Shown here: piece after piece, positions 1 to 64,000 of the stretch | Position numbering within the stretch: position 1 is the first letter of the stretch | Layout of the letters: every line of letters starts with the position of its first letter | Source: Thermoplasmata archaeon | GTDB taxonomy: Archaea > Thermoplasmatota > Thermoplasmata > Lutacidiplasmatales > UBA184 | Assembly (NCBI GenBank): GCA_035504395.1 | Contig: DATJRX010000050.1 | Span: 11,926 to 75,925, forward strand | Reading direction: 5' to 3' | DNA: 64,000 nt | The notes under the pieces: generated by a model | Told to the model about the DNA's origin: nothing | The model's database searches: none | The model's input: the letters and a program-made list of their open reading frames with translations, nothing else | Made by a program: the position numbers and the translations under genes

Positions 1-642
1 TCCGACCTTCGTCCCGTATCCGACGAGGGCGAGCACGACCGCGGTCTGGATCGCGAGGCTCGCCGCAGGGGGGTCGGCGGCGAGCGTGTACGCGTTCAGC
101 GTCCCGGTCGCGGAGTACAGGAGGAGGAGCGCGAAGAGGGCGATCGTGAGGCCGGCGGACGCGATGAGCGTGTACCGCCACGCCGCCTCGACGCTGCTCG
201 GCCGACGCTCGAGCACGATGAGCAGCGCGCTCGCGACCGTGGTCGCCTCGACCCCGATCCACATGAGGCCGAGGTTGGAGACGACCAGCGCCAGGATCAT
301 CGCGAACGCGAAGGCGTTCAGCAGCGCGTAGTAGACCTGCGGCGTGAGGAACGGTCGGTGGACGTCCTCGAGGTAGCCCTTCGAGTACCAGACCGACGTG
401 AGGTAGACCCCGGCGACCATGACCAGGAATACCTCGCTCAGCGGGTCGACGGCGAGGTACGCGCCGAACGTACCGGTGGACGCCGCGGCGAGCAGCGCCA
501 GGGCGGCGACGACGGTGACCAGAGCCCCGACGCGCGACGCGGCTTCCGACCAGCGCCGGAGCGGGACGACGGACAGCACGGCGGCGCAGCTGGGAGCGGC
601 GAGGACCAGGAACAGGCCGAGGGTCGTGACCGAGGGGCTCAT
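1..642 (-). CDS. hyfF: Hydrogenase-4 / formate hydrogenlyase membrane subunit F-like (NuoN/NuoM antiporter-like), N-terminal part; gene leaves the window
   Basis: Absent from the ORF track because it runs off the window. Hand translation of the minus strand from the ATG at 642 gives MSPSVTTLGLFLVLAAP...NLGLMWIGVEATTVASALLIVLE. This is a polytopic antiporter-like sequence. Its ATG overlaps the upstream stop (ATGA at 639-642). Confidence 0.7.
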   Translation of the reverse strand, partial: MSPSVTTLGLFLVLAAPSCAAVLSVVPLRRWSEAASRVGALVTVVAALALLAAASTGTFGAYLAVDPLSEVFLVMVAGVYLTSVWYSKGYLEDVHRPFLTPQVYYALLNAFAFAMILALVVSNLGLMWIGVEATTVASALLIVLERRPSSVEAAWRYTLIASAGLTIALFALLLLYSATGTLNAYTLAADPPAASLAIQTAVVLALVGYGTKVG

Positions 643-1286
643 CCGGTCAGCTCCGGGGTGCTCGCTTCCTCGGGCGATCCGGTGACGTCACGCTGGATCG
701 AGAGGATGATCCCGACGAGGACGACCCCGAGGACGTCGAGGAATACGACGACCTCGACGAAGAGCGGGAACGCCTGCGAGAACAGGGCGCCGGCGTAGAC
801 GACCGCGTTCTCCTCCTCGAGGTAGCCGATGACCTGGACGATCGTGGTCGAGCGGGTGGCGAGCATGAAGAGCCCCTCGACGAGGAGGATGAACGGGAGG
901 GCTGCCCCGGTCTGGGGGAACAAGGGAGCGAGGGTCTCCTGGAAGACGAACCATGCGACGATCGCGAGCGCGACGGCGCCGAGGGCATGGCTCGTCACCC
1001 GCTGGGCGGCTCGCACCTCCCGCACCCGCCACCGGAACGCGCGGATCTGACGGCGGAGGATGTAGGGGATGACCGCCGTGCGGACGGCGATCGTAAGGGC
1101 GGCGAGGATGGCGAGGTCGACGCTCCGCTGGGTCCACGCGAGACCCGCCAGGAGCGCCCCCAACAGCAGCGACTGCAACGCAATGCCCCGGATGAGCGGG
1201 TCGACGAACGACTCGCTCTGGAGATAGAGCGCGGTGAGCAGGATCCCGACGCCGACGAGGGCGATGACCTCGGCCGAGCCTTGCAC
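639..1286 (-). CDS. hyfE: Hydrogenase-4 membrane component E-like (HyfE family)
   Basis: 215-aa polytopic membrane ORF. The C-terminal IGYLEEENAVVYAGALF...VEVVVFLDVLGVV aligns by eye with the E. coli HyfE GYCLMENG region. It sits between HyfC-like and HyfF-like genes. Confidence 0.75.
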   Translation of the reverse strand: MQGSAEVIALVGVGILLTALYLQSESFVDPLIRGIALQSLLLGALLAGLAWTQRSVDLAILAALTIAVRTAVIPYILRRQIRAFRWRVREVRAAQRVTSHALGAVALAIVAWFVFQETLAPLFPQTGAALPFILLVEGLFMLATRSTTIVQVIGYLEEENAVVYAGALFSQAFPLFVEVVVFLDVLGVVLVGIILSIQRDVTGSPEEASTPELTG

Positions 1287-2243
1287 CTACGGCACCCCCA
1301 GGACGGCGAACGCGAAGACCGAGAGAACGGCGAGCGAGAACGAGAGGGCGAGGAAGTCTCGAATCTTGAACAGTCGCACCTTCGCCAGGGTCGCCTCCAG
1401 GGCGACCATGATGACGACGAGCAACCCGAGCTTCGCGAGGAGCAGGACCAGGTTGAACAGCGCACCGGGGATCGTCGGGGCGGTCGAGAGGCCCCACGGC
1501 AGCAGGAAGACGTTGAGGAACACCGAGTAGAGAAGGAATTGCTTCATCCAGCCGTTCCACCGGAACAGAGCGAGCAGGCGACCGGAGTGTTCGTAGATCC
1601 GCCCGTCGTCGATCATGCCCAGTTCCATGAGGCCCGCGCTCTCCACGGGGAGCTTGCCGGTCTCGGCCAACAGGAGCAGGAAGAACGCCGCGGTGACGAG
1701 CAGATGGGTCGGTGATAGGTAGGCAGAGGTGGACGCGGTGAGGACGTTGTTCGTGACGTACGGGTTGTTGGTGCCGCTGATGAGCGCCACCGCGAAGAAC
1801 ACCATGATGAGGGTCGGCTCGGCGAGGGCGGCGAACGAGACCGTTCGGCTGGCGCCGAGAGCGGCGTAGTTGCTCCCCGAGTCGACGGCGGCGAGGAGCG
1901 TCACGATCCCCGCCAACCCGAACAGGAGTCCGCCCCCGAGGAAATCCACGGTCGGTGCGAACGGGATCGGGTAGGGCGTGATGATCGGAACGACGACCGA
2001 GATCAGGAGGTACGCCCCGAACGCCACGAATGGGGCGACCACGAACACGCGGGACGCCCGACGGGGAACCAGGGTCTCCTTGCGGAGGTACTTCGCGAGG
2101 TCCCGGTACGGCTGGAAGATCGAGGGTCCGGTGCGCGACTCGGTCCAGGCCTTAGCGCGGGCGGCGATCCCCGCGATCAGGGGAGCGAGCAGGAGGACGC
2201 TCGCCGCCTGAAGGACGTTGACAACCTGCGCGGTCCATTCCAT
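1287..2243 (-). CDS. hyfC: NuoH/HycD/HyfC-family membrane subunit of a group-4 hydrogenase / formate hydrogenlyase
   Basis: The N-terminus LLAPLIAGIAARAKAWTESRTGPSIFQPYRDLAKYLRKE follows the HycD pattern (R-x-GP...YRD..KLL). There are multiple TM segments. It abuts hyfE with zero gap. Confidence 0.85.
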   Translation of the reverse strand: MEWTAQVVNVLQAASVLLLAPLIAGIAARAKAWTESRTGPSIFQPYRDLAKYLRKETLVPRRASRVFVVAPFVAFGAYLLISVVVPIITPYPIPFAPTVDFLGGGLLFGLAGIVTLLAAVDSGSNYAALGASRTVSFAALAEPTLIMVFFAVALISGTNNPYVTNNVLTASTSAYLSPTHLLVTAAFFLLLLAETGKLPVESAGLMELGMIDDGRIYEHSGRLLALFRWNGWMKQFLLYSVFLNVFLLPWGLSTAPTIPGALFNLVLLLAKLGLLVVIMVALEATLAKVRLFKIRDFLALSFSLAVLSVFAFAVLGVP

Positions 2244-2349
2244 TCCTGCCCACTCCGTTTCGGGGAGCAGGCGTCATTGGCCCCACGGCAGTTTGCCGGA
2301 CCAGCCGGCCGGCGGACGCCTCCGCCGATCCTCCCTAGAGGTGGCCCTA

Positions 2350-3600
2350 TTAAGCCATGACGGCCGGACGGGAAGCGAGGCGTGCGGCCGGCAGAAGGAG
2401 GAGCGCTCCCGCGAGGCAGAACATCGCCGAGATCCCGAACGCGAGCGGGGCCGAGACGTAGGTCCACAGCGCTCCCACTAACAGAGAACCGGCGAGGATA
2501 CCGAATCCCTGCACCATCCCGAGCCACCCGAACGCTGGCCCGACCAGCGGCCCGGACACCTGGCGAACGAGCCACGCGGACTCGGCGACGCCCTGGAGCC
2601 CGACCTGGACGCCGGCCACGACGAACGCGAGGACCGCGAACACGATCCCGGGGGGGCTCGCGAGGAAGGCGTCCACCGCCGCGAACAGCACGAACGACGC
2701 GCCCACGAGCAGGACGCCGGGCGCGCGGTCCGCCCAACCGCCAACCGGGACCGAGAGCCCCGCGAAGATGAGGTTGTAGAGGAGGTACAGCAGGAGGGCC
2801 GCGACGACCGTGCCGGCCACGGAGCCCCCCACCGACGGGAGGAGGTTCTCGCCGACCCGGAGCAGCGCGAGCAGGATGCTGAAATACCCGAGTCCGAAGA
2901 CCGCCTCGGCGACGAGGAACCAACGGACGGGACGCGGGAGGTCCCGCCATCCGGGGTGTCGTACGGCGACCGGGTCGGTCCGATCGGGGGCCGCGGCGTC
3001 GCGGACGACGACCAGGAACACGACGACGGCCACGAGTCCCGGGATCACGGAGATCGCGAAGATCGTGCGGAAGGCGCTCGTGCCCAGCCAGAGCACCAAC
3101 GCGATCGCGACGGCGGTCCCCAGCACCGCGCCCGCCGTGTCCATCGCCTGTTCGAGGCCGAAGGCCAGCCCCTGATGCTCAGGCGCCGTGGCGTTCGCCA
3201 CGATCGCCTTCTTGATCGGCTGGCGCGAGCCTCGGCCCAGCCACGCGGAGACTCGGAGGGCGAGGACCTCGGGCCAGAGGACGGCGAGGGCGATCAGCCC
3301 GTGACTGACCGTGGTCGCGAGGTACCCCCACGACCCCCGTATCTTCCGGTCCCGGCCCGTCGCCCACTGGGTCCCCGACGCGACCTGGACGGCGCTCTGC
3401 GCAAACTGGGCCGCCCCGTCGACCAACCCGACGATCAACGGCGATGCGAACAGCACGAAGGCGAGAAAGAAGGGGAGGACCGGCAGGACCATCTCGTAGG
3501 ACCAGTCCGAGAAGAGGCTGGTCAATGAGACCGCCCACACATCCGGCGCGATCCGGGAGATCCCTCTCCGTCCGTCCCGCGCGGCTGGGTCTACCCCCAT
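2350..3600 (-). CDS. MFS transporter
   Basis: 416-aa ORF with about 12 hydrophobic segments and a central basic loop. Composition and length are typical of the major facilitator superfamily. Confidence 0.8.
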   Translation of the reverse strand: MGVDPAARDGRRGISRIAPDVWAVSLTSLFSDWSYEMVLPVLPFFLAFVLFASPLIVGLVDGAAQFAQSAVQVASGTQWATGRDRKIRGSWGYLATTVSHGLIALAVLWPEVLALRVSAWLGRGSRQPIKKAIVANATAPEHQGLAFGLEQAMDTAGAVLGTAVAIALVLWLGTSAFRTIFAISVIPGLVAVVVFLVVVRDAAAPDRTDPVAVRHPGWRDLPRPVRWFLVAEAVFGLGYFSILLALLRVGENLLPSVGGSVAGTVVAALLLYLLYNLIFAGLSVPVGGWADRAPGVLLVGASFVLFAAVDAFLASPPGIVFAVLAFVVAGVQVGLQGVAESAWLVRQVSGPLVGPAFGWLGMVQGFGILAGSLLVGALWTYVSAPLAFGISAMFCLAGALLLLPAARLASRPAVMA

Positions 3601-3754
3601 CAGCTCCCCGGACCGCGTCAGAGCCTCATGGCGATGCCGCGCGGCGCGGCCCCGCGGGATAACCGTATGTACGACGCATCGCCATGGGCGGTCGGCGATG
3701 GGGCCCGCCTAGCCAACGCCGCCCAGCGGATGATGGCTCCTACGGCAGTGTTCG

Positions 3755-5548
3755 ATGCTGACCCGATCCGTGCATCCGCCGGCGGCGCCGATGCTCGTAG
3801 CGCTCCGTCGCCTTCGTGAGATCGCGGACGCGCTGGGGCAGCCGGACTGTCGGGACGCGATCGACGCGACGCTCGCGACGCTGCCGAAGGGTGTGCTCAA
3901 GGTCGCGGTGCTGGGGCAGTTCAAGCGGGGAAAGTCGTCCCTGCTGAACGCTCTGGTCGGCCGCGATGTGCTTCCCACCGGTATCCTACCGGTCACTTCG
4001 GTCGCGACCGAGGTCCGGGAGGGCCCGGGCGAGCTCCGGGTCGCGTACGCCGCGGGAACCACGTCGCAGGAACCGATCGGGCGCATCGCCGACTTCGTCT
4101 CGGAGGAAGGCAACCCCGAGAACCGCCGGGGGATCTCGCGCGTGGAGGTCGCGATCCCGCTGCCGGGCTGGGCGCGCGACGTGATCTTCGTCGACCATCC
4201 GGGGGTGGGCTCCGTTCACGACGCCACGACGCGCGAGGCCCATCGGCAGCTCGATGGCGTCGAGGCCGCGGTCTTCGTGCTCTCGCCCGACCCGGTGATC
4301 TCCGAGGTCGAGCTCGCGTTCTTGCGACGCGCGACCGAGCACGCCACCCGCTTCTTCTTCGTGATGAACAAGGTCGATCTCATCGGGCCCACCGAGCTCG
4401 AGTCGGTCGTTCGGTACACCGAGCGCACGCTGGTCGAACGCGCGGGGATCTCACGGCCGCACCTCTACCGCCTCTCGGCCCGGGCCGCGCGCCGGATCCG
4501 TTCGAGGGTCGCGCCCGCGGCCGATGGGACCGCCGGTTTCCAGGAGCTGTCCGCCGATCTGGCCCGATACTTGGGCGAAGAGCGCGCGCAGTCGATCGCG
4601 GCGGTGGGCGAGCGCCGGGTCGAGCAGTTCGCCCGTCGCATCGCCGGCATCGCGGAGCTGGCGCTTCGGAGCGCGGCCGCGTCGCGCGAGAGCTTCGAGG
4701 CGACCTCGCGTGCGCTCGATCGCTCGGTCGAGGAGCTCCGGACCGAGCTGCGGGCCGCCGACGCCTTGTTGGACCAGGACCTCACCGTGGCGCTCGAGGC
4801 CGTCACGGCCCGGTTGGCTCGCTTCCCGCTCGACGCGGGCGGGGCGATCGTCGCGCGACTCACGGAGGTGATGCGGTCGTCGACCGCGATCGCGTCGGGC
4901 CGGCTCGTGCGGGAGTTCGAGGAGGCGTTGCGAGACCTCGTGCTCCCGCGCGCGGCCGAGATACGGGCGACCCTCGAACGGCAGCTGGGCGACGCCCTGC
5001 GCGCCGGCTTCGAGCGCCATCGCCGACGCGTGCGCGCGCTGATCCGTCACGTCGAGGACACTGCGACCGGGTCGTTCGGGGTCCGGCTCTTCCCGATCGA
5101 GGCCGACGCCCCGCTGCCGGACCTCCCGGGATATCGCCCCGGCGTCGCAGGGCTTCTCGAGGGGACCTTCGCAGGGCAGACCGTGCTGATGCTGCCGGCC
5201 GCCCTGGTCCGAGGACGTCTCCGGGCGCGCCTGACCCGGCTCGTCGCGGAGGAGCTCGACGCCCAAGCGGGGCGGATCCGATCGGATCTGGTCGACCGAG
5301 GGACCGCCGCGGTCCGGGGGTTCCAAGGGCAGGTCGCGACCGAGGTCGACCGGAACGTCGCCTCGATCGAGGCGGCGCTTAGGTTCGGCCGCGAGCAGGA
5401 TCGAACCGGGGCGGACGTTCGCGAGGATTGGCGCCGGCGGCTCGAGGGCTGGCGGAGCGAGTCCGAGGCGCTCCTCCGGCGTTCCCACGCCGGACCCGGC
5501 ACCGGCGGGCCCGAGCCGGGAGGAAGGTCCGATGCGGCGAGCGGATGA
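3755..5548 (+). CDS. Dynamin-like GTPase (bacterial dynamin-like protein type)
   Basis: G1 is VAVLGQFKRGKSSLLNALVG. G2 is a Thr-containing LPTGILPVTS. G3 is VDHPGVGS and G4 is MNKVD. These are followed by about 400 aa of R/E/A/L-rich helical stalk. Confidence 0.85.
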   Translation: MLTRSVHPPAAPMLVALRRLREIADALGQPDCRDAIDATLATLPKGVLKVAVLGQFKRGKSSLLNALVGRDVLPTGILPVTSVATEVREGPGELRVAYAAGTTSQEPIGRIADFVSEEGNPENRRGISRVEVAIPLPGWARDVIFVDHPGVGSVHDATTREAHRQLDGVEAAVFVLSPDPVISEVELAFLRRATEHATRFFFVMNKVDLIGPTELESVVRYTERTLVERAGISRPHLYRLSARAARRIRSRVAPAADGTAGFQELSADLARYLGEERAQSIAAVGERRVEQFARRIAGIAELALRSAAASRESFEATSRALDRSVEELRTELRAADALLDQDLTVALEAVTARLARFPLDAGGAIVARLTEVMRSSTAIASGRLVREFEEALRDLVLPRAAEIRATLERQLGDALRAGFERHRRRVRALIRHVEDTATGSFGVRLFPIEADAPLPDLPGYRPGVAGLLEGTFAGQTVLMLPAALVRGRLRARLTRLVAEELDAQAGRIRSDLVDRGTAAVRGFQGQVATEVDRNVASIEAALRFGREQDRTGADVREDWRRRLEGWRSESEALLRRSHAGPGTGGPEPGGRSDAASG

Positions 5549-7241
5549 GGAGGTTGTTCGCGCAGTTCCGCCCACCGGTGGGCCCGATGAAGTGCGCCGC
5601 ACTACGACCGAACCCGTCGAGAGGGGAGCATCCAGCGACGAGATGACATCGACCGGCCTCGGGTCGCCGCCGGGGAGCGCCGTGCCAGAGCCGCCAGCGG
5701 GCGGCGAATCGTCCTGCAGCCTGCTGGCCCCTTCCGGGGCGGACGAGATGATCCCGACGGCTCGAGCTCCAGGATCCGTCCTCACGGACCTGAACCTGGA
5801 CGCCGTCGTCGCGGCGCTCGTCCGGGGACGCGAAGAGTACGACCTAGGTCCCCTCTACGAGTCTCCGCCCACCGCGACCGCGACCGTGCGCTATCGCCAG
5901 GACGCGGTCCGCGATCTCGAGGACCCGGTTCTGCGCTCGGCGTGCCTCGCCTTCGCGGCCGGCATGCGGCAGTCCCGGGTCGCGTTCGCGACGGCGGAGC
6001 GTCGCACGCATCTCCTCCAGCGAGCCCGGATCCAACTGGACGCGGTGCGCGCGTACGCTCGGTCGGTCGCCGAGTTCGCCGCGGCGCTCGGGCCGTTGTC
6101 GCTTCGCTCGAGCGGCTGGCAGCGGCTCCGCGCGTACCTGCGGGCGTACGTCACGTCGCCACGGTTTCGGTCGTGGCGGGCCGAGGCCGACGCGATCGAC
6201 GGGGCCATCGCCGAGATCCTCTTCCTTGTGCATCTCAAGGGCCGACGCGTCACGATCGCGACGCATCGGGGAGAGGTCGACTGGGGGGCCGAGATCGAGC
6301 GGACGTTCCAGCGCTTCGAGCGGTCGGAGGGGAAGGACCGTCGCTTCCGCTGGTCGGAAGGACCCGACCTCGACCCGGTGGAGGAACAGATCGTCAATCG
6401 GGTCGCGGTCCTCCACCCCGCGCTGTTCTCCCGCCTGGTGGCGATCGCGCGGGCCGCGGCCGGACAGCTGGATCCCCGGATCGCTCGCGCGGACCGGGAG
6501 GTCCAGTTCTTCCTCGCGTACCTCGAGCTTACCGAGCCCCTCCGAGCGCGAGAGTTCCCGTTTGCGCTGCCGTCGCTCGTCGACCCCGGAGACGGCGAAT
6601 CGGTCGAGGGACTGTTCGATCTGGCGCTGGCGCTCCGGACGGCGGCCCCCGACGCCCGGGTCGTCCCGAACGACTACGCGATCGAGCCCCCGGAGCGGGT
6701 CCTCGTGGTCACAGGGCCGAACCAGGGGGGGAAGACGACGTTCGCGCGCGCGTTCGGGCAGATCCACTTCCTGGCGGCCCTCGGACTGCCCGTGCCGGCC
6801 CGACGGGCCCGGGTGAGCGTCCCGGATCGGATCCTGACGCACTTCGGGGTGGCCGAGCGGCTCGACCAGGGCCACGGTCGGCTCGAGGACGATCTGGAAC
6901 GGCTGCGGTCCTTGCTGGACGCGGCGACGGCGTCGACCGTGGTGGTCTTGAACGAGAGCTTCACGGCGGCGACCGTCCAAGACGCGCTGGCCGTCGGTTC
7001 CGAGGTCCTTCGTCGGGTCTTCGTCCGCGGTTCGACCGCGGTCTGCGTGACCTTCCTCGACGAACTCTCCCGGCTCGGGCCCGAGACGGTCAGCCTCGTC
7101 GCCGAGGTCGCGCGAGACGATCCGAACGTCCGAACCTTCCGTCTGGTGCGGCGACCCGCGGACGGGCGAGCGTACGCACGGGCGCTCGCCGAGCGGCACG
7201 GGCTGGCCTACGAGTCCCTCGCGCGAAGGCTGACGACATGA
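5532..7241 (+). CDS. MutS-like ABC ATPase (domain III/V only, no mismatch-binding or nuclease domain), paralogue 1
   Basis: Walker A is VVTGPNQGGKTTFARAFG. Walker B-like is TVVVLNESFTAAT. The TH-motif position reads CVTFLDEL. The start is uncertain: 5532 overlaps the dynamin stop, and in-frame ATGs at 5643 and 5748 are alternatives. Confidence 0.8.
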   Translation: MRRADEEVVRAVPPTGGPDEVRRTTTEPVERGASSDEMTSTGLGSPPGSAVPEPPAGGESSCSLLAPSGADEMIPTARAPGSVLTDLNLDAVVAALVRGREEYDLGPLYESPPTATATVRYRQDAVRDLEDPVLRSACLAFAAGMRQSRVAFATAERRTHLLQRARIQLDAVRAYARSVAEFAAALGPLSLRSSGWQRLRAYLRAYVTSPRFRSWRAEADAIDGAIAEILFLVHLKGRRVTIATHRGEVDWGAEIERTFQRFERSEGKDRRFRWSEGPDLDPVEEQIVNRVAVLHPALFSRLVAIARAAAGQLDPRIARADREVQFFLAYLELTEPLRAREFPFALPSLVDPGDGESVEGLFDLALALRTAAPDARVVPNDYAIEPPERVLVVTGPNQGGKTTFARAFGQIHFLAALGLPVPARRARVSVPDRILTHFGVAERLDQGHGRLEDDLERLRSLLDAATASTVVVLNESFTAATVQDALAVGSEVLRRVFVRGSTAVCVTFLDELSRLGPETVSLVAEVARDDPNVRTFRLVRRPADGRAYARALAERHGLAYESLARRLTT

Positions 7242-8785
7242 AGTCGCGCCTACTCCACTCCGACCGCGTCTACCGGCTCGACGATCCCCTGCCGCCGGGC
7301 GCCGACGACCTCGCGCGCGACCTCGGGGTCGATGCGCTGTTGGACGCGATGGCCGGCGGCGATCCGTTCGTCCGGTCCGTCGCGCGCCGGGTCGTGCTCG
7401 ATCCCCTGCTCGACCCCGAGGAGATCCAGAGGCGCCTCGACGCCCTTGACGACTGCCGGGCCCAGACGGCGGCGGTACGCGAGCTCTACGCGATCTGCGG
7501 CCGGGCGCTCGCCCGCGCTCGCGAGTACTGGGGGTTCGGGGACTTCCCGGACTCCGTGCTGTTCCGATCGGCCCGCCAGCTCGAGGGCCATGCCGACGCG
7601 CTCGAAGAGCTGCGCCGAGTCGCGGACGGCGCCGGCGCCCGGTTCCGCTCCACCGCGTTCTCCGAGTTCTTCGCCCGACTCCGCGCGGAGCTGGACGACG
7701 CATACCTCGCGACGGTTCGGTCGCACCTGGAGCGGCTCGAGTTCCGCGACGGGACGTGGGTGTCCGCCGGGTTGGGACCGGGGCTCCGCCCGTCGGGCCA
7801 CGTCCTTCGGCTCCCGATCGAGGAGCGCCGTTCCTGGTGGCAACGACTCACCGGTTCCCGACGCTCGAATCTCGCGTTCGAGATCGGAGAGCAGGACGAG
7901 TCGGGGGCTCGGGCGCTCGCTCGTCAGCGGGAGAAGGGGATCGCGTCCGTGGCCCGGTCGCTCGCCCGATCGAACGAGCACCTCCATGCGTTCTTCGAGA
8001 CGCTGCGCGCGGAGCTCGCGTTCTACCTCGGAGCGATGAATCTGGAGACCGCGCTCCGAGCCCGGGGGGGACTCGTGGCACGTCCCGATCCCCGGCCCGA
8101 GGATCCGGTCGCGTGGAGCGCGGAGGGCCTGTACGACGCCGGGCTCGCCCTCCGGTCGTCGGTCCCCGTCGTCCCCAACGACCTAGCGGCCGACGGCAAG
8201 CGGCTCGTCGTCATCACGGGAGCGAACCAGGGGGGAAAGTCGACGTTCCTGCGGGCGCTCGGGCTCGCCCAGATGCTCCTGCAGGCGGGCTTGTTCGTAC
8301 CGGCGCGCCGATTCCGGGCGAGTCTCGCGCCGTCCATCGCGACCCATTTCCCGAGGGAGGAGGACCCGACGATGGTACGGGGCCGTCTCGACGACGAGCT
8401 CCAGCGAATGAACCGAGCGACCGGTTCCCTCCACCGGCACAGCCTCCTGCTATCGAACGAATCGTTCGCGTCGACCAACGAACGCGAAGGGTCGGAGATC
8501 GCGATCGAGGTGGTCCGTGCCCTGGTCGATTCGGGGGTTCGGGTCGTGGCGGTCACGCACCTGTACGAATTTGCAGGGTCCTTGCGCTCTGCCGATCGGC
8601 CGGACGCGGTCTTCCTGCGCGCCGAGCGCACGCCCGACGGTCGGCGCACGTTCCGACTCGAGGTCGGGGACCCGCTGGCCACCAGCTTCGCCGCGGACGT
8701 GTTTGCCCGGGTGTTCGGCGAGCCGCTGCCTCCGATCGCGTCGACCGCCGGGGGGTTCGAGGGCGGAGAGCCGCGAGCTCGCTGA
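7238..8785 (+). CDS. MutS-like ABC ATPase (domain III/V only), paralogue 2
   Basis: This is the real gene inside the 947-aa track ORF. It starts at MKSRLLHSDRVYRL, with an ATGA overlap on the upstream stop. Walker A is VITGANQGGKSTFLRALG. Other motifs are LLLSNESFASTNEREG and VAVTHLYEF. Confidence 0.85.
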   Translation: MKSRLLHSDRVYRLDDPLPPGADDLARDLGVDALLDAMAGGDPFVRSVARRVVLDPLLDPEEIQRRLDALDDCRAQTAAVRELYAICGRALARAREYWGFGDFPDSVLFRSARQLEGHADALEELRRVADGAGARFRSTAFSEFFARLRAELDDAYLATVRSHLERLEFRDGTWVSAGLGPGLRPSGHVLRLPIEERRSWWQRLTGSRRSNLAFEIGEQDESGARALARQREKGIASVARSLARSNEHLHAFFETLRAELAFYLGAMNLETALRARGGLVARPDPRPEDPVAWSAEGLYDAGLALRSSVPVVPNDLAADGKRLVVITGANQGGKSTFLRALGLAQMLLQAGLFVPARRFRASLAPSIATHFPREEDPTMVRGRLDDELQRMNRATGSLHRHSLLLSNESFASTNEREGSEIAIEVVRALVDSGVRVVAVTHLYEFAGSLRSADRPDAVFLRAERTPDGRRTFRLEVGDPLATSFAADVFARVFGEPLPPIASTAGGFEGGEPRAR

Positions 8786-8897
8786 CGTGCGGAAGGTGAA
8801 CGGGACGAATAAGTTCAAGAACTCGAACGGAGAGCCAAGGCGTAGCATGGTACAGAGAGTCACGGATTATGTAGCCCACGCCACGTAGGCGCGGCTC

Positions 8898-9524
8898 ATG
8901 GCAGCCGCCGGGACCGACAAGCCGCCCTCCGAGCCGACCAAAGACCCGTTCTGGGCTCCCGCCACCGTGGTGGGGCTATGTGGATTCGGAACGACCACGA
9001 TGATCGCCGGCATGGCGATCGCGACGAACGGGGCCAACTGGGGCGTCAACAACGCCGCCGTGTTCCCGATGGCGCTCGCCTTCGGTGGCACCGCCCAGTT
9101 CGTCGCGGGGATCGTCATGCTCCGCCGGGGCGAGATCTTCCCGGGCTCCGCGTTCATGGGATATGGCGCGTTCTGGTGGGCTTTCACCTTGTTCCTCAGC
9201 GGACTCGCGGGCAGCGCCTTCGGGGCCTTGGCGCCGTACGACATCGCCTGGTTCATGGTCGTGTGGGCGTTGTTCACGCTCACGTTCGCGATCAACTCGC
9301 ATTATCACGGCCCGGGGATCGCGTTCGTATTTTGGACGCTGGTGCTCGCCTTCGTGCTGCTGGCGATCGACTTCGGACTCCTGGGTGCCGGCCACACGGT
9401 GTCGAACGGACTGTGGGAGGCGACCGGGATCGATACGTTCATCTGCGGATTCGCGGCGTGGTACGTGGCGACGGGATTCATCACGGCCCAGCACCACCAA
9501 GGCCGGAAGGTCCTGCCGTACTGA
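8898..9524 (+). CDS. GPR1/FUN34/YaaH (SatP/AceTr) family acetate-succinate channel
   Basis: Six TM segments. GLCGFGTTT, FGGTAQFVAGIVMLRRG and YGAFWWAF align by eye with E. coli SatP (GLMGFGMTT, YGGIAQIFAGLLEYKKG, YGSFWLT). Confidence 0.85.
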   Translation: MAAAGTDKPPSEPTKDPFWAPATVVGLCGFGTTTMIAGMAIATNGANWGVNNAAVFPMALAFGGTAQFVAGIVMLRRGEIFPGSAFMGYGAFWWAFTLFLSGLAGSAFGALAPYDIAWFMVVWALFTLTFAINSHYHGPGIAFVFWTLVLAFVLLAIDFGLLGAGHTVSNGLWEATGIDTFICGFAAWYVATGFITAQHHQGRKVLPY

Positions 9525-9814
9525 GTAGGTACGGGGTGCCCGTTGGATCGCCCAGGCCAACCCTTTCCTCGCGTTCGGCTGGATTCCCTAACTTGGGGTC
9601 CGGGGTGGACGGGCGAAAGGACGCTCCATGGGATCCGGATCGGCACCGCTGAACCGACCGGGAGGTCGGTCGGGAGGGGTCGGACGGTCACCCGGTCAAA
9701 ACGAGTCAAATACTCGAGGGGAATGGGACCATCGGCTGAGGGGTTAGCCGCCGCGAGCGACAAAGCTCGCGGAAACTGCAGCGCGCTGCCAATGACCCCT
9801 GGGAGGCAGCGCAG

Positions 9815-10294
9815 GTGCTTGGCTACGTGATTCGCGGAGCGAAAAAGGGCGAAGAGCACGTCGAGTCGAAGTCGATCCCTCCGGATCTGCGTCGGAGCCT
9901 CTCACCGTGGATCGACGTGGACGAGGTCGGAACCGAGGGTTTCTGGCTCTGGCTGCGGGCGGTACTTCCCCTGCTACCGGCGCCGACCGAGGCCCGCGCC
10001 GGCTCGATCGCGCTTCGTCCCGTCCCCCGTCCGGTGCCCGATCGGGAGCTGCATCGCCGTTTCCTTGAGAACGCGCGGGAGCGCGCCCGCCTCGCCGTGA
10101 TCTGCGATCAGTACCTGCGCGACAACCAGCTTCTGGCCCGCCGACTTCGGGCCCTGGAGGGAGCCCTCCGCGCGTTCGAGTCGGCCGGTCACCGGGTCGA
10201 ACTGCCGCGCGACGATGACGCCGCCGGCGCGGCGACGCGCTATCTTCCGGACCGGTCGCGTGCGGGCCGGAGCGCGGGCGACCGAGGGCGGTGA
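9815..10294 (+). CDS. Hypothetical protein with a coiled-coil segment
   Basis: 159-aa ORF with a GTG start. Third positions are strongly G/C in the checked stretch LHRRFLENARERARLAVICDQYLRDNQLLARRLRALEG. The stop overlaps the next GTG (GTGA at 10291-10294). An in-frame GTG at 9917 is an alternative start. Confidence 0.4.
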   Translation: MLGYVIRGAKKGEEHVESKSIPPDLRRSLSPWIDVDEVGTEGFWLWLRAVLPLLPAPTEARAGSIALRPVPRPVPDRELHRRFLENARERARLAVICDQYLRDNQLLARRLRALEGALRAFESAGHRVELPRDDDAAGAATRYLPDRSRAGRSAGDRGR

Positions 10295-10815
10295 CGAGCG
10301 TGGGGACGACTCGGAGTCCCGGACCTGGGCCTAGCCCGGCCGAACCCGGGGTCGCGTTCCGCGGATCGACGGGCGAGGCGCGCGAGAGCCCGCGGTACGA
10401 GATGCGCGACCCGGCACTGCGCGTCCTCGCCGCCGCGGCGGTGGAGGACGATGGCCGAGTTCTCCTGATCCGGGAGGAGGACGAGCCGTTCCGGAAGAGC
10501 TGGGTGGTTCCCCAAGGCGATCCACGCCCGGGGGAGTCGCTCGCCGAGGCGGCCCGACGCGAGGCGCGCGAAGAGGTCGGCTTGGATGTGGAGATCGACT
10601 CTTTGTTGGGGGTCTACGAGGCCTTCTCGCCGACCCCGACCGACGCCCCGCGCCATTGGGTCATCGTGGCGTTCCGCGCCCGGCCGGTGACCGGCTCGGG
10701 GGTCCGGCCGACGCCCGAAGCGATCGACTCGGCCTGGATCCACCCCCGAGCTCCACCCCGCCCCGTTCCGCCGTTCGTTCGGCAGATGCTGCGCGACCTT
10801 GCGGCCCGGAGCTAG
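10291..10815 (+). CDS. NUDIX hydrolase
   Basis: The Nudix box is GDPRPGESLAEAARREAREEVGL. The first 37 aa are low complexity, so the ATG at 10402 (MRDPALRV) may be the true start. Confidence 0.8.
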   Translation: MTSVGTTRSPGPGPSPAEPGVAFRGSTGEARESPRYEMRDPALRVLAAAAVEDDGRVLLIREEDEPFRKSWVVPQGDPRPGESLAEAARREAREEVGLDVEIDSLLGVYEAFSPTPTDAPRHWVIVAFRARPVTGSGVRPTPEAIDSAWIHPRAPPRPVPPFVRQMLRDLAARS

Positions 10816-10843
10816 CGAGGGGGGCCCGGCTCGCCGCAAACGG

Positions 10844-11140
10844 CTAACCGAATCCCGCGATCGCCTTCGCGTCCTTGGGGCCGGGCCGCAGGGGGGGCTT
10901 CCGCAGCTCCTTCGGGCACTCGACCAGCCGCACGAGCGGGGCGGATTGGACGATGTAGGCGGGAAGGCCCGTGTTCGGGTCGTTCCCGGCGCGCAGGATG
11001 TTCATGATCTCGAGGCGGACCTCGATCACCGACCCGTCCTTGAGCTTGAGCCGGACGCGCCCGTCGCCGCCGACCGTCTCGTAGTCGACGATCTCAGCGT
11101 TCGAGAGATCGGGCGGGGGTCCCTGGGGGTTGCCCATCAT
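10844..11140 (-). CDS. Small conserved-looking hypothetical protein, translationally coupled to rpl11
   Basis: Trimmed from the 125-aa track ORF to MMGNPQGPPPDLSNAEIVDYETVGGDGRVRLKLKDGSVIEVRLEIMNILRAGNDP. Its ATG overlaps the rpl11 TGA (ATGATG at 11135-11140). I recognise no family. Confidence 0.5.
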   Translation of the reverse strand: MMGNPQGPPPDLSNAEIVDYETVGGDGRVRLKLKDGSVIEVRLEIMNILRAGNDPNTGLPAYIVQSAPLVRLVECPKELRKPPLRPGPKDAKAIAGFG

Positions 11141-11604
11141 CGGGCGCCCCGCGCCGCGACCCGCGCCTTCAGCACCTGGCGGGGGTCCTCGCCCCCGACC
11201 GTGATGCCGAGCGAGACGCACGTGCCGATCACCTGGTTGATCTTCTCCTCCTTCGAGCGCCCGTGCAGGTCGTCGCCCTTGGCGTCGGCGATGCGGCCGA
11301 CCGCCTCGAGGCTCACGTCGCCGATCGTCTCGGTCTTCGGCTTGCCGGACCCCTTCTCCTTCTTCGCTTCCTTGAGGAGCAGGGCGGCGACCGGCGGACG
11401 ACCGACCACGAGGGTGAACGCGCGGGTCGCCGGGTCGACCCGGATGATGACCGGGACGCGCATCCCCGCGAACTGCTTCGTCTCCTCGTTGATCTTCGTG
11501 ACGACCTGACCGACGTTCACGCCCAGGGGCCCGAGCGCGCTCCCGAGCGTCGCCCCGGCCGCGGCCTTCCCGCCCTCGACGAGGACGCTGACCTCAACTG
11601 CCAC
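11137..11604 (-). CDS. rpl11: 50S ribosomal protein uL11
   Basis: MAVEVSVLVEGGKAAAGATLGSALGPLGVNVGQVVTKINEETKQFAGMRVPVII is the typical archaeal L11 N-terminal domain. The gene sits downstream of spt5 as in other archaea. Confidence 0.95.
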   Translation of the reverse strand: MAVEVSVLVEGGKAAAGATLGSALGPLGVNVGQVVTKINEETKQFAGMRVPVIIRVDPATRAFTLVVGRPPVAALLLKEAKKEKGSGKPKTETIGDVSLEAVGRIADAKGDDLHGRSKEEKINQVIGTCVSLGITVGGEDPRQVLKARVAARGAR

Positions 11605-12595
11605 TCTTCCCGCCTCCGCGTTCCAGCATGCGCACGTGATCGCCCCGGACCGTGACCGGGATCGGGACGACCGCCTCGATGAGCTCCACCGTGATCTCCT
11701 CCTTCGTCTGGTCGATCTTCTTCACGCGGGCCTTCTCGCCCTTGAACGGCCCCGAGATCAGCTCGACGATCGCGCCCTCGACGAAGCCCTCGACCGTGAT
11801 CTTCGGGACGAGCAGGGGCTCGACCTCCTTGAGGGTCGTCTCCCCGTCGACGAGCCCGCGCGCCTTGCGGATCCCCTTGAGCATCTCGCGGACGCCCTCG
11901 AAGCTCATCCCCTCGGCGAAGACGTAGCCCCGGAGCGACGACGGGACGAGCATGGCGAACACGACGTCCGGCTTCTCGTCGGTCCGCGCGAGCAGCGTGT
12001 CGGCGACCTCGCGCTCGTAGCCGCGGCTGGTCTTGATTGCGAGGACCGCTTGGCGGGCGACCGACGCGAGCGTGAGCTTGAGCGGGGTGCCGCCGTCCCC
12101 GTCGGCGACGCTGAGCCGGATCTCGACCCGATCCCCGTACCGGACCCCGACCGGCGCCGTGATCTCGAACGAGAGCGGCACGCCCGCGCCGGGCGCGATC
12201 GCGACCGGCACGGAGATCTTCCGGGCGAACAGATCGGTCGCGGTCCTCTTCCCGGGAGGCACCCAGCGCACTGGCCACTCGGCGCCCTCGCCGGGGTAGG
12301 TGGACGTGTAGGCGACCTCGATCGAGACCGGGACCGTGAGCGGCTCGGCGGCGCGGCTCGTCAGCACGGCGCTGAGCGTCGTGACCGTGCCGGCCGTGAC
12401 CTCGCGGGCCGTGTCGTCGGCGGCCTTCAGCGTGAGCAGGGCGGAGACCTGGGGCTTGGGGGGCGTCGGGGCGACCGCGGCGGCCGGGACCGGGACCGCG
12501 GCGGGAGCGGCCGGCTCGGGCTTGCGCGGGGGAGCCTCCGTCGGTCCTCCGGACAGGAGGCCGATGCCTTCGTCCTCGTCGGGATGCTCTACCAT
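11594..12595 (-). CDS. spt5: Transcription elongation factor Spt5 (NusG) with a ~180-aa N-terminal extension
   Basis: The C-terminal ~150 aa form NGN + KOW (AVLAIKTSRGYEREVADTLL ... GAIVELISGPFKGEKARVKKID). The ORF is uninterrupted upstream. I found no in-frame ATG/GTG/TTG just before the NGN domain. Confidence 0.85.
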   Translation of the reverse strand: MVEHPDEDEGIGLLSGGPTEAPPRKPEPAAPAAVPVPAAAVAPTPPKPQVSALLTLKAADDTAREVTAGTVTTLSAVLTSRAAEPLTVPVSIEVAYTSTYPGEGAEWPVRWVPPGKRTATDLFARKISVPVAIAPGAGVPLSFEITAPVGVRYGDRVEIRLSVADGDGGTPLKLTLASVARQAVLAIKTSRGYEREVADTLLARTDEKPDVVFAMLVPSSLRGYVFAEGMSFEGVREMLKGIRKARGLVDGETTLKEVEPLLVPKITVEGFVEGAIVELISGPFKGEKARVKKIDQTKEEITVELIEAVVPIPVTVRGDHVRMLERGGGKSGS

Positions 12596-12620
12596 GGGGG
12601 ACCCCTGGGCCGCGCCGAAC

Positions 12621-12866
12621 CTACAGCCCCGACAAGAAGTTTGCCCAGAGCCACGGACCGAACTCGGAGAAGAAGATGTACAGCGCGAAGCCGGTGAGCC
12701 CGATGAGGATGGCCCCGAGCCACGTCACCTCGAGGACCTTGACGTACTCCTCGGAGGTCGGGCGACGCGCCATGCGAAGGATCCGTCCGTACTTGCCGTG
12801 GCCGAGCGTCCGGAGCCGTCCGTCGAACGTCTCCTGGGCGCGTCGCGCGCGATCGAGGAACGCCAT
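12621..12866 (-). CDS. secE: Preprotein translocase subunit SecE (Sec61 gamma)
   Basis: 81 aa with a basic N-terminus and a single C-terminal TM (VTWLGAILIGLTGFALYIFF). It lies at the conserved position upstream of spt5. Confidence 0.85.
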   Translation of the reverse strand: MAFLDRARRAQETFDGRLRTLGHGKYGRILRMARRPTSEEYVKVLEVTWLGAILIGLTGFALYIFFSEFGPWLWANFLSGL

Positions 12867-12887
12867 CTTCGCTTACCGAGAGGGGGT

Positions 12888-12908
12888 CGTCCGGCGGTCC
12901 CGGGAACG
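12888..12908. repeat. 21-nt perfect palindrome between ftsZ and secE
   Basis: TCCCGGGAAC-G-GTTCCCGGGA has 10-nt arms around a single central base. It lies 22 nt upstream of the secE ATG. Confidence 0.4.
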
Positions 12909-13073
12909 GTTCCCGGGAAGGGCCCGACGGGGTCCCCCGACCGTGGCGGGGTATTTGAAGGTCATTACCGGCGCCGCCTCCGTTCCCGACCATGGGCCCG
13001 GAGGTATTGAACCAATGCCCCGAACGGGATGCGGCGCGCGGGACCGGTCCGACCCGGGCGGAGTCCCGGGGTG

Positions 13074-14207
13074 CTAGCGGACCGACTCGATCTCGTCGCG
13101 CGCCGCGCCACCCCGTCCCTTGCCGGACGCAGGCGCCGCGCCCCCGAAGATCTGCGGCGACTTGACGCCCGTGACGACCAGCATCACGCGGATCGTGCTC
13201 TGCATGGTCGGGTCGACCGCGGCCCCCCAGATGATCCGAGCGGTCGGGCTGATCGTCTTCTGCACGACCTCGGCCGCCTTCTGGGCCTCGCTGACCGTCA
13301 TGTCGGGGCCGCCGGTGACGTTGATGAGCGCCCCGGTCGCTCCCGCGATGTCGACGTGGAGCAGCGGCGAGTTGATCGCCTCGAGCACCGCGTCCTCCGC
13401 GCGGTTGTCGCTCTCCGACTCCCCGATCCCGATGAGGGCGACCCCGCCGCCCTTCATGATCGTGCGAAGGTCGTTGAAGTCGAGGTTGACGAGGCCCGGC
13501 CGCGTGATGATCTCGGTGATCCCGCGGATCGCCCGGGCCAGGACCGAGTCGGCCACCTTGAAGGCGGTCTGGATCGGAAGCCGGGGCACGAGCTCCAGGA
13601 GCCGGTCGTTCGGGATCGTGATCACCGTGTCGATCGTCGAGCGGAGGCGCTCGAGGCCCCACATCGCGTTCTCCGCGCGCACGAGGCCCTCGGAGGCGAA
13701 CGGGAGCGTGCAGACCGCGATCGTCAGCGGGTTGCCGCCGTTCGCGTCCTTGGCGCACTGGGCGACCACGGGGGCCGACCCGGTCCCGGTGCCCCCGCCG
13801 AGCCCGAGGGTGATGAACACCATGTCGGAGCTCTGGAGCGCCTTCTTGATCTCGTCCTCCGCCTCGCGGGCCGCCTGCTCCCCGACCTGGGGGAGCGCGC
13901 CCGCCCCGAGGCCGCGGGTCAGCCGGCGGCCGAGAAGGATCTTCTTCGGGGCGTGGATCGTGAGCAGGTGCTGCGCGTCGGTGTTGCATGCGATCATGTC
14001 CGCACCCGCGAGCCCCTCCTCCGCGAGCCGATTGATCGTGTTGCAGCCGCCGCCGCCGCAGCCAACGACCTTGATGTTGGTCTTGAGTGACGCGAGGACC
14101 GCCTCGAGCTCGGCGTCGTCGTTCGATGGGGGCGGCGGGACCTCCGGTGCGCGCTTCGAATCGGTGGGAAGGTGGGACAGAATCTCCTGAGCCAGCGGTC
14201 GCATCAC
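13074..14207 (-). CDS. ftsZ: Cell division protein FtsZ
   Basis: IKVVGCGGGGCNTINRL, NTDAQHL, and the tubulin signature GLGGGTGTGSAPVVAQ. Confidence 0.95.
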   Translation of the reverse strand: MMRPLAQEILSHLPTDSKRAPEVPPPPSNDDAELEAVLASLKTNIKVVGCGGGGCNTINRLAEEGLAGADMIACNTDAQHLLTIHAPKKILLGRRLTRGLGAGALPQVGEQAAREAEDEIKKALQSSDMVFITLGLGGGTGTGSAPVVAQCAKDANGGNPLTIAVCTLPFASEGLVRAENAMWGLERLRSTIDTVITIPNDRLLELVPRLPIQTAFKVADSVLARAIRGITEIITRPGLVNLDFNDLRTIMKGGGVALIGIGESESDNRAEDAVLEAINSPLLHVDIAGATGALINVTGGPDMTVSEAQKAAEVVQKTISPTARIIWGAAVDPTMQSTIRVMLVVTGVKSPQIFGGAAPASGKGRGGAARDEIESVR

Positions 14208-14242
14208 GGCGGTAACCCTATCGGCCGATGAGCCGGGGCCGG

Positions 14243-14250
14243 ATTATAAA
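14243..14250. promoter_or_regulatory. TATA-box-like element shared by divergent ftsZ and mptE
   Basis: ATTATAAA is the only AT-rich island in the 55-nt divergent intergenic region. It lies ~36 nt from the ftsZ ATG and ~25 nt from the in-frame mptE ATG at 14275. Confidence 0.35.
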
Positions 14251-14262
14251 GCGTGGCTCGGA

Positions 14263-15018
14263 GTGCGCCGGCGAATGGAGTACCCGGAGTGGGCCCCGCG
14301 CTACGAGCGGATCCGGTCCGAGTTCGGCTTCCCGATGGCGGCCGAGGAACGGTCGGCCGCTCGGCTGGTCGAACTGTTGCCCGAGCCGGCGCGCGCGTCC
14401 GGCATCGCGCGGGCCGTGGCCCGCCTCCGGGACCGGGAGGTCGTCGTCGTCGGGCTCGCGCCCCGCGCCGGTCCGCCGCCGATCTGGCGCCTCTCGTCCC
14501 CGGCGGCGGCGAGCGCGGTCGTGGCGGCGGACGGGGCCACCGGAGTATGCCTCGACGCGGGGATCGTGCCGGCGGTGATCGTGACCGACCTCGATGGACC
14601 GGTCGCGGCGGAGGTCGCGGCCAACCGTCGGGGCGCTCTGGCGGTGATCCACGCCCACGGGGACAACGGGCCCGCCCTCGAGGAGTGGGTCCCGCAGTTC
14701 CCGGGCGAGCTCGCAGGCTCGTGGGCCGGGCCCCCGACCCCCGAGCTCCTCGACGTCGGAGGCTTCACCGACGGGGATCGCGCGGTCTGCCTCGCCGAGC
14801 ACGCCCGCGCGCGCCGAATCCTCCTCTGGGGCTTCGCGTTCGACCGGGTCGAGGAACCCGATCCCGTGGCGTTGGCCCGGAAGCGGGCGAAGCTCGCCTG
14901 GGCGCGGAGGATCGTGTCCGACCTCGCGCGCATGACCCCCGTACCGATCCTGGACTGGCGTCCGGACGGCTCGCTCGCCGCTTACGGGGGCGGCAGCTCC
15001 GACACATCGACCAAGTAG
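14263..15018 (+). CDS. mptE: 6-hydroxymethyl-7,8-dihydropterin pyrophosphokinase, archaeal MptE (DUF115) type
   Basis: N-terminus EYPEWAPRYERIRSEFGFPMAAEERSAARLVELLP, plus VTDLDG and IHAHGDN motifs typical of MptE-like proteins. The ATG at 14275 may be the real start given the TATA box at 14243-14250. Confidence 0.7.
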   Translation: MRRRMEYPEWAPRYERIRSEFGFPMAAEERSAARLVELLPEPARASGIARAVARLRDREVVVVGLAPRAGPPPIWRLSSPAAASAVVAADGATGVCLDAGIVPAVIVTDLDGPVAAEVAANRRGALAVIHAHGDNGPALEEWVPQFPGELAGSWAGPPTPELLDVGGFTDGDRAVCLAEHARARRILLWGFAFDRVEEPDPVALARKRAKLAWARRIVSDLARMTPVPILDWRPDGSLAAYGGGSSDTSTK

Positions 15019-16811
15019 ACGACGTCGAGCCCGTTCGCGTAGAGCGGCACGAACGGGGCCGACTGGAACCACTGGATCGCCTGCGCCGAGAGCGGCGACG
15101 CCGCGCCCGACGGGTTGAGCGCGACGCCGCCGTACATCACGGAGTCGACCGCGACCAGATCGATCGACCGATTCTCCTCGGGCGCCTGGGAGCTGAGCAG
15201 TTCGGCCCGGGCCTGCGACCAGTTCGCGCCAGTGAACAGGTGGAGCGTCGAGTCCCAGGTCGCGGGATTGCCGTCGAACCCGAAGATCATCGAGCTCAGG
15301 CGGTGGTCGCTCGCGACGACCCAGGTCGGCGGGGCCGCGACGCCGACCCACAGCCACAGGCCGGCGTCCCCGTGCGTCAGGCCCTCCTCGAAGCCCCCGA
15401 AGTCGGCCTGAGGGGGGTAGACGATCGCCGCGTTCGCCCCGAGCAGGACCACGAGGGCGACGCAGCCGGTGACGAAGGCGCGCCGGCCCCAGCGGTCACC
15501 GGCCCGGGCCACGAGCCGTGCGGCGCCGACCGCGAGGACGATGCCGAGCGGGATGAACAGGTACTCCGCGTGGCGGGAGGGCGGGATCGCCGCCGCGAGG
15601 CTCGAGCCCTCCATCCCGAAGAAGATCCCCGAGGCGAGGGTCGCGATCGCGGAGATCCCGATCGCCCCGAGCCAGGTCAGACCGAGCGGACCGAGCCGGG
15701 CGACCCGAAGCGTCCGGCGGGTGCCGCTCGCGAGGATCGCGAGGGCGAGCACGGGAGAGAACCACACGATGGCCGCGACCGTGGTCGTCTGCGAGGTGCC
15801 GGGGATCGGGACCGCGACGAGCAGCGCGGCGCCGGCGAAGACCCCGACGCCGATCAGCGTCGCGTCGCGCACGACGCTGCGATCGCTGGGGAGGCGCACC
15901 CACACGCGGGTCGACGGATGCGCGCGCCGCCACCGGACGATCGCGGCCGCGACGAGCAGCACGCCGAGCGCGGCGCCCTCGAACAGCCCGAACAGCTCCG
16001 AGGTCGGAGGCGGGTGGAGGAATGCGACGTCGATCACCTTCGCAACGAACTCGGTCGTGCCGTAGAACCAGAACAGGAACGTCGCGGTCACGAACCCGCC
16101 CAAGAAGACGAACTCCCGGGTCGGGAACCGGCGGCTCCAGAGTCTGGGTCGCCACAGTTCGAGCAGCAGCAGGCCGCCGAGGGCCCCGAGCACGAAGAAG
16201 TAGGAGGACAGGTGGTGCGTGACGATCAGCGCGCCGCCGGTGAGCGCGAGCGGCGCGTACCACCGCGCGTCCCGACGCCCCTCAACGAACATCCACAGCG
16301 CCGCGACGCCGAGGAAGTCGCCCAGCGCGAGCGGCGCCGGGTGGGCGATCGAGAACAGGCGGGGCATCGCGACCGACGCGATCGCGGCGCCGAGGAGCGC
16401 GACCGAGTCGTTCGGGTAGATCCGGCGGAACAGGAGGAACAGCGGGAACACGGAGAGGACCGAGACGACCGGAATGATCACGGTCAGCGCCGTTAGCGGG
16501 TCGAGACCGAGCGCGCCGGCGCCCGCGCCGGCGAGCAGGAAGATCCCGGGAAAGTCCGGATAGGCGGTGCCCCACCCGCCGTACGCGGCGCCGGTCGGTA
16601 CGTGGCCGGTCTGGACGAGCGACGCGGTGAGCCGGAAGTACTCGCCCGAGTCCGACCCAAAGACCGCGTACGACAGATAGGGTTCGAGGGCGAGGAAGAC
16701 GAGGAAGCACGCGAGCCCGAACAGGAACAGCAGCGTCTCCGGGCGCAGCGGCGGGGATCCGTCCCGCGCGGGAGGTCGCGTCCCCTCCGGGGCCGACGGG
16801 TCGGGGGTCAT
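14982..16811 (-). CDS. GT-C fold membrane glycosyltransferase (ArnT/PMT-like), with C-terminal extracytoplasmic domain
   Basis: It has more than 10 TM segments after MTPDPSAPEG...LLFLFGLACFLVFLALEPY, then a soluble C-terminal domain. There is no WWDYG motif, so I do not call it AglB. It is trimmed from the 742-aa track ORF because the upstream part is antisense to a better ORF. The ATG at 16847 is an alternative start. Confidence 0.7.
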   Translation of the reverse strand: MTPDPSAPEGTRPPARDGSPPLRPETLLFLFGLACFLVFLALEPYLSYAVFGSDSGEYFRLTASLVQTGHVPTGAAYGGWGTAYPDFPGIFLLAGAGAGALGLDPLTALTVIIPVVSVLSVFPLFLLFRRIYPNDSVALLGAAIASVAMPRLFSIAHPAPLALGDFLGVAALWMFVEGRRDARWYAPLALTGGALIVTHHLSSYFFVLGALGGLLLLELWRPRLWSRRFPTREFVFLGGFVTATFLFWFYGTTEFVAKVIDVAFLHPPPTSELFGLFEGAALGVLLVAAAIVRWRRAHPSTRVWVRLPSDRSVVRDATLIGVGVFAGAALLVAVPIPGTSQTTTVAAIVWFSPVLALAILASGTRRTLRVARLGPLGLTWLGAIGISAIATLASGIFFGMEGSSLAAAIPPSRHAEYLFIPLGIVLAVGAARLVARAGDRWGRRAFVTGCVALVVLLGANAAIVYPPQADFGGFEEGLTHGDAGLWLWVGVAAPPTWVVASDHRLSSMIFGFDGNPATWDSTLHLFTGANWSQARAELLSSQAPEENRSIDLVAVDSVMYGGVALNPSGAASPLSAQAIQWFQSAPFVPLYANGLDVVYLVDVSELPPP

Positions 16812-16888
16812 CGAGCGACCGGCAGCCGCGGGCGACCCTATAGGCATGGGGCTCGACGCGACGCCGGCCGCCGAGGGCACCCTCGCGC

Positions 16889-16896
16889 GGCCATAC
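16889..16896. promoter_or_regulatory. TATA-like element between divergent GT-C gene and the K/P-rich small gene
   Basis: ATAAATAG lies 46 nt upstream of the ATG at 16942. The reverse complement CTATTTAT faces the GT-C gene. Confidence 0.3.
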
Positions 16897-16941
16897 CCAT
16901 AAATAGGGGGGCTTGGTGCGGCCGAATCGAGGCCCTCTGGG

Positions 16942-17283
16942 ATGCCTTCGTCCCGCCGAGCGCGACCGAAGCCGAAGCCGGCGAGCCGACCCGCCAAGTC
17001 CGCCCCGAAGTCCTCCCCGGCGAAGCGGCCCGCCGCCCGGCCCCCGCCGGCGAAGGCGAAGCCGAAGTCGTCCCCCGCCAAGCCGAAGCCCGAGCCGGAG
17101 GTCCTCCCACCGCCCCGTCCGTCCGGTCGGATCCACGTGCTGTCGTTGTCGTTCGTCCGGGACGGGGACGAGTTCCTCGCCCGGATGGAGACCGACTCGG
17201 GCCAGATCACCGAGCTGAAGAACCGCTCGCTCGACCAGCTCCTAACGTTGGTCGCGAGCGAGCTCGAAGACCTGCTCGAGTGA
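16942..17283 (+). CDS. Small basic protein with Lys/Pro/Ala-rich N-terminal tail and acidic helical C-terminal domain
   Basis: 113 aa: MPSSRRARPKPKPASRPAKSAPKSSPAKRPAARPPPAKAKPKSSPAKPKPEPE then IHVLSLSFVRDGDEFLARMETDSGQITELKNRSLDQLLTLVASELEDLLE. By my hand count, third positions are nearly all G/C. A TATA-like ATAAATAG lies about 46 nt upstream. Confidence 0.6.
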   Translation: MPSSRRARPKPKPASRPAKSAPKSSPAKRPAARPPPAKAKPKSSPAKPKPEPEVLPPPRPSGRIHVLSLSFVRDGDEFLARMETDSGQITELKNRSLDQLLTLVASELEDLLE

Positions 17284-17289
17284 GCCGCC

Positions 17290-17922
17290 CTATCGGTCGG
17301 CCCGCGTCCGACCCGGCCGCTGCTCCGGCAGGAGCCCGTCGGTGAGGTGGTAGGTCCGCCGTCGCTTTCCGCCCGTGAGCTCCACCGTCACGACCGATGC
17401 GTCGGAGAGCACCCCGGCGGGGTATCGGTGGACCACCTCGACCCGAAGGTCGGGGAGCGGGGGGAACGTGCGCCGGCGCCCGGTCCACTCGACCACGACA
17501 ACGGCCGCCGGTCCGACCTCGACCGCGCGCGGCACCGGGGCGAGCGTGAGCAGGACTCCGGCGAGCGCCAGGACGGCGAAGAGGCCCGTGAACACGAGGG
17601 TCCCGATCGAGCCGAAGACGCTGGAACCGCCGGGCGCGAGCCGATCCAGCTCGAGGAACCCGAGGTACATCGCGAGGAGCGGCAGCAGGTAGATCAGGAC
17701 GAGGCGACGCGCGCGCCGGCGGGCGGCGTCGTTCGCCCGGACGTCCGGCGCGCTCTCGATCGCGGCCCCGATGTCCGGTCCGCCCTCAGTCGCGGCCGCG
17801 GCGTCCGGCGCGACCGGGGCCGGACCCGGTCCGGTCGGCGGCTCGGAGCGCGATGGGCGTGGGATGCGGACGGCGCGGGGGGTCGCCACGATGCTCCCGG
17901 TGCGAGAGGGTCGTCGCGCCAC
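17290..17922 (-). CDS. Hypothetical membrane protein (two TM segments plus small C-terminal beta domain)
   Basis: LVLIYLLPLLAMYLGF and LVFTGLFAVLALAGVLLTLAP are predicted TM helices. The start at 17922 is GTG. An in-frame GTG at 17889 fits better with the TTTAAGG element at 17923-17929. Confidence 0.55.
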   Translation of the reverse strand: MARRPSRTGSIVATPRAVRIPRPSRSEPPTGPGPAPVAPDAAAATEGGPDIGAAIESAPDVRANDAARRRARRLVLIYLLPLLAMYLGFLELDRLAPGGSSVFGSIGTLVFTGLFAVLALAGVLLTLAPVPRAVEVGPAAVVVVEWTGRRRTFPPLPDLRVEVVHRYPAGVLSDASVVTVELTGGKRRRTYHLTDGLLPEQRPGRTRADR

Positions 17923-18191
17923 CTTAAACGTAGGGGCGCAGGTCGGCGGGCAGGCCCAGCCGGACGGATTACCTCGCGATCCGCACTCCGCGCGCGCCCG
18001 AGTCCGCCGCTCTCACCGGCCGAGTCCGCGCTGGTAGTGCACCGAAGCGGGGTCGTCGACGGGCTCGCCTCGGTTCGTCCACCGCGCGACGCAGGGCGAC
18101 CGTGACCGTGGGCGTGGGAGCGGCGGTCGGCGCCGAGTTCAACGGCAAGCGGCCGAGCGCGGGCACCGGATGCTCGTGGTCGCCGAACGGC

Positions 18192-19301
18192 TCACGCCTC
18201 GAGGTGCGTGTCGAGCTGTTCGGCCATCGGCGGCGAAGGGCGGGGGAGCGGGGTCTCGAGGTCGACGATCGGCACCTTGCGCGCGATCTCCGCCGCCATC
18301 GCCGAGCAGCTGGACGGCGGGACGGGGCGGAGCGTGTAGCCGGGCAGCGCGAGGTCGTAGGTGACGACCTTCTTCTCCGCGATCGTCTCCCACACCGCGC
18401 GGAAGACGCGGTCCGCGGCCTCGGTCTCCCCGAGGTGGCGCAGCAGCAGCTCGACGCACAGGATCTCGGCGACGGGATCGGCCTTGTCGAGTCCCGCATA
18501 CTTCGGGGCGGAACCGTGCACCGGCTCGAAGACCGCGAGCGAGTCCCCGTAGAGGGCGCCCGGGGCCACACCCAGACCGCCGGCGAGACCGGCGGTGAGG
18601 TCGGAGAGGATGTCGCCGAACAGGTTGGTCGTGACGAGGACGTCGTAGTCCTCGGGCTTTTTCGCGAGCTGCATGCACATGTTGTCGATCAGCCGCTCGT
18701 CGGCGAGGATGTCCGGGTACTTTGGCGCCATCTCGCGGAACGCGGTCTGGAACAGCGCGCCGGTCGTCTTCATGATGTTCGCCTTGTGGACGGCCGTGAC
18801 GTGCTTGCGGCGCTGGCGAAGGGCCAGCTCGAACGCGAACTTGCAGATCCGGTCCGACGCCTTCCGCGTGATGATGTTCACGGTCTCGGCGGCGGAGTGG
18901 TCGCGGTCGACCCAGTGCTCGACCCCCGAGTAGAGTCCCTCGGTCGCCTCGCGCACGACGATCAGGTCGGTCTCGGGAAACCGGGTCCCTTCGCCCGCGA
19001 TCGCGCGGGCGGGCCGGACCGACGCGTACAGGTCGAGCTGCTGGCGCAACGCGACGTTCACGGAACGGAACCCGCTGCCGATCGGCGTCGTGATCGGTCC
19101 CTTGAGGGCGACGCGATTGCGGCGGACCGACTCGAGGACCGCGTCCGGGAGCGGGTTCCCCGTCTTCTTGATCGCCTTCTCGCCCGCGTCGACGACCTCC
19201 CACTCGAGGGCGACCCCGGTCGCCTCGGCGACCCGGACCGCGGCGGAGGTGACCTCGGGTCCGATCCCGTCGCCGGGGATCAGGGTGACGCGGCGGGCCA
19301 T
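18192..19301 (-). CDS. Isocitrate / homoisocitrate / isopropylmalate dehydrogenase family (IDH3-like beta-decarboxylating dehydrogenase)
   Basis: Trimmed from the 780-aa composite ORF to MARRVTLIPGDGIGPEV. Motifs are RSVNVALRQQLDLYASVRP, LIVVREATEGLYSG and TNLFGDILSDL. Substrate is not assignable by eye. Confidence 0.9.
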   Translation of the reverse strand: MARRVTLIPGDGIGPEVTSAAVRVAEATGVALEWEVVDAGEKAIKKTGNPLPDAVLESVRRNRVALKGPITTPIGSGFRSVNVALRQQLDLYASVRPARAIAGEGTRFPETDLIVVREATEGLYSGVEHWVDRDHSAAETVNIITRKASDRICKFAFELALRQRRKHVTAVHKANIMKTTGALFQTAFREMAPKYPDILADERLIDNMCMQLAKKPEDYDVLVTTNLFGDILSDLTAGLAGGLGVAPGALYGDSLAVFEPVHGSAPKYAGLDKADPVAEILCVELLLRHLGETEAADRVFRAVWETIAEKKVVTYDLALPGYTLRPVPPSSCSAMAAEIARKVPIVDLETPLPRPSPPMAEQLDTHLEA

Positions 19302-19357
19302 GGTTCTTGGGTCGGTCCGAGCGCCGTCCGCATTTAAAGGCGCCCGCGCCCCGGTGA

Positions 19358-20269
19358 TTAGGCCGGGTGCGCGGCCGCCGGCAGCTGCCGCAGCACCGCC
19401 CGCATCACGCGGTCGCGGACGAGACCGTCGTCGAGCGTCCGCGTCGAGATGAGGAACACCCCGTCCCAGGTCGTCGGGGAGATGTCGGTCACCTCGACCC
19501 GCGGCGGGGCGCGGGGAGCGTCGTCCGGGAATCCGGCCCGAACCTCGGCCAGGGCCGCCTCGACCGTCTTCACGTCCACGCTCAACGGGAACGTCATCCG
19601 GACCCGGTGCATCTTCGGCACTCCCGGGCTCGGCAGCACGATGAGCGCGGCGAGCACGACCGCGTTCGGGACCTTGGCCGTGCCGCCGCCGTCGAGGCGG
19701 AGGACGGTGTAGAGCAGCTCGACGTCCTCGACGGTCCCCGAGTAGGTGGGGTAGCCCATCTCGTGGGGGTAGCTCGGCGGATACGCGCCGTAGCTCGACG
19801 AGATCAGGGTGACGCGGTCGCTCGGGCGGAACGGGCTCGCGACGACGAGGAGGAGCCCCGCGAAGACGTTCGCGAGGACCGTCTGGGCCGCGAGCCCGAG
19901 GACGATCCCGGCGAAGGCGCTCCCGAGGAAGATCGACTCGACCGACACGCCCGCGAGGTGGGCCAGGGCGAAGATCGCACCGATGGCGATCAGTACGTTG
20001 AGGAAGACGCGGACGGTCGCCCCGTGGTGCATCTGGCCCTGGCGCCGCAGCACCGCGTCGGTCGCGCTGGTGAACGCTCGCGCGGTGAAGTAGGCGAGGA
20101 GCACGATCGCCCCGGCCTCGAGGGCGAACACCTCCCAGGTCGAGAACCCGTGGAACAGGCGGGTGTTGAACTCGGTGAACGCCGTGTAGAGCACGGCCGC
20201 GAGGACGATGACGACGACCAGGTTGCGGAAGAGGACGTGCAGGGGGCGGGACTCCGCGGCGGCCGCCAT
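19358..20269 (-). CDS. Mechanosensitive ion channel, MscS family
   Basis: Three N-terminal TM helices, then GSAFAGIVLGLAAQTVLANVFAGLLLVVASPFRPSDRV (MscS pore/beta-domain junction). Confidence 0.85.
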   Translation of the reverse strand: MAAAAESRPLHVLFRNLVVVIVLAAVLYTAFTEFNTRLFHGFSTWEVFALEAGAIVLLAYFTARAFTSATDAVLRRQGQMHHGATVRVFLNVLIAIGAIFALAHLAGVSVESIFLGSAFAGIVLGLAAQTVLANVFAGLLLVVASPFRPSDRVTLISSSYGAYPPSYPHEMGYPTYSGTVEDVELLYTVLRLDGGGTAKVPNAVVLAALIVLPSPGVPKMHRVRMTFPLSVDVKTVEAALAEVRAGFPDDAPRAPPRVEVTDISPTTWDGVFLISTRTLDDGLVRDRVMRAVLRQLPAAAHPA

Positions 20270-20320
20270 CGCCGACGGGAACGGGGGTCGCGCTTAGTCC
20301 TTTCCCGGCGTGAACGGTGC

Positions 20321-20340
20321 GGTAATTAGAATTCTTATAA
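20321..20340. promoter_or_regulatory. AT-rich divergent promoter region (mscS / orc1-like)
   Basis: GGTAATTAGAATTCTTATAA sits in an otherwise GC-rich spacer. CTTATAA ends 22 nt before the ATG at 20362, which suggests a leaderless or near-leaderless mRNA. Confidence 0.35.
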
Positions 20341-20361
20341 CAGTGAGTCATCCTAGAGCTC

Positions 20362-21570
20362 ATGCTCGCCGTTCCCCACACCGAGGTGCTCGCCCGGGAC
20401 TGGTTGCCGCCGGTCGTGCTCGGGCGCGAGGCCGAGGTCGCCGATGCCGTTCGGCGCCTCGATGCCCCCGCGCCCCGGGCTCCGCCGCCCTGGATCGTCG
20501 GGGTCGCCGGCCCCCGGGGCGCCGGTGCGAGCACGGTCGCGCGCCGGGCCGCCCGGGAGGTCGCCGACCGGCTCCGGGCCCATTCCCCCGACCTGCCCCC
20601 GAGGACCCTGGCGCTCCGCGTCGCCGGTTGCCGGGGGACGCACGGAGTTGCCTCGGCGCTGCTCTCCGCCCTGGACGAGGGGTTCGACGGGCGCGGGTTT
20701 CCGGTCGCCGAGATCCTCGCGGGCTTCCTCCGGCGGGTCCGGCGCGACGGGCGCCCGCTCGTGCTGGTCCTCGACGACGTCTATCTCGGCGGTCCGAGCC
20801 TCGCGCCGGTCCTGCGGGCGCTCGCGGCGCCCGACCGGTTCCTGCCGGAGGGGGAGTCCGGACTCCCGCCCGGGTGGATCCTGCTCGCCGGCCCGGCGGA
20901 GGCGCTGCTCGGATGCGAGCGCGAGCTCGGCGGGCGCGCGCCGATCGCCCCGTTCGTGCCGGTCGCCCCGTACGGCGTCCGCGCGCTCCGGGCGATGATC
21001 GACGATCGGATCGCGCGGGCGCTGGGGCGACCGGCGCCGGCCGAGCTCGCCGACCGGCTGGTCGCGTCCACGGTCGCGAGCGGGGGCGGGGCGGTGCGCG
21101 CGATCGACCTCGTCCGACGCGCCCTCCTGGGTCCGGAATATCGGCGGGACGGCCGACCGCGGGCCGCCCGCGTCGCGGGCGAGTCGGTCCCCGTGGAGAC
21201 GAGCGTGGTCCGCGCGATCGAGGAGGCGGCCCACGGCGTGGAGGCGATCGTCGGCGACGTACGTCGGCTCGAAGCCCAGTACGCGCGGGCCTCGGGCGCG
21301 ACGCCGCTCCCGGCGACCACGCTGTGGCGCCGGATCGTTCGACTCGAGCAGGCGGGCTACGTGCGCCGCGAGGTCCGCCCCGGCGGGGTCGGCGGGACGC
21401 GCTCCCTCGTGCGCCTGATGGCGCCGGTCGACGAGTGGGTCGTCAGTCCGGGCCCTCGGGGAACTCGTCCAGCGTCCGCGGCGTGGGGCGGCGGCCCGAC
21501 GGCGCTCGCGCCGGGGTCGGGCTGGGCGGCGGACCGATGGCCGGGACCGACGGACGACGCAGTTGAGTGA
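20362..21570 (+). CDS. Orc1/Cdc6-like AAA+ protein with degenerate Walker A/B and C-terminal winged helix
   Basis: The N-terminal LARDWLPPVVLGREAEV pattern is Orc1/Cdc6-like. The P-loop reads GPRGAGAST (no Lys). Walker B reads LVLVLDDV (no Glu). The C-terminal TTLWRRIVRLEQAGYVRRE is WH-like. Confidence 0.7.
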   Translation: MLAVPHTEVLARDWLPPVVLGREAEVADAVRRLDAPAPRAPPPWIVGVAGPRGAGASTVARRAAREVADRLRAHSPDLPPRTLALRVAGCRGTHGVASALLSALDEGFDGRGFPVAEILAGFLRRVRRDGRPLVLVLDDVYLGGPSLAPVLRALAAPDRFLPEGESGLPPGWILLAGPAEALLGCERELGGRAPIAPFVPVAPYGVRALRAMIDDRIARALGRPAPAELADRLVASTVASGGGAVRAIDLVRRALLGPEYRRDGRPRAARVAGESVPVETSVVRAIEEAAHGVEAIVGDVRRLEAQYARASGATPLPATTLWRRIVRLEQAGYVRREVRPGGVGGTRSLVRLMAPVDEWVVSPGPRGTRPASAAWGGGPTALAPGSGWAADRWPGPTDDAVE

Positions 21571-23737
21571 GGACCATCTCCGCGAGGCGGCGCGAGTGGA
21601 GCGCCTGCTCGACGCGGTCGAGCGGGGCCTGCCGAAGCGACTCGCGGTCGGGGTACCCCGCACCGTACAGCCAGCGGGCGCGGACGCGCCCGATCCCGCG
21701 GAGCCGGACCAGGTCGAGGAGCTCCTCCGGCACGCCGTAGCGGACCCGAAGGGCCAGGTCGTCGATCGAGCGGCTGGCGCGCCGCTGGAAGCGGGCGGCG
21801 AGGCGCCCCATCGCGAACAGCAGCCAGTCGGCGTCCTCGACCTTCGCCCGGAGGTCGCCCGCGCCGATCCCGAACCGCTCGGAGATCTCGACGATCGGGG
21901 TCTCGCGGATCCACGCCTCGAGGACGCTGGCGGTCTTGAGCGTCGAGAGGAAGCTGTCGATCTCGAGCTCGAGCGGGGGCTCCATCGGCTTCACCAACAG
22001 CTCCTCCGCCTCGTCGGTGTACCGCGCCATCAGGTCCGGTTCCTCGCCCCGCCGAAGGAACAGGGCCGGGAGGTCCGGCGTGGCGGCGATCGCGGCGAGG
22101 AGCGCGAACGGGGCGACCCCGATCGGCGCCCGCTCCAACACGCTCCGCAGGACGATCGCGCTGAGCGGGTCGAGGTACAGCTGGCTCGTGAGATGGCCGA
22201 ACGGCGTCGCGGCGAGCTCGGGGCCCGGCTCTAGGAGGTCGTTCTCCTCGAGGAACCGACGGACCGTAACCACGGTCCGGCGGAGGTCGTCGAGCGGGAG
22301 CGTCTGGCCGTAGAACGTCGCCGCGAAGAACGACTCGAGCTCGGCGTCCGTTCGCACCGCGCCGCTCGCCACGAGCGCCAGCACGTGCATCCGAAGGGCC
22401 GGCTCCGACGCGAGGCGGCTCTCGACCTTCTCCGGGGGCGCCGAGAGGTACCGGTCCAGCAGCCGGTCCTCGTCCTCGGGGGTGCGCGCGATCAGCAGCG
22501 CCTCCCCGTAGGCGTCGAACCGGGGCCGCCCGGCCCGCCCGAGCATCTGGTGCACCTCGGTCGCCGGGATCGGGGCCTGCATCCCGAGGTGGTCGTCGTA
22601 GCGGCTCGTGTCGCGGACGATCACCCGGCGGGCCGGGAGGTTGATCCCGGCCGCGAGCGTCGGTGTCGCGACCAGGACCTTGAGCGTGCGTTCCCGGAAC
22701 GCGCGCTCGACCACGCGACGTTCGAGGTTCGTCAGCGAGGCGTTGTGGTATGCGACCCCGTGCGGCAGCAGCCCGCCGAGGCGTCGGATCCCCTCGGTCT
22801 CCTCGTCCGATGACTCGGAGAGGTCGGCGAGCGCGGCGCGGGCGGCGGCCCGCTCCTCGGCGGAGAGCCGAGAGCGGACCGTCGGGACGAGGCCCTCGGC
22901 GACCTGTTCGCTCGCCTTGCGAGTGTTCACGAAGACGAGCGCCTGGCCGCCCTCCCGCAGGATCGACCCGACCAGGCGCGGGATCGCGTCGGTCGAACCC
23001 TCGATCTCGCGCGTCGTGAGGTCAGTGAACGTGATCCGGCCCTCGTAGTACACCCCGGTCTTGAGCGGCACCGGGCGGAAGTCGCTCGCGATGTGGCGCG
23101 CCCTGAGCCACGCCGCGACCTCCTCCGAGTTCCCGACGGTCGCCGAGAGCGCGACGACCTGAAGATCCGGATAGGCGCGCCGCAGGCGGGTCAGGCTCAC
23201 CTCGAGCGTCGGCCCGCGGTCCGGGTCGCGCATGAGGTGGATCTCGTCGGCGACGACGACGCCGAGCCGGTCGAGCCACGGGCTCCCCCGGCGGAGGAGG
23301 CCGTCGGCCTTCTCGCTGGTCGCGACGAGGACGTCGATCTTCTCGAGCTGCTCCGCCGAGAGGTCGAAGTCGCCCATCGAGAGGCCGACCTTGAGGCCCA
23401 GGGGCTCGAACCGCTGGAGCTCGTCGGCCTTTTCCTGGGCGAGGGCCCGCAGCGGCACGAGGTAGAGCCCGGTGCGGCCGGCGCGGGCGGCCCGCACGAG
23501 CGCGAGGTAGGCGACGAGCGACTTCCCCGAGGCGGTGGGGCAGGCGAGCAGCACGCTCTCGCCCCCGAGCACCGGACCCACCGCCGCAGCTTGGGGCGGG
23601 TACAGGGCGCGGATCCCGTCGGCCTCGAGGATCGCCCGGACCTCGGCGTCGAGGGGCGTGGCGTCGAGCGCGACGGGGCCGGGAGGAACGACCGGTGGAG
23701 GGAGCGGGTCCGCCCGCGCCCGGGGACGGGGCGGCAC
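21443..23737 (-). CDS. hel308: ATP-dependent DNA helicase Hel308 (Ski2-like)
   Basis: CPTASGKSLVAYLA (motif I), VVADEIHLM (motif II), and SATVGN. The length (764 aa) and C-terminal HhH-like domain are typical of Hel308/Hjm. Confidence 0.9.
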   Translation of the reverse strand: MPPRPRARADPLPPPVVPPGPVALDATPLDAEVRAILEADGIRALYPPQAAAVGPVLGGESVLLACPTASGKSLVAYLALVRAARAGRTGLYLVPLRALAQEKADELQRFEPLGLKVGLSMGDFDLSAEQLEKIDVLVATSEKADGLLRRGSPWLDRLGVVVADEIHLMRDPDRGPTLEVSLTRLRRAYPDLQVVALSATVGNSEEVAAWLRARHIASDFRPVPLKTGVYYEGRITFTDLTTREIEGSTDAIPRLVGSILREGGQALVFVNTRKASEQVAEGLVPTVRSRLSAEERAAARAALADLSESSDEETEGIRRLGGLLPHGVAYHNASLTNLERRVVERAFRERTLKVLVATPTLAAGINLPARRVIVRDTSRYDDHLGMQAPIPATEVHQMLGRAGRPRFDAYGEALLIARTPEDEDRLLDRYLSAPPEKVESRLASEPALRMHVLALVASGAVRTDAELESFFAATFYGQTLPLDDLRRTVVTVRRFLEENDLLEPGPELAATPFGHLTSQLYLDPLSAIVLRSVLERAPIGVAPFALLAAIAATPDLPALFLRRGEEPDLMARYTDEAEELLVKPMEPPLELEIDSFLSTLKTASVLEAWIRETPIVEISERFGIGAGDLRAKVEDADWLLFAMGRLAARFQRRASRSIDDLALRVRYGVPEELLDLVRLRGIGRVRARWLYGAGYPDRESLRQAPLDRVEQALHSRRLAEMVLTQLRRPSVPAIGPPPSPTPARAPSGRRPTPRTLDEFPEGPD

Positions 23738-23758
23738 GGGCGCGCCGAGGGCGGCCCG

Positions 23759-24895
23759 CTAGTTATGGTTTGGTTCGTCGCCGGGTTCGACGAGGCTCCG
23801 GCCGAGGATGAGCTCCTGGATTTCGGTGGTCCCCTCCACGATCGGGAACACCCGCGCGTCCCGGTAGAGCCGGCCGGCGGCCGCGTCCGCGCGCGCCCCG
23901 GGCCCCCCGGCGACGTCGATCCCCGCCGAGGCGATGGCGACGGCGGCGCGCGACGCCACGAGCTTCGCGACCGACGCCGCACGGACGAACGGCTCGCCCC
24001 GGTCCTTGCGGGCCGCCGCGACGTCCACGAGCGCCGCGGCGCTCTCCAGGTCCGCGAACGCGCGGGCGAGCTCGGAGCGCTTCCACTCCGCGTCGTCGCG
24101 GCGGACGGCCTCCCGCATCGTCTCGAACGCGGCCCGAGCGACGCCGAGCGCGCAGCTCGCGATCCCGACGCGACCGCCCGCGAGCGCCCCCAGGGCCACG
24201 CGGAGGCCGGCTCCCTCCTCCCCGAGGAGCGCGTCGGCCGGGAGGCGCACGCCGTCCAGGACGAGCTCGGTGGTCTCGCTGCCGCGCAGTCCGAGCTTGT
24301 CGAGACGCTGGGCGACGGAGAAGCCCCCGGTCCCCGGCGGCACGATGAACGCCGAGATCCCGCGGTGGCCGAGAGTGGGGTCCCGCGTCGCGAAGACGAG
24401 GACCGTGCCCGCGCTGACGGCGTTCGAGGTGAACATCTTCGTCCCCCGCAGGACGAACCCGTCGGCCTCGCGTCGGTAGCGGGTGGCGATCGCGGCGGTG
24501 TCCGACCCGGCGCCGGGCTCGGTGAGCGCGAACGCGCCCACGCGTTCGCCCCGCGCGAGCGGTCGAAGGTAGCGCTCCCTCTGGGCGTCGGTCCCGTAGT
24601 CGAGGATCGGCCGCGCGCAGACCGAGAGGTGGACGGCCAGCGTGACCGCGACCGCGGCGCTGGCGCGCGCGAGCTCCTCGAGGACGGCGACCGTCGCCCG
24701 GGTGTCGCCGCCGGAACCGCCCCATGCCTCGGGAAGCCCGAGCCCGAGGAACCCCTTGGCGGAGAGGTCCGCGAGGACCGCGTCCGGGATGCGGTCCTCC
24801 CGGTCGATCCGCTCTGCCAGCGGCGCGACCGACCGCTCGGCGAGGTCACGGGCGCGCCGCCGCCACGTCGCGATCTGCGCGTCGCGCGGATCCAT
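23759..24895 (-). CDS. Acyl-CoA dehydrogenase
   Basis: GAFALTEPGAGSDTAAI, the FTSN motif region, and a C-terminal RLYRDARVFPIVEGTTEIQ are typical ACAD signatures. Confidence 0.9.
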   Translation of the reverse strand: MDPRDAQIATWRRRARDLAERSVAPLAERIDREDRIPDAVLADLSAKGFLGLGLPEAWGGSGGDTRATVAVLEELARASAAVAVTLAVHLSVCARPILDYGTDAQRERYLRPLARGERVGAFALTEPGAGSDTAAIATRYRREADGFVLRGTKMFTSNAVSAGTVLVFATRDPTLGHRGISAFIVPPGTGGFSVAQRLDKLGLRGSETTELVLDGVRLPADALLGEEGAGLRVALGALAGGRVGIASCALGVARAAFETMREAVRRDDAEWKRSELARAFADLESAAALVDVAAARKDRGEPFVRAASVAKLVASRAAVAIASAGIDVAGGPGARADAAAGRLYRDARVFPIVEGTTEIQELILGRSLVEPGDEPNHN

Positions 24896-24963
24896 GACGG
24901 CGGGGGGACCCCGCCGAACGCTTAAGGAGTGAGGCCCGGTCGCCGGCCCTCGGGGGCAACACG

Positions 24964-26865
24964 GTGAGCACGGAGCCGACGCCGAAGGACCGGTTCACGT
25001 CCCTCGACACGCTCGCGGTCGCCCGCGAGGTCCGCGGCCTGGGGCGGGCGCGCGTCGACAAGGCGTTCGACCTCCCCGGGGGCGGGTGGTCGCTGGCCTT
25101 CCGCTCGGCGGGGGAGGGCCGCCGCGAGCTCCTTCTCGTCCCGGGCCGCTACGCCGCGCTCCTGGGCCACGGGCCGGAGCACCCCGAGGCGCTCTCCCCG
25201 TTCGCGCGGGAGCTTCGCCGCCTCCTCACCGGGGCCGCGCTCCGCTCGGTCGGCGAACCGGCCGGGGAGCGCTACCTCGAGCTCGTCCTGGGCCGCTCCG
25301 ACGACCCCGAGCCGATCACGGTCGCGCTCGAGATGTTCGGGAAGGGCAACCTGATGGTCGCCCGCGGCGCCACGCTGACGGCGGTCGCGGAAGCCCGCCG
25401 GTGGGCCCACCGGCAGGTCCGCATCGGCGCCCCGTACTCCCGGCCTCCAACGCGGCTCGATCCGTGGGCGACCGGCCGGGCGGAGCTCGAAGCGGAGCTG
25501 GCCCGATCCCGGACCGACCTCGCGAGCACGCTCGCGGCGCGGCTCTCGTTCGGCGGGCCGGTCGCCGAGGAGCTGATCGCCCGCGCCGGCGTCGACGGAG
25601 CCGAGCCCGCGACCGCGCGCCCGCCCGAGGTCGCCGAGCGGATCCACGCGGGGGTCGCCGAGCTGCTCCGGGAGGTCGGGGAGCGTCCGATCGGCTACCT
25701 GTACCGCCGCGGGGGCACGCTGGTCGACGCGACCCCGTACGCGTCGCGGCGATGGGCGTCGGTCCCGGGGGTCGAGCGCACGGAGCGCCCGACGTTCTCG
25801 GAGGCGGCGGACGATTACTTCCGCTCGCTCGTCGTGCCCACGCCCTCCCCCGAGGAGGCCGAGGTCGCGCGTCGGGCCCGGGAGCTGGAGCGGCTTCGGG
25901 AACAGCAGACCGCGGCGGTCGCCTCGCTGTCGGAGTCGATCCAGTCCCTGAAGGAGACCGCCGAGACGATCCTCGCCCACTACCCGGACGCGGAGGCCGC
26001 GATCGATCGTCGACGGGCCGAGGTCCCGGACGTCCCGCACTTCGAGGCCGATCTCGGGGGCCGGCGCGTCCCGCTGAGCCTCGACCGCTCGCCGCGCGAG
26101 TCCGCGCGCGAGCTGTTCGAGGAGGCGAAGCGACAGCAGGGGAAGCTCGCGGGCGCCCGGGCCGCGCTCGCCGAGACCGAGGCCCGCCGGACGGGAACGG
26201 CCGCCCGTGCGGAGCGACCGCGGCGCGCCACGGCGGAACCGACCCGGCGCTCGAAGCCCCACTGGTTCGAGCGGTTCCGCTGGTTCGTGAGCTCGGAGGG
26301 CGCGGTGGTCATCGCCGGCCGGGACGCGGCGTCGAACGACCTGGTCGTTCGGCGCAACCTGAAGGACGGCGACCGGTACGTCCACGCGGACCTGCACGGC
26401 GCGGCCAGCGTCATCGTGAAGCACCCCGCGCCCGGGGCGTCCGAGATCACGGAGGTGACGCTGCGCGAGGCGGGCCAGTGGGCCGTCGTCTATTCGAAGG
26501 CATGGCGGGCGGGGCTCGCGTCCGCCTCGGCGTTCTGGGTCGAGCCGGACCAGGTGTCGAAGGCGGGCGCGAGCGGGGAGTTCGTCGCGCGCGGCGCCTG
26601 GGCGATCCACGGCACGAAGCACGTGATGCGGGACCTCCCGCTCGAGATCGGGATCGGTACGATCGACTACGAGGGGGACGCGCTCTGGTCGTCGGCCCCG
26701 CCGTCCGCGCTCCGGGCCCGGGGCACCCTCCGCGCGACCCTCGTCCCGGGCGAGGAGCGCGAGCGCGCAGCGATCGAGGTCGCCCTTGCGACCGAGGTCG
26801 GCCTTCCCCGCGAGCGGCTCCCGTCCCTCCTTCCGGCGGGCGGCATCGCGGTCCGCCGCGTATAG
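24964..26865 (+). CDS. NFACT-family ribosome quality control protein (Rqc2/NEMF/FbpA homologue)
   Basis: The N-terminal NFACT-N is FTSLDTLAVAREVRGL. A central coiled coil follows. The NFACT-R/DUF814 region is WFERFRWFVSSEGAVVIAGRDAASNDLVVRR...RYVHADLHGAASVIVK. Confidence 0.85.
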   Translation: MSTEPTPKDRFTSLDTLAVAREVRGLGRARVDKAFDLPGGGWSLAFRSAGEGRRELLLVPGRYAALLGHGPEHPEALSPFARELRRLLTGAALRSVGEPAGERYLELVLGRSDDPEPITVALEMFGKGNLMVARGATLTAVAEARRWAHRQVRIGAPYSRPPTRLDPWATGRAELEAELARSRTDLASTLAARLSFGGPVAEELIARAGVDGAEPATARPPEVAERIHAGVAELLREVGERPIGYLYRRGGTLVDATPYASRRWASVPGVERTERPTFSEAADDYFRSLVVPTPSPEEAEVARRARELERLREQQTAAVASLSESIQSLKETAETILAHYPDAEAAIDRRRAEVPDVPHFEADLGGRRVPLSLDRSPRESARELFEEAKRQQGKLAGARAALAETEARRTGTAARAERPRRATAEPTRRSKPHWFERFRWFVSSEGAVVIAGRDAASNDLVVRRNLKDGDRYVHADLHGAASVIVKHPAPGASEITEVTLREAGQWAVVYSKAWRAGLASASAFWVEPDQVSKAGASGEFVARGAWAIHGTKHVMRDLPLEIGIGTIDYEGDALWSSAPPSALRARGTLRATLVPGEERERAAIEVALATEVGLPRERLPSLLPAGGIAVRRV

Positions 26866-27452
26866 GCGCGCTGGACCTGGTCCGCCGGGAAGCGGTCGCC
26901 CGGGCGTCGCCAGGTCTGTCCCGCCGCCCGCAGCGCGACGATCGCCGCCCGGCGCCCCTCGACGTCGAGCTCGGAGCCGACCTCGAGGACCGTACCGTGG
27001 GGGAGCCGCACGACGGCGGACCGCGTTCTCGACCCCTCGACCAGCGAGACCCGGACGATCGCCCCGTCATCCCGGACCGCCCAGATCGTACGGACCTCGG
27101 CGGCGGGGGTCTGCGCCGCGTCGGGTCGACCGGGCGCGTCCAGCCGGCGGATCGTCATCGGCGCGTCGAGCCCGGGGACGGTCCCGCCCACCTGGAGCTG
27201 AGCGTTCGCCGCGAGACGGATCCGTCGGCGGGAGGTCTCGGCCCCGCTGGAGACGATGAGGTCCCGCTCGACCTCGTCCGGCACCGGCGCGACGAACGGG
27301 TGCGTGAATCGGCAGACCTGGCACCGCGCGACCCCCCGGAGCGACGCGCCGGGCCGGTCCGCGCCGCGATCGAGCCGCAGGATCCGGTGGGGCGTGGTGC
27401 GGCCGCAGTTGTCGCACGCGAGCGACGCCGCGCCGATCGGAGGGGTCGACAT
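26667..27452 (-). CDS. Zinc-ribbon protein, conserved-archaeal-looking hypothetical
   Basis: The N-terminal CDNCG...CQVC forms a four-Cys ribbon, followed by a beta-rich domain. The last ~61 aa (R/S-rich) are entirely antisense to the 3' end of the Rqc2 gene. Confidence 0.6.
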   Translation of the reverse strand: MSTPPIGAASLACDNCGRTTPHRILRLDRGADRPGASLRGVARCQVCRFTHPFVAPVPDEVERDLIVSSGAETSRRRIRLAANAQLQVGGTVPGLDAPMTIRRLDAPGRPDAAQTPAAEVRTIWAVRDDGAIVRVSLVEGSRTRSAVVRLPHGTVLEVGSELDVEGRRAAIVALRAAGQTWRRPGDRFPADQVQRAYTRRTAMPPAGRRDGSRSRGRPTSVARATSIAARSRSSPGTRVARRVPRARSADGGADDQSASPS

Positions 27453-27461
27453 GCGGTCTCC

Positions 27462-28337
27462 TCAGGCGCGGTGCGGCCAGTCGGGGCTCGTCACCGAGCG
27501 GGCCACGTCGTCCGCGGTCTCCCCGAGCCCGTCGTTCAGGAACCGGTCGCTCCGCCCCGACGCCGCGAACGCGACGTAGCCGACGGTGCCGAGCGCGAGC
27601 CCCGCCGCGTAGCGGGCCCCCGTCCGTCGGGTCATGGCGAGGTACCGGGCGAACTCCCGGTATGAGTAGCCGAGCACACCGAACTTCTTCGCGGCCCGGA
27701 TCGTCACATGGCTGCGGCGCCACGGCGGGGACCTCGAGCCGTGCGTCGGCGCCCGCGGCTTGAGGTCGTCCGCGATGCGGGGAACGACGAACCGGAAGAA
27801 CGGCACCCGGGCCCGGTACGCCCGAAGCACGAGCCCGAGCTCCTCCGCGACCTGGACGTTCGGATAGCCCCCGAGCCGCTCGAGCGTCGCGCGTCGCCAC
27901 CCGAAGAAGCGGGTCGAGGAAGGGTTCGGATCTTCGGTCCCGACCGCGTTCAGGATCGACTCGGACGACGCCGCGCGCACGGCGGCGGCCGCGGACCGGA
28001 GCACGCCGGGAAGGTAGCGGTTGTCGGCGTCGATCTGGGTCAGCACGATGGGGGCCCGGGTGAGCGCGATCGCCCGGTTCCGGCCCTCGCCCCGATTGCA
28101 CGGCTCCGACACGACGCGAACGCGGGGATCGGCGCCGCAGACGCGCGCGATCTCGGACCGGGTCGCGTCGGTCGACACGGCGTCCACGATCGCGAGCTCA
28201 CCGCCCGCGTCGAGCTCGGGAACGATCGAGGCGAGGGTCGACGCGATCGAGCCCGCGTTGTTCCGGACCGTCATCGTGAGCGCGAACCAGGGCGCCGCCT
28301 CTGCCGACGGGGGCGACGGTGCCGGCGGGAGGATCAT
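27462..28337 (-). CDS. Glycosyltransferase family 2
   Basis: Trimmed from the 963-aa composite ORF to MILPPAPSPP. FALTMTVRNNAGSIASTL, IVDAVSTDATR and QIDADN are GT2 (GT-A, DxD) features. There is an ATGA overlap with the upstream epimerase stop. Confidence 0.75.
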   Translation of the reverse strand: MILPPAPSPPSAEAAPWFALTMTVRNNAGSIASTLASIVPELDAGGELAIVDAVSTDATRSEIARVCGADPRVRVVSEPCNRGEGRNRAIALTRAPIVLTQIDADNRYLPGVLRSAAAAVRAASSESILNAVGTEDPNPSSTRFFGWRRATLERLGGYPNVQVAEELGLVLRAYRARVPFFRFVVPRIADDLKPRAPTHGSRSPPWRRSHVTIRAAKKFGVLGYSYREFARYLAMTRRTGARYAAGLALGTVGYVAFAASGRSDRFLNDGLGETADDVARSVTSPDWPHRA

Positions 28338-29311
28338 CGACCGGTCCCGCCGGGCGGGTCCACGGCGTCGAGCTCGGGCACGATGTCGTCCCTGAGGTGG
28401 TGGCGGCACCGCAGCCCCAGCGCGGCTTCGGTCGCGGCGCGGCTGACCGAGAACTCGGGGTCGATCAGCTCGACCCCGCCCCTCGGGTTCGCGACGGTCT
28501 CGAGGCGGAGCGGGGGCCGCCCTGGCCGGGTCCTCGCCCACGCGCTCGCGACCTCCTCCGCCAGCTCGGCGACCGACATCGACTCGCCGCTCGCGACGTT
28601 GAAGACCGACACCGGGCCCCGGGGCTCGCCCGCGAGCCGGTCGGCGGCCGTGGACCAGTGCTCGGTGACGTCGTCGAGGTGAACGAAGTCGCGGCGCTGG
28701 GTCCCCGGCGCGTTGATGCGCAGTCGACCCTCCTTCGCGGCCTGTTCGGCGAACAGGTGCAGGACGTTCCCCTTGGCGATCCGCCGCCCGTCCGCGTCGT
28801 ACCCTCCGTAGACGTTGCTCATGCGGAGCACCGCCCCGGCGACCCCTCGTCCGGACGCGATCGACCGGAGGGCGTTCTCGCCGGTCGCCTTCTGGCGCGC
28901 GTACTCGTGGGTCGGCCGCGGCGGGGTCGTCTCGGTGACCGGGAGCGATGCGGGGGACCCGACGACCGAGAAGCTGCTCGCGAACGCCATCGGGACGCCG
29001 CGCTCGGCCAGGTAGCGGACGAGGCGGGTCGTCCCCTCCACGTTCACGCGCTCGGATCCCACGGGGTCGTTCGCGCACGCCATCACGCCCGAGATCGCGG
29101 CGAGATGCAGGACCACGTCGCAGCCGCCGAGCGCCCGGAGGGCCTCGGGCGAGGCGAAGTCGAGGCGATCGGCCGGCAGCGACGGGTGCTCGACCCGGAT
29201 CGGGCCCGAGCGGTCGTCGATCAGAACGAGTCCGTGGCCCTGGGCGGCGAGCCGCGGGGCGAGCGCGCCCCCGATGAAGCCGGTCGCGCCGGTGATCCCG
29301 ATCTGGGCCAT
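28334..29311 (-). CDS. NAD-dependent epimerase/dehydratase (UDP-sugar 4-epimerase-like extended SDR)
   Basis: ITGATGFIGGAL Rossmann motif and the YARQK catalytic YxxxK. Confidence 0.9.
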   Translation of the reverse strand: MAQIGITGATGFIGGALAPRLAAQGHGLVLIDDRSGPIRVEHPSLPADRLDFASPEALRALGGCDVVLHLAAISGVMACANDPVGSERVNVEGTTRLVRYLAERGVPMAFASSFSVVGSPASLPVTETTPPRPTHEYARQKATGENALRSIASGRGVAGAVLRMSNVYGGYDADGRRIAKGNVLHLFAEQAAKEGRLRINAPGTQRRDFVHLDDVTEHWSTAADRLAGEPRGPVSVFNVASGESMSVAELAEEVASAWARTRPGRPPLRLETVANPRGGVELIDPEFSVSRAATEAALGLRCRHHLRDDIVPELDAVDPPGGTGR

Positions 29312-29368
29312 GGCGCGCCGTGCGAGCCGAGGTCGCGTAAAACCGTTGTCGGGACGCGGGGTCCGGGG

Positions 29369-30274
29369 TCAGTGGAACCGGTTGAACCGGAACAAGGCAT
29401 ATCGCGCCAGGGCGGGGGAGAGCGAGGAGAGCCGCGCGAGCTGCCGCACGCCCCGGTCCACGTCGGGCGTCCGGAGGAGGGTCCGTGCCGCCGCGCGGGC
29501 GTCCGAGTCGTTCTCGAGCGCGGCGAGGAAGGTGAACTCCGCCAGCCTCCGCCGGCGGCGCGCGACGATCGGGGACGTTTCGGGCAGCCCGTGGTCGCGG
29601 GCGTACCGCAGCATCACCCCCTCCGCCCGGACCCAGCGCGGGTAGAGGCGGGCATGCGCGGTCCGGAACTCCTGGGCGGTCGTACGGTGCGAGCGCGACA
29701 CGTTCGCGGCGTGGTACCGCCAGAGGGTCAGGGACCGTGCCAGCACCTCGACCCCATTCGGACGGTCGACGTCCGCGACCAGCGACCAGGTCTCGTCGGC
29801 CTCCCAGCCGGCGGCCCGGAGGACGTCGGTCCGCTCGACGGCCCAGCTGCGCCGAACCGCGAGGTTCGACGAGAGGGTCCACCGGCCGTCGGCCGGCGTG
29901 CCCGGGCCGAGCGGCCGGCCGGCTTCGTCGATCCGATCGTACGCATGGTTCAGCAGGATCAGGTCCGGCCGAGCGGCGAACCGGTCGCGGAGCACCCCGA
30001 CCTTGTCCGGCTTCCAGAGGTCGTCGTCGTCGAGGAAGGCGACCACCTCCCCGGTCGCGGCGTCGACGCCGTCCGCCTGCTTGCCGGCGAGCGTCGGGTC
30101 GGTGCTCCGCAGGTCGCGGTAGCGTCCCTCCCAGCCCTCGATCACCCCTCCATACGGGCGCACGACCACGATCTCGTCGGCCCCGCTCGCCCCGGCGGAC
30201 GCGACCGCCTCTCGGAGCATGCCCGCCCGCCCGGGGTCGTGCGCGACCACGACCGCGCTGACCGAGACCGGCAC
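29369..30274 (-). CDS. Glycosyltransferase family 2
   Basis: VSAVVVAHDPGRAGMLREAV and VAFLDDDDLWKPDKV (DxD region) are typical of GT2. Confidence 0.8.
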   Translation of the reverse strand: MPVSVSAVVVAHDPGRAGMLREAVASAGASGADEIVVVRPYGGVIEGWEGRYRDLRSTDPTLAGKQADGVDAATGEVVAFLDDDDLWKPDKVGVLRDRFAARPDLILLNHAYDRIDEAGRPLGPGTPADGRWTLSSNLAVRRSWAVERTDVLRAAGWEADETWSLVADVDRPNGVEVLARSLTLWRYHAANVSRSHRTTAQEFRTAHARLYPRWVRAEGVMLRYARDHGLPETSPIVARRRRRLAEFTFLAALENDSDARAAARTLLRTPDVDRGVRQLARLSSLSPALARYALFRFNRFH

Positions 30275-30432
30275 GACGCTCCCCTCCTACGGACCGCGGC
30301 GCGGACGGTCGCATGGGGCTGCCCGAATTTGAATCGGGGTCCCGGGCTCCCAAAGCCCGAAGGATGGACCAGTAGAGCGGACCGAGGATCGTGCCTCGCG
30401 TCCGTAGCTACCCCACAGCCCCGCCACGGGTC

Positions 30433-30861
30433 CTAGACCGCGTCCACTCGTTTGAGCGTTCGGCCGATGCGGCACTCCGCCGGCGCTGGGTCGACCCGCT
30501 CGATGCGGTACCGCTGCTTCGGCGGGAGGCTCGGGCCCGCGCAGATCCACCAGTTCGGGCAATCGAGCCGGCGGCACGGGTAGCGTCCGGTCTCGACCGA
30601 GCTCCCGACGACCGCACTGCCGGCCTCGACCACGAGGGGTCGGGCGACGGGTCGGACCTCGACGACATGGGCGTCCGACTCCTGGAGCGCGCACGGGTGG
30701 GTCACCGGGCGGACCCGCTCGACGGCGTAGCGCCGTCCGACGTCGAGCGTAAGGCACGCGTGGCGGTACGGGCACGTCCGGCAGACCGGGGCGCCGCCCT
30801 CGTACGTGAATTCGAACCCCTCGCGCGCCTGGCCGACCGCGATCAGGGTGATCTCGGCCAT
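30433..30861 (-). CDS. UPF0179-family Cys-rich archaeal protein
   Basis: MAEITLIAVGQAREGFEFTYEGGAPVCRTCPYRHACLTLDVGRRYAVERVRPVTHPC matches my memory of the UPF0179 N-terminus. Its ATG directly follows the egsA TAG (TAGATG). Confidence 0.75.
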   Translation of the reverse strand: MAEITLIAVGQAREGFEFTYEGGAPVCRTCPYRHACLTLDVGRRYAVERVRPVTHPCALQESDAHVVEVRPVARPLVVEAGSAVVGSSVETGRYPCRRLDCPNWWICAGPSLPPKQRYRIERVDPAPAECRIGRTLKRVDAV

Positions 30862-31971
30862 CTACCCGATCACCCCCGTCCGGGTCGCGAGCCGCTCGGC
30901 AGCCTCGCGCGTGAGGCCGTTGTCGCCGAGGATGGTGTAGCGCTCGGGCCGCAGCGTGTGCGCGAGGACGAGCGCGTGGACGACCTCCTCGCTGGTCACG
31001 CCGAGCTCGCGCGCCGTGATCGGAGCCCCGATCGTCCGGAGCGACGACTGGATCCGCTGCCAGTCGCCGCCGTGAAGGTACATCATCATGATCGCCCCGA
31101 CCCCGCACTGCTCCCCGTGCAGCGCGGGGTGCTGGGCGACCCGATCGAGCGCGTGGCTGAACAGGTGCTCGCTGCCGGAGCAGGGGCGCGACGAACCCGC
31201 CACGCTCATCGCGATCCCGGCGACGATCATCGGTCGGATCGCGATCCAGGCGGACTCCTCGAGTCCGGGCTTGATCGAGGCGGCGTGGTCGATGATCTCG
31301 CGGGCCGCGTACTCGCTCAGCGTCGCGGCCGTGCTCGAGAACTCCTCGTTCTTCAGGCGCACGGCGAGGTGCCAGTCGAGGACCGCGGTCACGTTCGAGA
31401 TGACGTCCGCGCACCCCGAGGCAAGGAGGCGGAACGGCGCCTGCACGATCACCTCGGTGTCCGCGATGATCCCGATCGGGACGGCGGCGTCGATGCTGGT
31501 GGTCCGCTCCGTCCCGTGCAACGACGCCCGCGGCGACGAGATTCCGTCGTGCGCCGCCGAGGTCGGTACGCTCACGAACGGGATCCGCAGGCGGTGGGCG
31601 ACGACCTTCGTGATGTCGATCTTGCTCCCGCCGCCGGCGGCGATCAGGAACCGGGCGTTCTGGGCCCGCACGATCGCCGCGATGCGCTCGACCTCGGCCT
31701 CGGTCGACTCCCCCGCGATCACGGCCTCCGCGACGAACCCGTCGCGCCGGAGGATCTCGACCGCCCGGTTCCCCGCGAGGAGCGCGGTCTTCGGTCCGGT
31801 CACGACGGCCCCGGTCTCGGCGAAGTCGAACTGGTGGCAGGCGTTCCCCAGCTCCTGGAGGACCCCGTGTCCCGCCAGCACGACCCGCGGGAACACCATC
31901 CCGCGGATCTTCCCGAAGGGGGAGTCCGAGCTCGGGACCGTCGGCCGCGACGCCGTGTCGTTCGCCCCCAT
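30862..31971 (-). CDS. egsA: sn-glycerol-1-phosphate dehydrogenase
   Basis: AAGGGSKIDITKVVAHRLRIPFVSVPTSAAHDGISSPRAS, FRLLASGCADVISN, SGSEHLFSHALD and PALHGEQCGVG closely follow archaeal EgsA. The ATG at 31899 is an alternative start. Confidence 0.95.
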   Translation of the reverse strand: MGANDTASRPTVPSSDSPFGKIRGMVFPRVVLAGHGVLQELGNACHQFDFAETGAVVTGPKTALLAGNRAVEILRRDGFVAEAVIAGESTEAEVERIAAIVRAQNARFLIAAGGGSKIDITKVVAHRLRIPFVSVPTSAAHDGISSPRASLHGTERTTSIDAAVPIGIIADTEVIVQAPFRLLASGCADVISNVTAVLDWHLAVRLKNEEFSSTAATLSEYAAREIIDHAASIKPGLEESAWIAIRPMIVAGIAMSVAGSSRPCSGSEHLFSHALDRVAQHPALHGEQCGVGAIMMMYLHGGDWQRIQSSLRTIGAPITARELGVTSEEVVHALVLAHTLRPERYTILGDNGLTREAAERLATRTGVIG

Positions 31972-32033
31972 GGCCTGAGGGGTCGCACGGGGGCCGAACC
32001 CTCAAAAGCCTATCTCGGACGGGTCGCGCCCGC

Positions 32034-32663
32034 CTATCGGCCCGGCACGTCGCCCCAGAGGACCTTGTGCTCCTGCAGCATCACGCGCACGTCGAGCCGG
32101 TCCCGGAGGACCCAGTCCGCGAGCCGGCCGGGATCGCTCCCCCAGACCGGCTGGAAGACGACGGCGGCGCGGCACGGTCGCTCGCGGAGCACACGTCGGG
32201 CGTAGAGGTAGTCGCGGCGGTCCGCGATCACGAACTTGAGCACGTCGGTCGGGCGCAGGAGGGCGAGGTTGGCCCACCGGTTGCGCGCCTCCATCCGCGA
32301 GGACGGACACTTCACGTCCACGCTCAGGATCACGCGGGGGACGCCGAGGTAGGGGCGGACGTCGAGCGATCCGCCGGTCTCGATCACGGTCGTCAGCTCG
32401 CGCGCCGAGAGCGCGCGCACGAGATCGACCGAATCCGACTGCAGGAGCGGTTCGCCCCCGGTCAGGCAGACGTGGCGCGTGCGATGCCGCGCGACCTCCC
32501 CGAGGAGTGAGGGGATCGAGCGCTCGCGGCCCGGACCGAACGAGTAGGTCGTGTCGCACCACGCGCACCGAAGGTTGCAGCGGGCGGTCCGGATGAACGA
32601 CGTGCGCACGCCCGTGAGCGGCCCCTCGCCCTGCACCGAGTGGAACACCTCGATGATCCGCAT
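32034..32663 (-). CDS. queE: 7-carboxy-7-deazaguanine synthase (radical SAM, archaeosine/queuosine precursor pathway)
   Basis: Trimmed to MRIIEVFHSVQGEGPLTGVRTSFIRTARCNLRCAWCDT, which has the QueE N-terminus and CxxxCxxC cluster. Confidence 0.85.
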   Translation of the reverse strand: MRIIEVFHSVQGEGPLTGVRTSFIRTARCNLRCAWCDTTYSFGPGRERSIPSLLGEVARHRTRHVCLTGGEPLLQSDSVDLVRALSARELTTVIETGGSLDVRPYLGVPRVILSVDVKCPSSRMEARNRWANLALLRPTDVLKFVIADRRDYLYARRVLRERPCRAAVVFQPVWGSDPGRLADWVLRDRLDVRVMLQEHKVLWGDVPGR

Positions 32664-32782
32664 CGCCCGAGGACCGTCGCGAGGTACTATAGGGGCTTCT
32701 CCCGCCGGGTCGCCCGTCGGATCGGAGTCGCGCGGACCTCCAGCGCAATCGTTCAATAACCGACCCCCCTCGAAGACGGCCC

Positions 32783-35680
32783 ATGGACCCGGCGCGGGCG
32801 AAGCAGTGGCAGGCCGCGTGGGCGGCGGCCGGGCTCGCCGAGGGGAAGCGCGATCCGACGCGCGCGAAGTTCTTCGCGCTCAACGCCTACCCCGGGACGA
32901 GCGGGCTCCTCCACGTCGGCCACCTCCGCGGCTACGCGTACCTGGACGCGCTCCACCGCTACCACCGCGCCCGCGGGCACGCGGTCCTGTTCCCCTTCGG
33001 GGTGCACGCCTCGGGGTTGCCGGCGGTGAGCTGGGCGCAGAAGATCCGCGATCGCGACCCGGTGACGGTCGCCCAGCTGGACGAGGCGCACGTTCCCGAG
33101 GCGGATCGCGCGAGCCTCGAGGACCCGGAGAACGCGGCCCGGTTCCTCGGCCGCACCTACTGTGACGCGCTCCGGTCGATGGGGGCGCTCTTCGACGAGA
33201 GCACGTACCTCACGACGATCGACGACGACTACCGTGCGTTCATCGGCTGGCAGATGCGCACGCTCCGGTCCCTCGGGGCGTTCGGGCAGGGCGACTACTT
33301 CGCGTCCGTCTGCCCGGTCTGCGGGCCGGTCGCGGTGGACGCGTCGGAGACCGACCTCGACTCCGGGGGGGACGCCGAGATCGTCCGGTTCGTGCTCGTC
33401 CCGTTCCGGCTCGGCGACGGCCGGGTCCTCCTCGCCGCCACCCTCCGCCCCGAGACGGTCTTCGGGGTGACGAACCTCTGGCTCGCGCCCGGCGGCGAGC
33501 TCGTGGTGTGGCATCACGGCGCCGAGGAGTACCTGGTCGCGCGGCCCGGCGCCGAGCGGCTCGTCGAGCAGCACGGCGGTCGCATCGGCCACGCCGTGGC
33601 CGCGTCCGATCTGATCGGCCGCGAGGTCCGCGTGCCCCTCGTCGGGCGGACGGTGCCGATCCTCGCGAGCGCGCTCGTCGACCCGGCGATTGGCACAGGC
33701 GTCGTGATGAGCGTACCCGCCCACGCCCCGGCAGACGCCGCCGCCCTCGCCGAACTGGCCCCGGCCGATCGGGCCCGGATCGGGGAGATCCCGGTCCTGA
33801 TCGCGACGGACGGTCCGGCCGCGATGACCGCGTCCGAGCAGGCCCTGACGGGCGGATCCGGCACGCCGGCCGATCGCGCGCTCCGGGCCACCGGGGCGAC
33901 CGGACTGGCCGATCGGCGGCCCGTGGACGAGGCGACCGACCGTCTCTACCGGCTCGAGTTCGTCCGGGGCCGCATGGTCGTCCCGCCGTTCGCCGGCCTC
34001 CCGGTGCGGGAGGCGCGCGACCGGGTCGCGGAGCGGCTCGCCCAGGAGGGCGGCTCCTTCGTGCTGCAGGAGTTCTCGAAGCCGGTCATCTGCCGGAACA
34101 AGCACACGGTCGTGATCCGACGGGTGCCCGACCAGTGGTTCCTGCGCTACGGCGATCCCGCGTGGAAGGCGGTCACCCGCGAACGGCTCGCCCGCCTCAC
34201 GACCTCGCCCGCCGAGTACGCGGCCGAGCTCCACGGCATCCTGGATTGGTTCGACGATCGGCCGTGCGCGCGCAAGGGCCGATGGCTCGGGACCCCGCTG
34301 CCGTTCGACCCGAGCTGGATCGTCGAGCCGATCGCCGACTCGACGATCTACATGGCCTACTTCGTGGTGCGTCGGTTCGTCGCGCGCGGCCGCGTCCGGA
34401 CCGAGCAGCTGACGGACGCGTTCTTCGATCGGGTCCTGCTGGGTCGGGGCGACGGCGAACCGTCCATCCCTCCCGCCCTCCAGGACGAGATTCGGGCCGA
34501 GTTCCTCTACTGGTACCCGCTGGACCTCAACATCGGGGGGAAGGAGCACAAGAACGTCCACTTCCCCGTGTTCCTGTACACCCACGCCAAGATCTTCCCC
34601 GAGGATCTCGCGCCCCGCGGGATCTTCGTGAACGGGTGGATCACGGGGGCGTCGGGCCTGAAGCTGTCGAAGAAGGAGATCGGGACCAAGGGCGGGATCC
34701 CTCCGCTCGAGGCCGCGCTCGAGCGCTGGGGCGCGGACGCCCTCCGCTTGTACTATGTCGCGACCGCGGCCCCCATCTCTGATGTGCAGTGGGACCCGGA
34801 CGCCGTCGACGCGAGTGCCGGCCGGCTGCCCGACATCGAGCGGCTCGTGCGCCAGAGCCGAGGGGAAGGCGCGGGGCACCCCGAGCTCGCCGCCTGGCTC
34901 GGCTCCCAGGCCCATCGGTCGATCGCGCGGGCGCGGGACGCGATGGACCGGGCGGACGTCCGGGCGTTCGCGGAGGAGGTCTACGTGAACTTCCCCGCGC
35001 TCCTGCGACGCTACTACGCCCGGGGCGGCGTCCCGGACGCGACGACCGACCGGATGGGTCGCGCCTGGATCCGTCTGCTCGCGATCGTCACGCCCCACCT
35101 CGCCGAGGAGCTCGGGGAAGGGCGTCTCCCCGGCCTCGCTGCCGCCGAACCGTTCCCGGATCCCGGGGAGTTCGCCCTGGCGTCCGAGGCCGAGGCCCGG
35201 GAGCGGTACCTCGACCGCGTCGAAGAGGACCTCCGCGCCGTGCGGCGGCCCGCGCTCGAGCGCGGCGAGGCGGCGCCCGATGAACTCGTGTTCTTCGTGG
35301 CCGCCCCTTGGAAGGCCGAGGTCGAGGGCTGGATGCGGGAGGCCGTGGACCGGGAGGGAATCCCGACGATCCGCTCGATCATGGACCGCGCCCGGGTCCA
35401 CGCCGAGGTCCGCGCTCACCTCGCGGAGATCCCCAAGTACGTCGAGCGAGTGGGACCGCTATTGCGGTCCGAGCCCCCGCCCTCGGGTCCCGCGGTCGAC
35501 GAACCGGCGACCCTCCGGGCCGCCGAGGGGTACCTCGCCCGACGGCTCGGGATCGGGTCGGTCCTCGTGGTACCGGAGTCGGAGGGGGCGCCGCACGACC
35601 CGATGGGACGACGCGACCGGGCCCGCCCCGGACGACCGGCGTTCTTCCTCGTCGGGCCCGGGACGGCGTCGCCCCGCTAG
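32783..35680 (+). CDS. leuS: Leucine--tRNA ligase, archaeal type
   Basis: LHVGHLRGY (HIGH), KLSKKEIGTKGG (KMSKS region), and 965 aa with a CP1 editing-domain-sized insert. Confidence 0.95.
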   Translation: MDPARAKQWQAAWAAAGLAEGKRDPTRAKFFALNAYPGTSGLLHVGHLRGYAYLDALHRYHRARGHAVLFPFGVHASGLPAVSWAQKIRDRDPVTVAQLDEAHVPEADRASLEDPENAARFLGRTYCDALRSMGALFDESTYLTTIDDDYRAFIGWQMRTLRSLGAFGQGDYFASVCPVCGPVAVDASETDLDSGGDAEIVRFVLVPFRLGDGRVLLAATLRPETVFGVTNLWLAPGGELVVWHHGAEEYLVARPGAERLVEQHGGRIGHAVAASDLIGREVRVPLVGRTVPILASALVDPAIGTGVVMSVPAHAPADAAALAELAPADRARIGEIPVLIATDGPAAMTASEQALTGGSGTPADRALRATGATGLADRRPVDEATDRLYRLEFVRGRMVVPPFAGLPVREARDRVAERLAQEGGSFVLQEFSKPVICRNKHTVVIRRVPDQWFLRYGDPAWKAVTRERLARLTTSPAEYAAELHGILDWFDDRPCARKGRWLGTPLPFDPSWIVEPIADSTIYMAYFVVRRFVARGRVRTEQLTDAFFDRVLLGRGDGEPSIPPALQDEIRAEFLYWYPLDLNIGGKEHKNVHFPVFLYTHAKIFPEDLAPRGIFVNGWITGASGLKLSKKEIGTKGGIPPLEAALERWGADALRLYYVATAAPISDVQWDPDAVDASAGRLPDIERLVRQSRGEGAGHPELAAWLGSQAHRSIARARDAMDRADVRAFAEEVYVNFPALLRRYYARGGVPDATTDRMGRAWIRLLAIVTPHLAEELGEGRLPGLAAAEPFPDPGEFALASEAEARERYLDRVEEDLRAVRRPALERGEAAPDELVFFVAAPWKAEVEGWMREAVDREGIPTIRSIMDRARVHAEVRAHLAEIPKYVERVGPLLRSEPPPSGPAVDEPATLRAAEGYLARRLGIGSVLVVPESEGAPHDPMGRRDRARPGRPAFFLVGPGTASPR

Positions 35681-36237
35681 CGCGGCTTGCGGCGCGCGCG
35701 CTTCGGGAAGTTGAGATACATGCGCGACGGCGTCGGGTGCCGCGAGACCGCCCGGTACTTGGCCGACGTCTTCGCGGAGTAGCTCCGCTCGACCTTGCCG
35801 GAGATCTCGAAGTAGATCAGCTGCCCGACCGGCATCCCGGCATAGACCCGGACCGGGAGCTTGACGCTCATCTCGAGCGTCCAGTAGTTGCAGAATCCCT
35901 CGTCCCCCTTCCCCGCCGTCGAGTGGATGTCGATCCCGAGGCGCCCGACGCTCGACTTCCCCTCCAAGAACGGCACGAAGCCGTGGGTCTCCGTGTACTC
36001 CTCGGTCACTCCCAGGTAGAGCTGGCCAGGAACGAGCACCACGCCGTCCGGCGGGATGCGGAACTCCTCCACGCGGTTGTCGGACCGCGCGTCGAGCGCC
36101 CCGTCGACGTAGACCGCGAGGTAGGGCCCCAGGTGGACGTCGTACGAGTTGGTCCCGAGGCAGGCGCGGCGGAACGGACGGACGACGATGTGGCCGCGGC
36201 GCATCTCCTCGAGGATCTTGCGGTCGGAGAGGATCAT
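35677..36237 (-). CDS. dcd: dCTP deaminase
   Basis: Trimmed to MILSDRKILEEMRRGHIVVRPF. GKSSVGRLGIDIH and YWTLEM resemble the Dcd/Dut fold signatures. Confidence 0.9.
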   Translation of the reverse strand: MILSDRKILEEMRRGHIVVRPFRRACLGTNSYDVHLGPYLAVYVDGALDARSDNRVEEFRIPPDGVVLVPGQLYLGVTEEYTETHGFVPFLEGKSSVGRLGIDIHSTAGKGDEGFCNYWTLEMSVKLPVRVYAGMPVGQLIYFEISGKVERSYSAKTSAKYRAVSRHPTPSRMYLNFPKRARRKPR

Positions 36238-36265
36238 GCGCGACGGGCGCGCCGAGCCGGCCGCG

Positions 36266-37129
36266 CTATTTAACCCCCGGCGCCGGGGCCGGTGACTCGA
36301 GCGCGAGCGCGGCATACCCGACCACGTCGCGCATCGGATGGGCCTCGCCCGAATGCCCCCATCGGAGAAGGCGGGCGTCGAGGTCCTCTTCGGCGAGCGC
36401 GGCGAGGAGGACTGTCGTCGGCGCGATCCCGCACATCGAGATGTCGTTCGAGACGACTGTGTCGTACAGGAGCCGGGGGTCTCGGGCGAGGATCGCGTCG
36501 ATCGCGAGGCGATCGAGCCGCTCGGCCGTGGCCGCGGGGACGTAGTGCGAGAAGTCGGTCGACGCGAGCAGCAGCACGTCCCGGTCCTGTACGGCGGCGC
36601 GGACCACGAGCGCCGCGCGCACGAGCGCGTCGTACGGGCCGAACGGGACCTGCAGCGCGACGAACCGGGGTTCGGGCAGCGCGTACTCCAGGAACGGGAG
36701 CTGGACCTCGATCGAGTGCTCCCGGCGCTGTGCCTCCTCGTCGATCCGGATCGGACGATGGTCGAGCGCCCGGACGAGGTCCGGGTCGACGCGCATGGGC
36801 CCGAGCGGCGTCTCCCAATCCCGCGCCGAGAGCGACGGGCCGGCGCCGAGGCCGTAGTGGTCGACGCCCAGCACCAGGACGGTCGCCGGGGGGAGTTCGG
36901 CGGCGATCCGAAGGTAGGCGTGCGCGGCGATCGGCCCGGAGAACGGGTACCCCGCGTGCGGCACCACGGCGGCCCGCAGCCGCCGGGCCGGGGAGCGGTG
37001 CCGCGGTGGGAGCTCGCCCGGACCCCGGGGATCGAGGAAGCAGGACTCGATCTGCCGCGCGAGCGCCGCCCCGTCGCCCTCGTAGAACTGGCCCGCGACC
37101 GCCGGGGTCCGGGCCGAGCGGTCGGTCAT
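36266..37129 (-). CDS. MEMO1-family protein (AmmeMemoRadiSam system protein B-like)
   Basis: Trimmed to MTDRSARTPAVAGQFYEG. VVPHAGYPFSG, LGVDHYG, EHSIEVQLPFL and STDFSHY are MEMO motifs. Confidence 0.8.
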   Translation of the reverse strand: MTDRSARTPAVAGQFYEGDGAALARQIESCFLDPRGPGELPPRHRSPARRLRAAVVPHAGYPFSGPIAAHAYLRIAAELPPATVLVLGVDHYGLGAGPSLSARDWETPLGPMRVDPDLVRALDHRPIRIDEEAQRREHSIEVQLPFLEYALPEPRFVALQVPFGPYDALVRAALVVRAAVQDRDVLLLASTDFSHYVPAATAERLDRLAIDAILARDPRLLYDTVVSNDISMCGIAPTTVLLAALAEEDLDARLLRWGHSGEAHPMRDVVGYAALALESPAPAPGVK

Positions 37130-37136
37130 CCTGAGC

Positions 37137-37559
37137 TCACTCGGGCGAGAGCCGCGCGACGATCTCCATCGCCTCGCGCTCCTGGATCCGGTGCCGCTGC
37201 CCTGGGTGGAACGGGTTCGGCTCCCCGTAGCGCGGGATGACATGGAAGTGCACGTGGAAGACGATCTGGCCCGCGGCCGCGCCCGCGTTCATCGCTACGT
37301 TGTAGTCCGGCGCGAGGCGCTCGACGCGCGCGCACATGCGGGCGAGCGTCCGAACGAGGGCCGCCTGATCCGCGTCCGGGTAGTCCGTCAATCGCGGGGC
37401 GTGGCCGCGCGGGACCACCAGGAGGTGGCCGCGCGTGAACGGGTAGAGGTCCAAGAACGCGACGGTATCGGCGTCCTCGTACACCCGATAGGCCGGCGAG
37501 CGCCCCGCGACGATCCCGCAGAACACGCAGCCCGGGTCGGGCGCCCGCGGGGAGGCCAT
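37137..37559 (-). CDS. HIT-family (histidine triad) nucleotide hydrolase/transferase
   Basis: Trimmed to MASPRAPDPGCVFCGIVAG. TRGHLLVVPR and the histidine triad HVHFHVIPR are present. Confidence 0.85.
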   Translation of the reverse strand: MASPRAPDPGCVFCGIVAGRSPAYRVYEDADTVAFLDLYPFTRGHLLVVPRGHAPRLTDYPDADQAALVRTLARMCARVERLAPDYNVAMNAGAAAGQIVFHVHFHVIPRYGEPNPFHPGQRHRIQEREAMEIVARLSPE

Positions 37560-37646
37560 GCGCCCCGGGACCCGGGCGCGAGATAAAGGGTTGCGCCGCG
37601 CGCGGCGGGACGTGCGCTCATTAGCTCGCCCGAATCTGGCAGCGCG

Positions 37647-39974
37647 ATGCTCGGGCGCCTCGGCGTCGCCGCGACGATGATCGCGGTGCTCGTCGCGATC
37701 TCGCCCGGGGCCGTCGGACACGGCTCGGCGTCCGCGGCCGTCGGAGGCAGTGCTCCCGCGACGGGGGCGGGGTTCGTCACCGACGCGGTCTCGCTCCCGG
37801 CGGGCGTCCAGGGCGTCCCTCTACCTTCCGACCAGGCCGTCTCGATCACCGTGGCCCTCGCGTACCCTCACCCGGCGGCGCTCGACGCCTTCCTGGCCGC
37901 CGTCGAGGACCCCTCCTCCCCCGACTACCGGCACTTTCTGACCGCGGCCCAGTTTGAGGCGGCGTTCGCCCCCTCGTCCGGTACCGCGTCCTCGGTCGCG
38001 GCCACCCTCGCATCGGCGGGCGGTCGAGCGGTCACGGTGGCGGCGGACCGACTTTCCGTGTCCGCGGTGCTCCCGGCCCACGCGGTCGACGCGCTGTTCG
38101 GGGTCACGCTCGAGTCCGAGACCGGGTCCGCGAACGCGGAGTACACGGCCGTCGGGACCCCGAGTCTTCCGGCCGGATGGGCGACCCGCGTGGCGGGGGT
38201 CGACGGCCTGAGCAACGCTCCCAACGCCCGATGGAGCCCCGAGCTCGCGGCCGGACCGCTCGAGCGTGCGGCGCCGGTCGCGTCCGCGGACCAGTTCGCG
38301 ATCGACAACGCGACCGGTCAGCAGTGGTACGTCGGTTCGGACTTCACGAACTCGTTCGACGTGGTCGACCTGTTCCCCAGCACGTCCGGCCACGTCGCGA
38401 ACGCGACCTTCCCGACGGGCGAGGCCGTCGCCACCCTGCTCGCGAGCGGCTACAACCAGTCGCTCAACCAGAACACACCGCCGTGGGACCCGCTCGTGAT
38501 CCGGACCTACCTCAACACCACGCTCAACGCGTCCTGGGTGAATGTCTCCATGGCCGCGCCCCTTGTCGGAGTACCGGTGACGATCTCGGGGATCACCCCT
38601 CCGCTCCCCGGGTCCTTCGGCTCGGTCAACGATTCCACCCTCGACGAGTTCGAGAACTCGCTCGACCTCGAGATGGCGGGCAGCCTGGCGCCCGGCGCCG
38701 GTCTCTACAACTTCTACTTCGCGGGCAGCCTGCTCGCGACCACGTCGAGCGACGCCGACGTCGCGGCGTTCTTCGACCAGGACCTCGCGTCCGCCCTGGC
38801 CTACGACTACGGGAACCAGTCGCTCGGGGTCGTGACGTGCTCCTTCGGGGTCACCGACCTCAACGACTCGCTCTGGAACGAGGAGATCCAGCAGGCGGCC
38901 GCGATGGGCGTGACGATCGTGGCGGCGAGCGGCGACCAGGGGAACGCGCCGAACGCGGTGTCGGGCCGCTCCGACGGCCAGTGGCCGATCTGGCCTGCGA
39001 CCGCCTCGTTCAACACCTCGGGGGCCACGGCGGTCGGCGGGGTCTCGATCGGGCTCGCCGGGGGCAGCGCCGGATGGTTCAACGGGACCGACCTGTCCAT
39101 CGGCTACGACTTCAACAGCACCGGCCTCTCCCAGCTCGAGACGTGGTGGGACACGTCGGGCGGGTCGGGCGCGTACGCCGGCTCCGAGGGCGGGGTGAGC
39201 ACCGTCTTCCCTGAGCCGTACTGGCAGTTCCACTCGGCGGCCCAGCCGCCGATCGTGAACGCGACCGAGCGCCAGGGCGCCTCGACGATCGGACGGGCCG
39301 TCCCGGACGTGGCGTTCCCCGCCAACTCGACGATCGCGTTCGTCGTCGCCGACGCGCAGAACAACGTCTACTTCACGGTCCTCGAGGGGACCAGCATCGC
39401 GGCCCCGGCGTTCGCGGGCCTTCTCGCCGACGAGATCGCGGTCGCGCACCACGACTTCGGCTACCTCGATCCCGAGCTCTACCGGATCGGCAGCTACTTC
39501 GGCGCGAACCCCGGACCCGCGAGCGCCTTCCTGGACGTCACCGTCGGCGGCAACTACGTCTTCTCGGCGGCGCCCGGATGGGATCCGACGACCGGCTGGG
39601 GGGTGCCGCTGGGGACGGCGCTCTACGCCGCCGACGCGAACCCCGCGATCCGGGACTACCTGTACACGGGCCCGACGCCCGGCCTGCCGGCGGCCGCGGC
39701 CCCGGCCGCCGTCCCGTGGACCGAGATCTACATCGTCTTCGGGGTCGGGATCACGGTCGCGATCGTCCTCGTCATCCTGGTCGGTCGCCCGAACCGGACT
39801 GCGACCGTCCCGCCGCCGCCCCCGTTCGGCGCGACGATGGCGCCGCCTCCGCCCACGTCCGACCTCGACCACGTTTCGCCGGCGCCCGGGTCGGGCGCTA
39901 CGTTCCTCTGCCCGTACTGCGGGAGCCCCCGGCCGGCGGAGCCGGTGCGCTGCCCGAAGTGCGGCGCGCTCTAG
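37647..39974 (+). CDS. Sedolisin (S53) serine-carboxyl peptidase with pro-kumamolisin-type propeptide, C-terminal TM anchor and zinc ribbon
   Basis: There is a signal-like N-terminus. The propeptide motif is DPSSPDYRHFLTAAQFEAAFAPS. Catalytic-region motifs are ASGDQGN and GTSIAAPAFAGLLA. The TM helix is IYIVFGVGITVAIVLVILV. The terminal ribbon is CPYCG...CPKCG. Confidence 0.8.
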   Translation: MLGRLGVAATMIAVLVAISPGAVGHGSASAAVGGSAPATGAGFVTDAVSLPAGVQGVPLPSDQAVSITVALAYPHPAALDAFLAAVEDPSSPDYRHFLTAAQFEAAFAPSSGTASSVAATLASAGGRAVTVAADRLSVSAVLPAHAVDALFGVTLESETGSANAEYTAVGTPSLPAGWATRVAGVDGLSNAPNARWSPELAAGPLERAAPVASADQFAIDNATGQQWYVGSDFTNSFDVVDLFPSTSGHVANATFPTGEAVATLLASGYNQSLNQNTPPWDPLVIRTYLNTTLNASWVNVSMAAPLVGVPVTISGITPPLPGSFGSVNDSTLDEFENSLDLEMAGSLAPGAGLYNFYFAGSLLATTSSDADVAAFFDQDLASALAYDYGNQSLGVVTCSFGVTDLNDSLWNEEIQQAAAMGVTIVAASGDQGNAPNAVSGRSDGQWPIWPATASFNTSGATAVGGVSIGLAGGSAGWFNGTDLSIGYDFNSTGLSQLETWWDTSGGSGAYAGSEGGVSTVFPEPYWQFHSAAQPPIVNATERQGASTIGRAVPDVAFPANSTIAFVVADAQNNVYFTVLEGTSIAAPAFAGLLADEIAVAHHDFGYLDPELYRIGSYFGANPGPASAFLDVTVGGNYVFSAAPGWDPTTGWGVPLGTALYAADANPAIRDYLYTGPTPGLPAAAAPAAVPWTEIYIVFGVGITVAIVLVILVGRPNRTATVPPPPPFGATMAPPPPTSDLDHVSPAPGSGATFLCPYCGSPRPAEPVRCPKCGAL

Positions 39975-39982
39975 CGCGCGTC

Positions 39983-40612
39983 CTACGCCGCGGCGGGCGG
40001 GTCGGCCGGGCTCGGCGGCGCCTCGGCTGGCTCCTCGCTCGCCGGTGTCCCGTCCTCGCTCGCCGGCATCGGGGCCGGCGGGGGCGGGGCGCCCGGCGGT
40101 ACGCCGAGCTTCTGCTCGAGGAACCGCCGGATCTCCTCCGGCCGGGTCGACGCGAGCCCGAAGTACTCGGCGAAGCGTCGGGTGGTCGTCAGCTCGAGCG
40201 TCGCGCCCCGCGGCTCGGTGTGGACCAGCCCGAGTCCGCGCAGGTGCTGGACCTCCTCGTAGGCGATGTCCCCGATCATCCGGACGAGCACGCTCTGCAG
40301 GATCGGCTGGTGGTAGGCCACGAGGGTGAGCGCCTTCAGCGTTCGGGGCGCCATCTCGACGGGCGTGACGGCATGGACCGCGGGGACGAACCGCTCCTCG
40401 AGCTGGAGCGCGTACCGGTCGCCGACGCGGCGGACCTCGAGCGCGGACTGCCGGTGTTCGTACGTCTGCTGGAGCGTGCGGACCGCCCGCTGGACGGGCC
40501 GGTAGTCGTCGAGCCCGAGCGCGGCGGTGATCTCCTTGATTGCGAGGGGCTTGCCGGACGCGAACAGCACCGCCTCGACCTGGAGGACCAGGTCGTCGAG
40601 CTTGGACGGCAT
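39983..40612 (-). CDS. scpB: Segregation and condensation protein B
   Basis: Trimmed to MPSKLDDLVLQVEAVLFASGKPLAIKEI (ScpB winged-helix N-terminus). It lies downstream of scpA with a TGATG overlap. Confidence 0.85.
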   Translation of the reverse strand: MPSKLDDLVLQVEAVLFASGKPLAIKEITAALGLDDYRPVQRAVRTLQQTYEHRQSALEVRRVGDRYALQLEERFVPAVHAVTPVEMAPRTLKALTLVAYHQPILQSVLVRMIGDIAYEEVQHLRGLGLVHTEPRGATLELTTTRRFAEYFGLASTRPEEIRRFLEQKLGVPPGAPPPPAPMPASEDGTPASEEPAEAPPSPADPPAAA

Positions 40613-41559
40613 CAGGCCGCCTCCACGAACCGCTGGCGCTCTTCGGCGATCCGGACCAGGAGCACGGGGGAGACGCCCAGCGCGTCTTGATGCAGCTCGA
40701 TCGAGCGTTCGCGCGCCAGGAACAGCGCGGCCAGGAAGATCGCGACCAGGTGGTCGCGGCCCGAGAGCGGGTTCCAGAGGTCGAGGAGCGGGAACGGCGT
40801 CCCGATCGGGTGCCGGAGGGCTGCGTCCCAGGTGTCGACGAGATCGTGCTCGGGGAGGTCGCCGTGGACGAGGACCTCGGGCGGCGCCCGCTGCTCCTCG
40901 CGCAGGCGGTCGCGCAGCTCCTCGAGGCGGGTCGCCCGCCGGGCGTCGGCCTCGGCCTCCCCGAACGCCCGCACGAGCTCGAGCAGCGAGACCGGACGGG
41001 TCTCGGGGTGGCGCACCATCCCGAGGAGCGGCGGGGGATCGGAGGTGCCGAGCACCGCGGTCGTCACGTCGACGGCCTCCGGGGTCTCGAGCATCGGGAG
41101 GTAGCCGTCGTCGGTCGCCGCCATCGCGTCGGCGTCGAGCGGGGCCGGTGGGTCGCGCGTCCTGAGGACGGCCTCCGACTGGAGGTACAGGATGCTCCAG
41201 GCCATGTACAGGAGCCGGCCGGCGATCGCGAAGTTCACGGCGCCGTCGGAGCGCACGCGCTCGACGTACGACTGGGTGAACTTCACGAGGTCGATCTCCC
41301 ACGGGTCGAACTCCTCCTCCATCACGAGCTCGAAGAGGAGCGCGGTCGCCTTCTGGAACTCGTCGGGGATGACGAGGTGAACACCCTCCTTCAGGCTCTC
41401 GACGAGCGTCAGATACCGCTCCAGCAGGACCGACGTGTCCTCGGCCTCGCCCAGCAGGGAGCGGTGGAAGACGAGGTAGCGCAGGACCTTCTCGGCCGCG
41501 GCGCGGGGGACCGCGCCGGGGCTCGCGAGCGCCGCCGCCTCGGACTCGGCGATCGTCAC
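40612..41559 (-). CDS. scpA: Segregation and condensation protein A (kleisin)
   Basis: 315 aa. FDPWEIDLVKFTQSYVERV is the ScpA N-terminal motif. Its start overlaps the smc stop (ATGA). Confidence 0.85.
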   Translation of the reverse strand: MTIAESEAAALASPGAVPRAAAEKVLRYLVFHRSLLGEAEDTSVLLERYLTLVESLKEGVHLVIPDEFQKATALLFELVMEEEFDPWEIDLVKFTQSYVERVRSDGAVNFAIAGRLLYMAWSILYLQSEAVLRTRDPPAPLDADAMAATDDGYLPMLETPEAVDVTTAVLGTSDPPPLLGMVRHPETRPVSLLELVRAFGEAEADARRATRLEELRDRLREEQRAPPEVLVHGDLPEHDLVDTWDAALRHPIGTPFPLLDLWNPLSGRDHLVAIFLAALFLARERSIELHQDALGVSPVLLVRIAEERQRFVEAA

Positions 41560-44500
41560 TGGGCCTCCACGGCGCGCGTCGCCGCCTCCGGCTCGCGCGC
41601 GCCCTCCCGGCTCTCGACGTCGTGGATGTCGTCGAGATGGATCCCGACGACGCGCGAGCAGCCGTCGCCGTGCATCGTCACGCCGTAGAGGTGGGAGGCG
41701 AACTTGAGGGTCACCTTGCGCAGCGAGATGACGACGAACTGGGCCCGCTCCGCGTTGCGCCGGAGCATGCGGCCGACGTACTCGGCGTTCAGCCCGTCGA
41801 GCGACATGTCGACCTCGTCGAACACGTAGAGCGGGCTCGGGTCGTAGCGCTGCAGCGCGAAGATGAAGGCGAGGCTCGCGAGCGACTTCTCGCCGCCGCT
41901 CAGCTGCTCCAGTCGGGCGACGGTCTTGCCGACCGGTCGCGCCCGGATCAGGAGGCCGCCCGCGAGGGGATCCTGCGGGTTCTCGAGGACGATCTCGCCC
42001 TCCCCGCCGGCGGAGAGTTCGCCGTAGATCGCGCGGAAGTGCCCATTGACCTGCACGACGACCTCCTGGATCTTCTCGCGCTTCTTGGTCTCGATCTCGC
42101 CGACGAGCGCGGTCAGCTCGGTCTTCTCGGTCGTGAGGCGCTCGACCTCGGCGGAGAACTCGTCAAGGCGCGTCTTCTCCGCGTCGTACTCCTCGACCGC
42201 GCGCAGGTTGACGTCGCCCATCGACCCGAGCTGCTGCTCGAGGGCGGTGACCTTCCGTCGGAGCTCCTCCACGCTCATCGGCTTCTCGTCGGGCTCCGGC
42301 TCGGGGAACTGCTTCAGCGCCTCCTCGAGCTCACGGAACTTCGCCTCCGCGACCGCGAGCCGGGTCTCCTCCTGGGTGAGGAGCGACTTACGCGTCTCCA
42401 GGTTCGCCTGGGCCTCGCCGAGCCGCCGCGTCACCTCAAGCCGCTGCTCCTCGAGCTTCCGCTTCTTTTCCGCGGAGGCCTTCTGCGACTCCGACTGCTT
42501 CGACTCGACCGACTTGAGGGCGTCGAGCGCCTCCTTGGCCTCGTGGACCGCCTTTTCCGTTCGGGCGATCTCCTTCTTCTTGGCGGCGATCGACGCCCGG
42601 GCGGCGTTAAGCTCCGTGCGCCGGCTCTCGAGACCGGCGGTGAGCGCGGCGAGCGAGGCGCGGGCGGCCTCGAGCTCTCCGTTGACCTTCACGCGCTCCT
42701 CCGAGGTCTTCTGGGCGGCCTCCTGGAGCGACCGGAGCTTGGCCCCGAGCGACTCCGGCAACTGGCCGAGGTACTGCTCCTGGGCCTGCTGGATCGAGGA
42801 CTTCAGGGCCGCGATCTCGTCCGCGAGCTGGGCGACCGTCGCCTCGGCCTTCCCGAACGCCGCCTCGCCTCGCTTCTGCTCGGCGGTCGCGGACGCGATG
42901 AGTTCCTCCGCGGACTTGAGCCGGGCCCGGGCGGCCGCGAGGTCCTTCTCGAGGATCTGACGGGTGGACTGCTGAGATTGATCCCGGATCGACCGGGTGG
43001 CGAGCTCCTCGCTCACGCCCCGGATCCGGTCGGTGATCTTTCCGAGCCCTTCGCGCGCCGCGCTCTCCGCGGCGCTCTTCTCCCGCAGCTCGTCGCCGAG
43101 CCGCTTCAGTTCCACGGCGCTGTCCGCCCCCCGGCCCTGGGCCGAGGGGTCGAGGTACCCGCCCGAGATCGCCCCGGTCGCCTCGATGAGATCGCCCTGG
43201 AGCGTGACGAGCCGGACGCCGCCCATCTCGGCCCGTGCGGCGGCGAGGTCGTTCATGACCACGGTCTCGCCGAAGACGTACCAGAACGCGGATCGGTAGC
43301 CCTCGTCGAACTTCACGAGGTCGATCGCGAACCCGGTCGCGCCCGAGCTCTTCGCCGCCACGAGCGACTTCCCGTGCGGGCGGCCGGGCAACATCCGGTT
43401 GAGCGGGAGGAACGTCGCGCGCCCCCGCTTTTCCTCGCGCAGGAGACGGATGCACTCCTCGGCGACCTGGTCGGACTCGACGACCAGGGCCTGGAAGCGG
43501 TTCCCGCCCGCGACCTGGAGCGCGGTCTTGACCTTCGGCTCGAACTCCGCGAGCTCCTCGACGGTGCCCCGGATCCCGGCGATCTTCCCGAGGTTGCGTT
43601 GCGACAGGAGGTAGTCGACCGCGGCGAGCTGGTTCGGGCGCGCGCCGGACTCGGTGCGCGCCTTGAGCCGCGCATCCAGCGCGAGATAGCGCCGATTGAG
43701 CTCGCCGACCTCGCGGGAGAGGCGCTCGGCCTCGGCCGTGAGCGACTTCTCCTGGTTCTTGAGGGAGAACAGCTCCTTCTGGAGGTCGCCGGTCGAAGCG
43801 CCGCCCGATCCCTTCGACGGGCCGGACTCCTTGATCCGCATCTCGAGGTCCCGGACCTCGACCTCGCGTTCCCGAAGATCGTCCTCCGACTGGGCCAGCG
43901 TCCGCTCGGCCGACTCCGCGGCGGCGTGCGCCGCCTCCCGGTCGTGCACGGCCTGCTGCCAGGTCTTCTGCTTCGCGTCGAACTGCCGCTGGAGCTCGAG
44001 CTGCTGGCGCCGAGCCGCGGCGAGCTTCTCGCCCGCCTTCCCGGACGGTCCGGTGGCCGCTCGGATGCCCTCGGTGTGCTCCTCGGCGTCCTTCTCGAGC
44101 GCCGCGAGCCGATCGGCGAGCGTCGACTGCTGGCCCTCGAGCTCGGTCCGCTGGGACTCCTCGGACGCCACGCCCTTCTCGAGCTCCGCGGTCTGGGCGT
44201 CCAGCGCTTCGAGCTCCTCCTTCAGGTGGGAGAGCGTCTGATCCTGGCGGGCGTAGGCCATCCGCTTCTCGTCGAGCTCCGTCTTGAACTGGATCGCCGC
44301 TGCGCCGCCCGCTTCGGCGATCTCTCGGTCGACCGCGTCGACCTGGGTCGCGAGATCGGTTTGCCGGCCGGTGAGCTCGGTGCGTGCCGCCTCGAGCTTC
44401 TCGAGCTCGGCGCGGACCGAATCGACCTGCCGGCGGCAGGTCGCCAGCTCCTGCTCGGCCATCCGGTGGCCCGCGCGGGCGAGGCGCGCCTCCGTGCGGC

Positions 44501-45185
44501 GCTTGTCGTCCTGGAGCTGCTTGTACTGGATCGCCTGCAGCCGCTGGTTCTCGAGCCCGGCGAGGTGGCCCTTGATCTCGCCGAGGAGGGTCTGGATGCG
44601 CGTCAGGTTCTGGTCGAGGTCGGCCCGCTTGGTGGCGGCGCGCTCGAGCTCGTCGTCGTACTGGCTGATCCCGGCGAGCCGCTCGAGCAGGCCCCGCCGG
44701 GGCACGGGCCCCATGGTGACGATCTTGTTGACGTCGCCCTGCTGCACGAGGTTGTAACCGTCACCGGAGAGCCGACCGTGGGCGAGCAGGCCGTCGATCT
44801 CGGTCTGGGTCGTCCGCTTGCCGTTGACGTAGAAGTACGAGTAGTAGCCGTCGGGGTCGCTCGGGGCGAGCTTCACGTAGCGGGTGACCTCGACCTCGGC
44901 GGACTCGACGGGGAGGAGGTGGTCGGAGTTGTCAAAGATGAGCGAGACCTCGCACTCGGTCGCGGCCTTCTTGGACGAGCCGCCGTTGAAGAACAGATGG
45001 GTCAGCCGCTCGGCGCGCAGTGCCTTCGAGCTCGTCGGCCCGAGAACGAACAGGATCGCGTCCGAGATGTTCGACTTGCCCATGCCGTTCGGACCGGCCA
45101 CGCCGGTGAACCCGGGCTGGAACGGGATCTCGGTCGCTCCGGCGAACGACTTGAAATTGCGCACCTTGAGCCGCTTGAGATACAT
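41556..45185 (-). CDS. smc: Chromosome segregation protein SMC
   Basis: Walker A is GPNGMGKSNISDAI. There are long coiled coils with a central hinge. The signature motif is LSGGEKSLASLAF and Walker B is LYVFDEVDMSLD. Confidence 0.95.
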   Translation of the reverse strand: MYLKRLKVRNFKSFAGATEIPFQPGFTGVAGPNGMGKSNISDAILFVLGPTSSKALRAERLTHLFFNGGSSKKAATECEVSLIFDNSDHLLPVESAEVEVTRYVKLAPSDPDGYYSYFYVNGKRTTQTEIDGLLAHGRLSGDGYNLVQQGDVNKIVTMGPVPRRGLLERLAGISQYDDELERAATKRADLDQNLTRIQTLLGEIKGHLAGLENQRLQAIQYKQLQDDKRRTEARLARAGHRMAEQELATCRRQVDSVRAELEKLEAARTELTGRQTDLATQVDAVDREIAEAGGAAAIQFKTELDEKRMAYARQDQTLSHLKEELEALDAQTAELEKGVASEESQRTELEGQQSTLADRLAALEKDAEEHTEGIRAATGPSGKAGEKLAAARRQQLELQRQFDAKQKTWQQAVHDREAAHAAAESAERTLAQSEDDLREREVEVRDLEMRIKESGPSKGSGGASTGDLQKELFSLKNQEKSLTAEAERLSREVGELNRRYLALDARLKARTESGARPNQLAAVDYLLSQRNLGKIAGIRGTVEELAEFEPKVKTALQVAGGNRFQALVVESDQVAEECIRLLREEKRGRATFLPLNRMLPGRPHGKSLVAAKSSGATGFAIDLVKFDEGYRSAFWYVFGETVVMNDLAAARAEMGGVRLVTLQGDLIEATGAISGGYLDPSAQGRGADSAVELKRLGDELREKSAAESAAREGLGKITDRIRGVSEELATRSIRDQSQQSTRQILEKDLAAARARLKSAEELIASATAEQKRGEAAFGKAEATVAQLADEIAALKSSIQQAQEQYLGQLPESLGAKLRSLQEAAQKTSEERVKVNGELEAARASLAALTAGLESRRTELNAARASIAAKKKEIARTEKAVHEAKEALDALKSVESKQSESQKASAEKKRKLEEQRLEVTRRLGEAQANLETRKSLLTQEETRLAVAEAKFRELEEALKQFPEPEPDEKPMSVEELRRKVTALEQQLGSMGDVNLRAVEEYDAEKTRLDEFSAEVERLTTEKTELTALVGEIETKKREKIQEVVVQVNGHFRAIYGELSAGGEGEIVLENPQDPLAGGLLIRARPVGKTVARLEQLSGGEKSLASLAFIFALQRYDPSPLYVFDEVDMSLDGLNAEYVGRMLRRNAERAQFVVISLRKVTLKFASHLYGVTMHGDGCSRVVGIHLDDIHDVESREGAREPEAATRAVEAQ

Positions 45186-45284
45186 CGAGCGCCCCTCCCC
45201 GCTGGGTCCGGACCTGTGAGCTCCGTCGCCGATTCCTGCCCGTTTGTCAGACAGTCGTCAGCAGTCGGTCCCGAGCCTTGTCAG

Positions 45285-45302
45285 CCGTATTTAACAATAC
45301 GG
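45285..45302. repeat. Inverted repeat with AT-rich core upstream of smc
   Basis: CCGTATT-TAAC-AATACGG has 7-nt arms. The minus strand reads TTAAATA inside it. It lies ~100 nt upstream of the smc ATG in a 296-nt divergent spacer. Confidence 0.3.
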
Positions 45303-45481
45303 TTCGTTCGGCACCGACGCCCGCGCTGGACGCGCGTCCGGGGCGCGCACCGGGCGCAAGCGGGGCCGCGAGCCGGTCCGCCATCGCCCTGGCGGCCGCC
45401 TCGAAGCCCGGCCTATCGGTTAGTTATACCGCGCCCCGATTCCCCCCCAAGGCTCGCGTTCGGGGCGGCAGGATCTCGCCA

Positions 45482-46255
45482 ATGAAGATACGGATGGGGG
45501 CGCGGAACCGCAGCGGAGACCGGAACTCGGGCCCGGGACGCCGAATGGTAGTGGCGATGCTCATGGTCATCGTGGTCGTCGCCGCGGCGGTCGTGGTTCT
45601 CGCGATCTCGGACGTCGGGACCGGCGCGGCACCCCGTGCTTCGGCATCGCCCCAGACGGCGGCGGTTTCGATCGTCCTCTCCCCGAAGAGCGGCGGTGAG
45701 GAGACCAGCATCACCGTCAAGGGCTCGAACTTCGCGCCGTCCACGACCGTCGACCTTACGTTCGGGAACCCCCACCTGCCGACGTTCAACCTGGACGGAC
45801 AGCCCGCTCCGTACAACGTGCCCTATACCGTGACCACGAATTCGGTCGGAGGGTTCTCGACTCCGATCTACTCGGGCCCGTTGAACAAGGGAACGTACGA
45901 GGTGCTCGCCTCGGACGGTTCGGTCACGGCTTCGGCGACGTACAAGATCACCTCGAGCCCGACCACGCTCAAGCTCTCGAGCGTGAGCGTCGCGCCCGGC
46001 GCGTGCGTGAAGCTGAAGGGGACGGGATTCTACCCGGGGGACGTCGAGAACCTCTACGTGGGCCCCTGGCCGAACTCGGCGGGGTTCAAGACGCTCAAGT
46101 CGTTCCCGGACACTTTGGCCGGAGCAATCGCCCACAAGATCTGCACGTACACGACGTCCCACGGAGCCCCGGTCGACTGGGCCGCGGGCACCTACGCGAT
46201 CCTCGTGGTCGGGGACACGTTCACCAGCGGCAGCGTGACGCTCACCGTCTCGTAG
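45482..46255 (+). CDS. Membrane-anchored/secreted protein with two IPT/TIG-like Ig-fold repeats
   Basis: Trimmed to MKIRMGARN. The TM/signal segment is MVVAMLMVIVVVAAAVVVLAI. Two similar modules follow (ITVKGSNFAPSTTVDLTF and VKLKGTGFYPGDVENLYVG). Composition is S/T-rich. Confidence 0.65.
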   Translation: MKIRMGARNRSGDRNSGPGRRMVVAMLMVIVVVAAAVVVLAISDVGTGAAPRASASPQTAAVSIVLSPKSGGEETSITVKGSNFAPSTTVDLTFGNPHLPTFNLDGQPAPYNVPYTVTTNSVGGFSTPIYSGPLNKGTYEVLASDGSVTASATYKITSSPTTLKLSSVSVAPGACVKLKGTGFYPGDVENLYVGPWPNSAGFKTLKSFPDTLAGAIAHKICTYTTSHGAPVDWAAGTYAILVVGDTFTSGSVTLTVS

Positions 46256-46449
46256 CCTCGTTCGAGGGGCGTGGGACGGATCGGGCCAGTCGGATCGAAC
46301 GTTCGACCCTTCTCTCTTGTCTCGCCGGTGGGGGGGCCCCTCCGCGCGAGACCGGAGGGCCCGTGCGCTGACGCGCCTTCGGGAGTAAATACGAGTACGG
46401 TTCTCGAACGGACGGGGGCGCGCGGACGACGCGCGCCGGGGGGTCGGCG

Positions 46450-47649
46450 ATGAGGCTGTGGGTCTACGTCGTCCGCCGGTGCATGCTGCTCATCCCGGTC
46501 CTGATCGGGGTGATGACGATCACCTTCGCTCTGGTGACCGCGCTCCCCGTGTCGGAACGCCTCGAGGTGGCGTTCGGAGCGAACCCGAAGGTTCCGTACA
46601 CCCCCACGGTCCCCTGCGCGAAGCTCGGGATCGACAAGCCGGGCGAGTGCTCGAACCCCTTCTACACGAACGGACTCCGACTGCTCGGGCTGAACCACCC
46701 GATCCCCGTGCAGTGGGCGGTCTACATGTACGACACGTTCACGTTACGATGGGGATACGTCGGGAACGGGTCGGGCCTCGCCTCCGCGGTCCCGCTCGTC
46801 CGCGGGATCCCCGTCACGACGGCGATCGGCTGGTTCCTGCCCTACACGCTGGAGCTCGCCGCGCTCTCGCTGCTGATGATCATCCCCCTCTCCATCAGCC
46901 TCGGCTACCTCTCCGCCGCGAATCGGAACCGGCCGGTCGACCAGCTCTCCCGGATCCTGTCGTTCTCGGGGTACGCGTTACCGTCGTTCCTCTTAGGCGG
47001 CGTCCTGTTGTTCGTCTTCGTCTTCCTCATCGGGGGTCCGCAGGGGATCTCGCCGACCTGCCACTCGGCCTCGGCGTACTTCGATCTGTTCGGTTCGTGG
47101 CCGCCGATCCAGTGCTGGCCCGGCGGGCTCTACCCGACGTGGCTGCAGGCCGGGCAGGTGAGCTCGCCGACCGGGTTCCCGACGATCGACGCGATGATCC
47201 ACGGGCAGTGGTTCCTCGCGGTCGACACGCTCTTCCGCATGATCCTCCCGGCGTTCGTCATCGCGTACGGCACGATCGCGGGACTGCTGCGGTTCGTCCG
47301 CAACAACATGCTCGAGGTGATGAACCTCGACTTCGTGCGGACCGCCCGCGCGAAGGGCCTGCCCGAGAAGACGGTCGTGAAGCGCCACGTCGGGCGCAAC
47401 TCCGTCAACGTGACGGTCACGGTGTTCGGCCTCACCTTCGCGGGATTCATCGGCGGATTCCCGATCATCGAGTCGGTCTTTGGTCTCAACGGCGTCGGCC
47501 GGTTGCTGGCCTACTCGGTCAGCCTGACCCCCCTCGACTTCGGGATGATCTTCGGGAGCACGATCCTGTTCACGATCATCGTCGTCCTCGCGAACCTCAC
47601 CTGCGACATCCTCTACGCCGTCCTCGATCCCCGGGTCCGGCTGGGCTGA
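46450..47649 (+). CDS. ABC transporter permease, DppB/OppB (peptide/nickel) type
   Basis: The N-terminal YVVRRCMLLIPVLIGVMTITFAL is typical. The EAA-loop region is DFVRTARAKGLPEKTVVKRHVGRNS. There is an enlarged extracytoplasmic loop. Confidence 0.85.
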   Translation: MRLWVYVVRRCMLLIPVLIGVMTITFALVTALPVSERLEVAFGANPKVPYTPTVPCAKLGIDKPGECSNPFYTNGLRLLGLNHPIPVQWAVYMYDTFTLRWGYVGNGSGLASAVPLVRGIPVTTAIGWFLPYTLELAALSLLMIIPLSISLGYLSAANRNRPVDQLSRILSFSGYALPSFLLGGVLLFVFVFLIGGPQGISPTCHSASAYFDLFGSWPPIQCWPGGLYPTWLQAGQVSSPTGFPTIDAMIHGQWFLAVDTLFRMILPAFVIAYGTIAGLLRFVRNNMLEVMNLDFVRTARAKGLPEKTVVKRHVGRNSVNVTVTVFGLTFAGFIGGFPIIESVFGLNGVGRLLAYSVSLTPLDFGMIFGSTILFTIIVVLANLTCDILYAVLDPRVRLG

Positions 47650-47861
47650 GCCGACCGCGGCCGGGGACACCGGCCCGTCGAGGCGCGGGCGAGGGTTGGA
47701 CGGCCTGCCGCCCCCGTCCCGTCCGCGGCCGGGAACGGAGCCGGACCAACAAAGCCTTTTATCGGGGGTCGCACTCGGAACCCTGAATGCGTCGCTCGAC
47801 GATCGAGGGGTAGTCCGCCTCGGGCCACCCGTCTCCGATATTTTTCGCTCGTTCGCTCCCT

Positions 47862-48407
47862 ATGGACGTCCTCGACGCGATCCGCTCGTACCGCCCGTGC
47901 GCCCAGTTCCAGTCGCGCCCGGTCCCTCCCGAGAAGCTGAAAACGGTCCTCGCCGCCGCCCGGCTCGCCCCGAGCCAGCGCAACCTGCAGCCGTGGCGGT
48001 TCGTGGTCGTCCGCGACGACGAGCAGAAGCGCCTGCTCGCCCAGGCGTCGAACCGGGGGAAGCTGATCGCCGAGGCGCCCGCGGTCATCGTCGCGTTCGC
48101 CGTCGAGGAGGACATCCCCGTGACGATCGGGAGCTACATCTCGGCCTACCCCCTCGACGTCGCGGTCGCGGTCGACCACCTCCAGCTCGCGGCGACCTCC
48201 GAGGGGCTCGGGACGCGCTGGCTGATCGAGTTCAACGAGGAGAAGGTCCGTTCGGTGCTGCACGTGCCCGAGGGGATCCACCCGATCGCGGTGATCCCGA
48301 TCGGGTACCCGGCGGATGGCCAGAACGGCGGCGGTGCCGCCGCGGACGACTCGGGGCGGAAGAGCCCGGACGAGATCATCGCCTACGACGAGTACCCCTG
48401 GCGCTAG
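47862..48407 (+). CDS. Nitroreductase family protein
   Basis: AIRSYRPCAQFQSRPVPPEKLKTVLAAARLAPSQRNLQPWRFVVV is the typical nitroreductase N-terminus. Confidence 0.85.
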   Translation: MDVLDAIRSYRPCAQFQSRPVPPEKLKTVLAAARLAPSQRNLQPWRFVVVRDDEQKRLLAQASNRGKLIAEAPAVIVAFAVEEDIPVTIGSYISAYPLDVAVAVDHLQLAATSEGLGTRWLIEFNEEKVRSVLHVPEGIHPIAVIPIGYPADGQNGGGAAADDSGRKSPDEIIAYDEYPWR

Positions 48408-48414
48408 GTCGCGC

Positions 48415-49017
48415 GTGACCGACGTCACGTTCGTCAGCACGAACCCGGGGAAGTCCCGGGAGGTCGAGGCGATCCTCGCCCCGTACGGGATCACGGTGCA
48501 CTGGCGGCGCACGGAGCTGCCGGAGCCGCAGGCCGATCGGCTCGAGGACGTGGTCGCGGCCAAGCTCGACGCGGTGAGGTCCGTGCGCGGGTACGCGATG
48601 GTGGAGGACTCCGGCTTGTTCATCCCGTCGCTGGGGGGGTTTCCGGGGGTCTACTCGGCCCACTTCCTGAAGCTCTGGAAGTTCGGGCCGATCCTCGAGC
48701 TGCTCCGTACGCGCCCGCGAGGGGCGTACTTCCGCAGCGTCGTCGGCCTTCGACGCGGCGCGCAACGCTGGGTGTTCGCCGGGGAGGTGGTCGGCTCGAT
48801 CGCCGACCGGCCGTCCGGGGGCGGCGGCTTCGGCTACGACCCGATCTTCGTGCCGCGCGGCTGGTCGAGGACGTTCGCGGACGGGAGCGATGAGGAGAAG
48901 AACGCGATCTCGCACCGCGCGCGCGCGGTGCGACAGGTCGGCGAGGCGATCGGATCCGCGCCGGTGGAACCGGCGCGCCCCGGGCCCCCGTCGCGGCGCC
49001 CGGTCCGTCGCCGTTAA
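48415..49017 (+). CDS. Non-canonical purine NTP pyrophosphatase (RdgB/HAM1/ITPase family)
   Basis: GTG start at 48415 (VTDVTFVSTNPGKSREV). Motifs are VEDSGLFIPSLGGFPGVYSA, GFGYDPIF and KNAISHRARA. Confidence 0.8.
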   Translation: MTDVTFVSTNPGKSREVEAILAPYGITVHWRRTELPEPQADRLEDVVAAKLDAVRSVRGYAMVEDSGLFIPSLGGFPGVYSAHFLKLWKFGPILELLRTRPRGAYFRSVVGLRRGAQRWVFAGEVVGSIADRPSGGGGFGYDPIFVPRGWSRTFADGSDEEKNAISHRARAVRQVGEAIGSAPVEPARPGPPSRRPVRRR

Positions 49018-49042
49018 TCGCCGGCGGGGGTGTGCGGGGTCG

Positions 49043-50194
49043 ATGCGGGTCGACGCGATCTCCGAGTCCCCGATCCTCGCCCTGATCGACCAGATCTTCC
49101 GGATGCGGCAGCAGGGCCACACGGTCCTCGGGCTCCACATCGGCGAGCCGGACCTCGACACCCCCGCCGGGATCCGGGACGCGGCGTATCGGTCGATGAA
49201 CGCCGGCCAGACGCACTACGTAGCCTCCGCGGGGATGCCCGACCTTCGCGCGGCGATCGCGCAGCGGCTACGGGACCGGCACCAGGTCCCGTGCGGGGCC
49301 GACGACGTGGTGGTGATGACGGCGAAGTTCGCGATCTACGCGACGCTCCTCTCCCTCGTCGGGCCGGGCGACGAGGTGATCCTGCCCAACCCGACGTACC
49401 TGTTCGAGCAGCCGCTCGAGCTCGTGGGCGCCCAGCCGGTCTACGCCCCGCTGAACGCCGACTTCTCGATCGACGCCGCCTCCCTCCGCGATGCGGTCAC
49501 CTCGCGGAGCCGTGCGGTGATCCTCGTGTCCCCGGGGAATCCGACCGGTCGGGTGCTCGCGCGCGACGAGGTGCGCTCCGTGGTCGACCTCGCGCGGGAG
49601 CACCATCTCACGGTCATCAGCGACGAGACGTACGAGTCGCTGATCTACGAGGGGACGCACGTGAGCCCCGCGAGCCTCGCGGACCCCGAGGTCCCGGTCG
49701 TCACGGTCGGGAGCTTCTCGAAGACCTACGCGATGACGGGTTGGAGGGCCGGGTTCGCGGTGGCGCCACCGGCGATTCGGGCCCGCCTCGTCAAGATCGT
49801 CGAGCACACGTTCACCTGTCTGCCGCCGTTCGTTCAGCAGGCGTGCCTCTGGGCCCTCGAGAACGGCCAACCGGACGAAGAGCGGATCCGGGAGGTGTTC
49901 CGGGCCCGACGCGACCATCTCTACGCTCGGCTCCAGAAGGTCCAAGGTCTCTCCACCCACCGCCCGGGGGGCGCGTTCTACATGTTCCCCCGGTACGACC
50001 TCCCGATGCGGTCGATTGACCTGGCAAACGAGCTCCTCCGGGAGGAGGAGGTCGCGGTCGTTCCCGGCGTTGCCTTCGGGCCGGACGGCGAGGGCCATCT
50101 CCGCCTCTCGTACACGTCGCCGATCGAGATGCTCGACGACGGGGTGAGCCGGATCGAGCGGTTCCTGGAGCGCCGCCGCGCTCGGGCCGGGTGA
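49043..50194 (+). CDS. Class I/II pyridoxal-phosphate aminotransferase (aspartate aminotransferase-like)
   Basis: Trimmed to MRVDAISESPILAL. Motifs are LHIGEPDLDTP, SPGNPTG and GSFSKTYAMTGWRAG (PLP lysine). Confidence 0.9.
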   Translation: MRVDAISESPILALIDQIFRMRQQGHTVLGLHIGEPDLDTPAGIRDAAYRSMNAGQTHYVASAGMPDLRAAIAQRLRDRHQVPCGADDVVVMTAKFAIYATLLSLVGPGDEVILPNPTYLFEQPLELVGAQPVYAPLNADFSIDAASLRDAVTSRSRAVILVSPGNPTGRVLARDEVRSVVDLAREHHLTVISDETYESLIYEGTHVSPASLADPEVPVVTVGSFSKTYAMTGWRAGFAVAPPAIRARLVKIVEHTFTCLPPFVQQACLWALENGQPDEERIREVFRARRDHLYARLQKVQGLSTHRPGGAFYMFPRYDLPMRSIDLANELLREEEVAVVPGVAFGPDGEGHLRLSYTSPIEMLDDGVSRIERFLERRRARAG

Positions 50195-50246
50195 CCGCAC
50201 CCAGCCCGGGCGACCGGTTTTAGTATCCCGCGCCGCTCGCCCGCGC

Positions 50247-50906
50247 ATGGCGACCGCTCGCCGCGTGCACGACCTGACGGCCCTCCTCGAGACGCACATG
50301 CCCGTCTGGCCGACCTCGCCGCTCCCGGTGTTCGAGCCGGTCGGGGTCGTCCCCCGGGACGGCTACCTCATCGAACGCGTGAGCTGCCTCTCGCACACCG
50401 GCACCCACCTCGACGCGCCGGCCCACTTCCTCGAGGACGGGGCGACGGTCGACCAGATCCCCCCGGACGATCTGGTCGGGAGCGCGATCGTGCTCGATGT
50501 CCGAGCCGACCTCGACGGTCCGATCATCCCGACGCGCGCGCTCGAGCGGCACTGGCCGAGCGGGTCGTCCCCGTCGATCGCGCTGCTCCGTACCGGGTGG
50601 AGTCGCGACCGGGCCGCGACGAAGCACTACCTCTACGACTTCCCCGGTCTCGACCCGGCGGCAGCCGAATGGCTCGTTGAGCGGCAGGTCAAGGGCGTTG
50701 GGACCGACACGCTCGGGATCGACCCCTACTCGAACCAGAAGTTCGAGGCGCACAAGGTCCTCCTCCGTCGGGGGATCTGGATCCTCGAGGCGCTCGATCA
50801 CCTCGATGAGCTCCGCGAGGGCGTGGAGTACACGCTGGTCGCGGCGCCGATCAAGCTCGCCCACGGGAGCGGCGGGATGGCGCGCGTGTTCGCGATCGAG
50901 GGTTAG
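50247..50906 (+). CDS. Cyclase-family protein (kynurenine formamidase-like metal hydrolase)
   Basis: SHTGTHLDAPAHF matches the HxGTHxDxPxH motif of the putative cyclase family. Length is ~220 aa. Confidence 0.85.
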   Translation: MATARRVHDLTALLETHMPVWPTSPLPVFEPVGVVPRDGYLIERVSCLSHTGTHLDAPAHFLEDGATVDQIPPDDLVGSAIVLDVRADLDGPIIPTRALERHWPSGSSPSIALLRTGWSRDRAATKHYLYDFPGLDPAAAEWLVERQVKGVGTDTLGIDPYSNQKFEAHKVLLRRGIWILEALDHLDELREGVEYTLVAAPIKLAHGSGGMARVFAIEG

Positions 50907-50912
50907 GGCGCC

Positions 50913-51707
50913 GTGCCGCTCGAGTCGGGCCTGAAGGGCGCGCGCGTCCTGGTCACCGCGGCGAGCCAGGGGATCGGCTACGGCGCCGCGCGCGCCTTCC
51001 TCGAGGAGGGGGCCCGGGTCGTCGTGAACTCCGCGCACGAGGGCCGGCTCTCGGCCGCCGTCGCGCGGTTGCAGCCCGCGGGCGAGGTCCACGGGGTCGT
51101 GGCCGACCTCGCCACGCACGAGGGCGTGGACCGGGTGATGGACGGAGCGCTCGACGCGCTCGGCGGGCTCGACACCCTCGTGTACGTCACGGGCTCGCCG
51201 CGTCCCGGGGTCTTCCTCGAGCAGGGATACGACGACTGGGCCCGGGCGGCGGCCCTCCTGGTCGTGAGCCCGGCCTACCTCGCCCGGCGCGCGGCCGACG
51301 CGATGATCGCCGGCGGCGTGCGCGGACGGATGGTGTTCCTGACCTCGCTCGCCATCCGCGAGCCGATCCCGAACCTCGCGCTCTCGAGCGTCTGCCGCGT
51401 CGCGGTCGCGGGGCTCGTGCGGACGCTCGCCCGGGAGCTCGGTCCGAAGGGGATCCGGGTGAACGGCATCCTCCCCGGCTACATCCACACCCCGCGCATC
51501 GACGAGGTCGCCGAGGACGCCGCCCGTCGCCGGGGCATGACCCCGGCCCAGGTGATCGAGGGGATGCAGCGGGACATCCCGCTCGGACGGATCGGCTCCC
51601 CGGAGGAGCTCGCGCGCGCGGTCGTCTTCCTCGGCAGCGAGATGTCGAGCTACGTCAGCGGCGCGATGCTCCCCGTCGACGGCGCGCTCCTCCGATCGAT
51701 CGGGTGA
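50913..51707 (+). CDS. SDR-family oxidoreductase with non-canonical active-site positions
   Basis: VLVTAASQGIGYG is a Rossmann motif. IRVNGILPGYIHTP and GRIGSPEELA are classical-SDR features. Ser and Arg sit where Tyr and Lys of YxxxK are expected (LTS...ALSSVCRVAVAGL). Confidence 0.85.
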   Translation: MPLESGLKGARVLVTAASQGIGYGAARAFLEEGARVVVNSAHEGRLSAAVARLQPAGEVHGVVADLATHEGVDRVMDGALDALGGLDTLVYVTGSPRPGVFLEQGYDDWARAAALLVVSPAYLARRAADAMIAGGVRGRMVFLTSLAIREPIPNLALSSVCRVAVAGLVRTLARELGPKGIRVNGILPGYIHTPRIDEVAEDAARRRGMTPAQVIEGMQRDIPLGRIGSPEELARAVVFLGSEMSSYVSGAMLPVDGALLRSIG

Positions 51708-51713
51708 GCCGTC

Positions 51714-52070
51714 TCAGTCGCGGTCCGGCGCGACGGCCTCGTGGAGGAGCTCCTCGCGCCGCGGGGTGAAGACATCGAGGATCACCACGGGGTGCTTCGG
51801 ATCGGCATGGAGCTCGTGCGGAACGTTGCCCGGCACGACGTACGACGACCCGACCTTCAGCGTCCAGGTCTGGTCCCCCACGCGGAACTCCCCTCCGCCC
51901 TCGAGCACGGTTCCCGACTGCGTGTGGGGATGGGTGTGCATCGGGAACTGGCGGCCCGGTTGGATGCGGTAGAGGACCATCATCACGTCCGGCGCGTGCG
52001 CGAGGATGCGGCGGTGGACACCGGGAAGGACTTCGTGCCAGGCTTCGGGTCGGTCGTTCCAGAGGGGCAT
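51714..52070 (-). CDS. Cupin-domain protein
   Basis: Trimmed to MPLWNDRPEAWHEV. FPMHTHPHTQSGTVLEGGG and VPHELH are the cupin motifs. Confidence 0.8.
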   Translation of the reverse strand: MPLWNDRPEAWHEVLPGVHRRILAHAPDVMMVLYRIQPGRQFPMHTHPHTQSGTVLEGGGEFRVGDQTWTLKVGSSYVVPGNVPHELHADPKHPVVILDVFTPRREELLHEAVAPDRD

Positions 52071-52117
52071 GCGCGGCCCGACACGAGGGGCGTATTTCTC
52101 GGTGGCGCGCGCCGACC

Positions 52118-53257
52118 CTACCCGAGCGCGTGCCGGAGGTCGTCGACCAGGTCGTCTCCGTCCTCGATCCCGACGGAGATTCGGACGAGGCCGTCCGAGA
52201 TCCCCTGCCGTTCGCGCAGCTCGCGCGGGACCGACCGGTGCGTCATCAAGGCCGGGACGTTCACGAGCGACTCGACGCCCCCCAAGCTCTCGGCGAGCGT
52301 GAAGACCCGCAGTCGCCGGACCATCCGACGCACCGCCGGCAATCCGCCCTTCAGCTCGACGGACACCATGCCCCCGTAGTCGTCCATCTGGCGACGCGCG
52401 ATCGCGTGGCCGGGGTGGCTCGCGAGGCCGGGATAGATCGTCCGCCGGACCGACCGGTGTCCGTCGAGGAACGCCGCGATCTTTCGGGCGTTGTGGCAGT
52501 GCGCGCGCACGCGCAGACCGACGGTGTGGATCCCGCGCAGCACGAGGAAGCAGTCGAGGGGGCTCGGGACTCCGCCCTGCGTGTTCTGGTACCAGCGGTA
52601 CTTCTCGAGCAGCGGGCGGGAGCGGAAGACGAGGGCACCCCCGATGAGGTCGCTGTGGCCCCCGAGGTACTTGGTCGTCGAGTGGACGACGACGTCGGCC
52701 CCAAGCTCGATCGGACGCTGGAGCACCGGCGAGGCGAACGTGTTGTCGACGGCGACCCGGGCCCGGTGCGCGCGGGCGATACGGATCGCTCCCTTGAGAT
52801 CGGTGACCTTCAACAGCGGGTTCGTCGGGGTCTCGAGGTACAGCAGATCCGTGCGCGGCCCGGCGCCCAGCGCCCGTTCCACCTGGGAGAGTTCGCTGGT
52901 GTCGACGAACTCGACGTCCACGCCGTGCGAGCGAGCGACCTGAAGGAGCCTCCACGTGCCGGCGTAGAGATCGTCCCCCGCGACGATCCGCCGCCCGGTG
53001 GGATACGCCATCAAAAGCGCGGAGGTCGCCGCGAGGCCGGAACCGAAGGCGAGCGCGCCGGCGCCCCCTTCCAGCCGGCCGAGCGCACGTTCAAGGGCGG
53101 CCCGCGTCGGATTGCCCGTGCGGGAGTAGACGAACCCCTTGGCCCGTCCCGGGGCGAGCTGGGCGTACGTCGACGTCTGGTAGACCGGCACGTTGACCGC
53201 GCCCGTGAGCGGGTCGGGCGCCTGCCCGTCGTGGATCGCCCGGGTGTCCCAGCGCAT
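52118..53257 (-). CDS. Cys/Met-metabolism PLP enzyme (cystathionine gamma-synthase / gamma-lyase / beta-lyase family)
   Basis: Trimmed to MRWDTRAIHDGQAPDPLTGAVNVPVYQTSTY. YSRTGNPT and STTKYLGGHSDLIGG (PLP lysine) are present. The ATG at 53281 is an alternative start. Confidence 0.9.
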   Translation of the reverse strand: MRWDTRAIHDGQAPDPLTGAVNVPVYQTSTYAQLAPGRAKGFVYSRTGNPTRAALERALGRLEGGAGALAFGSGLAATSALLMAYPTGRRIVAGDDLYAGTWRLLQVARSHGVDVEFVDTSELSQVERALGAGPRTDLLYLETPTNPLLKVTDLKGAIRIARAHRARVAVDNTFASPVLQRPIELGADVVVHSTTKYLGGHSDLIGGALVFRSRPLLEKYRWYQNTQGGVPSPLDCFLVLRGIHTVGLRVRAHCHNARKIAAFLDGHRSVRRTIYPGLASHPGHAIARRQMDDYGGMVSVELKGGLPAVRRMVRRLRVFTLAESLGGVESLVNVPALMTHRSVPRELRERQGISDGLVRISVGIEDGDDLVDDLRHALG

Positions 53258-53326
53258 CCCGGCGGCCACGCGCCCGCCCATGAAGAAGTCGACGCCGTGG
53301 ACCGGCCCGCACCTGGGGTTCCGGAT

Positions 53327-53338
53327 GATATTAATATC
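53327..53338. promoter_or_regulatory. Perfect 12-nt AT palindrome in a divergent promoter region
   Basis: GATATTAATATC equals its own reverse complement. It lies between the PLP Cys/Met enzyme gene and the APC permease gene. Confidence 0.35.
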
Positions 53339-53401
53339 CCAAGCCAGTTCGCGTGCTAACCCCTCGCTCGGCCACGCGGGGGAACATGCGGGGACGGGAA
53401 C

Positions 53402-55072
53402 GTGGCACCAGCGTTGAACACCGAGTCTTCGACCGTGGTGAACGTGCCCGCGGCGGCGGTCGCCCGCGAGGCGAGCGGGAAGGACGTCTACGTCCGCCAG
53501 TCGAGCGGACTCGTTCGCACCGTGGGGGCCCGCACCGCCCTCTTCGCGAACCTGGTCGCGATGGGGATCATCGTGAACTACTTCTGGATCGTCTTCGCCT
53601 CGACGGGGTACCCGAACGCGAACCTCGTCACGACCGTCGGGATCGGGGTCCTGATCAACGTCGGGGTCGGCTACGTCTACTGGATGCTCTCGAGCGCGAT
53701 GCCGCGGAGCGGCGGCGACTATGTCTTCATGGGGCGCATCTTCCACCCGAGCATCGGACTCGGCACGAACCTGATCTTCACGGTCGTGTTCATCTCGTGG
53801 GCCGGACTCTTCGCGTGGTACATCTCGGCCGACGGCATCCCGATGATGCTCGCGGCCTACTCGGTCGCGGGCGGGGGCTCGCAGGCGCTGGCGTGGGCGA
53901 GCTGGTTCACCGCTTCGAACGCGAACATCTTCATGGTCGGATCGATCGTCCTCGTCCTCGTCATCCTCGTGAGCCTGCTCCCGACCAAGTGGGTCTTCCG
54001 GACCACGGTCGGGATCTTCGTCGTGACCGCCGTGATCTACGTGATCATGCTCGCGCTCCTGCTCGCGACGCCGCAGTCGACGTTCGCGGCGCACTGGAAC
54101 GCGGCGAACCCCGCGTCGCAGAGCTACCAGGCGATCGCCTCGGGCGCCGCCAGCGCGACCACGATCACGCTCAGCGGGACCTTCCTCGGCGTGGTCTACA
54201 CGATGCTGAGCTTCATCGGCTACGCGAACAGCTCGTACTTTGCGGGGGAGGTCCGGGGCAATCCCACGCGGACCCAGGGGCTCGCGATCTTCGGCGCCCC
54301 GATCATCTTCGCCGCGCTGATCGGCGCGCTGTACGCCGCGACGTACTACACGTTCGGGCGGAACTTCATCATCGGCGTCAGCGCGGGGTACCTGTACCCG
54401 GGCACCTACGGGGTCTCGGTCAGCCTGCCGGCGCTGCCGTCCCCGCTGTTCCTCGCGGCGTACCTCGTGAGCAACCCCACCCTGGCGGCATTCCTCGCCT
54501 TCGGGCTCACGCTGACGTTCTTCGGGTTTTCGTTCATCTACTTCATCATCCCGACCCGGAACCTGTTCGCGTGGTCGTTCGACCGAGTGCTCCCGTCGTT
54601 CTTCGCCCGGGTCTCATCGAGCGGCGTGCCGTACGTCGCAGTGTTGACGCTCGGCGTGGGGGCCTTCATCTCGCTGTGGGTCGCCACGTACACTACGCTG
54701 TTCACCTACCTCAACTACTCGAACTTCGGATTCTGGTTGGCGGTGGGCATCGTCTGCCTCGGCGGCGCGCTGTTCCCGTTCCTCCGGCCCCAGCTGTTCG
54801 CCCAGGCGCCGCGGATCGTCCGGGCGAAGATCGGACCCGTGCCAATCCTGACGATCGTCGGGATCGCGTCGTGGGCGGGAGCGTGGTTCGTGAGCTACGC
54901 GGCGTCGACGATCCAGTACCTCGGGATCACCGGGTCGTACCCGTACGCCTACCTGATCTTCCTTCCAATCGTCTTCGTAGTCGGGATCGTGGGCTACTTC
55001 GTCTCCTACGCGATCCAGCGGCGCCGGGGCGTCCCGGTCGACCTCATCGCGAAGGAGCTCCCCCCCGATTGA
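53402..55072 (+). CDS. APC-superfamily amino acid/polyamine permease
   Basis: 556 aa with about 12-14 TM segments. The early segment is GLVRTVGARTALFANLVAMGIIVNYFW. The start is GTG. Confidence 0.85.
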   Translation: MAPALNTESSTVVNVPAAAVAREASGKDVYVRQSSGLVRTVGARTALFANLVAMGIIVNYFWIVFASTGYPNANLVTTVGIGVLINVGVGYVYWMLSSAMPRSGGDYVFMGRIFHPSIGLGTNLIFTVVFISWAGLFAWYISADGIPMMLAAYSVAGGGSQALAWASWFTASNANIFMVGSIVLVLVILVSLLPTKWVFRTTVGIFVVTAVIYVIMLALLLATPQSTFAAHWNAANPASQSYQAIASGAASATTITLSGTFLGVVYTMLSFIGYANSSYFAGEVRGNPTRTQGLAIFGAPIIFAALIGALYAATYYTFGRNFIIGVSAGYLYPGTYGVSVSLPALPSPLFLAAYLVSNPTLAAFLAFGLTLTFFGFSFIYFIIPTRNLFAWSFDRVLPSFFARVSSSGVPYVAVLTLGVGAFISLWVATYTTLFTYLNYSNFGFWLAVGIVCLGGALFPFLRPQLFAQAPRIVRAKIGPVPILTIVGIASWAGAWFVSYAASTIQYLGITGSYPYAYLIFLPIVFVVGIVGYFVSYAIQRRRGVPVDLIAKELPPD

Positions 55073-55128
55073 CCCGTGGCCGGCGCCTCGCGGCCGGACC
55101 CTTTTGAGGCGGCACGGCTCCCCCCGCC

Positions 55129-56160
55129 GTGGGCGACCGCGTCGACCTCGTCCTGGACGCACGACGGGGCGAGCGGCTGACCGTCGAGCTGCCCCTCACG
55201 CTCCGGCGCCCGGTCGAGGAGTCGGCGCGGTCGCTCGACCTCGGCGACTGGGTCGACCTCACCGACCCGATCGTCGCGAAGGGGGTCTCGGTCGTCGACG
55301 CGGCCGCGCGGAACGACCCGCCGGTCTCGCTCGGCATCTTCGGCGGCGTCGCGCACCGGATCCGGTGTCCGTCCAGCAACGCGCCCGACCGGGGCCTGCG
55401 CCGTGAGCTCCACGATCTCGATCTTGCCTGCCGGCACAAGGAGATCCGCTCCGTGCGGGCCTTCCTGGAGACCGTCCACGAGCGGGAGGGGAGCGCGCTG
55501 CGCTTCTTCGCGACGTCGGGCGACCGCATCTTCAACTCCCTCGGGGAGGGACGGCGGTACCGATACCACATGCTGACCGCGCAGCAGGGCGCGGAGGTCG
55601 GCCTCGGCACGGTCGACCTGCTCGCGGACGAGTTCCGGTTCTGCCACCGGTTCGACCTCCGGGCGGATGTGGACGAGGCGCGCGCTCACCACGGCACCCT
55701 CTCCCTCGCGACCCTGCTCCTGGCGAAGCTCCAATTCGTCCAGCGGGTCCCGGAGGAGGGGGCCGGGAGCGTGCAGGAGCGCGTGCTCGAGCCGGTCGGG
55801 CGGCACGACCTCGCGATCGGGCCGGAGGCCAAGGATGTGCAGGACATCCTCGCGCTGCTGGCGGACCATCCGCTCGGCGAGGAACCCGATGCCATCTCCC
55901 CCAATCGGCTCGCGGCCGTGATCGGCGCGGATCCCGGTCTCGGCCACACCGTGACCCTGAACCTCGCGCTCCTCGGGCGATCGCCGGTCCTTTCGGCGGT
56001 GCCCGACCCGTGGCGGGCGACGATTCGATCGCGCCTCGCCGAGCTCGGCGCGCTCGTCGCGCGGGTCGCTCCCCGCTGGCGGCGCAGCCTGTTCGGCGGG
56101 CCATGGTGGGAGGAGGTCGACGCCCAGCCGTCCGTGGACGGGACGCTGAGCGTCCGCTGA
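55129..56160 (+). CDS. Hypothetical protein, possibly nucleotidyltransferase-fold (NTP_transf_5-like)
   Basis: IFGGVAHRIRCP...RELHDLDLACR fits the hG[GS]...DxD minimal NTase pattern. I preferred it over the overlapping R/E-rich minus-strand ORF 55006-55947. Confidence 0.5.
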   Translation: MGDRVDLVLDARRGERLTVELPLTLRRPVEESARSLDLGDWVDLTDPIVAKGVSVVDAAARNDPPVSLGIFGGVAHRIRCPSSNAPDRGLRRELHDLDLACRHKEIRSVRAFLETVHEREGSALRFFATSGDRIFNSLGEGRRYRYHMLTAQQGAEVGLGTVDLLADEFRFCHRFDLRADVDEARAHHGTLSLATLLLAKLQFVQRVPEEGAGSVQERVLEPVGRHDLAIGPEAKDVQDILALLADHPLGEEPDAISPNRLAAVIGADPGLGHTVTLNLALLGRSPVLSAVPDPWRATIRSRLAELGALVARVAPRWRRSLFGGPWWEEVDAQPSVDGTLSVR

Positions 56161-56164
56161 CGGC

Positions 56165-57118
56165 TCACCCCGACGTGAGCACGGCGGAACGGACGCGATC
56201 GGAGTCGAGATCGATCACTGCCCCCAGCAGGGCGCCCTCGGTATACGCGCTCCCGCAGTTGATCGAGAGCGTCCGGTCGAGCGAGGTCGTCCCCCGGGAC
56301 TCGTGGATGTGCCCGTGCAACCCCAGCAGCGGCTGGTGCCGAAGCAGCGCGGCCCGCACCGCGGTGCTGCCGACGTGGACCAGCTCCGGCTCCCCGCCGG
56401 GGGCCATCGCCTTCGTCAGGTTCGCGTCGAGGCGGGGCGCGAGGTCGAGCGGCGTCGAGTGTGGGGGCACGTGGAGGTTGAAGACCGCCGAGCCCGTGTG
56501 GTCGAGGCCGGCCGCGCCGGTGTCCAGCCGTCGCGCGATCTCGTCCTCGGGCAGCTCCCGGTACGTGTGCCAGGGCGTGGGGTTGCTGTAGGCGAGCGTC
56601 AGCATCTCGTGCCGGTCGTCGAGGCGCACGATCTCGTTGTCGGTGAGCTCCGCCCGCCCGTCCGCGGCGATCGCCGTCTCGACGACGGTGGGGTCATCGT
56701 TCCCGAGTCCGATGAGGAGCCGGGTGGGATCCGCGCCCAGCCGCTCGTCGGCCCACCGGAGCCACCCGGCGACCTCGGCCGGGGCGAGCCGCTGGAACAG
56801 GGCGTCGAGTCGATCCGGATGCGCCGTCAGTTCCTCCCACTCCGCGCGGGAGGTCCGGTACGGGATCGTCGCGCCGTCCCGTAGCGACCCCTCGAGGCGC
56901 TCCACGTCGGACTCGGGCGCGGTCCGGCGAGCCCCTTCGACCACCGCGATCCACTCGCCCTGCTCGAGCACGAGCGGGGTCACGGTCTTGGCAGTGATGT
57001 CGCCGCCGACGATCAGGAGGTCGGCCTTGTAGACGCGCGCGGCGTTGACGAACTTGCGCCAGCAGATCGCCGACCCGTGCAGGTCCGCGACGAAGAACAA
57101 CCGGGTCGCGTGGGGCAC
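56165..57118 (-). CDS. Metallophosphoesterase (calcineurin-like)
   Basis: FFVADLHGS, LLIVGGDIT, GLGNDD and GLHGHIHES are the canonical metallophosphoesterase metal-binding blocks. Confidence 0.8.
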   Translation of the reverse strand: MPHATRLFFVADLHGSAICWRKFVNAARVYKADLLIVGGDITAKTVTPLVLEQGEWIAVVEGARRTAPESDVERLEGSLRDGATIPYRTSRAEWEELTAHPDRLDALFQRLAPAEVAGWLRWADERLGADPTRLLIGLGNDDPTVVETAIAADGRAELTDNEIVRLDDRHEMLTLAYSNPTPWHTYRELPEDEIARRLDTGAAGLDHTGSAVFNLHVPPHSTPLDLAPRLDANLTKAMAPGGEPELVHVGSTAVRAALLRHQPLLGLHGHIHESRGTTSLDRTLSINCGSAYTEGALLGAVIDLDSDRVRSAVLTSG

Positions 57119-57243
57119 TCGGAACGACCTCGAGCCGGGGAGACCCGGCGGGGGTAAAGGCTAGCCGAACGCAAGGGGGGGTCCCGGGGGTGATCCCACC
57201 GGGACCCGAGAAGGGGTTGTGCGCCGCCGATCGGGGAGGACGT

Positions 57244-58911
57244 TCAGTCCTCGCCGAAGTCGCCGCCCATTCCGCCCATGCCGCCCATGCCGCCGGGACC
57301 CCCGGGGCCGCCCGGGCCGCCGGAGGGCGGCGGGCTCGACTTGGACGCGATGACGTCGTCGATGCGGAGGATCATGACCGCCGCATCCGTGGCGCTCTCG
57401 ATCGCCTGCTTTCCGACGCGGATCGGCTCGATGACGTGGAGCTTGACCATGTCGTCGACCTTGCCCGTCTGGATGTTGACGCCGGCGGTCTTCTGGCCGC
57501 CCTTGTGCGCCTTGCGCAGCTCGATCAGGATGTCGATCGGGTCGAGCCCCGCGTTCTCGGCGAGCGTCCGTGGGATCGTCTCGAGCGCTTCGGCGAAGCT
57601 CTCGAAGGCGAGCTGCTCACGGCCGCCGACCTTCGCGGCCTCGTCGCGCAGGTGCAGGGCGAGCTCGCTCGCCGTCGCGCCGCCGCCGACGACCCACCGG
57701 CCGTCCTCGACCGCGATCGCGACCACGTTGAGGGCGTCGTCGAGCGACCGCTCGATCTCGTCCAGCACGTGCTCGGTGCCGCCGCGGATTAGGATCGACA
57801 CGGCGCGCGCCTTCTTAGCGCCCGTGACGAACGTCAACGCGTCGTCGCCGATCTTCCGCTCCTCGACCAGGCCCGCGGCCCCGACGTCGGACGGAGTGAG
57901 CTCGCTGACCTTCGAGACGATGCTCGCCCCGGTGGCCTTCGCAAGCTTCTCCATGTCGGACTTCTTGACGCGGCGGACCGCGTAGATCCCGTCCTTCGCG
58001 AGGTAGTGCTGGGCGAGGTCGTCGATGCCCTTCTGGACGAAGACGACGTTGGCGCCGGACTTCTTCACCGTCTCGACCATCCGCTTCAGCATGTTCTCCT
58101 CCTCCTGGAGGAACGCGTTCAGCTGGGACGGGTCGTTGATCTCGATCTTCGCGTCGATCTCGGTCTTCTTGATCTCGAGCGCGGCGTCCAGCAGCGCGAT
58201 CTTCGGGCTCTCGACCCGGGACGGCATCCCGGAGTGGACCTTCTCCTTGTCGACGATGACCCCCTCGATCAGCGAGGTGTCGGAGATCTGGCCGCCCTGC
58301 TTCTTGATCAGCTGGATGTTGTCGAGGTCGACGTTGTGCGCCTCGCCCTTCTTCTCGGCGACGGCGCTGACGGCCTTGACGGCGATCTCGCCGAGCTCCT
58401 CGCGGTTGAACGAGACCGACTTCGACGCCATCGAGGTGATCGCGATCTGCTTCAGCGTCTCGAGGTCCTCCGGCCCGACCGGCTGGCTGATCTTGTTCAG
58501 GATCTCGAGCGCCTTCGCGGACGCCATGCGGTAGCCCTGGGAGATGATCGTGGGGTGGATGTTCTGCTCCACGAGCGTCTCGGCGCGCTTCAGGAGCTCG
58601 CCGGCGAGCACGACCGCGGTGGTCGTTCCGTCCCCGGCTTCCTGGTCCTGGGTCTTCGCGACCTCGACCAGCATCTTCGCGGCGGGGTGCTCGACGTCCA
58701 TCTCCTTGAGGATCGTGACGCCGTCGTTCGTCACGACCACGTCGCCCATCGAGTCGACGAGCATCTTGTCGAGCCCGCGCGGGCCGAGCGTCGAACGGAC
58801 CGCGTCGGCGATCGCTTTCGCGGCCTGGATGTTGTTCGTGAGCGCTCCGCGCCCCTTTTCCCGCTTCGTTCCCTCTCGCAGCACCAGAATCGGCGTGTTC
58901 CCTGCCATCAT
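57244..58911 (-). CDS. ths: Thermosome subunit (group II chaperonin)
   Basis: Trimmed to [20 protein letters not shown]. Motifs are [35 protein letters not shown] and [10 protein letters not shown]. The C-terminal tail is [11 protein letters not shown]. Confidence 0.95.
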
Positions 58912-58963
58912 GTTCGTATCGCCGAGATCGACCTCGGCGTTCCGGTAAAGTGAAAAAGCCCTT

Positions 58964-58971
58964 CTATTTAA
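58964..58971 (-). promoter_or_regulatory. TATA box upstream of the thermosome gene
   Basis: The minus strand reads TTAAATAG, preceded by a purine-rich BRE-like stretch. It lies ~53 nt upstream of the ATG at 58911. Confidence 0.4.
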
Positions 58972-59077
58972 TGATGTCTTGGCCCGTCCGAGAGCCGAGA
59001 AACGCCTCCGGGGGGAGCGGGACGAGGTTTCAAGTGTCGGGGTGCCCGTGGCCCCACCACGTCCGGGAGTCGGTTCC

Positions 59078-60460
59078 ATGCCACGGCTTTCGATCTGCAT
59101 CAACACTCAGACCCCGCTCGTCCAGTTCCGCGGGGTCGCGGGCGGGAGTCTCCTCGATCCCGCCCAGGCCGAGTCGGTTGAGCTCGACCGCCTCCGCGAG
59201 GGGGTCGACTACCGGTTCTCGCCCGGGGGCGTCACCCGGATGGTCTATCCGCTCGTCAAGCGGCTGCTCAAGGACCGGGTCCTGAGCGAAGCGCACTGGG
59301 TCTCGCTCAACCCGAACGCCCCCCCCACCGTCGGGATCGGCCGCCTGACGCTCCACAACGTGCGGATCGACAGCGATCGGATGGCCGGCTACGGGGCGGT
59401 CAAGGAGGCGATCTGGGGCCGCATCCACGACCTCGATCCGACGGAACGGCACGACGACCTGTTCTGGACCGAGGCGTTCTCGGAGTACGCGTACTACAAC
59501 CGGGCGACGGCCGAGCTGATTCGCCGGCTGGACGAGGCGCACGATTTCGACGCGTTCTACGTGCACGACTTCCAGCAGATGCCCGTCGGCCACATGCTGA
59601 GCACGCTCAAGCCCAAGATCTTCCGGTGGCACATCCCGTTCGAGGTGAGCGCGATCCCGGACCAGTGGCGGGCGATGCTGCGGACGTACCTCGACGCGTA
59701 CGACGTCGTGGTCGTGAGCGCCCGCCGCTACGCCGAGTCCCTCGGAGTGCTCTCGCCGAAGGGACGCGTGCTGCAGATGTATCCGTACCTGGACCCGGCG
59801 GACTACTCGCGGCCGGGGCCGGCGGCCGTCGCCGAGGTGAGCGCCCGCTTCGGTCTCGCGCCGGACGACGAGGTCATCCTCGTGGTCGCGCGGATGGACC
59901 CGATGAAGGGCCAGGATGTCGCGATCCGCGCGTTGGCGGAGATCGCCGACCGGCATCCCAACGCGAAGCTGGTCCTCGTCGGCAACGGCAGCTTCTCGGG
60001 CTCGGCCGCGGGCCTGGGACTCTCGAAGGCGCAAGTCTGGCGCCAGCAGCTCGAGGGGCTCGTGGCGGAGAAGGGCCTCGGAGGCCGGGTCGTCTTCACC
60101 GGACATGTGGGCCAGGACGAGCTCGACGGGCTGTACGAGCGCTGCCGGTTCACGGTGCTTCCGTCGGTCCGGGAGGGGTTCGGTCTGGTCGCCGTCGAGA
60201 GCTGGGTCCACGGCAAGCCCGCGATCGTCACCCAGCGCGCGGGCGTCGCCGAGCTGATCCGGGACGGCGTGCACGGGTTCCTGTTCGACCCCGACGATCC
60301 GGGGGAGCTCGCCCGGAAAATGGATCGTCTGCTCGGGGCTCGCGGCGGTGGGCTTAGGCCCCGGCTGGTCCGGAACGGGCGGGCCCTCGCCCGCAAGTGC
60401 TCCCTCGACGCGGCGATCGAGAACGAGCGGAGCCTGCTCACCGAGGTCGCCGAGGCGTAG
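59078..60460 (+). CDS. Retaining glycosyltransferase, GT4-like (TreT / sugar-synthase-like)
   Basis: Trimmed to [13 protein letters not shown]. Motifs are [31 protein letters not shown] and [20 protein letters not shown] (EX7E). Confidence 0.8.
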
Positions 60461-61219
60461 ATGTCCGTCCTCGGTTTCCTCTCCCCGCTCGTCCCCTTCG
60501 TCCCGGTCGGGGTCATCCTCCTCGCGACCGCGGTGGTGGCCTGGATCGCGGCGTTCGTGGTCGGCCGCCTCCTGCGGCAGAGCTCGCCGCCGCTCCAGCG
60601 GGCGGCGCGGCAGCTGACGGCGGGCACGATCGCGGTCATCGGAGTGACGCTCGCCCTGCAGGCGCTCGGCGTCAACCCGGCGATCCTGTTCGTGATGATC
60701 GCGCTCCTCGGCGCGACCGCCCTGATCGCGCTCCGCGGCGTGCTCGCGAACTACGGCGCGAAGTACTTCTCGGACATCTACGTCCCGTTCAAGGTCGGCG
60801 ATACGATCGAAGTCCGCTCGGCGACCGGGAAGGTGATCGAGATCAACCCGATGACCACCGTCCTTCTCACGGAAGCCGACCAGCTGGTCTCGGTACCCAA
60901 CGACGCGATGCTGCGGGAGGTCGTGGTCAACACCTCGCCGCAGGCATGGAAGGAGGTCGTGGTCCCGGTGACCGTCGGCGGCAGCGTCGACCTCGCCGCC
61001 TACGAGAGCGAGCTCCTGAAGTCGCTCGCGAAGCTCCGCTCCCGGCTCGACCCGCGCTTTCCTCCCGTGCTGACTACGAAGTCGCGGTCCGCCCAGTCGG
61101 CCGACCTCGTACTGACCCTCATGCTCCGGCGGCCCGAGGATCGCGACGCGATCACGGCCGAGGCGAACAAGCGGATCACCGAGCTCCTCGAGCGGGCCCG
61201 GAGCACCCGACGCACCTGA
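60461..61219 (+). CDS. Small mechanosensitive-channel (MscS) family protein
   Basis: Three TM helices, then FKVGDTIEVRSATGKVIEINPMTTVLLTEADQLVSVPN (MscS beta domain). Its ATG directly follows the upstream TAG. Confidence 0.75.
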   Translation: MSVLGFLSPLVPFVPVGVILLATAVVAWIAAFVVGRLLRQSSPPLQRAARQLTAGTIAVIGVTLALQALGVNPAILFVMIALLGATALIALRGVLANYGAKYFSDIYVPFKVGDTIEVRSATGKVIEINPMTTVLLTEADQLVSVPNDAMLREVVVNTSPQAWKEVVVPVTVGGSVDLAAYESELLKSLAKLRSRLDPRFPPVLTTKSRSAQSADLVLTLMLRRPEDRDAITAEANKRITELLERARSTRRT

Positions 61220-61396
61220 GCTGGGTCGCCCGCTCCGCGATTGCGAACGGAGGCCGGGCGGGTCGCGGGGTCGAGCTCGCCGTCGTTCCCTCGGCGCGGC
61301 CGGCCTCGGTGTCTGGAATCGGGCCGGACCGAATGTCGTCCGCTCGGGGGAGACGGCCCTGCGGCCGCGACCCCCGAGGCCGACCGAAGCCGGGCC

Positions 61397-62209
61397 CTAG
61401 CCGCCGTAGCGGCGGCGGCGCAGCTGGAACGCCCGGATCGCCCGGAGGAACTCGAGGTGCGTGAGCCCCGGCCACATCACGTCCGAGAAGTACAGTTCGC
61501 TGTAGGCCGACTGCCACAGCAGGAAGTTCGAGATCCGCTCCTCGCCGCTCGTCCGGAAGATGAGGTCGGGGTCGGGGAGGTCCTTCGTGTAGAGGTGCCG
61601 GGAGACCGCCTCCGAGTCGATCGAGTCCGGGTCCAGCCCACCGTCCCGCACTTCCTTCGCGATCGCGCGGATCGCCTGGACGATCTCGTCGCGACCGCCG
61701 TAGGCGAGCGCGACGTTGTACTGGTAGGCGGAGTACGACTCGGTCGCCTTCTCCGCGATCGCGATCGCTTCCTGGACCCGCGCGGGGAGGGCCCGTCGGT
61801 TCCCGATCACCCGAACCCGGATCTGGTGGCGGTGGACTCGCTCGTCGACCGCGATGTCGCGGAGCGCGCGGTCGAACAGGTCCATCAGCCCCTCGAGCTC
61901 CTCGGCGGACCGCGAGAAGTTCTCGGTCGAGAGCGCGTAGACCGTCAGGATCCGGATCTTGAGCTCGAGGCACCAGTTGAGCAGCTCCTCGAGGGTGTCC
62001 CGACCGGCCGCGTGGCCGTCCTTGATCTCGAGGCCCATCTCGCCGGCGAACCGCCGGTTCCCGTCCATGATGATGGCGAGGTGGTGCGGGACCGGGGCCT
62101 CGCGCACGAGCTCGAGCAGGCGCCGCTCCGTCAGGTCGCGGAGCGTGTCGCCGACGATGTGCGAGAGGTACGGGGAAGACGAGCCCTTCCCGCGCTTTTC
62201 GTCCGGCAC
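61397..62209 (-). CDS. uppS: cis-prenyltransferase, undecaprenyl/dolichyl-type diphosphate synthase
   Basis: HLAIIMDGNRRFA, LTVYALSTENFSR, and RTSGEERISNFLLWQSAYSELYF. Confidence 0.95.
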   Translation of the reverse strand: MPDEKRGKGSSSPYLSHIVGDTLRDLTERRLLELVREAPVPHHLAIIMDGNRRFAGEMGLEIKDGHAAGRDTLEELLNWCLELKIRILTVYALSTENFSRSAEELEGLMDLFDRALRDIAVDERVHRHQIRVRVIGNRRALPARVQEAIAIAEKATESYSAYQYNVALAYGGRDEIVQAIRAIAKEVRDGGLDPDSIDSEAVSRHLYTKDLPDPDLIFRTSGEERISNFLLWQSAYSELYFSDVMWPGLTHLEFLRAIRAFQLRRRRYGG

Positions 62210-62272
62210 GTCCGATCGATACCTTCCGGAAGATAAGGGGTCGAGGGCCGCGTGGGACGGCCCGGAGGGAGG

Positions 62273-62378
62273 CGCCCTGGTCGGGAGTTCCGGGCCGGGG
62301 GAGCGGGTCCCCCGGCGCCTTCGAACCCGAGTCGCAGGCTCGACAGACCTACATCCTAGACCACTAGACTACCAGGGC
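62273..62378 (-). tRNA. tRNA-Asp (anticodon GUC) interrupted by a 33-nt insertion in the T-loop
   Basis: Hand fold of the minus strand. Acceptor is GCCCUGG/CCAGGGC (7 bp). D arm is GUCUAGUGGUCUAGGA. Anticodon stem is UAGGU/GCCUG with loop CUGUCGA. T stem is UCGGG/CCCGA. The T-loop UUCGAA...U is split by 33 nt. Discriminator is G. CCA is not encoded. Confidence 0.8.
62287..62319 (-). other. Putative non-canonical tRNA intron (T-loop position, about 59/60; exact junction ambiguous)
   Basis: GGCGCCGGGGGACCCGCUCCCCCGGCCCGGAAC contains an 8-bp hairpin, CCGGGGGA/UCCCCCGG. Removing it restores a 73-nt cloverleaf with T-loop UUCGAAU. Confidence 0.55.
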
Positions 62379-62581
62379 AGCCTCGCGGGCGTAACCGCTC
62401 CCCGCTATGAACCTTGCCGGCGGCGCCCGGTTCCCCGCGGTCCTCGCGCGCCCCCGCGCGCGCGGCGCGCGCGCGTCCGACCGGCGGCGACGGAACCCCT
62501 CGCTCGACCCGCGATGCCGATGGAAGCCGGCGCTTATCTATCGCGCGAGCGACTTAGCCCGATCACCACGGGGTCCGGACC

Positions 62582-62734
62582 ATGTCGGCGATGCGCAGCT
62601 GGTTCTACGCGGTGATCGGAGTGCTCGGCCTGGTGCTCGTGCTGCACCACCTTGGGATCGACGTGACGGGCGCGATGGGGTCCGTGGTCCACGGGCTCGA
62701 GCAGGTGCTCGGCCGACCGCTGCTCACGCTGTAG
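62582..62734 (+). CDS. Possible 50-aa single-TM small protein
   Basis: Too short for the ORF track. Hand translation gives MSAMRSWFYAVIGVLGLVLVLHHLGIDVTGAMGSVVHGLEQVLGRPLLTL. Third positions are nearly all G/C. A TTATCTAT element lies ~40 nt upstream. Confidence 0.3.
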   Translation: MSAMRSWFYAVIGVLGLVLVLHHLGIDVTGAMGSVVHGLEQVLGRPLLTL

Positions 62735-63731
62735 GCCGCGGGGGCCGCGCCGCACGGCGGATCGCGCCGGCGAGCGCCCCGGGGCGCACGACGCCCGACG
62801 GGGTGACGAACGCGGTCACGTACTTCGCGGGCGTCACGTCGAACGCCGGGTTCCGGGCGTGGCTCGCGCCGGGGGCGGTCGGCCGCCCCGCATAGGCGAG
62901 CACCTCCGCTTCGGACCGTTCCTCGACCGGGATCGCGGCGCCCGAGGCGCGGGTCGGATCGAACGTGCTCCACGGCGCGGCGACGTAGAACGGGACGCCG
63001 TTCTCGTGGGCGAGGACCGCCTTCTCGTAGGTCCCGATCTTGTTCGCGAAGTCCCCGTTGCGGGCGATCCGGTCCGCGCCGACGATCACGGCGTCGACCT
63101 GGCCGGTGCGGAAGAAATGTCCGGCAGCGTTGTCGGCGATGATCGCGTGCGGGATCCGTTCCCGTGCGAGCTCCCACGCGGTGAGCCGAGATCCCTGGAG
63201 CAGGGGCCGGGTCTCGTCGACCCACACGAACAGGTGGGCCCCCCGGTCTCGGGCCACCCGGAGGGGGGCGAGGGCGGTGCCCCACTCCACGGTGGCGAGC
63301 GCGCCGGCGTTGCAATGGGTGAGCACGCGCCGGGTCGTTCGGAAGAGCGGAGCGCCCGACGTCCCGATGCGGTGGCACTCCTCGACGATCCGCGCCCGGT
63401 AGGCGTCGGCTGCGGCGAGCGGGTCGTCGCCCGCCTCCCACGCCCGTCGCACGAACTCGATGCCGTGGAAGAGGTCCACCGCCGTGGGACGCGTCGCGCC
63501 CAGCTCCCGGGCCGCCCGGGACGGGGAGTACGTCCCCGCGCGATGCGCGAGCACCATCCCGTACGCCGCCGCGACCCCGATCGACGGCGCGCCGCGGACC
63601 GCCAGTGTCCGGATCGCGTCGGCGACCTCAGGAAGCGTCGTGAGCCGGCGCACGTGGGTCCGACGAGGGAGCTCGCGCTGGTCGAGGATCGAGAGGGCGC
63701 CGCGCGCGTACCACAGGGCGCGGACCGGCAT
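62724..63731 (-). CDS. mtnA: Methylthioribose-1-phosphate isomerase / eIF-2B-related sugar-phosphate isomerase
   Basis: ILDQRELP, LAVRGAPSIGVAAAYG, THCNAGALAT and GADRIARNGDFANKIGTY are MtnA/eIF-2B alpha-beta-delta family motifs. Confidence 0.9.
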   Translation of the reverse strand: MPVRALWYARGALSILDQRELPRRTHVRRLTTLPEVADAIRTLAVRGAPSIGVAAAYGMVLAHRAGTYSPSRAARELGATRPTAVDLFHGIEFVRRAWEAGDDPLAAADAYRARIVEECHRIGTSGAPLFRTTRRVLTHCNAGALATVEWGTALAPLRVARDRGAHLFVWVDETRPLLQGSRLTAWELARERIPHAIIADNAAGHFFRTGQVDAVIVGADRIARNGDFANKIGTYEKAVLAHENGVPFYVAAPWSTFDPTRASGAAIPVEERSEAEVLAYAGRPTAPGASHARNPAFDVTPAKYVTAFVTPSGVVRPGALAGAIRRAARPPRPTA

Positions 63732-63739
63732 CGGTCCCC

Positions 63740-64000
63740 TCAGGCCTCGAAGGTCCGGAGCAGGTCGATCCAGTCCGGGGTCACGGTCTTCGTGGTGCCG
63801 ACGGCCTCGTCCAGGGGGATCCCGACCACCCGCTCTCCGCGCAGGACCGCGACCTCCCCGAACCGTCCCGCGAGCGCGAGATCAACGGCGCCGGCGCCGA
63901 GCCGGGTCGCGAGGATCCGGTCGAACAGCTCGGGCGGGCCTCCCCGCTGGATGTGGCCGATCTGGGCGCTGCGCGACTCGACGCCCGTGGCCTCCTGGAT
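63740..64000 (-). CDS. 6-phosphofructokinase (PfkA family), C-terminal fragment; gene leaves the window
   Basis: Hand translation of the minus strand gives IQEATGVESRSAQIGHIQRGGPPELFDRILATRLGAGAVDLAL...VVGIPLDEAV. It contains the PfkA GH(I/V)QRGG motif. The stop is at 63740-63742. Confidence 0.75.
   Translation of the reverse strand: MQEATGVESRSAQIGHIQRGGPPELFDRILATRLGAGAVDLALAGRFGEVAVLRGERVVGIPLDEAVGTTKTVTPDWIDLLRTFEA

What the first reader, a model, noticed from the sequence alone, without database searches (positions are those of the whole stretch)
3755..8785. Dynamin-like GTPase operonically fused to two tandem domain-I-less MutS-like ATPases
SEEN. Three same-strand genes have no intergenic space. 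There is a candidate 17-nt overlap at 5532-5548 and an ATGA overlap at 7238-7241. Gene 1 has all the dynamin G motifs (GQFKRGKSSLLNAL, DHPG, NKVD) plus a long helical stalk. Genes 2 and 3 are paralogues. Both have a helical N-terminal half that opens with a similar L-x-DL-x-(L/V)DA-(V/L) element, then a MutS domain V ABC ATPase (GPNQGGKTTF and GANQGGKSTF). Neither shows a mismatch-binding N-terminal domain, an Smr domain or another nuclease domain. Both have Asn where the Walker B Asp should be (VVVLNESF, LLLSNESF; E. coli MutS has LMDEIGRGT). Only the second keeps the TH motif (AVTHLYEF versus CVTFLDEL). This asymmetry resembles heterodimeric MSH pairs. The neighbours (MFS transporter, acetate channel) are not repair genes.

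ESTABLISHED. Dynamin-like proteins remodel membranes. Bacterial LeoA/LeoBC dynamin-like GTPases form the Eleos anti-phage system. MutS paralogues lacking domain I (MutS2 class) act on branched DNA or collided ribosomes rather than on mismatches.

INFERENCE. This is a three-component GTPase plus heterodimeric clamp-ATPase module for which I know no described function. It could be a defence or stress-sensing system, or membrane-coupled nucleic-acid handling.
Basis: partly seen in the sequence, partly recalled or inferred. Interest (0 to 1): 0.75.

Follow-up and report, generated by a model that had tools for sequence, protein, structure and literature searches.

The report
Fluoride-riboswitch operon: dynamin-like GTPase plus MutS4A/B

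Summary
ORFs 3755-5548 (dynamin-like protein, DLP), 5532-7241 and 7238-8785 (two MutS domain-V paralogues) are present, with the stated overlaps and motifs.

- An Rfam fluoride riboswitch (RF01734) lies at 3685-3749 and ends 5 nt before the DLP start codon.
- The tandem pair is the published MutS4A/MutS4B subfamily (Lin, Nei & Ma 2007). "mutS" genes were already listed as downstream of the crcB/fluoride motif (Weinberg 2010).

Comparative results:
- The pair occurs in at least 572 species.
- 72 of 84 loci have a fluoride riboswitch within 10 kb.
- The recurrent neighbours are the fluoride gene pool: enolase, pyrophosphatase, CrcB, DUF190, Na+/H+ antiporter, Usp, MFS and a Hyc/Ehr-like complex.
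- A DLP lies within 10 kb in about one third of loci. It directly precedes MutS4A in at least four bacterial phyla plus Thermoplasmata.
- The DLP family has a fluoride riboswitch just upstream in 38 of 75 usable metagenome loci, mostly without MutS4.

New family-wide features: Walker B is Asn-Glu in both paralogues, and the H-loop is His in MutS4B but Phe in MutS4A.

A defence reading is not supported. The biochemical roles remain inferred.

The parts
3685..3749 (+). Fluoride riboswitch aptamer (crcB motif, RF01734). It ends 5 nt before the DLP start codon.
   Evidence: Rfam cmscan gives 36.7 bits (gathering 34), E 1.6e-6, over the full model 1-64. The same element sits in the same position, 5 nt before the DLP ATG, in a second Thermoplasmata contig, L006 7294-7358 at 42.3 bits. 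My own model R1 scores it 61.2 bits, but this sequence was part of the training set.
3755..5548 (+). Dynamin-like GTPase of the BDLP/IniA structural class (G domain, helical neck and trunk, candidate membrane loop at residues ~442-485).
   Evidence: Pfam Dynamin_N 3.6e-22. The AF2 model has pLDDT 86.8. Foldseek gives full-length matches to IniA 6j72 (7e-19) and BDLP 2j69 (3e-18). phmmer against PDB sequences finds the Campylobacter DLP 5owv_C, BDLP and IniA. Homologues of 597 aa support the start at 3755.
5532..7241 (+). MutS4A: a domain-I-less MutS-core ATPase with a degenerate site (Walker B Asn-Glu, H-loop Phe). The start codon is uncertain (5532, 5643 or 5748).
   Evidence: Pfam MutS_V 2.6e-16. 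Orthologues lie directly upstream of MutS4B in essentially all loci. N474-E475 and F508 are invariant in 77/77 sequences. An SD-like GGAGGAAGG precedes ATG 5532.
7238..8785 (+). MutS4B: a domain-I-less MutS-core ATPase (lever/core, small clamp insert, domain V). Walker B is Asn-Glu and the H-loop His is retained.
   Evidence: Pfam MutS_V 1.9e-13. It is 100% identical to a protein named from a Thermoplasmata archaeon MAG, and homologues across phyla are ~50% identical. The AF2 model has pLDDT 81.4 and pTM 0.81. Foldseek aligns the full length to MutS2, MutSbeta and MutS. N407-E408 and H441 are invariant in 84/84 sequences.
2350..3600 (-). MFS transporter, divergent from the riboswitch operon. 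It belongs to a neighbour family that recurs next to MutS4 pairs.
   Evidence: Pfam MFS_1 6.7e-22. It falls in ORF cluster 6, found in 26 of 84 loci.
1..2243 (-). Part of a Hyc/Ehr-like complex-I-type membrane module: hycD-like (1287-2243), hycP-like (639-1286) and a Proton_antipo_M subunit that runs off the window start (1-638).
   Evidence: Pfam NADHdh 1.9e-34 for 1287-2243. Clusters 7 and 9 recur in 21 and 17 loci in the order hycD-hycP-NuoN-NuoCD-NuoB-NuoL (Pfam labels). A tblastn hit of the NuoLMN representative covers window 1-462 on the minus strand.
8898..9524 (+). GPR1/FUN34/YaaH (SatP-like) anion channel gene, 112 nt downstream on the same strand. It may be co-transcribed.
   Evidence: Pfam Gpr1_Fun34_YaaH 5.5e-20. 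Homologues lie near MutS4 pairs in 4 other loci: L006, L042, L055 and L085. No T-rich terminator is visible in 8786-8897.

Best explanation
This is a fluoride-inducible operon inside an archaeal (Thermoplasmata) fluoride-response island.

Regulation (probability ~0.9 that the operon belongs to the fluoride regulon): fluoride binding to the aptamer at 3685-3749 switches on expression of the downstream genes. This ON logic is established for the riboswitch class but was not tested here.

Gene products:
- (i) A BDLP/IniA-type dynamin-like GTPase.
- (ii) MutS4A and MutS4B, which are translationally coupled. I infer that they form an obligate asymmetric heterodimer of MutS-core ABC ATPases with one competent site (B: Asn-Glu plus His) and one degenerate site (A: Asn-Glu plus Phe).

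The DLP and MutS4AB are two separate modules of the fluoride gene pool. They are often placed in one transcript but are not an obligate three-part machine (~0.7).

Molecular roles (inferred only, ~0.3 each). MutS4AB most likely acts as a nucleotide-gated clamp on branched or stalled DNA, like the other domain-I-less MutS proteins MutS2 and MSH4-MSH5. It would support recombination or replication restart when fluoride poisons Mg-dependent phosphoryl-transfer enzymes. The DLP most likely preserves or remodels the membrane under HF/acid stress, by analogy with IniA.
For: Regulation:
- The riboswitch is found by Rfam above the gathering score and is the only Rfam hit in the 64 kb window.
- The same riboswitch-DLP-MutS4A-MutS4B layout occurs in L006 (Thermoplasmata), L028 (Eremiobacterota), L032 (Desulfobacteraceae) and L079 (Chloroflexota). 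L030 has a riboswitch directly upstream of MutS4A. All are Rfam gathering-level hits.

Fluoride context of the MutS4 pair:
- Model R1 finds 180 riboswitches in 1.47 Mb around MutS4 pairs. 72 of 84 loci have at least one. 47 of 85 MutS4A genes have one within 400 nt upstream.
- The neighbour families are enolase, PPase, CrcB, DUF190, Na+/H+ exchanger, Usp, phosphoglycerate mutase, MFS and a Hyc-like complex. This matches the published fluoride-riboswitch gene set (PMC11139923; PMC2864571).
- On the E. coli plasmid p027_SK3a the pair sits in a riboswitch-led operon, antiporter-Usp-MutS4A-MutS4B. It lies next to the ppaC-usp-eno-gpmA-crcB operon that was validated experimentally in E. cloacae FRM (PMC5533749).

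DLP family:
- 38 of 75 usable metagenome loci have the riboswitch within 450 nt upstream of the DLP. Rfam confirms it in 13 of 13 loci tested.
- Neighbours of the DLP come from the same gene pool. MutS4 is present in only 13 of 80 loci.

Heterodimer:
- The A-then-B order is constant, with an ATGA or GTGA overlap in 75 of 85 junctions.
- The H-loop difference between A and B is complementary and invariant.

Clamp fold:
- Foldseek aligns the full length of MutS4B to MutS2, MutSbeta and MutS.
- The only experiment on MutS4 showed more homologous recombination in M. smegmatis carrying the M. yongonense operon: 55 versus 22 colonies and 75% versus 31% recombinants (PMC5742357).

DLP fold:
- The closest structures are IniA and BDLP.
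Against: - The window riboswitch scores only 2.7 bits above the Rfam threshold and has one non-canonical pair in its second helix.
- The expression platform is unresolved. The fold of 3670-3830 is not better than shuffles, z -1.17.
- No archaeal experiment exists for this element.
- No CrcB, enolase or PPase homologue is present in the 64 kb window, so the 'island' here is partial.
- The DNA role of MutS4AB rests on fold analogy and one heterologous experiment that was unrelated to fluoride.
- Every recurrent neighbour is a membrane, ion or metabolic gene; none acts on DNA.
- The predicted clamp insert has low confidence, pLDDT 44-55 over residues ~170-220.
- The DLP abuts or overlaps MutS4A in several phyla. 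That would also fit a physical partnership.
Confidence: 0.62

Rival explanations
1. The DLP and MutS4AB form an obligate physical complex: a membrane-anchored GTPase that recruits or loads a MutS-like clamp, coupling the nucleoid or another substrate to the membrane. The precedent would be the E. coli dynamin-like CrfC, which binds the beta sliding clamp.
For: The genes abut or overlap, which suggests translational coupling, in the window, L006, L028, L032, L047 and L079 across five lineages. DLP genes lie within 10 kb of the pair in 25 of 78 loci, far above any genome-wide expectation for DLP genes. Nearest-neighbour DLPs of MutS4-linked DLPs are often also MutS4-linked, 27 against 2 clearly unlinked. 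NCBIfam gives a weak similarity to CrfC.
Against: Two thirds of MutS4 loci have no DLP within 10 kb. Most riboswitch-led DLPs have no MutS4 nearby, and 14 have at least 5 kb on both flanks without it. The closest relative of the L032 DLP (L105, 59% identity) has 10 kb of downstream sequence without MutS4. Enolase, MFS, Usp and Na+/H+ genes are as frequent or more frequent next to the DLP than MutS4 is. No multimer prediction could be run.
Confidence: 0.15
2. MutS4AB acts on ribosomes rather than DNA. Like B. subtilis MutS2 (RqcU), it would clamp and split stalled or collided ribosomes, here ribosomes stalled because fluoride-metal complexes trap translational GTPases.
For: Among the best Foldseek hits are MutS2 models, including the MutS2-collided-disome complex 7qv3_w (5e-15) and the T. 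thermophilus MutS2 core 7vuf. The best PDB sequence-profile hit is the MutS2 core, 5.8e-21. Like MutS2, MutS4 lacks the mismatch-binding domains. That metal fluorides trap GTPases is established knowledge and was not tested here.
Against: MutS4 lacks the KOW and Smr domains of MutS2. No ribosome-associated genes recur in the neighbourhood. There are no data on translation stalling by fluoride in these organisms.
Confidence: 0.1
3. MutS4AB is not a nucleic-acid enzyme. It would be an ATP-driven protein reactivase or chaperone, as proposed for the MutS-like KamC of lysine 5,6-aminomutase. It would strip Mg-fluoride-phosphate complexes from poisoned enzymes such as enolase or pyrophosphatase, or assist the Hyc/Ehr-like complex.
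For: NCBIfam's KamC model is the top hit for MutS4B (2.8e-18, 66 bits), above the MutS1 and MutS2 models. Enolase is the most frequent neighbour, in 31 of 84 loci, and the Hyc-like module occurs in ~21. The invariant Walker B Asn changes Mg2+ coordination at the very site where metal fluorides bind (plus established ABC-ATPase chemistry).
Against: The KamC score is far below its cut-off of 300 and covers only the ATPase core, residues 322-442. The whole MutS lever-plus-clamp architecture is retained. Neighbourhood in a regulon island does not imply a direct partnership.
Confidence: 0.08
4. The triad is an anti-phage or anti-plasmid defence system related to Eleos (LeoA/LeoBC), with MutS-like effectors.
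For: The PADLOC LeoA model hits the DLP at 4.2e-9. The pair is horizontally mobile: it is found on 48 plasmids, 21 of them conjugative.
Against: The LeoA hit covers only residues 20-70 around the P-loop. NCBIfam LeoA scores 13.5 bits against a cut-off of 325. No defence model hits the MutS genes beyond P-loop noise. The neighbours are fluoride-response genes. The operon is driven by a fluoride riboswitch. The phage database yields one partial hit.
Confidence: 0.02

Closest known systems
MutS4A/MutS4B subfamily (Lin, Nei & Ma 2007, NAR 35:7591; PMC2190696)
   Same: Both are two adjacent paralogues that carry only the MutSac (domain V) signature by sequence. The stop codon of A overlaps the start codon of B. 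The subfamily is patchily distributed in distant bacteria and in Thermoplasmatales archaea, which suggests HGT. The function has not been studied.
   Different: Nothing structural differs. This work adds the fluoride-riboswitch context, the invariant Asn-Glu Walker B, the His/Phe H-loop asymmetry and a full MutS core fold. None of these appeared in the passages of that paper that I read.
Fluoride riboswitch regulon (crcB motif: Weinberg 2010, PMC2864571; review PMC11139923; E. cloacae FRM operon, PMC5533749)
   Same: The aptamer class is the same and lies in the 5' leader. The associated gene pool is the same: 'mutS', 'formate hydrogen lyase', enolase, PPase, Na+/H+ antiporters, Usp, HAD and exporters. 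The class is present in bacteria and archaea.
   Different: No paper in the searchable library links dynamin-like GTPases to the fluoride riboswitch (0 hits). The fluoride literature I could read does not identify the 'mutS' class as MutS4A/B. Baker et al. 2012 could not be read.
MutS2 / RqcU and eukaryotic MSH4-MSH5
   Same: Both lack the mismatch-binding domain I. Both retain the lever, clamp and ABC ATPase core (Foldseek E ~1e-15). MSH4-MSH5 is also an asymmetric heterodimer that clamps branched DNA.
   Different: MutS4 has no KOW or Smr domain. Its Walker B Asp is replaced by Asn in both subunits. The clamp insert is much smaller. NCBIfam MutS2 scores are 50-65 bits against a cut-off of 400.
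IniA (Mycobacterium) and BDLP (Nostoc) bacterial dynamin-like proteins
   Same: These are the best full-length structural matches (7e-19 and 3e-18). The architecture is the same: G domain, neck and trunk, with a loop at the trunk tip. IniA is likewise stress-induced.
   Different: Sequence identity is only 17-21%. The DLP here is single-copy rather than one of a tandem DLP pair. It is controlled by a fluoride riboswitch. Membrane binding was not tested.
Eleos (LeoA/LeoBC) defence system
   Same: It contains dynamin-like GTPases.
   Different: The LeoA and LeoBC models are not matched beyond the P-loop. There is no second DLP here. The genomic context is fluoride response, not defence.
KamC (MutS-like reactivase ATPase of lysine 5,6-aminomutase)
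   Same: It is a MutS domain-V ATPase without mismatch-repair domains. It is the top NCBIfam hit for MutS4B. It is a precedent for a MutS-type ATPase with a role outside DNA.
   Different: The score is 66 bits against a cut-off of 300. No aminomutase genes are nearby.

Membership tests
MutS4A/MutS4B subfamily | Two adjacent paralogous genes, A upstream of B, on the same strand | tested here: met
   Genes 5532-7241 and 7238-8785. They are 39% identical over the ATPase domain, E 2e-30. The same A-then-B order is found in the 84 comparison loci.
MutS4A/MutS4B subfamily | [quoted passage not shown] | tested here: met
   ATGA at 7238-7241. 65 ATGA and 10 GTGA among 85 junctions elsewhere. The feature is quoted from PMC2190696.
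MutS4A/MutS4B subfamily | Only the MutSac/domain V signature is detectable by sequence; no MutS-I, MutS-II or Smr | tested here: met
   Pfam finds only MutS_V above threshold. MutS_III scores 14.6 bits against 34.1.
MutS4A/MutS4B subfamily | Groups phylogenetically with the original MutS4 sequences (Thermoplasma, Ferroplasma, Thermoanaerobacter tengcongensis, mycobacteria) | tested here: inconclusive
   No tree with the original accessions was built. Indirect support: close homologues occur in Thermoanaerobacter (L022, E 6e-132) and Thermoanaerobacterium (L084) genomes and on a Mycobacterium branderi plasmid. The window itself comes from a Thermoplasmata MAG.
MutS1 (mismatch repair MutS) | Mismatch-binding domain I plus connector domain II; reaches the equivalog score | tested here: not met
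   NCBIfam TIGR01070 scores 59.8 and 48.5 bits against a cut-off of 641.7. PRK05399 scores 70 and 52 bits against 480. Only the ATPase region aligns. The AF2 model begins with the helical core.
MutS2 (endonuclease MutS2 / RqcU) | C-terminal KOW and Smr nuclease domains; reaches the equivalog score | tested here: not met
   TIGR01069 scores 50.3 and 64.7 bits against a cut-off of 400. The proteins end about 50-70 residues after the ATPase core, and no Smr hit is found.
Fluoride riboswitch (Rfam RF01734) | Matches the covariance model at or above the gathering score, over the full length, in a 5' leader | tested here: met
   36.7 bits against 34, model positions 1-64 of 64, 5 nt upstream of the DLP ATG. 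A syntenic copy is present in L006.
Fluoride riboswitch (Rfam RF01734) | Binds fluoride and activates downstream expression | not testable with these tools
   This needs in-line probing or a reporter assay. The expression platform was not resolved by folding.
Dynamin superfamily, bacterial DLP (BDLP/IniA class) | Dynamin-type G domain with G1-G4 motifs | tested here: met
   Pfam Dynamin_N 79.6 bits against 27. GQFKRGKS, T81, DHPG and NKVD are present. The P-loop, T81 and D147/G150 are invariant in alignment A3.
Dynamin superfamily, bacterial DLP (BDLP/IniA class) | Helical neck and trunk with a membrane-binding tip | tested here: inconclusive
   Full-length Foldseek matches to IniA and BDLP. 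The trunk-tip coil at 442-471 is followed by the hydrophobic TFAGQTVLMLPAALV and the basic RGRLRAR. Membrane binding was not tested.
Eleos (LeoA/LeoBC) defence system | LeoA-family and LeoBC-family DLPs encoded together | tested here: not met
   NCBIfam DLP_LeoA_gen scores 13.5 bits against 325. PADLOC LeoA scores 34 bits over residues 20-70 only, and LeoBC 15.9 bits. The operon has a single DLP.
KamC reactivase ATPase | Reaches the equivalog score; encoded with lysine aminomutase genes | tested here: not met
   66 and 33.9 bits against a cut-off of 300. No kam genes occur in the window or in the recurrent neighbour families.

The most novel reading that the evidence does not exclude
MutS4AB and this DLP clade are dedicated countermeasures to a still unrecognised cellular target of fluoride. 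On this reading the invariant Walker-B Asn (in place of the Mg-coordinating Asp) makes MutS4AB a clamp ATPase that either resists trapping by Mg/Al-fluoride or is switched by it. Where the two are co-encoded, the clamp would work with the dynamin-like GTPase at the membrane. That would reveal a fluoride-specific DNA-, ribosome- or membrane-protection pathway shared by bacteria and archaea.
Probability: 0.15. Interest if true: 0.85.

Novelty: new variant of a known kind. Interest (0 to 1): 0.58.

Why it matters
'mutS' genes have been listed downstream of the crcB/fluoride motif since 2010, and I found no functional study of them. This window and the comparison loci identify that gene class as the MutS4A/B heterodimer. 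The pair is about 50% identical across phyla and domains. It occurs in at least 572 species and on enterobacterial conjugative plasmids.

The analysis gives MutS4A/B sharp, testable features: Asn-Glu Walker B in both subunits, and His in B against Phe in A. It also adds a dynamin-like GTPase family to the fluoride regulon.

If the roles are confirmed, fluoride toxicity would have a nucleic-acid-handling or membrane-remodelling arm beyond export, pH homeostasis and extra copies of inhibited enzymes. The E. coli plasmid island (L166) offers an immediate genetic system.

Tried and rejected
- Defence system: PADLOC, NCBIfam LeoA and the phage database give no support.
- MutS1, MutS2 or KamC membership: all scores are far below the cut-offs.
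- Regex motif counting produced false Walker B and H-loop matches. I replaced it with column counts on MAFFT alignments.
- Expression platform: the MFE fold of 3670-3830 shows an alternative pairing of the aptamer with the early coding region, but z = -1.17, so no conclusion is possible.
- 'Rosetta stone' fusion: P0241 (1026 aa) aligns to MutS4A and then to MutS4B, but the last ~80 residues of the A half do not align. It may be a frameshifted gene call, so I did not use it as evidence.
- DLP subclade specific to MutS4: the nearest-neighbour test is suggestive but is confounded by the two sampling sources and by short contigs.
- Literature: Baker et al. 2012 (Science) could not be retrieved by three identifiers. 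One broad search returned only irrelevant papers. The Weinberg 2010 supplement adds nothing on mutS or dynamin.
- E. cloacae FRM transcriptome: that island lacks MutS4, so it gives no direct induction data.
- No CrcB, enolase or PPase homologue was found in the 64 kb window.

Full report
**1. What is in the sequence**

The window is 66-74% G+C over the first 16 kb. Its third gene is 100% identical to a protein that NCBI names from a Thermoplasmata archaeon MAG. ORFs 3755-5548, 5532-7241 and 7238-8785 lie on the + strand.

Pfam gives Dynamin_N for gene 1 (3.6e-22) and MutS_V for genes 2 and 3 (2.6e-16 and 1.9e-13). The ATGA overlap at 7238-7241 is exact.

The 17-nt overlap at 5532-5548 depends on using ATG 5532. 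That codon has an SD-like GGAGGAAGG just upstream. However, the first ~80 residues are not conserved in homologues, so a start at 5643 or 5748 remains possible.

Genes 2 and 3 are paralogues, 39% identical over 225 aa with E 2e-30.

**2.

An Rfam scan of the whole 64 kb window returns a single hit. It is the fluoride riboswitch aptamer RF01734 at 3685-3749 (+), 36.7 bits against a gathering score of 34, E 1.6e-6, over the full model. It ends 5 nt before the DLP start codon.

A second Thermoplasmata contig (L006) has the same element, again ending 5 nt before the start of its DLP. That DLP is 47% identical to the window's and is followed by MutS4A and MutS4B.

**3. The tandem MutS-like pair is a named family**

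Lin, Nei & Ma (2007) defined MutS4A/MutS4B. They are adjacent genes with only the MutSac domain. The stop codon of A overlaps the start codon of B. They occur in a few distant bacteria and in Thermoplasma and Ferroplasma, and their function is unstudied (PMC2190696). A later paper found the same signature in mycobacteria (PMC5742357). The window pair meets these criteria.

MutS1, MutS2 and KamC equivalog models score far below their cut-offs.

An AF2 model of MutS4B (pLDDT 81.4, pTM 0.81) aligns over its whole length to MutS2, MutSbeta/alpha and E. coli MutS (Foldseek E 4e-16 to 6e-14). The 'helical N-terminal half' is therefore the MutS core/lever. It carries a small, low-confidence clamp insert at residues ~168-220. 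There is no domain I or II, no KOW and no Smr.

**4. How widespread the pair is, and in what company**

The 80 loci kept span Chloroflexota, Actinomycetota, Acidobacteriota, Pseudomonadota, Bacillota, Bacteroidota, Spirochaetota, Verrucomicrobiota, Planctomycetota, Eremiobacterota, Dormiibacterota, Atribacteria, and Bathyarchaeota, Nitrososphaerales and Thermoplasmata archaea. An exhaustive phmmer search finds 750 clusters (50% identity) at E <= 1e-30.

MutS4A lies directly upstream of MutS4B in essentially every locus. The junction is ATGA or GTGA in 75 of 85 cases.

I clustered all ORFs in 84 loci de novo and labelled the clusters with Pfam. The recurrent neighbours are:
- enolase, 31 loci;
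- MFS transporter, 26 loci (includes the window gene 2350-3600);
- DLP, 26 loci;
- a Hyc/Ehr-like complex-I-type module (hycD-hycP-NuoN-NuoCD-NuoB-NuoL), about 21 loci (includes window genes 1-2243);
- CrcB, DUF190, Usp, Na+/H+ exchanger, inorganic pyrophosphatase, phosphoglycerate mutase and a HAD-like protein.

This is the gene set reported for fluoride riboswitches (PMC11139923). Weinberg et al. [quoted passage not shown]

**5. Riboswitch statistics**

I built a covariance model from nine Rfam-confirmed aptamers. It finds 180 matches (E <= 0.01) in the 1.47 Mb around MutS4 pairs. 72 of 84 loci have at least one match. 47 of 85 MutS4A genes have one within 400 nt upstream on the same strand. 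None precedes MutS4B, which fits A-B co-transcription.

The remaining ~60 kb of the window has no match.

**6. The dynamin-like protein**

The AF2 model (pLDDT 86.8) matches IniA (7e-19) and BDLP (3e-18) over its full length. By sequence it is nearest to the Campylobacter DLP, BDLP and IniA. It is not a LeoA, DynA or CrfC equivalog. A coil at the trunk tip (442-471) is followed by a hydrophobic and then a basic stretch. This is a candidate membrane paddle.

Position relative to MutS4 pairs:
- A DLP lies within 10 kb in 25 of 78 complete-pair loci.
- It abuts the pair (<= 300 nt) in 9 of those.
- It directly precedes MutS4A on the same strand in L006, L028, L032, L047 and L079, as well as in the window.

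In L006, L028, L032 and L079, Rfam places a fluoride riboswitch immediately upstream of the DLP.

I then searched in the other direction. A metagenome scan with a DLP alignment gave 80 loci, in which my model found 101 riboswitches in 838 kb. 38 of 75 usable DLPs have one within 450 nt upstream. Rfam confirmed this in 13 of 13 loci tested. Only 13 of the 80 contain MutS4. Enolase (22), MFS (20), Usp (17) and Na+/H+ exchanger (17) are more frequent neighbours.

The DLP family is therefore itself a fluoride-riboswitch-controlled family. MutS4AB is one of several regulon members it is found beside. The full-text library holds no paper that combines fluoride, riboswitch and dynamin. I could not read Baker et al. 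2012, so prior mention there cannot be excluded.

**7. Family-wide active-site features**

On alignments of 77 MutS4A and 84 MutS4B sequences:
- Walker A is intact in both.
- The Walker B pair is Asn-Glu in all sequences of both paralogues.
- The H-loop residue is His in all MutS4B and Phe in all MutS4A.

The profile alignment to T. thermophilus MutS2 places the Asn on the Walker B Asp (LLLlNEsF over LVLIDELG). Together with the fixed gene order and overlap, this argues for an obligate heterodimer with one competent and one degenerate composite site. That conclusion is inferred; no multimer prediction was possible.

The Asn sits where the Mg2+ ligand normally is. Metal-fluoride complexes bind ABC ATPases at the same site (established knowledge, not tested here).

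**8. Mobility and a tractable model**

MutS4B homologues occur on 48 PLSDB plasmids: Klebsiella 18, Rhodococcus 6, Citrobacter 6, Enterobacter 5 and others. 21 of them are conjugative.

On E. coli plasmid p027_SK3a (L166), a riboswitch at 8282-8342 precedes a cation:proton antiporter, Usp, MutS4A and MutS4B. On the other strand lie a P-type ATPase, crcB, gpmA, eno, usp and a DHHA2 pyrophosphatase, led by a second riboswitch. A third riboswitch precedes a CLC-type channel and DUF190. The ppaC-uspA-eno-gpmA-crcB-orf5249 operon was shown experimentally to be fluoride-induced and required for resistance in Enterobacter cloacae FRM (PMC5533749). That strain's island lacks MutS4, so there are no induction data for MutS4 itself.

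Only 1 of 5426 complete E. coli genomes carries the pair.

**9. Interpretation**

Shown:
- The riboswitch is present and syntenic.
- The pair belongs to MutS4A/B.
- MutS4AB and the DLP family both sit in fluoride-riboswitch contexts across many phyla.
- The triad arrangement recurs but is optional.

Inferred:
- Fluoride induces the operon.
- MutS4A and MutS4B heterodimerise.
- MutS4AB is a nucleotide-gated clamp. DNA is the most likely substrate, by analogy with MutS2 and MSH4-MSH5 and from one heterologous recombination experiment (55 versus 22 colonies; 75% versus 31% recombinants).
- The DLP acts on the membrane.

The rival readings are an obligate DLP-MutS4AB complex, ribosome rescue, a KamC-like reactivase and defence. 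I weight them at about 0.15, 0.10, 0.08 and 0.02.

**10. Verdict**

The finding is a new variant within a known kind, namely fluoride-riboswitch operons that carry MutS4A/B. Its interest is moderate to good because it turns an old 'known unknown' into specific experiments and adds a dynamin-like GTPase to the fluoride response.

Noticed in passing
window 1-2243 (- strand): A partial Hyc/Ehr-like complex-I-type gene cluster: hycD-like (NADHdh), a hycP-like 215-aa protein with no Pfam hit, and a Proton_antipo_M subunit that runs off the window start. The same six-gene module lies beside MutS4 pairs in about 21 loci, often with its own fluoride riboswitch upstream of hycD (16 of 22).
   Followed up: partly
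window 8898-9524 (+): A GPR1/FUN34/YaaH (SatP-like) anion channel gene lies 112 nt downstream of MutS4B on the same strand. Homologues occur near MutS4 pairs in L006, L042, L055 and L085. It may be another fluoride-island member; whether it transports fluoride, formate or another weak-acid anion is unknown.
   Followed up: partly
L166 (E. coli plasmid NZ_CP067312.1, 143041-168456): A plasmid of enterobacterial type carries a three-riboswitch fluoride island. It holds MutS4A/B next to the operon validated in E. cloacae FRM, together with a CLC-type channel, DUF190, a P-type ATPase, PAP2 and HAD genes. Similar MutS4B hits occur on 18 Klebsiella plasmids, many from clinical isolates.
   Followed up: partly
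L042, L055, L070 (whole loci); L028 4339-7366: Some loci carry 7-9 fluoride riboswitch matches within about 22 kb. L028 has four within 3 kb, including back-to-back divergent copies. The density of one riboswitch class is very high.
   Followed up: no
L057 3934-5643; proteins P0175, P0207; L004 1495-2385: A second DLP type near MutS4 pairs has a Cys-rich C-terminal region. Precomputed Pfam annotation lists DUF6062 (PF19538) together with Dynamin_N in some DLP homologues. A stand-alone DUF6062 gene lies 4 kb from the pair in L004.
   Followed up: no
protein P0241 (1026 aa) and P0242 (942 aa): Single ORFs that align first to MutS4A and then to MutS4B. They could be natural fusions or frameshifted gene calls. 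In P0241 the last ~80 residues of the A half do not align.
   Followed up: partly
window 11594-12595 (- strand): An ORF with Spt5-NGN and KOW domains only in its C-terminal 150 residues (186-304 of 333). The long N-terminal part may be an over-extended ORF call or an unusual extension.
   Followed up: no
phage record MT837116.1 2134-2850: A 7.7 kb unannotated 'Bacteriophage sp.' record from human faeces encodes a partial MutS4B-like ATPase region (35% identity over 47% of the query). It is the only hit in the phage collection.
   Followed up: no
L113 18594-18762: A cobalamin riboswitch (118 bits) lies 7 kb downstream of a riboswitch-led DLP. It is probably unrelated.
   Followed up: no
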